Source of the DNA: Raja brachyura
Taxonomy: Eukaryota
Direction: 5' to 3'
DNA length: 64,000 nucleotides
Assembly: GCA_963514005.1 (NCBI GenBank)
Contig: OY740799.1
Span: 9,052,001 to 9,116,000 of the forward strand
Shown here: piece after piece, positions 1 through 64,000 of the stretch
Layout of the letters: every line of letters starts with the position of its first letter
Numbering within the stretch: position 1 is the first letter of the stretch
Position numbers and translations under genes: made by a program
The notes under the pieces: model-generated
The model's input: only the letters and a program-made list of their open reading frames with translations
What the model was told of the DNA's origin: nothing
Database searches by the model: none

Positions 1-348
1 TCAGCAATATTCACCATTAACGCTGCTCACATCTACTACAGTCTGTTTATGCTTTTACCAATCCAAAATAATTTGTCGGACTCACAGGGTATCTTTGCTC
101 CCCCATTCAGCGTTTTCTCATCAACGTTCTATAGTCAGCAGCACAAAAACTCTTGGAGCAATATTATGATCCAGGTGGGCAAAGCTATCCAAAGTCTGAA
201 CACTTAAGCCTGAAATCTCTCCCAGTTTTGTATTACTCCACACATTCAGAGCTGGCTTTAAGCAAATTGCCGGATGAACTTAAGGGGTCGAGCATCATCT
301 GTGGGTGGGGAGGCGTCTAGGTGGAATTGTAGGCGTTTTGGGTTGAGA

Positions 349-490
349 CCCAGTATGAGTCCTAAAGCAGGAGTTTGACTTGAGATGTCTACCATTCCTT
401 TCCCCTTGAAGATGTAGCTTCACCCTCCAGCAGTTTGTTTTTTTGATCCAGATTCCAGCATCTGCAATCGCTTTTGTCTTCAGCACTGCT
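349..490 (+). mobile_element. Degraded short Penelope-pLTR-derived element
   Basis: ccattcctttcccc..gatgtagc..ccagcagtttgtttt..ttccagcatctgca resembles the conserved pLTR-derived repeat seen elsewhere in the window. Confidence 0.45.
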
Positions 491-1099
491 ATTCTTTACA
501 TTCTCTTCAATTGCAGCATAACAGTGGAAATATGAACAGGAAGACCCTTTGACCCTATTCCTCCGTACAAGGATGTACCCCATCATTTTCTTTTACGCAA
601 CTTACTTGCTGCCCAATTCCCAAATCTAATTTTTCATGGCAGGACTCAAGGATCAGAGTGATGACTGATTTCCAGCACCTGCAGCATAATATAATTCAAT
701 ATTCTGGCATCCGATTGAAATTCAGAAATACCGTTGGTCTGGCAGTATGAAATGTGGACCAAGGCCCAAGGGTGCAAGAGCAGTGTGAACAGAGCCAGGG
801 TTCCGGATTGTGGCTGAGGCAGGAGGCCAGACTGAGGACTAGGTGTGCAGTAAGAGCTACGTATTTCACACTAATAAGTAAATCAGTTGCTGTTTCATCA
901 CAATTTCTGGAATACCATAGTTAGGAATGTGGGTAGGCTTTTGGCCAGAGCCTTTGTATATTGCCAGCTCCTTTTAAACTCACTTGATCCACTGATAAAT
1001 TTATTACATTACTGCATAATACCTTTAAGGATCCTGTCTGCTCTGTGTCTGCCAATCCGGAACCATCAAAGTCACAAAGCTGAAGGATCAGGATAATGG

Positions 1100-1330
1100 T
1101 GTGTATTTAGCTTTTGGATTCATCTGCAAACCCTCCTTTGCACTGCCTCCACAGAGTGGAGACCCTTCCCAACACATGGAAAACTTCAGTGTTCCACAAG
1201 TGGCATCATCAAAGCCCTGTGCAACTGGAGCAAGGCTACCTTTCTTGAATACTCTCATTGAAATGAAGGCCAATAGGGCTTCCTATTTTTTTCAGTGCAC
1301 ATGGAAACCAAATCTCTGCAAGTCAGCTAC
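1100..1330 (+). mobile_element. Old Penelope-like RT fragment
   Basis: Translation ARLPFLNTLIEMKANR..WKP resembles the PLE RT motif LPFLDVLIxx..TxVYRKPT. Heavily diverged. Confidence 0.35.
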
Positions 1331-1544
1331 AAGGACACCAAACTTGTCACCGATGCACAGTTGTTCATAATTTGGCAAATATTTTATTTTTCTGTACTTA
1401 CAAAATGAGTAACTTATAAAATGAGTAATTTACATTTGACAACTTTAAACTCCATCTTGCCACTGATTTAAAGGCCTTTGAAAGTTCTGAGTCCTCGCAG
1501 TTTATTTGTCGATGTTGGGGGAGTCCAGAACCAGGGGCCACAGC

Positions 1545-1780
1545 GAGGGTGGGGAGGGGTGTGTGTATGTGTGTTGTGTGAGGGAGGGCGATGTGCGGGG
1601 GAGGGGAGTGTGCGGGGGAGGGGAGTGCGTGGGGGAGGGGGGGGTGCGAGGGGGAGGGGGAGTGCGCGGGGGAGGGGGAGTTAACGGGGGAGGGGGAGTG
1701 CGCGGGGGAGCGGAGGAGGGGGGTGTGGAGGAGGGGGGTGTGTGAGGGGGGTGGGTGGGGGAGGGGGGGTGTGTGGGCTC
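1545..1780 (+). repeat. G-rich low-complexity tract (GGGGGAGGGGGAGTG-like units)
   Basis: Multiple G5-G7 runs are directly visible. Confidence 0.85.
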
Positions 1781-1851
1781 ACTGGTTCCCGGCCCCGGCT
1801 TCGACCGAACCCACCGGCTGCCGTCCCCAGCGCCTTTCGCGCTCACAGCCC

Positions 1852-2260
1852 CCACCCGCGAACACAGCCAGACCCCGCCCGCGAACACAGCCAGACCCCG
1901 CCCGTGAACACAGCCAGCCCCCGCCCGTGAACACAGCCAGACCCCGCCCGCGAACACAGCCAGCCCCCGCCCGCGAACACAGCCAGCCCCCGCCCGCGAA
2001 CACAGCCAGCCCCCGCCCGCGAACACAGCCAGACCCCGCCCGCGAACACAGCCAGACCCTGCCCGCGAACACAGCCAGACCCCGCCCGCGAACACAGCCA
2101 GCCCCCGCCCGCGAACACAGCCAGCCCCCGCCCGCGAACACAGCCAGCCCCCGCCCGTGAACACAGCCAGCCCCCGCCCGCGAACACAGCCAGACCCCGC
2201 CCGCGAACACAGCCAGACCCCGCCCGCGAACACAGCCAGACCCCGCCCGTGAACACAGCC
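1852..2260. repeat. 23-bp GC-rich minisatellite, about 18 copies
   Basis: Unit GAACACAGCCAG(A/C)CCCCGCCCG(C/T). GAACACAGCC recurs every 23 nt from 1860 to 2251. Confidence 0.95.
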
Positions 2261-2525
2261 CACACTCCGCTGCTGCAGCTTTATTCTCGGAGCGGTGATT
2301 GACAGCGGGTGCCGGAAGGGGCGTCGCCGTCACAGCGCATAACAGACCAATAACTTTTGTAATATTTCACCGATCGGAACAAAACTTGGTGTGCTTGGAA
2401 CAGAGGCGAACGGTGAGTAAGGTGGCGAATAAATCCTCGCGATATAGGGTACTGCTTTTCCGCAAATTTAAAAACAACGCAAACCGGAAGTGGACAAGAT
2501 GAGCGTTTTAGTAATAGTATATGGA
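2261..2525 (-). mobile_element. Helitron-like non-autonomous element, 5' terminal region
   Basis: Minus strand starts ..ATATACTATTACTAAAACGCTCATCTTG, like the terminus at 42987 (TCTCGATATAACTAAAAGTC..CTTG). It abuts the minisatellite and G-rich cargo. Confidence 0.45.
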
Positions 2526-2632
2526 GGACATGAACCCATATCTTGACAAAACGCCTTTTACACAGCACTTGAAAAAAAAAAATACACTAGCCATTACCTA
2601 CAAATCTAGGCACTAATAAATTTATCAAACAC

Positions 2633-2880
2633 AGTGTTCCTGGTATTTATGGAATTCCCTGCCACAGAGGGCAGTGGAGGCCAAGTCACTGGATGGATTT
2701 AAGAGCGAGTTAGATAGAGCTCTAGCAGCTAGTGGAGTCAAGGGATATGGGGAGAAGGCAGGCACGGGTTATTGATAGGGGACGATCAGCCATGATCACA
2801 ATGAATGGCGGTGCTGGCTCGAAGGGCCGAATGGCCTCCTCCTGCACCTATTTTCTATGCTTCTATGCTTCTATGTTTCC
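2633..2880 (+). mobile_element. CR1/HER1-type LINE 3' end
   Basis: WNSLPQRAVEAKSLDGFK-type C-terminus, 3' stem ggccgaatggcc, and tail (ctatgctt/ctatgttt)n. Confidence 0.85.
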
Positions 2881-3179
2881 ATAGAATCATGCTGACTTTG
2901 CCTAATCACATTATGTTTTCCAAATGCCGATGACAAACTTTCTTACAAACGGACTCCAGATTTCCCTGACAAGTGATGTTAGGATAACTAGTCTGCCCTC
3001 TCCTTTCTTGAATAGTAAAATCACATTTGGTTATCTCATACCCTGGTTAAACTCATTTAGAGTCTTAAGAATTTAGTAAATCAAAACTAATGCGCAGACA
3101 TCAGTGATTTCCGTTCTCAGGCCCTGCACTCAAGTTTTCTAATTCTTTATTGCAGACATCTTATGCAAGATCACACACA

Positions 3180-3348
3180 ACTTTATTGCTTTCCATCACA
3201 GTGAGGCATGTGGGGGATCCACTCTGGTGGATGTTTATGTTAACTTTTATGTGTGTGTCTTGTTGCTTTTTTTTAGTATGGTGTATGGTAATTCGTGTTT
3301 CACTGTACCTTAATTGGTACACGTGACAATAAACAGACCTTTGAACTG
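3180..3348 (+). mobile_element. 3' portion of the bipartite non-autonomous retroelement family
   Basis: ttccatcacagtgagg..ggtggatgtttatgttaac..ttcactgtaccttaattggtacacgtgacaataaa is shared with 38617-39218 and 41785-42505. Confidence 0.7.
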
Positions 3349-6324
3349 TTATGTAATATAAGGAATACAAACTTAAAAGGAAATGGAGTGGTCTTTGATT
3401 TTCTTTTACCAATTGATGATCAGAGAAAATAGCTACAGCGATCTTATGACTGTTATTGATGCACTCGCTTACTCGCTATTTTATTTTTGAAAACAAGCTG
3501 ATTTTATTTGAAAACCATTATATTAACATTATTTTTGGATAAGTGCCTTTGAATTCCTGCAAAACATTAAGTCCTGGAGTGCCCTTGAATAAAACACAGT
3601 TGGAACAACCAGATCTGGGCTGTGAGAAATGTATTCCTTTTTCAGGGACACTCTGCTGCTGACCTTTAGCTAATAAAGGATATTGCAGTCTGGCTCCTGA
3701 TGGGTTTCATTTTATGGTCATCCAGTCAACAGACTGTACTTACTACATGATACGAGACATTGCTGTGCTCCATGGAGTCACTTTTGTTGATCTCCCAAGC
3801 TGCTGCCAATGCCAATTTAAAAGGCATGACATTTTTAATTTCTCTCACATTTGTTGTTCTCTTGCTCTACTCCTAACTTTCTTTTCCTTACAAAGCTGTG
3901 TAGGATAGTGCTATTGTATGGGGTGATTGATGGCCGGCCCAGACTCGGTGGACCAAAGGGTCTATTTCCACTCTTTAAGTCTAAAGTAAAACTAAAGTAA
4001 AACAACGTTAAATTGGCATTTAAACAGACATGTGAATTGACAGGGAATTGAGGGGATATGGACCATGTGCAGGTAGATGGGATGAATTACACTGGTATCA
4101 TGGTTGATGTTAATCGTTCCTCTCTATAAAGATCGTTCCTTCCCCTCAATTATTACCAACACTTCAGTCTTATTTCAGAACTTCCAGCAACTGCAGTATT
4201 TCATTTGTTTCACTGCAGTTTTAAATCAAACTTCATCCATCAATTGGGGAAAAAGAGATAACAGTGTCAGTTTCCTGACTGAGATAACAAAGTATCCAGA
4301 GCCCCAGATATTAAAAGCAAATAGCATGATACTTTCCTTTGTGCTCTTGTTTCAACCTCCTAAATTTGATTGTAACGTACAATAAATAATTTCATAAAAA
4401 ACTGCTCAAGAAACAGAATAAGTCAATTTTCACCTTCACCTGAAAGGTGTGTTATTCTTAAGAAAGTAAAAGTGCACTAATGCAAATAAAAATGCAAATA
4501 GTTCTAATTTGTGATCGCAACGCATCTCTTATCTTAGATGTTGCTGCCCTGTTGTCCATCTTGGATACATATGTTATCTTCAGTACAGAGCTCCAGCTCC
4601 CAGCTATTTTAAATTTCAGTAAAAAAAAGCAAATGTAAGAAAACATCATTCTCTCGCAAACACTCGTGAAATGAACTCATGACTATCTGCCAGTGCATCC
4701 TATTTAGATCCTAATGTTTTCTTGCTGCCATTCCATAAAAATAAAATAAAAATGTTGCAATTTAAACACACATGGTGACTGATCAGCACACTGAAACAGC
4801 ATATGTGACCAAACTATAAGTGGTTACTTCATCAACCCTAGATTGGAATTCTATATTTGGCTCAAAAGGAAGAACTAGATTCATTTCAACTATGCCAGAC
4901 CTATAGACGCGAGAGTCCGCAGATGAGTATGTTAAATGAAAATCAGAAAGTACCCAGAAAAAAAATGAATCTTCATTATATCTGGCAAGGACACAGATAA
5001 GGATGGAAAGAGAGAAATTGGAAGGTCCAAACCCAACATGATTTTGGTGGAGGAACAAGTACAAAGATGTTGTTTTAAGAAGGGTAAGACAGGTTTGCAA
5101 AGAAGGGCTGGCCATGGAGGAGGATAAAGGTTTGAAGGAATAGGGTGATAGTGGGGAGAATGAGAAGTGGAGGAATAAAAACTACACACATCCTTGTTTA
5201 ACTGAATTTTGAAAGATTACATTACTGATAATTTATTGTATTATTGTTTATTGTATATTTATTTGTTGTTATTGCTTTAATAACCACAAAGGCCTGTTTC
5301 CGTGCTGTAATTGTTATATGGTTATATGGTTAATGGGCCTGTAAAACAAGTAACAATTTAATTGTTTAATTCCCATGCATATTACAATTAGACACTGTTG
5401 ACTCCTGACTCTCTTGGTTTCGATTGTGATCGTATTTTGTTGTGGCTGAACTATAGTTGTCTGATAACGAACGGTTGTCATACAGGCAGACAGAAATACA
5501 ACACAGAAAATGTAATCCCAAATACTGGGTAAAAAATGCACAATGACATTTATGTTTAATGTAATCAAATCTTGGTTCACCATAAAAGCGCATTTGATAG
5601 TTGTGTAAATAGATTTATGAATCTCAAATTTTTTTTTTTGCTGCAGCAGCTAAAGGGATGGTGAACAGTGTGGCACACCTTGCTAACAATGGTCAACATT
5701 AGATATTTGCAGAACAGGTCCTCGACTGCTGCTTCATTTTACTTCAATTGGAATATTGTTAAAGATAACATTGGAAGTTATGTAAATATTTACAATAGGT
5801 AAACACTGCCACTTTTGAATATAAAGCAATGCTACACGGTGCAGATAAATCAATACGGGAGAATTGGAAAACTGCACAAGAAATGAGGAAATGTAACATT
5901 TTCACAAGGATGGAGTTTCTATAGCAACTGCAACGACTTCACTTCATAAACATTGCCCAATTCATTGATTCAACGGAATAATCAGTCTAGTGTGCAAATC
6001 TTTATAATTCAAATCTATAATAAATTATAGGCTGATTTTAAAGAACCATAAAGTAGCCTTTTGACATTTAATTCTTACTTTAATAATAATATTTGGTGGT
6101 GTTAGGCTGATTTTAACTGAAGCAGGAATTTGCTCAAATTATTGCAGCTGTGACTACATTTCTCATGTTAGACTATTTTATACTGTAAATGATTCCACAT
6201 AATAGTCGGATAGAGGTGCAAGTGTTCAACAAAATTACAAAAATGACAGAACTTTATTTATTGATGAAGGGAGATATGAACTATCCCAATGGAGACGAGC
6301 AAAATAACAATGTAAAAGGAAACG

Positions 6325-6530
6325 GACGGCACGGTGGCACAGTGGTAGAGTTGCTGCCTAACAACGCCAGAGACCCGGGTTCGATCCTGACTACAGGTGC
6401 TATCTGTATGGAGTTTGTACATTCTTCCCCCTTGACCTGCGTGGGTTTTCCCCGGGTGCTCCGGTTTCCTCCCTGACTCCAAAGATGTACAGGTTTGTAG
6501 GTCAATTGGCTTGGTAAAATTATCAAAAAT
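6325..6530 (+). mobile_element. tRNA-derived V-SINE (HE1-like), 3' truncated
   Basis: A-box TGGCACAGTGG, B-box GGTTCGATCC, V-domain ggagtttgtacattct..cgtgggtttt..gggtgctccggtttcctccc..ccaaaga. Confidence 0.88.
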
Positions 6531-6744
6531 TTCACAATTTAATGCAGTCCTTGTGTGAACTACGATGAAGTTCCTTCTTAATGTCCACTCCCTTACTAAA
6601 CATTACATTCAACCATTAAAGAAAGACTTAATTGGCCCACAGTGGATAGTTGAATCCAAAAACTGACTTAGATTGGGGTTGGAATGGTGACTTTGCAACA
6701 ACTATTAGTAGTTTCCCACCTTATTACAGTTTATTTTTGAAATG

Positions 6745-6932
6745 ATGATAGACACAAGGGACTGCAGATGCTGGAACCCTGAGCAAAAGACTGGAAGTGC
6801 TGGAAGAACAGAGTGGATCAGGCAGCATTTGGAGAATGACTGCACAGGTTGGGACTCATCAAACATCACCTATCCATTCCCTTCCCAGATGCTGCCTGAC
6901 CCGCTGAGTTCCTCTCGCACGTTCTGTTCTAA
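6745..6932. mobile_element. Short inverted-repeat Penelope-pLTR-derived element
   Basis: ctgcagatgctgg..tcaggcagcat..//..gatgctgcctgacccgctgagttcctc forms an inverted arrangement. Confidence 0.6.
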
Positions 6933-7532
6933 AAAATGGTATTCAGTGCAAGTGGAGCATGTGATGAAAACTTACAAACATTCTCTGGCAAAGATGTTTC
7001 TATCTATTACCCCAATTGGATTCCAGAAGACGTGGAATCAAATGAATTTCATGATACTGACTCCAAAACCTGTAGTGCTCAATTAAGCTTCAGAAATTTA
7101 GATTTTGGCAAAATGTTCGCTGGTGATCAGTGAAATCACATTCAATGAAAACAGTTCTCGTTACATTAAATTAACATTCGCCAATAATACAAAAGTGGTA
7201 ATGATATTGAACTGCTGTTGAATCAATTTTTTAGTGTACACGTATTTTTGTTAATACTAATAGCCTGTGAGGACTAAGTGTTGGAACTTTGCCATCATCA
7301 ACTCCGACAAAACAATTTCTCTTCTGAAATCAATTGGTATTAATTAACGTTGATTGTAAGCACAAAATAATTTATCTTGTACATAGCCATTGCTTTAACA
7401 AAAAATGTGTCAACTTGAAACTTTGAACAAGAATATAACTTGTACCTTCTAAATGGACAGCAGGTTAGCCAGAAACATTTTCACTGAATGGATTCAACTC
7501 AGGCTTGGGGGAAAGCCAACAATCTACAAAAG

Positions 7533-7667
7533 CAGTCCGAAGAAGGTTCTTGACCCAACACATCACCTATTCCTTTTCTCCAGAGATGATGTCTGACCCG
7601 CTGAGTTACTCCAGCTTTCTATGTCTATCTTCGGTTTAAACCAGCATCTGCAGTTCTTTCCTATACA
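7533..7667 (+). mobile_element. Short Penelope-pLTR-derived element (degenerate hammerhead core)
   Basis: agtccgaagaagg..gaccc..catcacctattcc..gctgagttactccagc..ccagcatctgcagttc. Confidence 0.7.
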
Positions 7668-7994
7668 ATCTGCAAAAGCTCAACAGTTTAATGTAAATCT
7701 GTTAAATGAATGATTTTTCCACAGTGAAATCAATATAGAAAGCCAGGGACAACCTAATCAAAACACCATTCCAAAAATCTGATTTTCAAAATACAATTAC
7801 AACTTTAATAACTGAAATAGAACATACTGGAAATATTTGTGTTGCCCACCATTCAAGTTAATGTGAAAGTAAGCCAGGAACTGACAATAAAGAGAGTGTG
7901 ATTTCCTAAGATTAATTGGCAGCATTACACTTCAGGTTACTGTATTCGTTTTCTTGTCTTCCCACTTCCCATCATTTCAATCAAGATTATTAAA

Positions 7995-8122
7995 GGTGTT
8001 AAAGAAGGAACTGCAGATGCTGGAAAATCGAGGGTACACAAAATGCTGGAGCAACTCAGCAGGTGCAGTAGCATCTATGGAGCGAAGGAGATAGGCAACG
8101 TTCGGCCCAAAACCCTTCTTCA
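7995..8122 (-). mobile_element. Short Penelope-pLTR-derived element
   Basis: gaaggaactgcagatgctgg..gcagcatctatggagcgaaggagataggcaacgttcgg..cccttcttca. Confidence 0.7.
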
Positions 8123-8751
8123 TATTAAAGGTGAGTATCTGGCAACAATGCTTGCGAGACATTGCCATTTGCAAACTGCATACTATTTTACTGCATTACA
8201 TCAATGACCTCACTCCATATCCACTCAAACCAACATCAGTGTCCTCTCCCTGGTCAAAATTTCCATTTATGAGTCACTAGTTATATTCTATCAGCTCCTT
8301 TGGACAAGTCCAATGCCAGCTTCCCAAAACAGACAATATTCTGACGTTCATTCTGAGAAGAGATTACCATGCAAACAGAGGGGAAGATTGAAGAACGTGC
8401 TGAAAGGCTCCTTGTAAAAAAAAAAATCCAATACACTAATCGACTCTAAGGAGTGCCTTTATTGGAAATATAATCAGAATTGCCGAAGAATAGTATTCAG
8501 TATTAATAAATCAGGGGAATACATTAGTTCTGCGTAAATGGCATATGGAGTACACCACTTCACAACCTACTACCGTCAAGCATCTCCTGCCTCATATGGT
8601 GGAAGTATCTGCAATTGGATGTTGGCCTCCACTATTATGTCAGAATCCAGAAAACCAGAATGAAAACCAGAAATTCTCACATCCAAAGAGCCGGTCACGA
8701 GTACAACAATGCTTCAGAGGTGTGTAATAAGGAACTCACCTTGAAACCTTG

Positions 8752-8964
8752 AGGTGTGTAAGAAGGAGCTGCAGATGCTGGTTTAAACTGAAGATAGATA
8801 CAAAAAGCTGGAGTAACTCAGCGGGACAGACAGCATCTCTGGAGAGAAGGAGTGGGTGACATTTCGGTCTGAAGAAGGGTCTCGACCCGAAACATCACCC
8901 ATTCCGTCTCTCCAAAGATGCTGCCTGTCCCACTGAGTTACTCCAGCTTTTAGTGTCTATCTTC
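8752..8964. mobile_element. Palindromic Penelope-pLTR-derived element with hammerhead-like core
   Basis: Inverted arms flank ctgaagaagggtctcgacccgaaacatc (8869-8896). Confidence 0.8.
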
Positions 8965-9846
8965 AATGCTTTACAGGTACTTCACTGGCTGTATTAGGCT
9001 TTAAAACAGATCAATACCTTGAAAAGAGCTGTACAAATACCTGTTTATTTTTATCTTTGATGACATCTTGGCTGTGCACAAATCCTATTTTACTTTGGAG
9101 TCACGCGAGTGACTTCGTGAAGACCCCGCCAGCACGCATGCGTGACATATCGTCGACCGCATGCGAAGCGACAGGCAGGGAGGAGGGTCGCTCCTCCACC
9201 GGAACGGACCTGCAGGAAAGGTGAACTAACCTGAGGTTGGGATTTCTTCTTCCAGGAACTCTGTGCGACAGAGTATCCCACCAACGGGCCGCCTCGAGAG
9301 ACTGACTGCGGACCGTGGGACGCCGGCAGTCAGCGGCGGCAGAAACACACCGGAGTCGGGCGAGCCCGTTGACCCAGGAGGGTCCAGGCTCACAGACTCG
9401 CCCTTCGCAGGTAGCGATGGCAAGCGGCAGCCCGACTCAACACCGCAGCCCGCAGGATCACTGCGGACTGACGGCAACGCTACCAGGAAGTCGGGCAAGT
9501 CGAGGGTCCGGGCTCGGAGACTGCCATTCGCGGGTAGCGAAGGCAGAGCAGGAGCTCCGACTCAACGGCGCAGGCAGCAGGAATACCGCGGACTGACGGC
9601 AACGCTACCCGGCAGAGGTAGCGAAGACAGAGCCGGGGCCCCGACTCAAACGTAGGCACAATGCCTGGAAGTGGAGACTTGCCATTAGCGGCAGTCTATA
9701 TTCCCGCATGAAAGTCTGGTCACCACGGGATCTGGGTGGGGGGGGAGTGCGCTCCTCCACCGGCAACTTCAAAAAGGCCCTCAGGTAAGTTATACTAACC
9801 TTGAGTTGGTTAGTTTCTGTAGTAGACTTATTTGCTTACAGAAACG

Positions 9847-11361
9847 ATGGACAGGAAGACCAGAATGAAGGCATCGAAGCATGCCTCCAAGGACCGCGGG
9901 ACTTCGGACAGGAGTCAGCGGCCGCAATCCCCGGAGCTGCTCGCTACACCGGCAGCACCCGCACGGCGGGCCGGGAAAAGAACGCGGAAGTCGGGGAGCC
10001 CAGTTCAGCTGGCACGACCCGACTCTCCACCACAGCAGGCCAGTGAGCTGCGTGCTGGTAGGAGTTCCGTGCGAGAGCAGGGTGCGGCCGGCACCGACTC
10101 ACCACTGGCAGAGTGCGCCAGATCGCGGGCCGGTGGTCGTACATACAGGTCGTGTGGCCCCACAGTAGCGGCTGGCAGCGACTTTGCGTCGCAGTCCCGT
10201 ATAACTGAGACTGGCAGCAAGCCCACGCGGATATCGGGGAGCCCCGCTGAGGCGGCTGGCACTGACTCACCGCCACTGCTGTCGTACCAGACAGGCAGTG
10301 CGCTTCAGTCCGGAAGACCGCGGACTAGCGGCAAATCCGCGTGGGAGTCGTGTAGCCCCGCAGGAGCGGCAGGCAGCGACTACCTACCTAGGTTCCCAAG
10401 ACATCACCTCGACGAGGTGCGGACCGATGGTAGAAGCTCCAGTAGTTCACCAGAACTTGGGGAAGTTGACTTGCCGTCCGCAGATAGCAGCGGCGGTCGC
10501 ATAGCTCGAATGGAGCGTATGCTGGAGCAGCTGCTCGAACGGGATCTCCTCCAACAAGAGCGGGTGTCCCTACAATCTAGGAGACACTCAGCAGCACCTC
10601 AAGTATCTCTCCCACGTCAATGGGGAGTGCCAGGAGTCGGCTGTTAGCTGACTTTGAAGAGGGGTTGGCGCAAGAACCGATGTTGCCCGAGGTGCCTGAA
10701 GAGGAACTACTGGAGGTAATATCAAAATTCGCCCAACCAGCAATCAGGGCAACCTCTTCAGCCTAAACTAGCGGCCAGCATCAATTACTTAACCACACAC
10801 CAGCTGCAGGAACAGGTGCTCACGGAGGCTACAAACAAGTACATAGCTCTGGGTAATTGTGTGTCGCTCAATGTCCTGACCGTCAACACACCCATCTGGG
10901 GTAACATCAGTCCCGGGATCAGGGCCCAGGAATTAAAAATACAGAAAATCCTGAAATTGTTGACCTCAGGCTTTATTGCCTTTGTCAGGTCCATAGACGG
11001 GACGGACATGACGGAGGAGCAGCAGGATGCACTAGCTTTGCTGTGCAATACACAATATGAGATAAACTGCTTTCGCAAGAGCTCCATCCGCCCAACTCTC
11101 AACTCAAAATTCGCGGGTTTATGCAAAGCCTCTGCTACGCTGCCACCGAGGCAGCTGTTGGGTGAAGACCTGCCAAAACAGGTAAAAGACCTGGACGAGG
11201 AGGCAAAAGTGGTCGGGTTGATGAAACCACCATCCTCGAGCAGGCCACTGGCGTATCACAGACAGCATCTTACGCTACATCTAACAGACTTCGGGTTCAA
11301 CCCGACAGGGCAACCAGAACCTATCCACCGGTCGCACCCTATCAACAAAAGCTTTTTTTAG
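9847..11361 (+). pseudogene. DIRS ORF1 (gag-like), frameshifted
   Basis: ATG at 9847 opens a Ser/Ala/Arg-rich low-complexity ORF to 10647. It continues after frameshifts as ..NTPIWGNISPGIRAQELKIQKILKLL..QDALALLCNTQYEINCFRKSSIRPTLNSKFAGLCK..LLGEDLPKQVKDL, typical of DIRS ORF1. Confidence 0.75.
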
Positions 11362-11461
11362 GACAGGGCCCACAGTGACCAGCGTGGAAGATGCGCCAAC
11401 CCCACATCCCAGCAACACAACGAACCACAAAAGCCCAGAACATCAAGCCCCGCCGGTAACC

Positions 11462-12671
11462 ATGGAGGTAAGGGGGTCTGGTTCTCTTGGGTGTGCTGCA
11501 TGTATAACCTCACCAATAGAAGGGAGGTTGCGTACATTCTGGGATGCACGGGGTTCTGATTGTCACTATCCTAGGGAACAAAGCAACAGACATAATAGAG
11601 GCATTGCTTGCACTAGGAAACCAACTATTAGACATGCTGCTAAGGTGATTGGGAGGCTTGTAGCTACATTCCAGCTGCACAATTTGGGCCGTTGTCACTA
11701 TCAAAACTTGCAAAGAGCAAAAATTTCAGCATTAAAAGTAAATGCTGGACATTTTGACAGGCCTATGCAGCTGCCAAACAAGGCAGAAATTGAGCTACAA
11801 TGGTGGATTAGCAATGTTTGTGATTGTTTTAATCCCATCATTATATCAAACCCATCAGTCGTGTTGCAAACCAACGCAAGCGTCCAGGGCTGGGGAGCTA
11901 CCGACACCACTTCCAGTTGTGGCGGCAGATGGGATTTGCACGAGTCTACTCTTCTTCAATCACAAGGTATAAACTATTTGGAAATGCTGGGTGCATGTCA
12001 CGGGCTGCGGGCATACTGCACTAATCTGCATCATACGCATGTCCGTCTTTAAATAGACAGTTTAAGACGGTCTAAAACTGTGGTGGTGTATTTAAACTAT
12101 ACGGGTGGTATCAAGTCAATATTTTGTGATGCGTTGGCAAATTTAATTTGGCTCTGGTGTATTGAAAGAATTATTTGGATATCAGCTACATACCTTCCGG
12201 GTAAGCTCAATACAGTGGCAGACGCCAAGTCACGAGTATTTAATAACAACATCGAGTGGATGTTGAATCCCCAAATATTTGCTAAAATTATAGCCAAATG
12301 TGGAACACCAGATATCAACCTCTTTGCGTCCCGGTTGAACCATCAGATACCAACATATGCCTCTTGGGAACCAGATCCTAGGGCAGTGGCAATGGACGCG
12401 TTCTCGTTACATTGGGGGTAAATGGTTTTTCTATGCTTTTCCCCCATTATGCCTCATCAGTCGGGTATTACAGAAAGTTCAACTAGATTCTGCATCAGGT
12501 TTACTGATAATACCCGACTGGCCCACACAACCATGGTACCTGGTGGTCCTCAACATGATAAAAGAACCAGAGGCACAAGTTACCAAATGCCCGAATTTGG
12601 TGACCAATCCCATTACAGGGGAAAATCATCCGTGCCGTGGTCATCTGAACCTGTTGGCTTGCAGGTACTGA
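11462..12671 (+). pseudogene. DIRS pol remnant: RT N-terminal stub, RT C-terminal region, RNase H, adenine-methyltransferase-like domain
   Basis: GRLRTFW (pre-RT motif), then directly VIGRLVA..ELQWW. RNase H motifs LQTNASVQGWGA, INYLEMLG, VVYLNYTGG, YLPGKLNTVADAKSR. MT-like motifs DINLFASRLN, DAFSLHW, YAFPP, IIPDWPTQPWY. Stops and frameshifts are present. Confidence 0.88.
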
Positions 12672-13590
12672 AGAGGCCACCACTGGAATTCGGGCTGTCA
12701 TCAAGAACCATGGACATCATAACAGCATCGTGCAGAGAGTCCACAAGAAAACATTACCTCACCCACATAAGGAATTGGGAGGCTTTCTGTAATGGACCAA
12801 GACCACCTACAACTCTGCTACGATCTCCAATGTGCTGGAATTCCTCGCGGACCTTCATTATGATGAGGCCCTCAGTTACAGTGCCATAAACAGTGCCAGG
12901 AATGCACTGTCATCCTATCTCAACATTGGAGTGGGATCTCACCAGCTGGTATCCAAACTCATGAGGGGTATATTCAATTCCAACCCTCCCCGACCACGAT
13001 ATAATATTACCTGGGATATAGGGGTGGTGTTGACCCTACTCAGGAGCTGGTCGCCGATGATGGATTTACCACTGGACAAACTCACCTTCAAAGTGGTGAT
13101 GTTAATTGCACTGACCACGCACAACGGGTCCAGACACTACAGAAGCTAAAACTGGATAGAATGGTCTCGACCTCCAATAAAGTGACTTTTTTATAGATGA
13201 GTTACTTAAACAACACAGACCTAAAACTACAGGACTGAAATCCTAGCATACCCCGTTGATGTAAGACTCTGTATAGCCACTTATCTCCGACATTATATCA
13301 ATGTCACACACACCATCAGCCATAAAAACCCACATCACAGGGTGACGGTGCAGACTATCTCTAGGTGGCTCAGGAAGGTATTCGGTGCAGCAGGTATGGA
13401 CATTAACATTATTAAATCTCATTCTACCAGGGCTGCATCCACATCAGCGGCGAGGACCATGGAGGTACCCATGGATCATGTCCTCACAACAGCGGGCTGG
13501 GCCAGTGAAACTACATTTCAGTGTTTTTATAACAAACCTGTGGCCGCTCCCGCAACGTTTGCGGAGTCAGTTTTAAGTGCTGTTCCCTAA
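12670..13590 (+). pseudogene. DIRS tyrosine recombinase (phage-integrase family), frameshifted
   Basis: N-terminal domain LEFLADL..SYSAINSARNALSS..KLMRGIFNSNPPRPRY..WD. Catalytic C-terminus KSHSTRAASTS..AGWASETTFQCFYNKP (HxxR, W, Y). Confidence 0.9.
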
Positions 13591-13756
13591 ACGTTTGTTC
13601 CCGAGTTCAGGGGTTTATTGTTTGTATTAACAAATACGTTATTATTTTTCAGCTTGTTCAAGTCTGAAATACGTTAACATACTTCCTCCATCAGTAATTG
13701 TGGCAGTGTGTGAGCATGGACGTGGTCCAGGGCATGGAATCACAGAGCTTTGAAAT

Positions 13757-13866
13757 CTTCACAAAGTCACTCACGTGACCGAAGTAAAATAGTAAGATTA
13801 AACGAGAACTTACCAGTTTGAAGTTTGATCCTTATTTTATGAGGAGTTACGATGAGGGATTTCGTG
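13757..13866 (+). repeat. DIRS internal complementary region (ICR)
   Basis: 13757-13792 is the near reverse complement of the left end 9085-9122. 13790-13866 is the near reverse complement of the right extension 14009-14085. Confidence 0.93.
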
Positions 13867-15439
13867 CCCTCCGCTCCCAACCCTCTATCATAATGTCAAC
13901 TGGTATATTAGAGTGTCTTAAAATCTTACTATCTTCAGTCATTGTTGTTATCTGTGATTCCACACCGCTGCTTTGAAGAACGTCGCGCATATGTGCTGGC
14001 GGGGTCTTCACGAAATCCCTCATCGTAACTCCTCATAAAATAAGGATCAAACTTCAAACTGGTAAGTTCTCATTTAATCTTACTATTCTTTATCATTGAG
14101 CACTGACAGAAGAAGAAAGCAGGGGGAAACATAGCATGTCCTCTTTAAACACTAGTATCTCGCAACTAAAGATTACAATATATTCAATCACACCATAAGA
14201 AAAGGTCACAAACCTGTTGGGGGGATTTTAATGTTCATTGCCAACTGACGACCAACTGATCTAACATAAGGTGCAAGGCCCGAGGTTTACAATGAGAATC
14301 AGACTTGGGTTTACTTCACACCTGAAAGCTTACCAATGCTTAAGCGGCATACTCCTAGCAGATGAGCGATCGGGTGAAATATTGAGAAGTACTAGCACCT
14401 TTATATCTGGACAAAATAGAGTACCATGAGAGAAATAGTACCATAGAGTACCGTGAGAGAAAAATGTGTAAAACCACGTCTTTCTAAACAGCAGGGTTAC
14501 TTTCAGCTTACCGTCTTTACTGCAAGAATTGAACTGGTTCAATTTGTATTTTTGACTGAAACTTTGCATGAAGATATAAATCCCATGAAATTCGCCAGGT
14601 TTTTGTAAAGCAACAATGTTGTTGAGTGTGATTATGCATACAATGTGCATAATGTTACGATCGGTATTCTGCATCCTGAATCCGATGTGATTTTCACGTG
14701 CAAATATATACAGTGCGGCAATATAAATGTCGTTTCTGATGCACCTCAAAGGTGTTCAAAGAAACAAATGCCATTTGGCAGCATCTGCAGTGCCAAAATG
14801 AAAAACCCTCAGGAAACAAAAATGACAGGACCTTGGTCCACTGAAATATAATGTCTTTCCACACAAGTAGCATCTGTGAAGGGAATGATCGTCTGTCCGT
14901 TTGTTTCCTCCACAGATGCTGCGTGACCTGCTGAATTTTTCCAGCAATGTATTTCAGTTCAAGATTCCAGCATTTGCAGTTATTTGTGTCTCTATTCTAC
15001 GCAAGTAATTGGAGAGGACAAAATACTTTTCGTAAGGCAAGAGTGGGAGATTGGTGTAGGTCAGCCCCCACAAGGACCTACGTTAGATAAAGCAAATAGG
15101 TCAGATAATTTGCCTTCCTGCTCTCAATATATTTTTTATGGACACAGACAAGTCAAGTCAAGTTTATTGTTACGGAGACAAGTACGGAGAGGCACAGGTG
15201 GAGTGAAGTACCGTGCCTGTGGCAGCATCACTGGTATGTTGTCTCAAACAGACAAAAACATTTTTTCGTAAATTATACATAAAATTCTAAAAGGTAGACT
15301 GCAAAAAAAAAGAAATGAATACAAAAACTTTATTTGATAAAACATGAATCTGCAGTAGTGCAAGAGGTGGTCCATGGTGTTCCGTTGTCCAGTAAGGATT
15401 AAGTTGTGCAGGTTGGTCCAAGTATACTTTTGTGCGAGT

Positions 15440-15700
15440 CAAGGACCAGTGGTCATAGCCTCAGAATTAAAGCACGTTCCTTTAGGAAGGAGATGTGTGG
15501 ATGGAAATCTGTGGAATTCATTGGCATATTGGAGGCGGTCAATTGATATGTTCAAGGTAGATTCTTGATTGGTAAGGGTGTCAGGGGTTATGAGGAGAAG
15601 GCAGAAGAATGGGGTTAAGAGGGAAAGATAGATCAACCATGATCGAATGGCCGAGCAGAATTGATTAGCCGAATGGCCTAATTCTGCCCCTATCACTTAT
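15440..15700 (+). mobile_element. CR1 LINE 3' fragment
   Basis: ggtcatagcctcagaatt..ctgtggaattcattg..ggttatgaggagaaggcag..gccgaatggcctaattctgc. Confidence 0.75.
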
Positions 15701-16706
15701 GAAATGAGTACCACTGTCTCAAATACAGTTCTAAACGTCCAATGATTCCAGTGCTCTACTCCCCTTGGTGGCACCACGCAGTGTTCCTGGCCTCAGTTGT
15801 ACTTTGACAGGGATAGGCAGAATGTTGCCTTGTGCTTACCCATTGGAGGTGAGAAGATTAGTGAACAAATAACAGCAATGCTTGAATGAAAAGTACATCA
15901 TTTCCATGGCTCTCACTAACATTTCAAAATTCCTAATGGTAAGCCCATGAAATTATAGGCACCTCAACTCTCAAAGAAGGAAAAGTAAACATTTGTCCTT
16001 GCAAACTACACCAATGACGGCAAAGTACATAACATTTATCTTGTATTTTCGACCGCTTAACTACAACTACAGTTAGCACCGGCATAAGTATTGAGGCTTC
16101 CTGGCTACACACTTGAAATAATTCCTCTGAGGACAATTAGCAGTTCCAGATAAGTTATTTTATTTTATTCCGCATTTCAAATTGGCCTTCACAAAAAGAA
16201 GGTTAAAGATTAAAGACTTCCTAGCAACTTTCAAAACATATTTATGGAGAGGAAGCCTTTCAATCAGAGCCAAGTATATTCTCAAAAGAAGGGTATTGCT
16301 GATATACATTGCTATAATGAATTGCGATCATCTAATAATCATTTCTGTTTGCTTTGTTAGTATCGCTCAATAAACAATCTCACCACTTTCTAAATAAAGA
16401 ATGACTTGGGCCTCTTCAGCTGCGTTAGGAAACTCACACATATAAGTTAAGTTGTTAACCACCAACACGTGTGCTCCCACCTCTAATCCTGCAGTGTGCT
16501 TTGTGACTTTGTGACTTCCATGGCAAAACAGTTGAAACAGTAAACTCTCTTGTGCAGTGCCCCCACAATAAACGGACCTTGGCCTTGACATTGACTACAC
16601 TACATGTGACTCAACACTTTGCAGTTTATACCATGATTACATTATGTCATAACCAAATTCCAGTTTTGCTCAAATTCAATAAAAAAAATGCATTCAGTTT
16701 GATGTT

Positions 16707-17437
16707 AGACAAAAATGCTGGAGAAACTCAGCGGCTGAGGCAGCATCTATGAGGTGAAGGAATAGGTGACGTTTCTGGTCGAGACCCTTCTTAACTGTGA
16801 GGTGAGGGGGCGGAAAGAAGAAAGGAAGAGGACACAGTAGGCTGTGGGAGAGCTGGGAAGGAGGGACTACCTGATATTGGAGAAGTAAATGTAAATGTTG
16901 AAATATGAGGTGATGCTCCTCCAATTTGCGGTGGGACTCACTCTGGCCATGGAAGAGGCCCAGGACAGAAAGGTCGGATTCGGAATGGGAGGGGGAGTTT
17001 AAGTGCTGGGCCACCGGGAGATCAGGTTGGTTAGTGCGAACCGAGCGGAGGTATTGGGCGAAGCGATCGCCAAGCCTCCGACATTTTCACCACCTCCAAC
17101 GGGATCCACATCTGGCCACATCTTCCCATCTTCTCCTATTTCCGCTTTCCGCAGAGACCGCTCCCTCCATAACTCCCTGGTCAATTTGTGAACATTGACT
17201 TCTCCAATTCCAGGTAGTCCTTGCTTTCTCCCTCCTTCCCTGCTCTCCCACAGCCTACTGTCTCCGCTTCTTCCTTTCTTCTTCCCCCCGGCCCCCATCT
17301 CCACATCAGTCTTAAGAAGGGTCTCGACCCGAAACGTCACCTATTCCTTTGCTCCATAGATGCTGCCTCACCCACTGAGTTTCTCCAGCATTTTTGTCTA
17401 CCTTCGATTTTTCCAGCATCTGCAGTTCTTTCTTAAA
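16707..17437 (+). mobile_element. Penelope-like element fragment with inverted 5' pLTR and 16-bp TSD
   Basis: Flanked by CATTCAGTTTGATGTT at 16691-16706 and 17438-17453. The inverted segment encodes a GIY-YIG C-terminus (AQHLNSPSHSESDLSVLGL..RKLEEHHLIF). pLTR is present at both ends in opposite orientation. Confidence 0.88.
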
Positions 17438-17773
17438 CATTCAGTTTGATGTTGAATAGTTAGTCTTTATTTCTGGAATGCTGATTCTTAACTTACGTAG
17501 CATAGTACACTTTATTATAGAATTTTAGTAATGAAAAATGTTATGGTCTATCCATTTCACTGAGTTTACTGATTGATTATCCTTCAAGTTTGCTATTTTG
17601 GATGGTGTCCAAACTTAAATTTGAAGAATACTACTTCAAACTCTCATGCTAACTCAATGTTATTCACATTATTCCCCTTATCATGTGGATGGCTCGATTG
17701 TAATCATTTATTGTCTTTCTGCTGACTGGTTAGCACGCAACAAAGGTTTTCACTGTACCTTGGTACACGTGGT

Positions 17774-18266
17774 ACACTGCCCTCTCCCCTCTCTGATGGA
17801 CATTTACATCTCCCGCTGCCTCAGCAGGGCGAAGAACATTATCAAGGACAGCTCCCATCCTGCATTTGGCCTGTTCAACCTGCTACCCTCAGGGAGGCGC
17901 TATAGGTACATCAGCACAAGGACAAATAGACTCAAGAACAGTTTTTTTCCAAAATCCATTATCTCCCTGAACTCACACATGCACTGACTTCACAGCCTAA
18001 CCCCCGGACTTTCATCTATCCACCTACTGTAATTTGTACTGTAACTGTAATTTCCAATATGTGCAATAACCCATACTGGATATAGAAATCCTATTTATAC
18101 ATTCAATTTATCCATTGTCTTTTTATAGATATGTATATATCGCTGCAGAAACTGTGCACCTTATCCCCCCCCTTTTTTTTGTTTTGTTTTGCACTGAGTA
18201 GGAGCAGCTTTTAATCTCATTGTACATGTGTATAGTGACAATAAAAGGCATTCTGATTCTGATTCT
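17774..18266 (+). mobile_element. Rex1/Babar LINE 3' end, nested in an older repeat
   Basis: LPSLMDIYISRCLSRAKNIIKDSSHPAFGLFNLLPSGRRYR..TNRLKNSFFP; AATAAA plus (TTCTGA)n tail; apparent TSD ACGTGGTA. Confidence 0.82.
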
Positions 18267-20140
18267 GACGTGGTAATAAACTAAAGTCAACTCAATGGTG
18301 ACCAACATTTTAAATCAGCAGTGCTTTTAATGGCTTGTTCCTCATAACTCATAAATCCATGTAAGTTAAAAACATATTAACATTCAGTATATTCACCAAA
18401 ACATGAAGACATTTGTAAATGAACAATTTTATGGTCGGCATGTTCTATGGAAAACTGCTGAGATTAGTTTGCACATTGAAGTGGTTTCACTTCCTATAAA
18501 TAATTCCCCTTAAACAAAAGCAAAAACTTCATGATGCTACAAATCAGTCTGTTACCTCTGAGAAAACATTGCCGGCACTGCCTCTCCACAAATCAATCTG
18601 TGTTATCCTTTCATTGTTAAATTCCACCTTTATGGTTTTCTTATTACAATTTGTGAGCCAAATTATGTAATTTATTCAAAAGCCACATACTTTGATTCCA
18701 AGAGGTTTGAAATCCGATCTCAATTACAGCAAGTGTTTGGTGTTGCAAATGCATGATATTGTGCATTACTGATTCCTATACAGTATGGTGTTGTAACCAT
18801 TATATGCTTTTTGAACATGTTCACTGTGACAAATTTATAACATCATTACTTATTGCATAAATAGAAATTACCTCAATGTTTCTCCAGTGCACAACTGGTG
18901 GCTTATGGGGAAGACTTACAGAAGATGAGCTGTTTAACCTTAAAGGGATTGTAATACACCTCCACAATGATTTCCCCATACTATGCACAACATTCAATAA
19001 ACACATTTATTTATCTCATTATCCAGAAGCAGGATTGCACCATTAAGTTATAATATTACTGACAGGAATTGCTTTTGAGCCAGATTGTGCGTGGAAACCG
19101 GTTGAAGTTCCTGTCCCTGGGAAACGTTCAGGCATTGGCTCAGGTGAGTTCAACTTCAAATAGGTTCAACATCCTGAACTTTCAATGAAATAATATCTCA
19201 AGAGTGACTGAGGTAACGCAGTTGACCTATGGTCTACTTACCTGCAACAAATCTTTATTCGGGAAGAAGAGCAAAGCAAAAATTTGTGAAAAGTTAATGT
19301 ATAGATTCACATTTCAATTTGTGATTGTGATCTGTGGCATTGAATTTCCCAGCTAGAATCTTTGCTGAGCCCTCTGTCATAAATTGAAGTATTTTTGCCA
19401 TCTCAACAGTAGCCAGCTCCCCATGACCAACCTTTAAAAAGGTTATTATGCAGAGCAAAGATAAATTATTCATGAAGAATTATTTAATGGACTTTAAAAG
19501 GCCTCCCTGTTTAAAGAGTAGTTGGCTCTTCAGAAACCACATTTGTATTGGAATTTTATTTTCAATGGCTCTTTTTTTCTACTTCTAGTACTACCAAACT
19601 TCAGGATTTGTTTAATACCCACAAGCAGCATTCCCATAAATCATTTAAAAACATATTTTTTGAAATGCTTAGTTTGGGAAACTTGGAGGAAACTACAACA
19701 AAATAATAAATTCAGACAAAATCTTTAATGCAGCAAAATTCTTAAGGTGATTGATGGTGATGTTACCACGCATAATTCTATCCCAAGTTACTCAAGGAAA
19801 TATTAGGAGGAGGAAAGCAGATTAAATAAATGGGGTTGTGGGGAAGATGGCACAGAATTTAGACTTTTGATAGCTGTAAGAAAAATTGCTATCCATAGAG
19901 CAAGTAAGTTCAGGAATGGCCAGAAAACCAGAACAGCGAACACCAGTAGCCGTGAGGGTTATGGCAGGTGGTGGGGTGGGGGGGGGGGGATGCAAGTGAT
20001 GGGAGAAGATGAGCACGTAATTAATTAGATTGGAAACAAGGATAAAAATTTGATAGTGCAGCAGAGCCATTGCAGATCATTAGGAGGGAAGACTGAATAG
20101 GACTGGACGTGAGTTAATGCAAAGACCACAGAGTGTCTGA

Positions 20141-21658
20141 CAGGCACGCGCCGTCAGGGTAGGCAAGGTAGGCACTGCCTACCCTGACTAAAATTATGAA
20201 ATGGCAATTATTAAATATAAATAGTAAAGGCATGGGAGAATTATCGATCTCTTAGGTAGGCATAAGTCTCCGTGCCTTTCATCCGCAGCGCTTGTGACAC
20301 AGGAAGCTCTGTGCAGCCCACGTGCCGTCAGCGCTGCCTGAAGCCGTCAGTTTCAAGGGGAGCTGAAGGCAGCAGAAATTCTGCCTTTGCAGCACTGCGC
20401 ATGCGCATCATCCTTCTGCGCATGCGCAGCGCGAATTTCTTGGTGGCATTTTCAAATATGGATTGCCATTATTTTAATAGTATCTTAGCAAACAAAGAGT
20501 GAAGAATGGACTTAATGTACCAATAATGTGGTAAGTTCATTTCTTTGTACTTTATGTTTTTAAATACTGTAGTTCCCGGGGTGGGGGGAGAGCTCCGTTC
20601 ACAGTGTTTGGGGAGTCTGGCATTGTGAAGGAGGGGATGGGGGTCAGTTAACCACTTGCCACTCTCCGGTCTGAGTGCTGGTAGATGGGACTAGGTGAGA
20701 TTAAGTGTTCGGCACGGACTAAAAGGGCCGAGATGGCCTGTTTCCGTGCTGTAATTGCTATATGGTTTTATTGTGGCCGGGGAGTGAATTAGCTCAGCTG
20801 GCTGCCACAGCACTCCGGGCATGGACAGCAGAACTGGCCGCCACTTCCGAGGAAGGAAGCAGCTCGGGTGACTGCGAGTGGCTGCCGGGACCCAGCCACT
20901 TCAGCCCCTTCTGCTGGTCCCCACTCACCTCTGGCAGTGCTCTCCGTCTGAACATCTCTCACCTGCCGCTCGCCAGCCGGCTTCCCGCAAATCTTTAAAT
21001 TCCGACAGCGCGTTCACGGGTCCAGTTGAGGTTACTTGGCTGTGGGAATTTAAGGATTTGCGGGACGCGGTTGACATGAGCGAAGCCGGCGAGCGGCAGG
21101 TGAGAGATGTTCAGACGAAGACCACTGCCAGAGTTGATCAGAAGGCGCTGAAGAGCAGCCGGTTCTGGTGTTGGGTCCCGGCGGCCGTTCGCACCCGAGC
21201 TGCTTCTATCCCCGGAAGTGGCGGCCAGTTCTGCTGTCCGTGCCCGGAGCGCTGCGGCAGCGGTGAGTGAGTCTGATATGATCTCTGACCCCCTCCTTCT
21301 CAAAACGTCTGCCTTCTCGCATATTTAAACCCTGCCGCAGGCTCCCCACACGCTGTGAAAGGAACTCCCCCTCCAATTGGACCCTTGAATTAGTATTGTC
21401 ATTCAATAAGATGACAACTGATTCAACGTCCCAGTGGGCTCCCGTTTTTCCCACCATCTCTCCACCTGCCTTCATCCTCCGTCCCCCACCCATTCAGTAA
21501 TTAAAAAATGAAGGAGATTTAGAACCCTTGGGAAAATTGAATTGTTACTTATTTTTTATTTTTTACGAAGAGAACAATCTGCGCATGCGCGGTTTTAAGA
21601 TTTTTTTTCAAAGCCGGCTGACTGCCTACCCTGAGTAATTACTCACGGCATGTGCCTG
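20141..21658. mobile_element. Non-autonomous hAT-superfamily DNA transposon
   Basis: 14-bp imperfect TIRs CAGGCACGCGCCGT / ACGGCATGTGCCTG. Perfect 8-bp TSD GTGTCTGA (20133-20140, 21659-21666). Subterminal ACTGCCTACCCTGA at both ends. No transposase. Confidence 0.9.
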
Positions 21659-22696
21659 GTGTCTGACTACAATTTTTTTAAAGATAGAAAGAGGGGAGAC
21701 AGCCAGGGGTGTACTTGAAGAGTGCGCCTTCAACATCTTAAATGCCAGAACTTTCCAAAGACCCATCTTCATGGAGGAAATTCCTAATCATTTAAATCAT
21801 CAGTACTTGATCTCTGCATTGCAAATGTAGACAGCCTATAAATTGATGTAACCTGATAAAATATATTTGTCCTTCTCCACAGATGCCCCCTGACCTGCTG
21901 AATATTTCCAGCATTTTCTTTTTTATTTCCAGCACCTACAATTTCTAGATTGTCAATTTTCCTGAGTATCTTATAAGTGTTAATAATAAATCAATCTCTC
22001 ATTGTTCTCAACGGCAACAAGCAGAGACCCAGTCTACTTAATTTAAACTCTTAGACAACTACTCCTTATCAGCAATTCAAACGGTGAAGCTTCATGCACT
22101 GTAATTTCACCAAAGCGAATCCTTTCCAAAATAAGGCCACCAAAACTGTACACTCTATGCCAGATGTGCTCTCAAAAGCCTGTACCATTTTTGTAAGATT
22201 TGTTGAAACTTGTATTTAAGGTCAACTTCGATTTGCTTCAATTACATGTTAACCTTTTATTTCTTGGACAAATGCACCCCAATTTCTCTGCACATTAACC
22301 TTTATTAGTTTCATGACACGGAAAGTATACTTTTCTGCACTTTCTATCAAAGTAACTCCATCATAGTGACCTCCATCTTCCATTTTTTTTGCCCGTTTAT
22401 TTAACCTAACCTTTGTGAAATTTACTTTCCCAATTCCCTTTGCTGTTTTAACAAACATGGATACAGAGGATATATCAAGGTCATCCTTATATCAAGGTCA
22501 TTAATACAGATTGCCTGTAGTATTAGCTACTTAGTTCACCTTTTATGTGGCATCTAATTGAATGCCTTTTCAAAATACAAACTAGTATTAAAACAAATCT
22601 GGTAGGCTCAGTATCATATGTTGTTTATTCATCCACACATCTTTAGGGGAAGATGAATATTTAACAGAACAAAATAAACCATTTTCACAACTTAAA

Positions 22697-22845
22697 TGAA
22701 ACATAGAAACATAGAAATAAAGTGCAGGAGTGGGCCATTCGGCCCTTTGAGCCTGCACCGCCATTCAATATGATCATGGTTGATCATCCAACTCAGTATC
22801 CCGTACCTGCCTTCTCTCCATACCCTCCTATCCCCTTAGCCACAA
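22697..22845 (-). mobile_element. CR1/HER1 3' end
   Basis: (gaaacata)n tail followed by gtgcaggagtgggccattcggccc. Confidence 0.85.
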
Positions 22846-22977
22846 GCTTCAGGGAAATGAAGCTATGTGGACAGCCACAAAGTGAGAATTATTTGCATCT
22901 CAACAAATTTGGCTAGAGCCACTAAAAACTAAAACACACAAAATTTCAGTTAGAATGTAAAACAGTGCCACACAGGG

Positions 22978-23303
22978 AATGTGGAAACGAGGAACTGCAG
23001 ATGCTAGTTTACAAAAGAAGACACCAAAAGCTGAAATAGTTAAGCAAGTCAGTCAGCAACTATGGAGAACATGGATAGGTGACGTTTCAGATTGGGATGG
23101 TTCTTCAGACTCTGAGAGAGGAGAACTTCTTTAAAATGGGCATACCTTGAGGAGATTTTGCAGTGGAGCAGTGAAATATGGAAAAAGGAAACTGCAAATG
23201 CTGGTTTACAAAAGAAGACACAAAGTGCTGGAGTAGCTCAGTAGGTCAGGCAGCATCTCTGGAGAACATGGACAGGTGACAAGGGTCGGGACCCTTCTTC
23301 AGC
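22978..23303 (-). mobile_element. Partial-tandem Penelope pLTR pair
   Basis: Two direct copies of gaactgcagatgct..acaaaagaagacac..ggagaacatgga(t/c)aggtgac..ttcttcag about 200 nt apart. Confidence 0.7.
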
Positions 23304-23354
23304 AGCACAGGAAAGTGTTGTCACATGGTGACTATGCTGAACTTGATGTTAATT

Positions 23355-23740
23355 TAAACTAATCCCCTCTGCTTCCATATGACCCACCTCCCTCCATTCA
23401 CTGCATACGCAGGTATCTATCTAAAAAAATATCTTTTAAACATGGCATCAAGTTCTAGGCCTCTACCACTTTGCATAACCACTTGCTCTGCATTTCTCTC
23501 TTAAACTTTCCCCCATTGACCTGAAAGCCATGCCCTCTTGCAGTTGACATTTCCACATTAGGAAAAGGTTTTGACTGTTTACTTTCTCTATGCCTCTCAT
23601 AATTTTATAAACTTCCACCAAATCTCCAATGCTCCAGAGAAAACAATCCAAGTTCATCAACCGCTTCTTACCATACCCTTTAATCTAACCCTCTTTATCC
23701 TGGTAAACCTGAATCCTCTCCAATGCTCCACATCCTTCTT
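23355..23740 (-). mobile_element. Degraded CR1 3' fragment
   Basis: GDLVEVYKIMRGIEKVNSQNLF. Confidence 0.7.
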
Positions 23741-24709
23741 GTATGTTCTTCATTTAAATTAAGGCCAATTCAATCTAAATTACATTAATGTAGCATTTTA
23801 ATGTAGCAAAATTTCCCAAGGCACATAACAAAAGAATGAACAAATTGTGTACCAAACTACAAAAAGGATAGATGAACAATAATTTGATCAAAGATATATG
23901 TTTCCTGCATCTTAAAATTGTGGAAGTGTAGGTGAGAGCATTGAGGAACCAATTATAGATCATTGGCAGTTGGTCGCTGAAGGCATTGAGCCAACGGTGG
24001 AGCGATTTACATTTGGTAAAGATCAAGGAGGTCAGACTACAAAAACATGTATTAATTTAGGACCTTCAACGTAAAAAATATCCTGAGGCATTTCACAATG
24101 ATATTAGCATGCATATTATGATTTAATATCCTTTAATAGTCCACTAATGTGTTCTTTGACCAGTTACTCATGACTGCTGTGGTTTTTATGTGAAAACCAA
24201 TTTGAAGTTTTCTCAGAGGCAAATGTGTGCTGTTTATGTCTGGGTAAGTGCATGTCGAACAGACAAAAACCTGTTTCTCGTAGATTATAAGAAAATGGTT
24301 ATGTACATCTCAAACGATGCCATACTAATCGTTTTTAACAACAGACATTTCAGAGATTATGCAAATAATGTGTAATGTGGTTTAAACTTTGAAAAAAAAA
24401 GGCAATTGCAGGGTCCCATACTGCGATTTTTAATATTTGTGTCATGTGAAATTTTAGTGAATGTTGTATCTTGCATGTATTGCTTTTGGGCATCAACTTT
24501 CCACTCTGCAATCCCCCATAAATGTTGATGCTGTTTTCATATTTTTACTGCTCCAGGGTGCAGAGGGATTTACTTTACACATACTTAGTACATGCTGCAG
24601 CGGCAAGGCGAGGACAATACCACTGCTTGAGCCATGGCTCAGAATCTAAAGTGCTACAACGACCTCTTTGATTATGGACTAAATTCAAAATATTCAACAG
24701 GTTCTTCAC

Positions 24710-24876
24710 GTCGCCTAAAGCTGAAGAAGGGTCTCGACCCGAAACGTCGCCTAAACTGAAGAAGGGTCTCGACCCGAAACGTCGCCTAAAGCTGAAGAAG
24801 GGTCTCGACCCGAAACGTCGCCTATCTCCTTAGATGCTGCTGCACCCGCTGATTTTCTCCAGCCTTTTGTGTACCC
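24710..24876 (+). mobile_element. Penelope-pLTR-derived insertion with three tandem hammerhead-like cores
   Basis: CTGAAGAAGGGTCTCGACCCGAAACGTC at 24721, 24756 and 24792. TSD TCTTCAC at 24703-24709 and 24877-24883. Confidence 0.8.
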
Positions 24877-25164
24877 TCTTCACTCACATTGTTTGGGGGA
24901 GAAGAGAGAGAGGTTTTAATTCGCTGAAGGATGAGATTGATTAAAATGTTCAAATGTAAAAATTTCAAACATGATCAATATCCATCCACTGCCAGATTTA
25001 ACAATGATGAGAGAGGACGTGATGGTGAATAATCGTCTCCAAGAATGTAGGACGGTCATTAAAGCATCATAGAGAGGCTCACTGGCAGCCTCAACGGCAA
25101 CAGCCATGAACATTAATCTGCGATCATAGCTCAGGAATCCAGACACTTTGCCTCCAACATTGAT

Positions 25165-25975
25165 ATTGGTTTATTATTGTTAAATGTACCCAGATACAAA
25201 TAAAACCTTTGTTTTGTGTTATCCAGGCAAATAATACCATACAAGAGTGCATCGTGCGGTGGAAAAGAGAAAATAAACAGAGTATTACAGTTACAGAGAA
25301 ACTGTAGATTTAAACATTACCAAGAGCCACGTGAGGTAGATTAGATTCGGAATTTATCCTGAGCAAGTGAAAGGTCCATTCATTGGTTAGATACCAAGGA
25401 AGAAGCTGTTCTTGAATCTGGGGATGCGCGTTTTCAAGATTTTGTATCTGCAGTCCACCAGGAGAGGGGAGAAGAGAGAATAAACAGAGTGGTCCTTGAT
25501 TATGTTGGCTGATTTCCCAAAGTGATGGGATGTGATGTAGATCGAGTTGGTGGGTGAGGAGACTTGTTTGTGTGATGGACTCTACTGTGTTCAGAACTCT
25601 GCAAATTACTTGCAGTCTTGGGCACAACAGTCACCATAACAAGCTCTGATGCACCCGGATAAGCTACTCTCTAGGTTAAATATGAGTCATTGGAAACAGG
25701 ATGAATTTCCTTAGCCTTCTGAGGAAATAGAGTTGTTGGTGTGCTTTCTTGGTCAGTTGGTCCAAGACAAATTGTTGGTGATATTTACACTTAGGAACAT
25801 GAAATACTTGACCACCTTCACTTGAGCACCGTTGACACAGACTGGGGTGTGTATTCTACTCAATTTCCTGAAGTCGACAATCAGCTCCTTCGTTTTGTTG
25901 ACATTGAAGGACAATGTTATTGAGCTCTCTATCTCCTTCCTGTACCCTGGTGGTGTCATCTACAAATTTATAAAT
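25165..25975 (-). mobile_element. Degraded Rex1/Babar LINE 3' part
   Basis: FVDDTT, LSFNVNKTKELIVDFRK..VKYFMFLSVNITNNLSWT. Confidence 0.75.
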
Positions 25976-26069
25976 GGAAGATAGACACAAATTGCTGGGG
26001 TTTCTCCAGCATTTTGTGTCTATCTTCAGTGTAAACCAGCATTTGCTGTTCCTTCCAACACAACTTATG

Positions 26070-26632
26070 AATGGAGTTAGGACATCTTTGACCCAACTTG
26101 TCCACACTGGCCAAGATGCCTATCTAAGCTAGTTTGCCTACATTTGGTCCAGATACCTCTAATTCTGTCCTACCCATGTAGCTGTCTGAGTGTCTTTCAA
26201 AGGTAATTGTATCTGCCTCGTCCACTTCCTTTGGCAGTTCGTCACATATACCCACCAACCTCTAGAAATATATGCCCGTCATGTCCCCTTTCAATCTTTC
26301 TTCTCTCACCTTAAACCTGTGTCCTCTAGTTTTAGACTCCTCTAACCTGGGACAAAAGACTGATCATCCAAGTTATCCATGTCCCTCATGATTTTAGACA
26401 CCTTCGTAAGGTCACCCCTCAGCTTCTTACATTCCAGGGAAAGAGTCCCAGCCTGTCTAGTCTAGGTTGTAAGTATATTGACAAGAGTTAGATTTAGCTC
26501 TTAGGGCTAACAGAATCCAGGGATGTGGGGAGAAAGCAGGAACAGGCTACTGATTTTGGATGATCAGCCAAGATCATATTGAATGGTGGTGCTGGCTCGA
26601 AGAGTCGAATGGCCTACTCCTGCACTCCTGCA
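26070..26632. mobile_element. Two adjoining CR1 3' fragments in opposite orientation (26070-26465 minus, 26470-26632 plus)
   Basis: CR1 C-terminal/3'UTR motifs on both strands, e.g. gagaaagcaggaacaggctactga..gaatggcctactcctgcac. Confidence 0.65.
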
Positions 26633-26714
26633 TCTTGGTCTTTAGCCTGGGGTGGCCAGTCTAAAGACCAAGATGGTGGGGGCAATATCCTCTCACGGGC
26701 TAAAATGGTGGCTT

Positions 26715-29153
26715 ATATAACCATATAACAATTACAGCACGGAAACTGGCCTTCTCGGCCCTTCTAGTCCGTGCCGACCATTTATTTTCCCCTAGTCCCA
26801 TCTACCTGCACTCAGACCATACCCCTCCATTCCCTTCCCGTCCATATACCTATCCACTTTACTTTTAAATGTTAAAATCAATCCTGCCTCCACCACTTCT
26901 GCAGGAAGATCATTCCACACAGCCACCACTCTCTGAGTAAAGAAGTTCCCCCTCATGTTACCCCTAAACTTCTGTCCCTTAATTCTCATGTCATGCCCTC
27001 TTGTTTGAATCTTCCCTACCCTCAATGGGAAAAGCTTATCCACGTCAACTCTGTCTATCCCTTTCATCATTTTAAAGACCTCAATCAAGTCCCCCCTTAA
27101 CCTTCTGCGCTCCAAAGAATAAAGACCTAACTTGTTCAACTTTCTCTGTAACTTAGTTGCTGGAACCCAGGCAACATTCTAGTAAATCTCCTCTGTACTC
27201 TCTCTATTTTGTTGACATCCTTTCTATAATTAGGCAACCAAAATTGTACACCATACTCCAGAATTGGTCTCACCAATGCTTTGTACAATTTTAACAATAC
27301 TTCCCTACTCCTATATTCAATGCTCTGATTTATAAAGGCCAGCATACCACAAGCTTTCTTTACCACCCTATCTACATGCGATTCCACCTTCAGGGAACTA
27401 TGCACAGTTATTCCTAGATCCCTCTGTTCCACAGCATTCCTCTATTCCCTACCATTTACCATGTACGTCCTATTTTGATTTGTCCTGCCAAGATGTAGCA
27501 CCTCAAACTTATCAGCATTAAATTCCATCTGCCATCTTTCAGCCCACTCTTCCAAATGGCCCAAATCAGTCTGTAGACTTTGAAAATCTACTTCATTATC
27601 CACAGCACCACCCCTTAGTATCATCTGCATACTTACTTATCCAATTTTCCACCCCATCATCTAGATCATTGATGTACATGACAAACAACAGTGGACCCAA
27701 CACAGATCCCTGAGGCACCCCACTGGTCACCAGCTTCAAACCTGACAAACAGCCGTCCACCATTACTCTCTGACTTCTCCCATTCAGCCACTATTGAATC
27801 CATCTTGCTACTCCGCCATTAACACCCAAAGATTGAACCTTCTTAACCAACCTTCCATGGGGAACCTTGTCAAAGGCCTTACTGAAATCCATATAGACAA
27901 CATCCACTGCTTTACCCTCATCAATTTCTCTAGTAACCTCTTCAAAAAATTCAAGAAGGTTTGTCAAACATGACCTTCCAGGCACAAATCCATGTTGACT
28001 GTTCTTGATCAGACCCTGTTTATCCTGATGCTTATATATATATTATCTCTAAGTATCCTTTCCATTAATTTGCCCACCACTGACGTCAAACTAACAGGTC
28101 TATAATTGCTAGGTTTATTCTTTGAACTCTTTTTAAACAATGGAACAACATGCACAGTACGCCAATCCTCCGGCACTATTCCCGTTTCTAATGACATTTG
28201 AAATATTTCTGTCATAGCCCCTGCTATTTCTACACTAACTTCCCTCAATGTCCTAGGGAATATCCTGTCAGGACCTGGAGACTTATCCACTTTTATATTT
28301 TTCAAAAGTATCAGTACTTCCTCCTCTTTGAATCTCATAGTTTCCATAGCTACTCTACTTTTTTCCCTTACCTCACAGAGTTCAATATCCTTCTCCTTGG
28401 TGAATATCGAAGAAAAGAAATTGTTCAATATCTCCCCCATCTCTTTTGGTGCTGCAGATAGCTGTCCATTCTGGCTCTCTAATGGTCCAATTTTATCCCT
28501 CGTTATCCTTTTGCTATTAATATAGCTGTAGAAACCCTTTGGATTTACTTTCACATTTCTTGCCAAAGCAACCTCATATCTTCTTTTAGCTTTTCTTATT
28601 TCTTTCTTAAGATTCTTTTTACATTATTTATACTCATCTAGCACCTCATTTACTCCATGCCTCCTATAAATATTGTAGATATCTCTCTTTTTTTGAACCG
28701 TGTCCAATTTCCCTTGAAAACCGTGGCTCTTTCCGATTTTTACTATTTCCTTTCGACCGAACAGGGACATAAAGATTCTGTACTCTTACAATTTCCCCTT
28801 TAAATGTCTTCCATTTCTCTTCTACATCCTTCCCATAAAACTAAAAGTCCCAATTCACTCCTTTTAAATCATTACGCATTCCCTCAAAGTTAGCCTTTCT
28901 CCAATCAAAAATCTCAACCCTAGGTCCAGTTCTGACTCTCTCCATAATTATATTGAAACTAATGGTATTGTGATCACTGGTCCCGAAGTGCTCGCCAACG
29001 CATACCTCCATCACCTGACCTGCCTCATTTCCTAACAGGAGGTCCAGCAATGCCCCTTTTCTAGTCGATACCTCTATGTATTGCTGCAAATCCTGCACAC
29101 ATTTAACAAACTCCAAACCATCCAGCCCATTTACAGAATGTGTTTCCCAGTCT
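26715..29153 (-). mobile_element. CR1 LINE ORF2 (EN C-terminus, RT, C-terminus), 5' truncated, frameshifted
   Basis: LDLLLGN..FGTSDHN; KSPGPD; NYRPVSLTSVVGK; YMDFSKAFDKVPH; GVPQGSVLGP; YADD; (GTTATATG)n tail. Confidence 0.95.
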
Positions 29154-31437
29154 ATCCCAGGCTTCTACCTGGTTTGGGCATCGTCAACAGGAATATATCA
29201 ATGTGATGTTTTAGTAACTCCCCTGTGCTGTCCACTCCTGGATTCATTCTAATGTGGAATCAACATGTTACAGTCATCAGCATAAATACTGTAACTCCAG
29301 AAGCTACAGATCTTGTAGAACAACAATGAACAACTCTGGTCATTATTCCAGAGGCAGAAAAACAGATCCTCCAGTGTAAATTCATTGTCTGGGCAGAAAA
29401 AGAGATGGCCATTAGCAAGGTGTGATTATCAAGAAAGTGCTAACGCTAAGTTAATGCTAACGAAGACTCTCCTGCCAACATACTTGTCAGAAAAAGTACA
29501 AGACCTCATGCAAAACCGACAGATCCACGCACCAGCTATTTTAGATTACATCACAGTCCAAACAAGGATGTCCACCTCACCTGGGCCACAAGAGACTCAC
29601 TGCTGATAATAAGTTATGATCCATCATCTATTTCTCTCGCTGTAGATGCTACATCATCCACAGGGTATTTAAACCACTTTTTGGTTGTGTTTTAAACAGT
29701 AACTGAGCCTCCGCTGTATTTTAAATGTCTTTCCACCAGATTCTGTTGATTTTAATGTTCGTGCATCTGTTAGCATTACATCTACACTGTCCAGTTGGCA
29801 GGAAAACCATCAGTAAATGTCCTAAAGAAAAGCATAAAGCTATACTTTAATATGATTTCATGCTCATCTAGAAAAATGAATGGAATAAAGTGGCCGCTTA
29901 TACTAAATCTCCATACATTACCAATTGGCTATAAAGGAAAAATTAGGCCCATTTACCTCTGGGAATGGCTCCTCCCTTTTCATACTGTAGGAATTGCATG
30001 GGAGGAGGGCTGGAGAGTGTGCGCAAAGACTTATTGAAGAAGCAGCAAACGTTAAAATGCTGGGGGACATTTAATATCGGGCATCAGTCTGGTTGTCAGT
30101 GACGAAGAACTGACAAACCTGTGGTTGATTGTTTCAGACAAAGGCAATTTCAACTTGACAGGCTCCCTGAAACAGGTAAAAACTGTGTCTGTTCTGAAGC
30201 CGTCTTGTTTAAGAATGAATGAAAGTCAGAAAAGGTATTTGCTCTGTTGCCATGGCCACCACAACACTGGCAAGAATTGAATTGGATCAATACAAACAAA
30301 TGCTGTTTTCCAATGGGTTGATTAATAACAACAAAATTCAAAGACAATGATGATTCAGATTTCCAGGAAACTATCTTGGCATGGACATCAATGATCTGAC
30401 TAAAAGTTACTGGGCATGTATCATATAAAATATGACAAAGAATGATTTCAGATACCAGAACCTTATTGCATATCAAAGCAAAGAATAGATGTGTATCCAA
30501 CTTCATCCCTCCACTATTCCTTTCCTGTAGTTGAGACAAAGTTGAACTTCAACCATGAATTGTTGCTACAGGCATTAAATGGATTAGTTTAAGACTTTGT
30601 TTATACAGCACCATGTGCTCATGTGTCTCACTGCTGCTTTATAAATCAGTATGACTAACACTTCTTGCAGCAGTTACAACAATTCACAAACATTTAGTGC
30701 CCTTATTTCACAGAAGGCACAACCCAAATGAACGTTTTCCTAGTATTTCTCTGACATCAATCCAAGAATAAAAACAAGCTACAGTTAATCTTTTTTTTTA
30801 CCACCTTATATCATATGATAAACACCTCCATGAATATAGTGCAAGAAGCAACTTCAGTATGTTAAATATTCAGATATTGTGCAGCCTACTGCAATTTCAA
30901 AGTTGACAGGAAAGGAAGAGCAGCGGAGTGACACTATATAAATTCCTATAGGAACAATTTGTTTGAAATGAGCACTATAGGAAACTGCTGCAAAAAACAA
31001 ACTGCTGAAGGAACTCATTCGAGTGGACAGAATGGACAGATGATGCTTTAGGTCAGGATCCTCCTTTAAAGAAAGGACCCGACCCAAAACATGGTCTGTC
31101 CTTTCCCTCCATTCATGATCCCTGACCTACGAGTTCCTCCAACAGTTTGTATTTTGCTCAGGTTTCCCAGCATATGCGGTTTCTTGTGTCACAATAGGAA
31201 AACGCTTTTGATTGAGCATGCATTAAGGGAAAAAATGTGACAGTGACAGTTAATGGATGTGGAGGAGGAATAGGATCCAGGACCTTGACTGAAGCTTCAT
31301 TTTTGGCAGAGCATACCTTTTATTTCTGTACCCATATAAATAATAACATCAATTGGAACTTTTCACTGTCATATTTTTCTCCAAGCGCACCTTATTGGAA
31401 AGACAGAAGAGGGTGATGGTGTAATGTTATTTTTCAG

Positions 31438-31764
31438 ACTGTAATGTAGGCCCCCCTCGGTCATGACTGACCATGGTTGGTGCATCCTAGTTGTTGGCTG
31501 CTTGCTCCAAACCTTGGCTACAGCAGCATCGTTTGCGGCTGAAGAGACCAATGCGGGAGTGACAGTCTCTGTGGCAAAGGTCACATTTGTGTGTGGTCTC
31601 TGGTTTGTTGAAGTTGCTGCGCTCCTTTCTGCATGCCTGCTTGTCTGCCGCTGCGTTCATTGGTTTCTCTTCCCCCGTTTTGAGATGTTGGTTCAGGGTA
31701 CCTCTCCACCTCGTTGTACGCCTTCATATCTCTCTTGCAGACATCCTTGTAATGTAGCTGGCCA
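31438..31764 (-). mobile_element. RTE-clade LINE, 3' segment
   Basis: Continues the RTE reading frame (..YKDVCKRDMKA) across the nested insertion and ends in a 3'UTR ccatggtcagtcatgaccgagggg. Confidence 0.75.
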
Positions 31765-32579
31765 TTTCCGGAAGTGGCGGCGCTGCCAAGCAGCTGCGGC
31801 TCGCCTGCAGTCTGTCTGTCTTTTGCTTTTTTTTGTTTTCTTTTGTCTTGTTAGATGTATGTTTTAGTTTATTTTTAGTTGTGTATGTGTGGGGGGGTGG
31901 GGGAAACTTTTTTTAAACCTCTTCCTTCAAGGGGGATGCAACCTTTTCCTTGTCGTATCTCCTTCTCCTTCTCCGTCTCCGTCTGCACTGAGGCCTAATA
32001 TCGTGGAGCTGGTGGCCTCCAACTGGAATCGACCTTGAGGCTTCGGTGGCAGAGCATGTGGACTTCCCATCGCGGGACTGGCTGACTTCGGAGGCTGTGG
32101 TGGCGCTGTGGCTGCAACCGACTTTGGAGCTTCGAAGGCTTCGGCCGCGGGCCCTGTGGACGGTAACGTCGGGAGCTCGCAGGTCCCAGGTTGGTGACCG
32201 ATTCTCGGGAGCTCCCCCAACAACAACTTTGTCCGCTGGACTGGGTGGTAGCAGCTTCATCCGCCCCGGGTCGTGGAGTTTGAAACGGCCCGTTCACGGA
32301 GCTTGGAATCGGCCGCGGGACTTACCATCACCGGGCGGTGGCTTCAACATCGAGAACCTCGATCACCTCGACGCAGCGGGAGAACAAGCAAGGAAGAGAT
32401 AAGACTTTTTGCCTTCCATCACAGTGAGGAGGTGCCTGGAGATTCACTGTGATGCATGTTTGTGTTAAACTGTGTTCATTGTGTATTTTGTTGCTTTTTT
32501 TCTGTCATGACTGCAAGGTACGCAATTTCGTTCAAACTGTTGTTTGAATGACAATAAAGGAAATTCTATTCTTCTATTC
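31765..32579 (+). mobile_element. ORF-less bipartite non-autonomous retroelement nested in the RTE
   Basis: GC-rich 5' part starting ccggaagtggcggcgc, then T-rich and G-run segment, then a LINE-type 3' end gacaataaa..(ttctattc)n. It splits the RTE ORF. Confidence 0.7.
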
Positions 32580-34650
32580 CAATGGTTCTCTCCCCAGAAG
32601 TCAGCTCTCCATAGAGGATGTCTTTTGGAATACGGCCATCCTCCATGCGGTAGACAGGCCCAGCCACCGCTGCCTGAGTAGAGTGTACATACTGGGAAGG
32701 CCAGCGCGAGACAGGATCTTGGCGTTGGACACTCTGTCTTGCCAGAATATGCCCAGGATACGGCGGATGCTTCTAAGGTGGAAGGTGTTGAGTCTTCTCT
32801 CCTGTCTAGCCTATGTAGTCCATGTCTCACTGCCGTACAGCAGCGTGCTGTTACCACTGGCGTTGTAGACTGCTATCTTTGTCTTCACCGTCAGCTTTGG
32901 GTTGGTCCACATTCGAGTTGTGAGGCGATCGAGAGTTGTAGCTGCCTTCCCAATCCTCTTATCAATCTATGTGTCCAAGAAGAGGTTGTCGGTGACGGTG
33001 GAGCCGAGGTACGTGAACGGATGGATGGCATCGAGTCCGTAATCGTCGATGGCGATGACAGGCGGCGCCTCTGTATCCTGCCCCAGGACGTTCGTCTTCT
33101 TCAGGCTGATGGTCAGCCTGAAGTCCTTGCAAGCCCAATAGAAGCGGTCCATCAGTGACTCTAGTTCCTACTGGGTGTGGGACACAACTGCTGCGTCATC
33201 GGCAAACAACATGTCTCTAATGAGAGCTTCACGTACTTTTGTCTTTGCTCTGAGGCAGGTGAGGTTGAAGAGCCTGCCATCTGATCCAGTACGCAGGTAG
33301 ATCCCCTCGGTTGCGGTGCCGAAGTCATGTTTCAGGAGCAGAGCGAAGAAAATCCCAAAGAGTATGAGAGTGAGGACACAGCCTTGTTTGACCCCACTGC
33401 AGATGTCGAAGGGCTCCAAGAAGCTGCCATAGAACTGTCCCCTTCGTGTTGATGTGGGAGGATTCTATCGTGCTCTGCAGTTTTGGTGGGCAGCCGATCT
33501 TTGGCAGAGCCTTCAATAGGCCATCTCTGTTGACGAGGTCAAACGCCTTGGTGAGGTCAATGAACATACAGGGGCATCCGCTGTTCTCTGCACTTCTCCT
33601 GGAGCTGGCAAATGGAGAAGAGCATGTCCACTGTTGACCTTCTAGCTCGGAAACCGCACTGTGACCGTAATGATCGTGGCATCCCTCATGTCCTGCGGTA
33701 CAGCTCCTTCTTGCCAGCACTGGCAGAGGACTTCTTACAAAGGAAGCAGTAAGGTAGTCTTGCAATGCTTGATCAGGTCAGGGGGAATCCCGTCGCTGCC
33801 TGGGGCCTTGCCTGAGGCCAGGCTGTCAATGGCCTTGCCAAGCTCTTCTACCATCGGCTCTGCGTCTAACTCATCCATGGTCGGCAGGCACTCGAAGGCA
33901 TCAAGGGCTGAGGGGAACACAGTGTTCTCTCTCGAGTAGAGGTTGGAGTAGTGTTCCACCCATCTCTTCATCTGCTGGCATTCGCCTGTCATTACTTCCC
34001 CAGTGGAAGATTTGAGGGGAACTGTCTGGGCTGGTCCTAGTGCCTTCTTAATGCCTTCGTACATTCCCCTGATGTTACCTGTTATGGTGGCCGTCTGGAT
34101 GTCCTCACTAAGCTGTGTCCAGTAGACATTGGCACAACGCCTGGCAGTTTGCTGAACCTTGCTCCTGGCAGCCCTGAGGATCTGCAGGTTCTTCTTGTTC
34201 GTTGACTGCTCGTACTCGGCTAGGGCGGCGCGCTTGGCTTTGATGAAGGGAGTCATCTCGGTCGACAAACGAGTCGTGTGTCTTCGAGGTCTTCTTCCCA
34301 AAGCTAGCCAAGGTTGTGCGGTGCATGGGGTCCCACGGAATTTCCCACTACTCTGTTGCAGAGTATCCAGGACACGAGGTGCCAAGTTCTCTCTCAAAAG
34401 CCTCTGCAAACTGTTGCACGAGGTCTGGACAGGGCATCTTGCTGACATCGATGCGGGGGTTTCCCTGCTTTTTTGTACGGTAAAACCTCTTTGGTTGCAG
34501 CTTGATCTTGCAACACACCAAGGAGTGGTCTGTGTCGCGGTGCACACTGTGGTAGGAACGTGTGTGGAGAACATTCTTGATGGTGGAACTTCTGACTAGG
34601 ATCAGATCCAGTTGATGCCAATGCTTTGAGCGTGGGTGTCTCCAGGATTA
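32580..34650 (-). mobile_element. RTE-clade LINE (EN C-terminus and RT), decayed
   Basis: WRHPRSKHWHQLDLIL, TDHSLVC, GKAPGSDGIPPD, FIDLTKAFDLVNR, GVKQGCVL, DMLFADDAA, FTYLGS, DGRIPKDILYGEL. Confidence 0.92.
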
Positions 34651-34654
34651 CAGG

Positions 34655-35628
34655 CTTGTAATTAGCGGTGTGCCTTAGGATCTGGTGCTGGGCTCATTGC
34701 TGTTTGTCATGTGTATCAATGATTTGGATGGGAATGTACAAGGTATGATCCGCAAGTTTTCAGATGACACTAAAGAGGGTCGTATTGTAGATGGTTGTCA
34801 AACATTGCAGCAGGATCTTGACTGGATGGGCAGGTGAACTGAGGAATGGTTGATGGGATTTAATGCAGAGAAATATGAGCTGTTGCATTTTGGAAAGTTT
34901 AACAAGGACAGAACCTACAAGGTGAATGGTAGGGCTCTTGGGAGTGTTGTAGAGGAGAGCGATCTAGGATTACAGCGACATAGTTCCTTGAAGTGCCATC
35001 ACTGCTAGTTAGGCTGGTCATAAAGGCTTTCGGCACTGGCCTTCATCAGTCAGAGTATTAACTATAGAAGTTAGGAGGTTATGTTACAGTTGTATAAGAC
35101 ATTGGTGATGCCACATTTAAAGTATTGTGCTCAATTTTGGTAATCATGTTATAGGAAAGATATTGTCAAGCTGGAAAGGGTGCAGGAAAGGTTTACGAGT
35201 ATGTTGCCAGTTCTCATGGATCTGAGCTATAAGGAGAGGTTGAGCTGGCTTGGACTTTATTTCTTGGAGCGCAGCTGGATGAGGGATCATCTTATGGAAG
35301 TGTACAAAATTATGAGAAGATAACATCAGGTAAATGCACAGTCTTTTGTCCACAGTAGGAAAATTGATAACCAGAGGACATAGGTTTAAGGAGAGGGGGA
35401 TGAAGTTTTAATAGGAACCCGAGGAGTGACCTTTCTTTACACAAAGGGTTGTGGGTATATGGAACAAACTGCCAGGGGAGGTAGTTGAGGCACGTACTAT
35501 CATAACATTTAAGAGACATTTGAACATGGATAGGATAGGTTTTGAGGGTCTGGGACAAGCGCCAGCAGGTGGGACTAGAGTAAATGGGGCACGTTGGGCC
35601 GAAGGGCCTGTTTCCACACTGTATGAAT
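34655..35628 (+). mobile_element. CR1 LINE 3' 1 kb, decayed
   Basis: ggtgtgccttagggatctggtgctggg (GVPQGSVLG remnant), FSDDTK, WNKLPGEVVEA, tail gggcctgtttccacactgtat. Confidence 0.88.
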
Positions 35629-37117
35629 ATGATTTCAGTGATTAGAACAAAAACAATCAATAAATTGCAGTATCACTGGTACAAATTATGACGATCAAAT
35701 TATATTTCATAACTGAGGTACATATTGATCAGGTATTTTTGAAAAGTGAGAAATTTGATGCAACTGTTCACTGGTACAATATATATAATTTCAGTTGAAG
35801 GAGCTGCTGCATTAAGAGGGACTTCAAATAGACTATTTGGTTTACTGAACAACTCAATGTCAGTTCTTCAATTCACAGCAATCCAAAAGCAGCTGCTAGT
35901 AATCTGAAAAACAGAAAAAGATTGCTGGAAACATTCAGCGTGTTTCAGATAGGTGGCTTTTCATCGGATTTTGAAAGGTCTGTGTACCTGAGTTTTTTTA
36001 AATTAAAATAGAAACTCACAAAAAAAGTTAGTTTTGTTAAAACTCCATTTATTCCTACAAAAGCAACAGTCTGTCTCATTTAATCAGCTGTCATAGTTAC
36101 AGTGCTCTGTAGATGCTGTGTTGTAAAACACTGTGATCCTGAAAGCTACATTTGGTGATAAACAGGTTAAGCATTTCGGCAACCATACTTTTTTTGTCAT
36201 ATAGGTTTAGCTCGTCTACATGTAATGTGCTCAGAATTTTTATCAAAATATAATCAATATTTTCCCTAGATATCCATGAATGACTGACAACTACCAAATA
36301 ACCCTATAGTCCCCTACCGCAGACTTTATAACCACTAAAGGGGCCTAATATTTTTTGTGTAAAGATTTCTGTCAACCCAAACATGTTTAATCCAACATGT
36401 GAATTGGCATAGTGTCATTTACAGGGACAGGATTTGACAGCTCTTCATTCATCTGGACTATGCTGTGCAACTGAAACAAGTATGAGCTCTGAAAGCCCAA
36501 CAGTAATAAGGAAAAGAAAGAGAGTGGTCTGACTCAAATTTCAAAGAAGCATGTTATTCAAAAGTACTACTTTCTAATAGCCGTGGGGTATCAATAGGTC
36601 TCGCCTTTTTCAATATCTTGGGTCCCTCAAGTAAAGCAAATTACATTGTACAAATAAACTGATGAATCCTAGCATGACTTATGTATTACAATGGATGACA
36701 GGTATTCCAATGACAGTCTGAAGAGGTGGTAAGTCAGTGGACTACTACTTCCATTTTAAGTAAAACAAAACACGTGAATCATGAGCACATTTCAAATTTC
36801 CTTAATTCCACAGGTTGATTGTAAATTTGATAATGGAGCAGTTTCACACAGTGGCTGAGAGCCTCTTCCCTTTTCCTTATTTAGCTACCTGGCACAAGCC
36901 TTAGCCTCCTCCTCATATCCTCCCAGTAGCATTCACATATCACAATTCATAGTAGGAATTCTGATAATAAAAGATGAATCTAGTGGCAATTAAAAAAGGG
37001 TTCAACAACATTTTATTTTTATGAGGATTTAAGAGAACTACATTTTGTTTGACCAATCCTATGGATCCACCATCTTTCAAATTCACATTTGACAGCTCCC
37101 AACTTAGTGTTTCCGGC

Positions 37118-37475
37118 CACATAGAAAATAGGTGCAGGAGTAGGCCATTCGGCCCTTCAAGCCAGCACCACCATTCAATATAATCATGGCTGATCATCCA
37201 GAATCAGTAGCCTGTTCCTGCTTTCTCCCCATATCCCTCGATTCCGTTAGTGCTAAGAGCTATATCTAACTCTCTCTTGAATACATCCAGTGAATTGGCC
37301 ACCCCTGCCTTCTGTGACAGAGAATTCCACCTCACATTTATCCACATTATACTGCATCTGCCATGCATCTGCCCACTCACCCAACCTATCCAAATCACCC
37401 TGCAGCCTCATAGTATCCTCCTCACAGCTCACACTGCCACCCAGCATTGTGTCATCTCCAAATTTGGAGATTATT
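37118..37475 (-). mobile_element. CR1/HER1 3' fragment with internal deletion
   Basis: ISKFGDDTMLGGSVSCEED..QYNVDKCEV is joined directly to WNSLSQKAGVA; catagaaaataggtgcagg tail. Confidence 0.85.
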
Positions 37476-37699
37476 GAGTTAATAAGCACTTCATTGCTTA
37501 TTTTTATCTATATGGAGACAAATAACTGGAGGTGATGTTCAACAATTAAATCCAAGATAATGCAAATGTAACACAGAAGCTTCAATTTTCCAATTCACTG
37601 AGACATATGCAAATATAAATTTGTGCCTGTAAATTTACAAAATGATCAGTGTGCCCTCTCATGATGAAAGCAGACAAGGCAGGAAATGACTATCCTACA

Positions 37700-38020
37700 T
37701 TAGTTTTAATTTTAGAAATACAGCATGGAAATCGGCCCATCGAGTCCAAGCCGACCATTGATCATCTGTTTAAACTAGTTCTTTGCTATCCCTCTTTTCA
37801 TCCACTCCCTAATGACTAGGGGCAATTTTACAACGGACAATTAACCTACAAACCCGCATGACTTTGGGATATAGGAAGAAACTGAAGCACCGAGAGGAGT
37901 CTCACGTGGTCGCAGGGAGATATGCAAACTCCACACAGAGAGCACTGTGGTCAGGATGGAATCCAGGACTCTGGTGCTGTGAGGCAGCAGCTCTGACAGC
38001 TATGCCATTGAGCTGCCCTG
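37700..38020 (-). mobile_element. V-SINE (HE1-like), near full length, with CR1-type 3' tail
   Basis: Minus strand: tRNA head with gattccatcc B-box remnant, V-domain gagtttgcatatctccc, tail ccatgctgtatttctaaa. Confidence 0.8.
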
Positions 38021-38264
38021 TTTGTTAATTTTGAATTTCAATGCCCATAGGTTAAAGAAAGGGGGAAGATGAAAATAAAATCAGAGGTCCCGATCTTGAT
38101 AATTTGTGGCAGAGAACTTGCTGAGCAAAGACACATGACACCATCAAACACATTCTCCATGAAAAATCAACATTCCTGGCATAGGAACATAGAAGCACTG
38201 CTGATAGATAATTGGAACATGTTGGTTCCATTCACATTTTTCTTTGTGCATGGCCATCATTGAC

Positions 38265-38560
38265 TATGGCATGTTTATTGTCAGTTACTAATTGACTTTG
38301 GACTGAGGAGGTCATTAAAAATCAACCACATTGGTCAGTCTTTCATCACATGCAGGTGGGACTGGATGGCAAATTTCCTTATTTGAAATGGGATCACCAA
38401 ACTGGATGACTTTCACAGCAATTTGGTCACTTCATGGTGAGCATCAAACACTTTGTTATACACACATCATATTTTATTACTTACATTACCAAGCTGTCAT
38501 GCTGGAATCCCAACATTTTTTTTTGCTGAAATGGTCTGGAACATGGGCTCCGTAACGATT
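38265..38560. mobile_element. Old SINE/L2-related repeat remnant (shark SacSINE1-like)
   Basis: tcaaccacattg..tcacatgcagg..ggatggcaaatttcctt resembles a common chondrichthyan repeat as recalled. Diverged. Confidence 0.35.
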
Positions 38561-38616
38561 TTACGATACTACACTGCTGAAATGGGACAGCAACAATTAT
38601 GGGGAGAAGAACAGCC

Positions 38617-39218
38617 AAGGTTCAAGGTTAGTTTATTGTCACATGTACCAATTAAGGTACAGTGAAATTCAAATTACAATACAGCCATACTAAAAAAAAG
38701 CAACAAGCCACACAACTACATAAAAGTTAACATAAACATCCACCACAGCAGATTCCCCACATTCCTCACTGTGATGGAAGGCAATAAAGTCCAATCTTCT
38801 TCATTTTTTATTCTCCCGCGGTCGGGGCAGTCGAACCATCTGTAGTCGGGGCGATCAAAGCTCCCGCAGCGGCAGTCGAAGCATCCGCGTTGAAGCGATC
38901 AAAACTCCCGCGTTGGGGCGGTCGAAGCTCCCGTGTCGGAGCGGTTCAAGCTCCCGCGTCAGGGCAGTCGAAGTTCTTGCAGCTTGGAGTTCCCGACGTC
39001 GGTCTGTAACCATGGACCGTGAGCTCCGTGATGTTAAAGTCTGCAGGCACCCGCAGTTGGTGCCCAGAAGTCGATCCCTGGCTCCACGATGGTAAGTCCG
39101 CAGGTTCCCGCGGTAGAGCTCTCGAAATCGGTCTCCAGCTAAAGCCGTCAACTCCTCAATTTTAGGCCGCAGTGCGGATGGAAATGCGATACGGAAACAT
39201 TTTGCATCTCCATCGAGA
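38617..39218 (-). mobile_element. Bipartite non-autonomous retroelement (5' truncated)
   Basis: Same 3' module as 3180-3348; GC-rich body with short internal repeats (gggcggtcgaagctccc-like). Confidence 0.72.
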
Positions 39219-39554
39219 TTAATAGTCTATATTGCAGAGCAAGGACTCCAGCTGGTTCAAGATGATTTATCCCTTTGGTTATGTGAAGGCCACATGAACA
39301 AAAAATCAACACAACTGTGGCCAAATTTCAAAAGTACATCGAGGGAAGTTTAAAAACTGTAAACTGTAAAGTCCTTTGTGTTGGTTAATTGAGATCCAAA
39401 ATTAACTCATTAGTTAAGTGGAGGAATGGAAAATGAATGATTATTCATTTTGGATAAGTAGGGTTCTTAATCTTTCTACGTAACAAAGAGTAACAACCCT
39501 TCAAAAAAATGTGAAATCCTCGAGTTGCAAACTGCCTCCAAACCTTCAGCTGAT

Positions 39555-40142
39555 TATAGAGTCATACAGCACAGAAACATGCCGTTGGGCCCCATTCATT
39601 CAAGCTGGCCAAGATGGCCCATCTAAGCTAGTTACATCTGCCTGCATTTGGTCCATATCCCTCTAAACCTTTCCTATCGCATCCCTGTCCAAGTGTCTTT
39701 TTAAATGCTGTCCACATTAATTATACCTTTCATAGAATCATAGAAAATAGGTGCAGGAGTAGGCCATTCAGCCCTTCGAGCCTGCACCGCCATTCAATAT
39801 GATCATGGCTGATCATCCAACTCAGTATCCTGTACCTGCCTTCTCTCCATACCCCCTGATCCCTTTAGCCACAAGGGCCACATCTAACTCCCTTTTAAAT
39901 ATAGCCAATGAACTGGCCTCAACTACCTTCTATGGCAGAGAATTCCACAGACTCACCACTCAGTCTTCTCATCTTGGTCCTAAAGGACTTCCCCCTTATC
40001 CTTAAACTGTGACCCCTTGTTCTGGAGTTCCCCAACACCGGGAACAATCTTCCTGCATCTAGCCTGTCCAACCCCTTAAGAATTTTGTAAGCCTCTATAA
40101 GATCCCCCCTCAATCTCCTAAATTCCAGCGAGTACAAGCCGA
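39555..40142 (-). mobile_element. Two CR1 3' fragments (39555-39712 and 39731-40142)
   Basis: GLYSLEFRRLRGDLIEAYKILKGLDRLDAGRLFP; (catagaa) tail. Confidence 0.85.
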
Positions 40143-41784
40143 TTGTTAAAATAAATTCCAAAGTTTTAATTAAAAGTTGTTGAAACTAATCTCCAATGCA
40201 CCAAATATTTCTATCCTAAAGATTAAGTGATCCAAAGGTGAACTGAAACTTTTTTTGGCACGTCTCAAGAACACAATAGCAATGGGTATAGGCCATTGTG
40301 CCCTTTAAACATGTCCGTCATTCAATATCATGCTGATCTGCCTCAGGCCTCAACACCTTTTCTGTGCCAGTTCCACAGAGCCCTCAATTCCCGTGAACTT
40401 TCATAAAATGTATTTACTTCCTCTTTAAATTTCTCCTATGTTCTCCCCCCCCCCCCCCATCACACCAAATATTTTGGAGTTTTTAAGACAAAAACAAATC
40501 TCAGAAATAAATTGTTGATATCCAATCATCAAACTAAATAACAGGCTGAAATTAATTGCAACTGTTCTTGAGCACTGAAATGTGTTTTACTGCAAAATCT
40601 ATTAATGGTGTTGTTATCAAAGCACGACCAAATACATTCATCATTAAGATGCAAAAATATACAATGCAACATTGCACATGATAAACATGATTGTCCAGTT
40701 CCAAAAGATAGACACAGAAAGTTGGAGTAACTCAGCGGGTCAGACAACATCTCTGGAGAAAAGGAACAGGTGATATTTCGGGAGTCACAGAGTTCTGCAC
40801 TGCTGTGAAATTGTCCACTTGGTTTTGACTTCCGCTGCCACAGCTGAAAACCATTATATATTATTGAGGTCAAGTACTTTATAACTGAAAGATCCCAGAT
40901 ACAGGTCCTCAGACTAAATCCTGAAGTGCTTCAGCAAGGATTTTTGAAAATCCAGGTAGTTTGAACTGTAGGTAAGTAGGTTATGTCTGGTCCCAGATTA
41001 TTCTAAAGATATCACTTTTCATGTTATCTTAGATCATTAACACCAAAAAAGTAATCAACTACATAAACTGTAGCTGTACTTGAATGGCTTATTAAACCAT
41101 AAGAACAGGCGAAATATGAAACAATCAACAATCAGTTAGATTAACTTCTCTAGCAGATTGTTTGTTGCTCCAGATTCCAGCATCCGCAGTCTCTTGTGTC
41201 TCTAAATATGAAGCAGATGTTTCTCTGCAATATTTGCATACTTTTGGGACCAACATTATTTGCTGCATTCAGCTTATTCAGCCATTCCCTGACAATAAAT
41301 TTGCTAAAAGTTTCCTTCTCTGATGGTAGGTGGTCAAGAGTAGACCGAAATGTATCTTTGCATCTACAAATGATTAATTTGGTCTTGTCTTGTACACTCT
41401 TGTGTTGGGCCTGCCTCCAATGAACTGTTTAATTCTGCACTGTTATTCATAATTGGATGTGGCAGGGCTGAAGCTTTGATCTGAACCATTCATTTTGGGA
41501 GCACTTAGCTGTATCTGAAACATGCTGCTTTAATTATTTAGTAAACATTTTGTCTTGCAGCTTCACTTGGTAGGTATATCAATTTCAGGTGCAAACGATG
41601 TCTGTCTTGACATATTCTACATATTCACAATAAAGCAAGGTTGGTCCCACCAGAGATTGGGGGTAATTGGAGTGCAATAAATATGCAACACCATGTGTTT
41701 ATGGATGTGCTGGTAAATAATGATACTGTAACCCATGGTAGTTGGGCCCATTCCACCCTCACCTCGATCCGGATCTGCACATCA

Positions 41785-42505
41785 AGATTCAATTTAATTG
41801 TCACATGTACAAAATAAGGTACAGTGAAATTTTATTTACCATACAGCCATACTAAGTAAAAAGCAACAGTCACATAAAATAAAATTTAACATAAACATCC
41901 ACCACAGCAGAATCCACATTCCTCACTGTGGTGGAAGGTAATAAAGTTCAATCATCTTCCTCCTTTGTTCACCCGTGGTCGGGGCTTTTGAACCCTCCGC
42001 AGTTTGCTGCTGCCGACGGTCCGATGTCCAAAGTCCGCTCGTCGGGATGATGTAAACTCTGGCGTCGGGAGCGAATGGAACTCTCCGCGGCATGGAGCTC
42101 CCGGATCAGCCTGTTCTTCCTGGAGAATGCGGGCTTCACGGTGTTAAAGTCCACAGGCCCCGCAGTTGGAGCTCTCCACGATCCTCGGCAAAGGATCGCA
42201 GCTCCCGGTGTTAAAGTCCGCGCCGCGCCTGTTACTTGAAGCGCCAGGCCGGTCTCCAGGAAAGGCCCCCAACTCTACGTTGTTAGGCCGCAGGGGAGAC
42301 GGAGATGCGCGATGGGGAAAATCGCATTTACGTCGAGGTAAGTGACTTGAAAAAGTTTTCCCCGATCCCCCAACCCCCACATAAAACATACAAAGAAACA
42401 TTGAAACATACATTTAAGACATACTTAAAATAATAAAAACAGAGAAAGGACGAGCAAACTGTTGGCGAGGCGGCCAGTACGGGCGCCACCCGGTGGTCAT
42501 CAGCC
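41785..42505 (-). mobile_element. Bipartite non-autonomous retroelement, apparently full length
   Basis: Minus 5' ccgggtggcgccc, T-rich segment, tgtgggggttgggg..gaaaactttt, GC-rich body, then 3' module ..ttcactgtacctta..tgtgacaattaaa. Confidence 0.72.
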
Positions 42506-42514
42506 AGCAAAACG

Positions 42515-42780
42515 CAGTGTGCACTGTCAAGCTTTTGTATTTCTGACGGATGGGAGCAGGCAGAAGAAGGAATGACCGGGGTGGGACATTCCTATGTTGA
42601 GTGTTTTTCAGAAGCAGAGTGAAGTGTAGACGGAACCAATGGTTTCAAATCTGGTCTGTGTGATGGACATCTACAACTGTCTGCAATTTCTTGGGCACTG
42701 CCATTCCTAAAGTAAGCTGTGATGTCACCTGGCAGTATGCTTTCTATGGTGCATCTGTCGAAGTTTGTTAGAGTCACTGG
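42515..42780 (-). mobile_element. Rex1/Babar fragment
   Basis: TLTNFDRCTIESILPGDITAYFRNGSAQ. Confidence 0.7.
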
Positions 42781-42987
42781 GTGAGTTTTTTTTTAATTTC
42801 AAGGATCAATAACTTGGGAAATATAGGAGGAAATGCGACGGGAAGAGGTTTATCGCCTCCACGGGAAAAATGTGAATAGGATGTGTGAAAATGGGAAACT
42901 GTAGCCTAGTGTTTGGAAGAAAATAGGAATTAACCAGATTGACACACACAGGCACAAACAAGACAAAGACTTTTAGTTATATCGAGA
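42781..42987 (-). mobile_element. Helitron-like 5' terminal fragment
   Basis: Minus strand A|TCTCGATATAACTAAAAGTCTTTGTCTTG..(TG)n, with a TC start after A. Confidence 0.45.
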
Positions 42988-44419
42988 TGTGCTCTTTAGT
43001 CAGTGATCTTACTATCCATGTACAGTTTCTTTTCCTTTAACTTTTTAATATAATTTTGAACACCTCTGATAAATTGTCCCTTCATTTTCATAGCTCTACG
43101 ATTAATATTCCAGATTAATACTGAAGTTCTCCATCACTTGTATCAGTCTGGAATTATCTTCCCATCACAACTTAAAACCAAATACGTTTCCACTGATCAT
43201 CTACCAAATCACAGCGGCAGATCACAACAAAACTGAGGAAGTTCAACACCAAAGCGCTTTTTCTACCACTCACTGCTTAAAACGGAGGATACGCCAACAA
43301 GAATTGAAAGTTTTAAAGCATTCCACTGGCAATATGTACATGCAGTAATAATTCAGCTGCATAATGAGTTGACAGCACTTCATCTTGACAACTCTGCATA
43401 GAGCTCATCTGAGAAGGAATCAGCTTGGATCATTCACAATGCAATAAAGCTATTTTCCAACTTGGAATGGGTTTAATGACAGCTCATTTTGACTAGTCTC
43501 TGAAGCAGCTGGTCCACTTGAAACCGCAGGATCATTACACTAAAATAATATTACATGGTATTCTTCACATTGCTGAACAATTGATTTTTACATGCACTAC
43601 TTCACCCACCGTTTATTAGGATTCAATATGTCAATATTTGATTGCTTGTGACAATACCGCTTGAAAATGGTTCACATCATTTTGCCTAAATTGGTAAAAA
43701 ATTATCGCTTTTTTTCCTTTCATTCCTTCAATGACTTTCCAAGTCTACTTGCCAACATCTGGGACGTCTTCAATAAAAAGTAAAATGATGAAACTTCCCA
43801 TCAAAGTAGTGCTGATGACACAAATTGCAGTATTTAAAAAAAAATCCTAATCAGCCAAAGCAAATTCTGAAGCCTTGAAGTCAACAAAAAAACTCAAATT
43901 ATCCAATAGTTCAATTTTAGGTAACGACAAACCCCTCTTCTTCTCCGATCCCTCTTTCTTACCAGTACTGCACCGTGATTCGCATCTATTTCTCCCCTCC
44001 TGGATTAACGGAGTTTTACTATAAATTTAGGTAGTGTAAGCTTGGTGTCAAATGCCTTTTGATTTACATGGTCTTCTATCTTGGTATTTTCAGGCTTACT
44101 TATTTTCATGTACCACCACATAGATCTTACAAAGCGTTTCTCAATAGGAGCTGGAGTACTCTTTACAAAATAATATTTATACATGATTAAATGTATTTTT
44201 AATTGCAAAGGGGAGTTCAGGAAAGACACAAAAGGAGTTATTGGTAGCGGCATCAACCACTAATAATTTCCATAAAAAGAACACTCGACTGGTTAGTGGC
44301 TAAGCTAGAAGCCTCTACCACCAAGCTCAATATAAATAACTTTCTATTCTCAAGTTTTATTTCAGTCAATTCCATTCCCCAAATACTAGACACCAAAAGT
44401 CAGTCAATATATTGAAAAA

Positions 44420-44560
44420 GGTCATAAGTGACAGGAACAGAATTAGGCCATTCGGCCCATCAATTCTAGTCCACCATTCAATCAAGGCTGATCTATCTCT
44501 CCCTCCTAACCCCATTCTTCTGCCTTCTCCCCATGACCCCTCAAAACCACATAACTCCCC
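44420..44560 (-). mobile_element. CR1 3' UTR fragment
   Basis: gaacagaattaggccattcggcccatc..ccattcaatcaaggctgatcta. Confidence 0.7.
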
Positions 44561-46493
44561 ATAACCCCTGGAAAACTGCCCCCAGCACAAATTTCCAGAA
44601 TTTTCTTTCTGATGAAGCAACCTCATGGTACTTTATATACACCTTTTCATAGTGTCAAATAGATCAACTCATTGCTGAAACATAATAATGAATTATTCCG
44701 TCTAGTTATCCATGATATTGCCATGAACAGCTATGGGGTGCTGGGAAATATTCAAGGGACAACACATTTTGTTATATGGCCTAAATAGTTTGGTATATCA
44801 GATGCAATAAACTTAACAGTGGACCACTAAAACGAGAAGTAGTTCTTGAAGGATAAATTGGTGCACATATTCTCCGAAATAGTTCTTTCATAAAATACAT
44901 TTGAAGGGCAATTAACCAAAAGTGATGCCTGTGGATTCTATGATGATTTCTGCCAATTTTTTAGTTATATTGCTTTAATGTCAAGTTAGAACAATATATG
45001 GTTCAGTTTAACTTAATATCATACATTTTAATGAAACAGAATGACTATAATATACCAAGTGGAGGTAGAGTAACTGGTGCATAACTACTTCAGCACAGTT
45101 TTATTACCATTTCCTTGATTTAAAAGTATTCTATAAATATATCCCTAAAGAAAATCTTTCTCACTTTTACCAATTCCAAAGATAGCAATTTTTGCTAGAA
45201 TGTGATACTGTGAATGCCAGAAGTAACTGAGAGCCTTCCTCAATGTTCACATTGTTAGGTTATTCAATTGCATTACTCATCTTGGAACCTGATGTCCAAA
45301 CAAAAATGTATATCAATAGTTACAGTGCAAACTATTTAATAATGGGATAAACATAGACTACACTCATCCTGAGCTTTCTGTATATCTTACCTACTATTGT
45401 CAATGATGCCCTACTGCAGTGATCATTAGATAATCAGGGACATTGTTGAATTCTCCCTAGTTTAATTTAGGGGGATAATAAAACCACTGCAATAAGTTAA
45501 CCCTACAGACAGACACACTAAATAGACATACTAAATCTTTCTGTTTGTAAAAAGTAGCTTGGAAGCACGGGTTGGTGCATTGCTTCTCTTTGTAAATTTT
45601 GCTCTTTGTTATTCAGGGCCATTAAGAATTCTGCAAGGCAAAAAGGATTCTTGCTGCCACCCAGCTGAGTTCAGCTATCAGTGCAGAAAGGAAATATAAT
45701 CTGAATCTACAACTCAGTATGATTAGGCTAGGAATTGCTTTTACCAAAAGAGATCACTGAGGGAGTTCGCTTCAACACATTTCTTGAAGGGAATTAAATT
45801 CAAAAACAGAATGTCTGAACCTGGATCTTGACATTCATCAAAATCTCATCATGCTTTTCCAAATGCAACTTTTGTACAATGTTCGGTAAAGTTCGGGAAA
45901 GGCAAACTTATTTAAAAACAAATTCTTCAAGATTAAATGAGGGACCTTCCATCTCTTTTCACAGCCAGATCCTCGTAAAGATCTAAAAGGCATCTTTGTT
46001 CTTATTTTAATTTATTTCACTCAATAAAGGCATTGAAAATCTTATTTCCAAAAAAAGTATATAGATATTGAAGCCCAGCATGCATCTTTTCCCAGTTGGA
46101 GAAATCAACTGCAGATCGGCAATCAGGAGAAATGTTTACAAACCTTTTCAGTCAATCACGCAAGCAAACATTCCCACTCGACAGATTTGCTATAGCACTA
46201 TGGTTCTAAACTATGGTTTCACTTATCAATATGCAAATTGCTTGTCAGAGCAGGAATTGAAAAAATATACAAGCCAATGCTAATCTCGCAGTAATTAAGG
46301 TCAAATTACAACCAGTGGAATAAATACAATTAAAGGACATTTTGTTGATGGTGGCATTCAGGGAATTAGTGGAATGGGGTTCATATTTAAATAACATTAA
46401 ACTTCAAGTAATACCTCAACGATTTCCTTATCAAAGTTTACAATTGCCAAACCAGCAAACAGATGAGTAAGCAAAGACTATCAGTCTACTTAC

Positions 46494-46638
46494 TGCATGC
46501 TTGGATTTCAGCCGCTCCTCCTCAGTCAATGATCTCTCCCGCAACACAGCTTTTACAATGCTATCATTTGAAGCATCACGCTCACGTTCAAGAATTTTGC
46601 CAATCTCATCGTGGACATAGCGTTTATCATGTTCAAGC
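46494..46638 (-). CDS. CHCHD3: Internal coding exon of MICOS complex subunit MIC19 (CHCHD3), equivalent to exon 4
   Basis: Minus strand reads cttgttttgaaatacAG|G CTT GAA CAT...AAG CAT GCA|GTaagtag: 145 nt, phase 2 in and phase 0 out. Peptide (R)LEHDKRYVHDEIGKILERERDASNDSIVKAVLRERSLTEEERLKSKHA resembles vertebrate CHCHD3 (..ERERxAxNExLTRAILRERxxxEEERxKAKH..) as recalled. The paralog CHCHD6 fits less well. No other exon of the gene was found in the window. Confidence 0.88.
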
Positions 46639-47409
46639 CTGTATTTCAAAACAAGCACAGAAAAATGCACAATCACTTTAGGGCACAAACATTTCAAGGG
46701 CTATCATAAGTTGTATTCAAGTACTGCAGTTTCAAAACCAATGGTTTGATCAGTAACCAAAATAAATCGTTTCAACCATGTTTAATCAATCATAACAATT
46801 AAACAATCTGAATTAACTTCTCCCAGAATCAGCAGCATCACAGAATCCATCTGACATAGCTGATGTTACATAAGATTCAGTAAACAATGGCATGCATTAG
46901 ACACAACAATGGCTGTGGCCCTGACATCTTAGCCGAAGTACGTAAAAACGTACGCAACAAAGTCATTTGCTCAACCTGCAAACCAATTCCAGTGCACCAA
47001 TTATGCCCCTATAAAAGTTAGCATCAGCAAATCCGAATGGCAATTATTGTTGGAAAATACAGACAACATTGCCAGTACTACCCAAGCCCAGAACATAATT
47101 GAGTTTTAAAAAATATACAAACAGGCAACTTTTCTTCCAGTATGAAGGATGACCATTGTTCCTATTTGGTCCACTTCCAGATTGAATGGCACTAGGTCGT
47201 AAGAGTATGAACATCACTGAAAAGGTGATGAATTTAGTTTCATTTTAAAAATTAGTTTAATTTTATTTAAGTTAGTTATTTAAGACTAAATTTATTTTAG
47301 TCTTGTTGCCATAAATTAGAGATGAATAATATAGTCTTATAGCTCCAAGCTAATTGGATAACCAGTGGAACATGTTAAATAAAGTCAGGTATCTTAAAGT
47401 AGTAATAAG

Positions 47410-48622
47410 GATCTGCGGATGCTGATTTAGACAAAAGGACACAAAGTGCGGGACTAATTCCATGGGTCAGGCAGCATCTCTGGAGAACATTGGTAGGAAC
47501 CCAGCCTGAAGAAGCATCCCGATCAGAAACATCACCTATCCATGTTGGAACCCAGTGGGGTGCCTCAGGGATCTGTGTTGGGTCCACTGTTGTTTGTCAT
47601 GTACATCAATGATCTAGATGATGGGGTGGAAAATTGGATAAGTAAGTATGCAGATGATACTAAAATTGGTGGTGCTGTGGATAATGAGGTAGATTTTCAA
47701 AGTCTACAGAGAGATTTGGGCCATTTGGAAGAGTGGGCTGAAAGATGGCAGATGGAGTTTAATGCTGATAAGTGTGAGGTGCTACATCTTGGCAGGACAA
47801 ATCAAAATAGGACGTACATGGTAAATGGTAGGGAATTGAGGAATGCTGTGGAACAGAGGATTCTAGGAATAACTGTGCATAGTTCCCTGAAGGTGGAATC
47901 ACATGTAGATAGCGTGGTAAAGAAAGCTTTTGGTGTGCTGGCCTTTATAAATCAGAGCATTGAATATAGGAGTAAGGAAGTAATGTTAAAATTGTACAAG
48001 GCATTGGTGAGACCAATTCTGGAGTATGGTGTACAATTTTGGTCGCCTAATTATAGGAAGGATGTCAACAAAATAGAGAGAGTACAGAGGTTGTTTACTA
48101 GAATGTTGCCTGGGTTCCTGCAACTAAGTTACAGAGAAAGGTTGAACAAGTTGGGCCTTTATTCTTTGGAGCGCAGAAGGTTAAGGGGGGACTTGATTGA
48201 GGTCTTTAAAATGATGAAAGGGATAGACAGAGTTGACGTGGATAAGCTTTCCCCATTGAGGGTAGGGAAGATTCAAACAAGAGGGCATGACATGAGAATT
48301 AAGGGACAGAAGTTTAGGGGTAACATGAGGGGGAACTTCTTTACTCAGAGAGTGGTGGCTGTGTGGAATGATCTTCCAGCAGAAGTGGTGGAGGCAGGAT
48401 CGATTGTAACATTTAAAAGTAAAGTGGATAGGTATATGGACGGGAAGGGAATGGAGGGGTATGGTCTGAGTGCAGGTAGATGGGACTAGGCGAAAATAAA
48501 TGGTCGGCACGGACTGGAAGGGCCTAGAAGGCCTGTTTACATGCTCTAATTGTTATATGGTTATATGGTTATCTGTTCTCCAGAGATGCTGCCTAACCTG
48601 CTGAGTTACTCCAGCACTTTGT
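47410..48622. mobile_element. Penelope-pLTR-derived short element interrupted by the CR1 at 47547-48572
   Basis: Left half ..ctgaagaagcatcccgatcagaaacatcacctatccatgtt resumes after the CR1 as tgttctccagagatgctgcctaacctgctgagttactccagc. Confidence 0.75.
47547..48572 (+). mobile_element. Young 5'-truncated CR1 LINE with an open RT C-terminal frame
   Basis: Uninterrupted frame SGVPQGSVLGP..YADD..LERRRLRGDLI..GRWD; (GTTATATG)n tail; same family as 26715-29153. Confidence 0.95.
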
Positions 48623-49135
48623 ACCTCAGGTACTTAAGTACTGTTAACCGAGAATATAAATTGTGACCCCACCTAAAAATGTTTAATACTTGGGTTCTGA
48701 GTGGAGCATCTACCAAGTATGAACTTTGATGAAGAGATTTCAGTGTGGTCCTACAAATAGTGACATTAGGGTGTTTAGAGTCGAGGAGGGTCAAAACAAA
48801 GGGTATATTATTTAGTGATATGAAGTAATGCAGTAAAGATTGCCATGTAGTTGAGGAAAATACAGGAGAAGCAACATGGTGCTTTCCTGTTTGCCTGGCC
48901 TGATCAACTCCAGTCCTGACAGTGACCACAAGTCACTGTGAGCTGCCAACAGATTAGGGGTCAATGATCAGAGCATCGGAAATAAACATGGTGAAGCATC
49001 TGCAAGTAGTGAAGTTTGAACAATTTCACAAAATGCTGAGAAACAAAATCTGAGACTGTTAGAAACTGAGTGCAAGACCCTCCTTTCTGTTCTGCACTCT
49101 TATGTAACATACTTCTCGCTTTTTATTCAATTAAT

Positions 49136-49341
49136 GATAGAAACATAGAAACATAGAAATTAGGTGCAGGAGTAGGCCATTCGGCCCTTCGAGCCTGCAC
49201 CGCCATTCAATATGATCATGGCTGATCATCCAACTCAGTATCCCGTCTCTCCATACCCTCTGATCCCCTGCCTTCTCTCCATACCCTCTGATCCCCTTAG
49301 CCACAAGGGCCACATCTAACTCCCTCTTAAATCCCTCTTAA
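49136..49341 (-). mobile_element. CR1/HER1 3' end with small internal duplications
   Basis: (atagaaac)n tail; tctccataccctctgatccc x2 and tccctcttaaa x2. Confidence 0.85.
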
Positions 49342-49524
49342 AAATAAATGATGGTGGCCATAAGTCATATATAAACTCCATCTTCAGCCTGTGATGGAGG
49401 AAGTGGATGTGCCACAACCCATGACCTGTTCTGGTGTTCAAGCATTAGTCTCAGTCAGGTAACCCAGGCCAATTACTTGAAGGAAGGATTTGCTAATGAG
49501 ATTCACAAAGGGAATTCCCACCTG

Positions 49525-50525
49525 TGAAGACTATTCCCTACTCCCAATTCCTCCGCCTGCGCCGCATCTGTGCTCAGGATGAGGTTTTCCCATACCAGAT
49601 CATCGGAGATGTCCTCATTCTTTATGAAATGGGGGTTCCCCTCTTCCATTATAGATGAGGCTCTCACTAGAGTCTCATCGATATCGTGCAGCTCCGCTCT
49701 TGCTCCCCCTCCCCCCAGTCGTAACAAGGACAGAGTCCCCTTGTCCTCACCTTCCACCCCATCAGCCGTCGCATACAACATATAATCAATCCTCCGCCAT
49801 TTTTGCCACCTCCAACAGGATCCCACTATTGACCACATCTTCCCATCTCCACCCCTTTCTGCTTCCCGCTGAGACTGTTCCCTCCGCAACTCCCTGGTCA
49901 ACTCGTCCCTTCCCACCCAAACCACCCCATCTCCAGGTACTTGCAACCGCATGCGATGCAACACCTGCCCCTTTACCTCCCCCCTCGACTCCATCCAAGG
50001 ACCCCGACAATCTTTCCAGGTGAGGCAGAGGTTCACTTGCACCTCCTCCAACCTCATCTACTGTATCCGCTGTTCCAGGTGTCAACTTCTGTACATCGGC
50101 GAGACCAAGCGCAGGCTTGACGATCATTTCACTGAACACCTCCGCTCAGCCCGTCTTAACCTACCTGATCTCTCAGTTACTCAGCACTTTAACTCCCCCT
50201 CCCATTCCCAATCTGGCCTTTCTATCCTGGGCCTCCTCCATTGCCAGAGAGTGGCCCAGAACAAATTGGAGAAACAGCACCTCATATTTCGCTTGGGTAA
50301 GCTTACACCACAGCGGTATAAACATTGACTTCTCTAACTTCAAATAGCCCTTGCTTTCCCTCTCTCCCCATCCCTTCCCCCTTCCCAGTTCTCCCACCAG
50401 TCTTACTGTCTCCAATTACATTCTATCTCTGTTCCGCCCACTCCTTTGACATCAGTCTGAAGAAGGGTCTCGACCAGAAATATCACCCTTTCCTTCTGTT
50501 ACTCCAGCATTTTGTGTCCACCTTC
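49525..50525 (+). mobile_element. Penelope-like element 3' part: RT C-terminal region, GIY-YIG endonuclease, pLTR
   Basis: IPYSQFLRLRRIC; CNTC; NLIYCIRCSRCQLLYIGETKRRL..FTEH (GIY-YIG with Cys/His motif); followed by tcagtctgaagaagggtctcgaccagaaa. Confidence 0.92.
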
Positions 50526-50697
50526 ACAAAGGGAAAATGCTTTTACGCACATTTAATTCATTAAATGCACAACTTAGTCTAATTTTTGCCCAGTATATTT
50601 TTCATTGAATTTGCAAGCCAACAGCGTCAAAAAATTAAATAACAAATCTTATTTAAATTTAAAATAAAACGCCGGAAACACTTAACACTGTGATAAC

Positions 50698-50900
50698 ATA
50701 GGTTTCTTCCGGGTGCTCCAGTTTAACCCTAACCCACATCCCAAAGATGGCAGGGGTAATTGGCCTCTGTAAATTTCTAATAATGTGTAGGAAATGGCAG
50801 TGGGTTAACGGAGCTCGTGTGAACGGGTGATCAATGGTCAGCGTGGAATCGGTGGGCCAAAGGGACTGGATCCATGCAGTATCTTTCAATCATTTCAATC
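50698..50900 (+). mobile_element. V-SINE 3' half
   Basis: ggtttcttccgggtgctccagttt..cccacatcccaaaga..gggtgatcaatggtcagcgtgg..gggccaaaggg. Confidence 0.7.
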
Positions 50901-51789
50901 AATAAAAATAAAATGACATTATATATTATTAAGACAAGTAGGCATGCTCTTCTCGTTCCTGGTCATATCTTTCCAAACCAATGTTAATAAATAGATTACC
51001 CAATTATTTATCTCATCTCTGTCAGCTTTGACTGTGTGCAAATTGACAGCTGCATTTTCTGAATAACATGACTATGGATCAAGTGTATTTAACCAGCAAT
51101 TGAGATCAATTAAAATGTTGATAAATCTTTCTGCACATAAATATTTTGTGTAATTTGCTTTGTCTTAAAAGGATCCTCGCCTTACAAAATATTTTTGAAA
51201 GATCTGCCTGGATCAATGAGAACAAAATGATGTAACATATTTCAATACTCTCACTGAGGAATCTGTCCAGTACGTTATGTAATATTAATGGATGTGAATT
51301 GCACTTTTTAAACCTTATTTTAATATTAAATGGTCAAGTTAAGTGCCTTTCTAACCTAAAGCTTGGTATTTTTGCTTCAGTTTAAATCGCAGGAGAATAG
51401 ATCAGATCTCAGGGAATCAAACAGCCCAATAAAACTATTTCCCACTTGTTGATAAATAAACAAAGGACATATAAGTAGGAGTGCGACCTAGTCCTAGGTG
51501 CTTGTTCTGCCATTTAACAGAATTTCGACTGATCTTCAGTCTCAACAGCTTTTCACAATATCCTTCTTTGCCTTAATTTCCTGATATTTCGAATAATACC
51601 TTTGTCTTGAATTTATCAAATGGCTGAAAATTCATATTCCTCTACAAAAAAGAATCTAAAGATTTGCAATTCCAGAAAATTCATCTTAATTTCAAAGGAC
51701 TGACCGCTTACAGTGAGACTAATCCCAACTACTAAAAGGAAACTACAGCTCTCAATATATTATCACAGCTATACTCCTGGACATTTACT

Positions 51790-51950
51790 TAACTGGTCCA
51801 CTGTATATATTGCAGCCTCTTATTTTGATTTAAAGCAGACATTTGATGAGGTCTCACACAAGAAGTTAGTCAAGGTGAGAGGATTTGGAATTGGGGATAA
51901 TATAGTGGCATGGATTGAGAATCGCTTAACAGACCAACAACAAAGATTAT
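51790..51950 (+). mobile_element. Old CR1 RT fragment
   Basis: YFDLKQTFDEVSHKKLVKVRGFGIGDNIVAWIENRL (degenerate YLDFQKAFDKVPH). Confidence 0.6.
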
Positions 51951-54139
51951 AGTGAGGGATTTAGACCTTTAAATATTAACTGGGACTGCCATAATACTTG
52001 GATGGGATGGATGTGATTAGGTGGCGGCATGTGTGACTAGTTTGGTTAGACAAGTTGGAACGAAGGGCCCATTTCCATGCTGTATAGCTCTATTGCTAAC
52101 TGAGATTCTTATTTCCTATTATATTATTTTATTCAATGAAGTTGATGCTGAACAAATGCTCCTTTTCTTAGTCCAATTTTTAACTATCAACTGAGACACC
52201 GGCATTCTTTTAATGTTTCTATATATTTCTTTGCATTGCTGATCCCAGCCCTTTAAAATTGAGTGAAAAGCATATGCTGATGCGTCCATTGTTAAATTTA
52301 CCAACCCAATTGGTGAGAGCAGGTTTATGGATATTAGACTTGTAAAAACTAATTCGAAAGAATGTTGATATAAATGGAGTCGATGAAGAAACCAAAGGAA
52401 GAAAGGTTAAAGTGTGTCAGATAGAATTTGAATTATAGTTTTCAAGCGTAGAAACAGATTGTACAGCATCATGGCAATGCTACAAACTAGTTTTTGGAAG
52501 TTAAAAGATAGGTCAGAATTTTAAAATGTAGATTGGTCCTGTGCAAACTATGCACTATTGAACTGACGATGAAAAAATACACACCTGAACGCAACTTCAA
52601 ACCTGTCATCTCATTTCAGAATATCTCGTTATATGCCACAGCTTCTATTGATAAAAGCATACTTGTTCTCCATATGCTATTATTTGATAATGAAAAACCA
52701 TTAAATGCAGAATAACTATGTCAAATTACCAAAATTCTTCCCAACTAATGTTATTAAATTCAGATTTAATGGGTTACTCATCTCATCTGTAACTTTTACT
52801 TAGCTAACTATGCAGAAAAGTGTTGCTTTTACTTAGATTACAATATAGGGGACTTCAAATGGCTGGATGCTGAAACGTTGAGTCCTATCATACCCACTTC
52901 GCTGAGAATCTGTATGAAATTCATTTCCCCACAACCATCTAGCAACAAATACAGATTTGGAGGATAAAACTGGACACTAATGGTTGTTCATTACATCACA
53001 ATTTGAATGATTATACAAAGTAATTAATATTCACAATAATGGCGAAGTTTAAAAAAAGCCAAAGCAGTTTTTGCCTGGAGGCTGGCGAAAGGCAAAGGGT
53101 GAATCCCTCTTGACATAATTCTTCAGCTTCCATCACTAATCAGACATATGCACAAAACCTGATGGTGAGTGTGAAAATGAAACTCTGTGCAGGCAATGAA
53201 AATATATAATCCACAGATCATTAGCCCATGGAATAAAAATGTCAAAGCTAAAATTTGATGCTGAAACACTATTAAATGGGCTCATTATTTTCTGTTAAAG
53301 TAACTGATTCTTATATGTATATAAAATGAATATTAATAACTCAAGTAGTATGTATTAGGCATTATCGATTAAAAAAATGCATTTTTTACATGTGTCCCCT
53401 GAAGGTCTATCCTTTTCTTGAATGAGGCTCACTTATCCTATTTTTTCTGCTTTCTGTTAAAACATATTGAACTGAACCAACATATGCACGAATGTGAGCT
53501 TTGCACTACATTTTGCGGATATCATTTTTTCCAATTTTAATGTATGCATCACATAAATATCTAATTTGGGGGCATTACAATTTAAATTTTCAGGTCATGG
53601 AGCCTAATTCCATCGGTTTTAGTGCAGTTCTTATATTGCCCACTGTCCAAAGCAGCAATGAACAAATTAGTCTGCCTCTGCATCATATGCTGTGAAGAAA
53701 CAGGCAGTGTGCACAAGTGTGTAAAATCATTAAGCTAAGATATTTTCAAACAACAGGAAGGGAATATTTTAGCAAGTACCAATTCCTCTGTTAGGTTTTA
53801 ATTATAACAAAACCACCGAATAAGGATTAATCATATGATGGATGGCAGAATTAAGTCAATGGCAAAATCCAAACCCTTGTAAATACTATTTGCTTAGAAT
53901 TGTGCATTTTACATAAATGGAGCCAAACTCTTATTTCCTCAGAATATGGAGAAAGCCGGGTTGGATATCCAATTCGGCACTTATCACAACACGGTTGCAA
54001 ATGTTTGAGGGTCTCCAATGAGATACATAGTAGCTCAGGACCACTCTCTAGTTGATAGGATGGTTCAGTTGCCCGATAACAACTGAGAAGAAACTGTTCC
54101 TGAATTTCGAAGATCAGAATCTGCATTTTCACACTTTAC

Positions 54140-54465
54140 AAGTTATAGGAGTAGTATCAGGCCATTCGGCCCATCGACTCTACTTCACAATTCAATCATG
54201 GCTGATCTCTGCCTTCTAAATACATTTTCTGCCCTTCTCCCTATAACCCTTGACACCCAATCTAATCAAGAATTTGTCTATCTATGCCTTAAAAATATCC
54301 ACTGAAATGGCTTCCACAGCCCTCTGTGGCAATGTGTTCCACATATTAACTACCCTCAGACTAAAGAAGTTCCTCCTCATCTCCTTTCTAAAAGAGCGCA
54401 ATCTTTATTTCTGAGGCTATGACCTCCGGTCAAAGACTCTCCCACCAGTGGAAACATCCTCCCAC
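54140..54465 (-). mobile_element. CR1 3' fragment
   Basis: ggccattcggccc..ttccacagccctctgtggcaat..ctcccaccagtggaaacatc. Confidence 0.75.
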
Positions 54466-54514
54466 TTTTGTACCTCATCTGATTAAAGGGAGTGACTGGG
54501 GTGAGATTTGTTCT

Positions 54515-54682
54515 TGATTATACTGGTGGCCTTCCGAAGTAGCATAAAGTGTAGATGAAGTCAATGGAATGGAGATTGGTTTGAGTGATGGTCTGGGCTC
54601 CATCGAACATTCTCTGCAATTTCTTGCGGTCTTGGATGGAGCTGTTCCCAAACCATCCTGTGATGTACCCCGGTAGAAGTAG
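54515..54682 (-). mobile_element. Rex1/Babar fragment
   Basis: LPGYITGWFGNSSIQDRKKLQR. Confidence 0.7.
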
Positions 54683-55309
54683 GTGAGCGTTGTGGCGGGT
54701 CATTTTTCCTTGGAAGCTTCCTGTTAATCATTTTCAGTGGTTGAATAGTTGATAGGTTGCCATTAAAATTAATTGGAAACTCTTTAGTTCTGTTCTGCAT
54801 TGAACACATTGCTGTCTTTGCTGTATTCTAACCTGGGAGTTAAAAATAAACAGTGTTCAAGCTCAACTATGAAGAATAGATCAGCATGTTATGAGCCCAT
54901 TAGCTACTGGCATCAATTGACTAAACAAATGCCAATGGAAGAGGAAGGATAAAAAGATCGAAAAGAGAAAATGCAGAAGTATAAATAAACTGATAACACA
55001 AATGTTAGAATTAAGAATTGTTCATTGGGAGAAATCCCATTGTGCTAGTTTACATTTATAGCTACATTTATATGTACGCATATAATTAGCTCTACATGTA
55101 ATCCCAATTAATTTAACTCAAACAATTCTGTATTACATCACAGTCTCTTAAATAAGGTATATGGTAGAAAGTTTTAAAGCTGAGAAATGTAAAGAACCAG
55201 TACTAAATCTGGAATAATTCCTTCAAATGGTATCAGTTAAAGGCTGAGTATCCTTCTGTGTGAGTTAGCTCCTCCAAAACATTTTTAGCATCTCTGTGTT
55301 ACAAATCAG

Positions 55310-55600
55310 AAGTGTTATGAAATACTCTCCATATGCCAAGATGATTGAAAATCCAACAAGACTGAACAAACTCAACACCACCCTGAATACTCAATCCTGC
55401 TCATTTGATATCCATCCATCGCCTTAGACAGGTATTTTATCACCAGTGTACAATGGCTGTATTGCACTCAGTTCCTCGCCTAGGCTGCACCAATCCACCA
55501 AATTGCACACTTTGCAACATACGAAAGTGACCTCCAACTACCCTCGGTGCAGAAACTTATGCTGGGTAAGAAATGCCAGGCTTCCCAGATAGCCACACGA
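55310..55600 (+). mobile_element. Highly degraded L2/CR1-group LINE 3' fragment
   Basis: gtgttatgaaatactctcca..ccaacaagactgaacaaactcaacacca resembles an RT C-terminal MEYSP..TTLKKLDTIQ motif. Confidence 0.4.
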
Positions 55601-56989
55601 TGTAATTTGAAAAAATAAAAATTATAGTTCAAAGCTTTAAAGGTGCCAGGGTCAAATGGCTACAAATGGCTTGCGGTTGTGGCTCAGTAAGTGGTGACGG
55701 GTTTCTTTAGTTTGTTCATTTTCAGGATCGTGCACCATCACTGATGCCAGCATCTTTTGTCCACCCATTTGCAATGTTCGGAAAGTAGTGGTAAGGTATC
55801 TTCATAATGTTGCAGTTCCTCCAGCAAGGTATTCTCACAGACCTGTTGGGTTGGGAGTTCCAGGATTTAGACTCAAACTTGTTTAATAGCTGTAATTGCT
55901 GATATTCTTCAAGGGAGTTGTTTAGGAAAGACCTAAACCAAGTCATACAAATAATTTATTCCAGTATTCTATAACGAAAAGAGCTTGTGCAAGACAGCAT
56001 CGCATTCAAAATAAGAAAGTTGCCTTTGAAGGAAGTCAACAAAAACACAAACGTGGTCGACCAGAATCTTCTGTTGCTTCTGCAAAAGGTTTGTTGGCGG
56101 CAATTGATAAAATTGTACTCCATCAAATTATCTATGGAATCATCCCACAAACTGCTAATATTTAAAAAGCGAAGTGATTATCTAAATGTTATATGTTTTA
56201 AATTGTGTTTCTGTAACATGCATTTTTTACTGCTGAACCTGATTAGGAATTCTATTACTGCTGACCAATTTAACATTTTCAGATACAACACTGCTGAACC
56301 TATGGCTATTTGGGTCAATTCAGTGTGAAATAATCATCACAAACCAATTTGAGAACCAAGTTCAAGTACTTTCCCAAGTGATTGCCTTCCTCTGTTTAAA
56401 TGCAGAGAACCACTCATCTGCAAAGTAGGTTCTGCTGCAAATTTTCTTCAGCTACATGTTCCATTTTAGATGTGTGTGTTGCTCTGTCGGGTCAGAGAAA
56501 AATTCACGAGCAAAACTCAGTGCAGTCACAGTTACACAACAATGACCAGACACAGAGCTCATCTCCAAGTTTATGAGGCATAGCACCATCTGCTGCTGTT
56601 TCCAGCTGCCTCCTCACTACAAAGATGAATACTGCCTATTACATGGAATCATTTACTGACACATTTGCAGAGCACCAAATCCCTGGAAAATTTAATCCCT
56701 CTCGTTTGTGGCTTGCATCGGTTAATTGGGTTCATCACATGCAACAAAGCCTCCTCCATTCCATGTCACCTTGATTCTGGTGATACGTGAATCCATGGAT
56801 TCACTTTTCTCTTAAACACAGCTTCCATAAAGCTTCTTTGTTGCCTTGATTTAGTGAATTACACAATTGTCATGGGATTAAAAGACATTGTTTGCAACAA
56901 TTGCAACTAATCAACAGCAATGATGAATCTTCACAAATATCAACTCTATATTAACACCAATTTGACTAGACATCAGAGAATCCACGAAA

Positions 56990-57468
56990 GACATGGAGTA
57001 ATACAGTGTGGAAACAGGCCCTTCGGCCCAACTTGCTCACACTGGCCAACATGTCCCAGCTATACTAGTACCGCCTGCCAGCATTTGGTACATATCCCTC
57101 CAAACCTGTCCTATCCATGTACCTGTCTAACTGTTTCTTAAAAGTTGGGATAGTTCCTGCCTCAACTACCTCCTCTGGCCACTTGTTCCATACACATACC
57201 AACTACCCTTTTGTGTGAAAAAGTTACTCAGATTCCTATTAAATCTTTTCACCTTCACCTTAAACCTATGTCCTCGAGTCCTCGATTCACCTACTGTGGG
57301 CAAAGGACTCTGTGCATCTACCCAATCTATTCCTCTCATGAACTTATACACCTCTATAAGATCCCCCCTCATCCTCCTGCGCTCCAAGGAATAGAATCCA
57401 AGCCTACTCAACCTCTGCCCATAGCTCAGACCCTCTAGTCCTGGCAACATCCTCATAAATGTTCTCTG
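56990..57468 (-). mobile_element. CR1 3' fragment
   Basis: RMLPGLEGLSYGQRLSRLGFYSLERRRMRGDLIEVYK; tail gggcctgtttccacactgta. Confidence 0.88.
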
Positions 57469-57561
57469 TCATGTGAGAAAGTTGATTTCTTCAACCTTCG
57501 GATTCCAAAAACATTTAAGTTGATTTCAGTTAAGTTTATTTAGAATAAAATTTATAACCAA

Positions 57562-58020
57562 CTAGACCAAGGGGGACCCGTTGGGTCTTGTCCCCCCAAC
57601 GCGCGGGGGCGGGGGGGGGGGGGGTTGGAGGCGGCCTTCGGTGTCACACAGACACACTAACCACCCCCCACACACACTAACAACCCCCCTTGTTATTATA
57701 TTACTGTTATCCATTCGCTCCTTTTACCCCATCCCCCGCCCTATCCACTCACGCAAAACAGCCAACTGCGCAGTTGCAGCTAGAGGTGGGGGGAGGTGGA
57801 GGGGGGGGGGGGGAGTAGAGAGGGAGGAGGAGGGGGGATAGAGATTGAGGGGTGGGTGTGGGCGCGGCATCACAGGGGAGGGCTGGTTCCCGAACGCAAT
57901 ACTCCACCACTCACCCATAGGTCACAATATTCATCACTCCCTAGAGAAGGAGAGGGGGCATAGAGGGAGGGGGGGCAGAGAGGGAGGGAGGGGCAGAGAG
58001 GTGGGGGGGCAGAGAGGTAA
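57562..58020 (-). mobile_element. Helitron-like 3' terminal region
   Basis: Minus strand ends GACCC-AAC-GGGTC hairpin, CCCCTTGGT, CTAG|T: the canonical hairpin plus CTRR end before a T. Confidence 0.6.
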
Positions 58021-58450
58021 TTGTGAGTGGGATATTTGTTATACTGATTGTATTGGGAAGGGTGATTATAGGGTGATGGGTTGTATATATGACTGAGATA
58101 CTGTATAGTATATGAGGGTTTTTTTCTTTTCTTTTTTTCTCTCTTTTTTTGTATGGCTTTGTAAATATTTGATTAGTGTATAAATGTAAATAATTTGGTG
58201 TACATATAGCTGCTGGTGTACATATAGTTGCTAAATTTGTATGATAATTATAAGCAGTTGAATAAGGGGTGGGAATTAATAAGCTTTGGCTTCTTCCTGC
58301 TCCTTTTCGGACACATACGATTTCATTTATTAATAGGTATTGTTTATGCCACTTTATAAATATTCTTGTTTTGTTTTTTGTATGCTGTTTCACACTTGCT
58401 TTTTATTCTTTTATTCTGTTTGAAATAAAGAATTAAATAAATAAATAAAA
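58020..58450 (+). mobile_element. Non-LTR retrotransposon 3' UTR with (TAAA)n tail, family uncertain
   Basis: T-rich UTR, ggggtgggaattaataagc..cttcttcctgctccttttcggac, then AATAAA and a (taaa)n tail. Confidence 0.45.
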
Positions 58451-59748
58451 GCAACTGCTTCACAACGGCTATCAGACTACTGAACTAATCACCTCTTTCA
58501 CAACCCTTCCCAGTAATGCTGCCACATACTCTTACTCTTAACTCTGCCTCATTCGGATATTCTATACTTCTTGTATACTATTTTTGTTTTGCTTCAGGTT
58601 GCACTACAATTTTGTCACCATTCTGCTGTTTTGCTAGTATTCATTGTTGTATATTTGGTATTTCATGTAAAACAAGGAATTTCATAAGACCTCTAGTCTT
58701 ATCCTTTATCAGATTATAATCAAGATACATTTATTTAGGCTCTTAAATAGGCAAGGCATCGTTAGATAATGACAATGTCAGCAATTGGGATGTGTAAGAA
58801 GGAACTGAAGAGGTTTACACTGAAGACAGGCACAAATGCTAGAGTAACTCAGTGGAACTGGCAGCACCTCTGGAAAGAAGGAATAAGTGATGTTTTGGGT
58901 CGTTCCTTCTATCCAGAAATTACTGAGTTACTCCCGCATTTTGTATATATCTTCAGCAAATGGGGTGTTATGTAGATGGACAAAAACGTGAGGACTGATA
59001 GTCTGATAAAGGATAAGGCTAAATATAATCTCTTGTTATTATTGGAAATTCAACTTGGGCATTTTGCATCAGCTCGGAAACCTTCATGTGCCACTGAAAA
59101 GGATGAATCTTGTCAGCTGACTTGTCAGCTGACCAAATGCAATCCACGCTTTCAAAAGAAAATGTTGAGAGAAATTAGTGGAGCGAATACCTGCCTTGGT
59201 ACAATACTGAGGTAGATTTTTATGTCAAAATGATGGCATTTGCCTTATTACCAGGATGTTACAACAATGTCAGGTGAGGGACAAATGTGCAGTTAAATAC
59301 AAAAAGTTTGAAAATTCAGTGAGTTGTGAACCTTTCTTCAGCTTTGTGATGTAATGTTTCACTGACTGGCACAACTCTGACATTAATTGTACTTACAGCA
59401 TGACATTGTATCTACAGCAGAACTTAAAATTAAAATGTGAATTTAAATGAAATTAAATTTAAAAATTAAATTTAACTTTAAATTCTTGTCATTTCGATCC
59501 AAGCTCTCTCTCAAAGGCATTTAAATTATTAATTGCATCAAATCTATCACTGGCATGAAATGTTATAACCTGATATATTTTATTCATTGTATTGCTATGC
59601 TATGACCTGAAAAAGAACAAACTTTACCAACTGGTAAGCATGTTACTTTTAATGCCCGTCACTGCTTTCAATTTGCAATGACTTAGAGAAGGTCCATTGC
59701 TCAACTGTACTTCACATTGTTTGAACGACATTTAACGTTAAATCAAGA

Positions 59749-62062
59749 ATAGAAACATAGAAAATAGGTGCAGGAGTAGGCCATTCGGCCCTTTGAGCCT
59801 GCACCGCCAGTCAATATGATCATGGCTGACCATACAACTCAGTATCCTGTACCTGCCTTCTCTCCATACCGCCTGATCCCTTTAGCCACAAGGGCCACAT
59901 CTAACTCCCTCTTAAATATAGCCAATGAACTGGCCTCAACTACCTTCTGTGGCAGAGAATTCCAGAGACTCACCATTCTCTGTGTGAATTTCTTTTTCCT
60001 CATCTCAGCCCTAAAGGAATTCCTCCTTATCCTTAGACTGTGACCCCTTGTTCTGGACATCCCCAACATCGGGAACAATCTTCCTGCATCTAGCCTGTCC
60101 AACCCCTTAAGAATATTGTAAGTTTCTATAAGAACCGCCCTCAGTCTTCTAAATTCTAGGGAGTACAAGCCGAGTCTATCCAGTCTTTCCTCATATGAAA
60201 GTCCTGACATCCCTGGAATCAGTCTGGTGAACCTTCTCTGTACCCCCTCTATGGCAAGAATGTCTTTCCTCAGATTTGGAGACCAAAACTGTACGCAATA
60301 CTCCAGGTGTGGTCTTACCAAAACCCTGTACAACTGCAGTAGAACATCCTTGCTCCTATACTCAAATCCTTTTGCTATGAATGCTAACATATCATTTCCT
60401 TTCTTCACTGCCTACTGCACCTGCATGCCTACTTTCAATGATTGGTGTACCATGACACCCAGGTCTCATTGCATCTCCCCTTTTCCTAATCTGCCACCAT
60501 TCAGATAATAGTCTACCCTCCTGTTTTTGCCACCAAAGTGGATAACCTCACATTTATCCACATTATACTGCATCTGCCAGGCATTTGCCCACTCACCCAG
60601 CCTATCCAAGTCACCTTGCAGCCTCCTAGCATCCTCCTAGCATCCTCCTCACACCTAACACTAACCCCCAGCTTAGTGTCATCCGCAAACGTGGAGATGT
60701 TGCATTCAATTCCCTCGTCCAAATCATTAATATATATTGTAAATAGCTGGGGTCCCAGCACTGAGCCTTGCGGTACCCCACTAGTCACTGCCTGCCATTC
60801 TGAAAAGGACCCGTTTACTCCTACCCTTTGCTTCCTGTCTGCCAGCCAGTTCTCTATCCACATCAATACTGAACCCCCAATACCGTGTGCTTTAAGTTTG
60901 TATACTAATCTCTTATGTGGGACCTTGTTGAAAGCCTTCTGAAAGTCTAGATATAACACATCCACTGGTTCTCCCTTATCCACTCTACTAATTACACCCT
61001 CGAAAAACTCTATAAGATTCATCAGACATGATTTACCTTTCGTAAATCCATGCTGACTTTGTCCAATGATTTCATCACTTTCCAAATGCGCTGCTATCCC
61101 ATCTTTAATAACTGACTCAGCAGTTTCCCCACTACCGATGTTAGACTAACTGGTCTGTAATTCCCCGTTTTCTCTCTCCCTCCTTTTTTAAAAAGTGGGG
61201 TAACATTAGCTACCCTCCAATCCTCAGGAACTACTCCAGGATCTAAGGAGTTATGAAAAATTATCACTAATGCATCCACTATTTCTGTGGCTACTTCTTG
61301 GAGTACTCTGGGATGCAGACTATCTGGCCCTGGGGATTTATCGGCCTTTAATCCGTTCAATTTACCCAACACCACTTCCCGGCTAACCTGGATTTCACTC
61401 AGTTCCTCCATCTTATTTGACTCCCGGTCCCCTGCTATTTCCGGCATATTATTTATGTCTTCCTTAGTGAAGACAGAACCATAGTTATTCAATTGGTCTG
61501 CCATGTCCTTGTTCCCCATGATCAATTCACCTGTTTCTGATTGCAAGGGACCTACATTTGTTTTAACTAATCTCTTTCTCTTCACATATCTATAAAAACT
61601 TTTGCAGTCAGTTTTTATGTTCCCTGCCAGTTTTCTTTCATAATCTATTTTTTCTTTCCTAATTAAGCCCTTTGTCCTCCTCTGTTGGTCTCTGACTTTC
61701 CCCCAGTCCTCTGGTCTGGCTAATGTGTATGCTCATCTTTTGTTTTAAAACTATCCCTGATCTCCCTTGTTATCCATGGATGCACTAACTTCCCTGATTT
61801 ATTCTTTTGCCAAACTGGGATGAACAATTGTTGTAGTTCATCCATGCAGTCTTTAAATACCTTCCATTGCACATCTACTGTCAACCCTTTAAGAATCACT
61901 TGCCAGTCTATCTTGGCCAATTCACGTCTCATACCTTCAAAATTACCTTTGTTTAAGTTCAGAACCCTTGTTTCTGACTTAATTATGTCACTCTCCATCC
62001 TAATGAAGAACTCAACCATATTATGGTCACTCTTGCCCAAGGGGCCACGAATAACTATGGTC
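59749..62062 (-). mobile_element. CR1/HER1 LINE ORF2, 5' truncated, few disruptions
   Basis: LGKSDHNM; KSPGPD; NYRPVSLTSVVGK; YLDFQKAFNKVPH; GVPQGSVLGP; FADD; RPHLEYCVQFWSP; (atagaaac)n tail. Confidence 0.95.
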
Positions 62063-62247
62063 ATTGTTTAACTTGCACATTTTAGTCCGTATTTTGTACC
62101 TTACAGTTGTTCCAATTTTAACTTTTAACTATTTTATTTAAAGTATTGCTGCTTTGCTACAACTTGCATGTCTTAACATGTTTGATTTCACTTGTACATT
62201 TCCCACAAGCAGCCTTGCAACTAGTCATACTGCAATTACATGGGAAC

Positions 62248-62692
62248 GCATATGCTGAGAGAATGGAGCGGCTGGGCATGTACACTCTGGAGTTTAGAAG
62301 GATGAGAGGATATCTTATTGAAACATATAAGATTATTAAGGGTTTGAACACGCTAGAGGCAGGAAACATGTTCCCGATGTTGGCGGAGTCCAGAACCAGG
62401 GGCCAATAAGGGGTAAGCCATTTAGAACGGAGACGAGGAAACACTTTTTCTCACAGAGAGTTGTGAGTCCGTGGAATTCTCTGCCTCAGAGGACGGGTGG
62501 ATGCCGGTTCTCTGGATACCTTCAAGAGAGATCAAGATAGGGCTATTAAATATAGCGGAGTCAGGGGATATGAGGAGAAGGCAGGAACGGGGTACTGACT
62601 GGGGATGATCAGCCATGATCCCATTGAATGGCGGTGCTGGCTCGAAGGGCCGAATGGCCTACTCCTGCACCTATTGTCTACTGTCTATTGTC
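62248..62692 (+). mobile_element. CR1 3' fragment
   Basis: ERMERLGMYTLEFRRMRGYLIETYKII; tail (tgtctat/tgtctac). Confidence 0.88.
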
Positions 62693-62744
62693 ACACATTT
62701 ATTTGTTCCAATTCTTTGAGCAGAAACAAGGCATTACAGCTTTT

Positions 62745-63100
62745 GGTTTACACAAAATAACACAGTGTTGGAGTAACTCAGCAGATCAGACAGCATCTCC
62801 AGAGAACATGGATAAGTGACGTTTCAGGTCGGCATCCTTCTTCAGACTGATTGTACGTGGAGTGGGTGGGAAGAATGCTGGGAGAGTAGGCAGGCCAATG
62901 CTTTGCAATATGGGTGGACACAGGTGAGGGAGAGGATTTTGATAGGCAGGCGGTTGGAATAAGTGCCAGAGATTAATGCAGGTGTGAAACAGACCAATTG
63001 AAGAGTCGCAAATTGTGAAGCCAGAGGAAGGAATGGAGGAGGGGAAAGGAGGACAGGATAAATCGGTGTGTGTCCAGAAGGGGTACAGGAGAGGGGTGAA
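62745..63100 (-). mobile_element. Penelope pLTR fragment with hammerhead-like core
   Basis: Minus strand tcagtCTGAAGAaggatgccgacctGAAAcgtcac, preceded by a pyrimidine-rich PLE 3' region. Confidence 0.65.
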
Positions 63101-63824
63101 GGGGCCATTATTGAATTATTTGTGTTTATAGGGAATAAAATGTTCAAAATTATATTTTTGTTTGTAGACAGTTCTGGAGGAAGTAGAATCAGTACATTAC
63201 TAGTTCTAAATTTAGGGCGGTTTAACAAGGTGAATATTCCATTCAGAGCAACTTTTTTTCAGTAAATGCTCTGATGGCAGCAGCATACTTCTATCCACAT
63301 CGATCTACGATTAACCTGCTTTAAATCGATGTAAATCACAAAGACCTAATGCCAGGATTGCGCAGCAGACAACACTTTTATCTACTCCACCACTGAGTTT
63401 TTATTCACTGTGGAGGCAATCTATTCTTTTGTTAAGCATTCTAGCTGAAGCAGCTCATGCAAAATTACAAGTATTAATTCCTTTGCACTCTCTGAGACAT
63501 CAAGCTTATGAGAATTAATCTTCTATTCCATCAAAATCTAAGTGGATAAGATATCTCAAATGCTTTGTTATATTTCAATGATGATGTTCAATTCCAGGAC
63601 TTTCTTCCAAGTTCACTCTGGTACATCTCTCCTGCTTCTCTCCCAAATGTACGATTTCATAGTTTATCCAAATCCACTCAGTGAGTTCACAATCTTTCAC
63701 ATTCTTTCACAATCTGTGCATTGTGTAATTACTCATCCTGTGCATTTTGTCAAAAAGCCTGCTCATACCTTTCCAGCTGCACCACTTCAATTCAATCCAC
63801 TTGACTACAATTCACACAGTGGCA

Positions 63825-64000
63825 AGAATATTATGTTCAGTTCTGGGCACCATGTTATAGGAAAGATATTGCCAAGCTTGCAAGGCTTCAGAAAATATTT
63901 ACGAGGATGTTGCCAGGACTAGAGGGTGTGAGCTATAGGGAGAGGTTGAGAAGGTTGGGTCTTTATTCCATGGAGCGCAAGAGAATGAGGGGTGATCTTA
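63825..64000 (+). mobile_element. CR1 fragment running off the window end
   Basis: gttcagttctgggcaccatgttataggaaag..aggatgttgccaggactagaggg..ggagcgcaagagaatgaggggtgatctta. Confidence 0.85.

Follow-up and report, generated by a model that had tools for sequence, protein, structure and literature searches.

Partial tandem copies, inverted arms and tails are standard in Penelope-like elements (PLEs), according to the available text of two accounts (PMC2377424, PMC3846280), the former of which states their cause to be unknown. For EN+ PLEs of the Neptune type, the features described are partial tandems, inverted 5′ copies and an optional tail of 30-40 bp (available parts of PMC8557442 and PMC2377424), and a CX2-5CxxC motif between RT and EN is given there as common to Neptune and Nematis PLEs (PMC8557442). 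The minimal hammerhead ribozymes (min-HHRs) of metazoan PLEs have CUGANGA and GAAA boxes, an extra base between positions 9 and 10.1, a G10.1-C11.1 pair, a palindromic helix III region and a helix I of 4-5 bp in S. mansoni and 2 bp in D. virilis; engineered min-HHR dimers and trimers cleave weakly (PMC4209133, as far as its text was available). For Poseidon PAc of Anolis, the accessible description names uncut RNA as the main template, two internal RT starts that define the tail, a homology-free start and a hammerhead that depends on protein help (PMC11167929). Non-LTR retrozymes, proposed to derive from pLTRs, are tandem non-coding units of 51-972 bp, each with a type I hammerhead core (available text of bioRxiv 10.64898/2026.07.22.740005), and concatemers made from linear RNA have been shown for DRT2 (PMC12039810, available part). 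Within the scope of our literature search (main texts, including a minority of subscription papers), we found no account of micro-tandem hammerhead cores at the 5′ ends of PLEs.

The locus considered here lies in a 64,000-nucleotide stretch of Raja brachyura DNA (the window) and consists of three hammerhead cores on the forward strand, identical without a single mismatch, which are followed by a pLTR stretch of 57 nt and bounded by short direct repeats (Table 1). The earlier note had read the cores and the pLTR tail in the same way, and both are present exactly as it placed them. TRF resolves the trimer as 3.3 copies of a 36-nt period at 97%. Allowing up to three mismatches brings the cores of the window to seven, the four additional ones being diverged, whereas 100 shuffles gave none. 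At least nine other, older copies of this repeat lie in the 64 kb (7533-7660, 7998-8122, 8760-8956, 16704-16792, 17307-17438, 22990-23302, 40712-40782, 50453-50480 and 62769-62849), that at 8760-8956 being an inverted pair. Elsewhere, the window contains a minisatellite (1846-2260; 18 copies of 23 bp, 96% matches) adjoining G-rich repeats at 1575-1777, and two open frames on the minus strand (26792-27178 and 28009-28623) that resemble fragments of a CR1-type LINE.

Table 1 Features of the hammerhead trimer and its flanks, in window coordinates
Feature	Position	Strand	Remarks
Left target-site duplication, 7 of the original 11-12 nt surviving	24703..24709	+	organism C retains 5 extra target bases; empty site in organisms D, E and F
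Fourth-unit remnant: cleavage triplet and 8-nt spacer, via a putative 26-bp deletion between two AC dinucleotides	24710..24720	+	same junction in organisms A and B; letters of run X7
Minimal hammerhead core 1 (28 nt): CUGANGA box, extra A, 4-bp helix II, GAAA box, palindromic ACGU, GUC; helix I 0 bp	24721..24748	+	
Junction, 7 nt: 5 nt of post-cleavage sequence and 2 untemplated A, without the G present in the other two junctions	24749..24755	+	
Minimal hammerhead core 2 (28 nt); helix I 0 bp	24756..24783	+	
Junction, 8 nt: 5 nt of post-cleavage sequence and 3 untemplated nt ending in G; 1 exact genome occurrence	24784..24791	+	
Minimal hammerhead core 3 (28 nt); helix I 0 bp	24792..24819	+	
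pLTR portion between the cleavage site and 3′ end point 1 of two (probable RT start site 1); 8-nt deletion common to a subfamily; without the 34-nt tail	24820..24876	+	
Right target-site duplication of 11-12 nt; both terminal bases ambiguous	24877..24888	+	

The conserved boxes, the NUH triplet and the helix II of a minimal type I hammerhead can all be read from the sequence, as can the lack of helix I on which the earlier note had remarked. The cores thus share with metazoan min-HHRs the two boxes, the extra base between 9 and 10.1, the G10.1-C11.1 pair and the palindromic helix III region, and their helix II is of 4 bp; helix I, by contrast, amounts to 2 bp in the parent element and to nothing in the trimer (comparison with the available text of PMC4209133). 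Across 80 junctions of the same kind in the genome (defined below), helix I has 2 bp in 67 and at least 3 bp in 6. Predicted energies show no gain for helix III formed in cis (-14.1 against -14.4 kcal/mol), and the minimum free energy, -28.3 kcal/mol, belongs to an alternative fold, although such predictions are not final because the PAc hammerhead needs protein. In the window, no Rfam family, the hammerhead included, was matched at its gathering score, and the search returned a chance osmY match near the locus (E 4.3). With helix I lost, the window trimer is predicted to have no catalytic activity. Among natural arrays, the strongest candidate for activity as a tandem hammerhead, as far as folding models can tell, would be L029 (G000:C2:84281120, minus strand), a three-core array in which helix I is restored to 6 bp in the last core and to 4 bp in the middle core, the latter with a core substitution.

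The trimer derives from an abundant element. A 61-nt pattern representing the single core has 6,378 exact copies in the genome searched (2.7 Gb). In the parent element the core is preceded by a 3′ UTR of about 240 nt and an ORF that combines RT and GIY-YIG with a C-x4-C-x2-C linker between them, which bears out the Penelope-like pLTR origin that had been proposed from the window alone. Pfam matches on the parent ORF are all below gathering scores (RVT_1, E 3.6e-5 to 3.9e-4; GIY-YIG, E 2e-4 to 9e-4), the RT and GIY-YIG motifs are visible in a 774-aa frame (L204:2911-5232:-), and a PDB sequence search with the RT-EN frame gave no matches. Full units stand head to tail at two loci (4,043 bp in L204, 3,930 bp in L205) and inverted arms occur at many, as is characteristic of EN+ PLEs with pLTRs. 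On this sequence evidence the parent appears to be a Neptune-type EN+ PLE, the linker motif alone also fitting Nematis. In L204 (G000:C2:3637500-3645500), about 136 nt separate the cleavage triplet from the first ATG, and a low-complexity stretch divides the N-terminal part from an RT-EN part that is read in another frame.

The ends of individual copies are informative on both sides. At the 3′ side, of the 84 copies parsed (94 tried), 56 end at point 1 and the other 28 at point 2, which lies 34 nt further on, in keeping with the optional tail of EN+ PLEs; the window copy ends at point 1 and falls in the subfamily with the 8-nt deletion. At the 5′ side, 28 relatives from this subfamily, unselected for their 5′ end, begin 0-7 nt upstream of the core in 16 cases, in the first core bases in 3, at 8-60 nt in 4 and further upstream in 5, a distribution from a query that under-samples copies cut deep within the core. 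We take the bases at this apparent 5′ end to match the initiator consensus YYANWYY. Inverted 5′ arms (L121, L126, L127, L129, L130, L144, L158, L176 and L180) start in most cases at either 3′ end point and frequently extend to the apparent RNA start, a pattern that priming of reverse transcription from both target strands would be expected to produce. The family resembles Poseidon PAc in the two 3′ end points defining the tail, the homology-free start and the putatively uncut RNA template; it belongs to another clade, and re-initiation at the RNA 5′ end and micro-tandems are absent from the available description of PAc (PMC11167929).

The age and original shape of the insertion were read from Logan contigs of related organisms aligned to the site (7 of 20 listed runs; joints of run X7 inside the repeat were excluded, as they may derive from other loci). 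Empty orthologous sites, which the earlier note had suggested looking for, are present in three relatives: one contig of organism E skips exactly 174 nt (joint 24704->24879), and in organisms D and F the left flank continues directly into the right flank. The left junction of the window is common to contigs of organisms A and B, in which the first core is seen as well. Organism C also carries the insertion; in one contig (run X7) its left flank follows the target sequence for another 5 nt before meeting a core that lacks its first 4 bases. Flanks of A and C differ by about 1%. Contigs of A and B reach from 24400 to 24746 and from about 24850 to 25200; since no listed short-read contig spans either of the two inner junctions, the number of units in A is that of the assembly.

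The longer left flank of organism C implies an original target duplication of 11-12 bp. Among the 84 parsed copies of the family, duplications measure 10-18 bp in 52 (mode 14-15 bp) and 6-9 bp in 15, where they can be chance, and 17 have none. The 7-bp duplication recognized in the earlier note therefore stands as a direct repeat, its right copy at 24877-24883, but not as the original duplication. Removing 26 bp between two AC dinucleotides from the C-type sequence reproduces the left end of the window exactly, and both the 7-bp repeat and the GTC at which the insertion starts are probably products of such a later deletion, to judge from one contig of one run. Being secondary, they are uninformative on cleavage; an RNA end made by cleavage would in any case begin after GUC rather than at it, and the proposal that the GTC start marks ribozyme cleavage is thereby given up, the more so given how rarely junctions elsewhere in the genome fit an end at the cleavage site. 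The truncated extra core of organism C, taken with the later deletion, indicates that the insertion once had at least a partial fourth unit.

The trimer is far from isolated. Core-to-core junctions number at least 617 genome-wide (305 + 312), a lower bound given that the pattern takes only spacers of 3-14 nt, and their spacers are heterogeneous; a reversed-pattern control returned none. The array is accordingly not the single-locus accident that the earlier note had named as a refutation. We parsed 89 loci, namely the window and 88 among the first 100 of the 617 matches listed (contigs C1-C5), after removal of L009 (near duplicate of L008), L028 (part of the array of L027), L103 (duplicate of L102) and the last 3 listed matches. 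A young tail is present in 66 of the 89, which yielded 83 junctions, 80 of them short, and the 23 loci without one were left out. At L047/L055, L053/L054 and L102/L103 the same insertion and flanks occur at two places, representing segmental duplicates or uncollapsed haplotypes.

Spacers at these junctions share a common makeup: 0-9 nt following the cleavage triplet, then mostly 0-3 untemplated nt, then mostly the last 2-7 nt before the core, for a unit length of 31-44 nt. Restart points peak at 3, 5 and 6-7 and drop at 8 even where the pattern permits 10, and a 3′ end at the cleavage site itself is compatible with only 5 of the 80 junctions. Longer restarts were seen as well, at +13 (L209), +23 (L042) and +34 (L014), and several among 20 loci picked for their 5′ UTR have one at about +170-215; since these are of the same type, the trimer represents the short end of a continuum of partial tandems. 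Compared with the partial tandems of EN+ PLEs in the sources cited above, as far as available, the upstream truncated copy here is just 31-44 nt long and repeated, joining the region past the triplet to the apparent RNA start. The 5′-most unit begins within the core at 19 of 66 loci.

At 40 of 49 junctions a G is the untemplated base adjoining the templated 5′ end (39 of 48 when a row consisting of flank is set aside; p = 5e-12 against 1/3). Extra 5′ G has served as an argument for capped LINE-1 RNA (PMC2831318, available text). Where 5′ ends are joined to target DNA, G stands in 3 of 10 monomers and 13 of 32 5′-most units, and a cap is thus not forced as the explanation, because the excess is strong at inner junctions only. 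Two other sources of the G were considered and rejected: a 3′ splice site (AG before the core, as in D. virilis), since no constant first-exon sequence precedes the junctions, and a subfamily in which this G is templated, since read-through copies show a pyrimidine at the position. Likewise discarded, on inspection, was a geometric jump across helix I, which would tie the restart to the 5′ end: a 3-nt suffix goes with restarts anywhere from 0 to 9.

How junctions vary within and between arrays bears most directly on their origin. Independent templates would give unlike junctions within an array, and a closed circle or DNA slippage identical ones. In 13 young arrays with at least two short junctions (15 neighbouring pairs), spacers of neighbours differ by a mean edit distance of 1.2, compared with 4.3 between arrays (3,223 pairs), a value as low as that within arrays being reached in none of 20,000 random draws. 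Only 2 of the 15 neighbouring pairs are identical (0.6% of the between-array pairs are), and 11 are unequal in length. In four arrays (window, L030, L121 and L172) an optional G is the whole difference between junctions, and in two (L020 and L140) the junctions are unlike. The cores themselves are stable: no substitution is common to the units of any of the 13 young arrays, and none of 34 scanned cores has an indel, a count biased low because the finder requires near-intact core ends. Constant ends with a variable middle suggest repeated passes over the same two ends. The array L208 (G000:C5:56079899) has four units with a 5-nt restart point at all three junctions, and its 5′ ends differ, two lying within the core. 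Three older arrays (L123, L160 and L163), having core variants in common or identical spacers repeated, show signs of DNA-level duplication.

Our results suggest that the trimer, one of at least 617 micro-tandem junctions situated at the 5′ ends of short insertions of this element, probably originated from the RT of the element jumping repeatedly at the RNA 5′ end during integration. Template jumps were among the origins that the earlier note had envisaged, and neighbouring junctions that are near-identical yet variable in length speak for them. In such a scheme the RNA would begin, probably capped, 0-6 nt upstream of the core, and the RT, with an internal start some 66 or 100 nt beyond the cleavage triplet, would copy the uncut RNA through the hammerhead. 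Running off at the 5′ end, it would add 0-3 untemplated bases (often C, that is, plus-strand G) and restart without homology 0-9 nt past the triplet; re-use of the same two ends would generate the 31-44 nt units with their near-identical, length-variable junctions, after which the jumped product would be joined to the target. Shortening of the left end by the 26-bp deletion would have followed later, in the ancestor common to organisms A and B. The scheme itself does not account for the constancy of the restart point within one array. The scheme resembles known head-to-tail copying of one template segment in its run-off, untemplated additions and restart, and differs from it in being rare and imprecise (restart at 0-9 nt, variable 5′ end), in using no realignment homology and in being apparently a by-product.

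The same regularities could also have arisen one step later. In the main rival to jumps on RNA, which we hold to be unlikely, the target end is extended by about 36 nt on the finished cDNA, released and re-primed at the cDNA 3′ end, by the RT or by a host end-joining polymerase. This would explain untemplated bases that are often common to all junctions of an array (window, L029, L144 and L158) as well as the 5′-most units that begin within the core, and for R2 the priming of the second strand is described as involving microhomology and untemplated bases (PMC2718515, available part). The variable G of the window, however, sits beside the core, inside the common untemplated stretch, where a fixed cDNA end would not drop it, and copying would still have to stop at a fixed point 0-9 nt past the triplet. 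Jumps made on RNA during first-strand synthesis are not told apart by these data from jumps at the end of the cDNA, either in second-strand synthesis or in host end-joining. Improbable, in our estimation, is a single RT-made dimer junction that slippage or unequal exchange at the DNA level afterwards multiplied, single nucleotides changing by chance. Two of the three window junctions are indeed identical, the locus was rearranged after insertion, and the older arrays noted above repeat spacers or core variants; but spacers of unequal length in 11 of 15 neighbouring pairs would then have to coexist with cores free of indels and of substitutions in common.

Rolling-circle reverse transcription of a closed 35-36 nt RNA, formed by hammerhead cleavage and ligation, is the model that the earlier note entertained as a mini-retrozyme, and we consider it very unlikely here. 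Rolling-circle copying has been proposed for PLE tandems (PMC4209133, available text), and unit ends are constant within an array as it requires. A closed circle nevertheless predicts the identical junctions that are so scarce among neighbours, cleavage-to-cleavage units would join at GUC, every array terminates in a normal pLTR stretch, and the units are shorter than the 51-972 bp consensus range of retrozymes given in the preprint cited above. Copy number does not support a mini-retrozyme family either, the exact window junction occurring once in 2.7 Gb and no second trimer being found among 40 scored candidates, the best other locus reaching 92% with different junctions. These arrays are like non-LTR retrozymes in their tandem arrangement, in being non-coding and derived from pLTRs, and in the type I hammerhead core of every unit, and unlike them, as far as the preprint text was available, in unit length, in cores that are complete but without helix I, and in a junction unique to each locus, with no constant-junction unit family and no evidence of unit spread. 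Retrozyme-sized tandem units of 311 and 328 nt do occur, at L206 (G000:C1:162938500-162942500) and L184/L185 (G000:C2:59590113-59590520), each unit joining the first 200-odd nt of the element to the end of its 3′ UTR. A functional cis-dimer ribozyme, maintained as adjacent cores supply each other's helix III, is highly implausible, even with intact, identical cores, weakly cleaving engineered dimers and trimers, and a PAc hammerhead helped by protein (PMC4209133 and PMC11167929, as above): helix I is worse than in the parent, cis pairing brings no predicted stability, the rarity of junctions with at least 3 bp of helix I gives no sign of selection for activity, and identity of cores is expected because the insertion is young. 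That an assembly artefact multiplied the core is scarcely credible; the inner junctions lack a spanning short-read contig, but the three junctions are not all identical, the first junction and first core are present in contigs of organisms A and B, and hundreds of similar junctions each have their own spacer.

The window locus itself is thus probably a dead by-product of an ordinary element, and the interest lies in the class. As a large natural record of what an RT does on reaching the 5′ end of its RNA, the micro-tandems argue for the hammerhead being copied uncut, and they lead to testable predictions: a start 0-6 nt before the hammerhead, addition of untemplated C, and a restart 0-9 nt past the triplet that is constant within one event. 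A stronger reading of the repeated jumps, which we put forward tentatively and regard as possible rather than probable, is that the RT re-copies the capped first 31-44 nt of one RNA several times, from its 5′ end to a fixed point past the triplet and without homology, a crude repeat-addition activity recorded at hundreds of loci, and that longer landings would regenerate pseudo-LTRs and seed retrozymes. If re-copying of this kind is true, the RT of this element, which comes from the sister group of telomerase, has a crude form of repeat addition, and landings further along the RNA may be the missing mechanism of pseudo-LTR regeneration.
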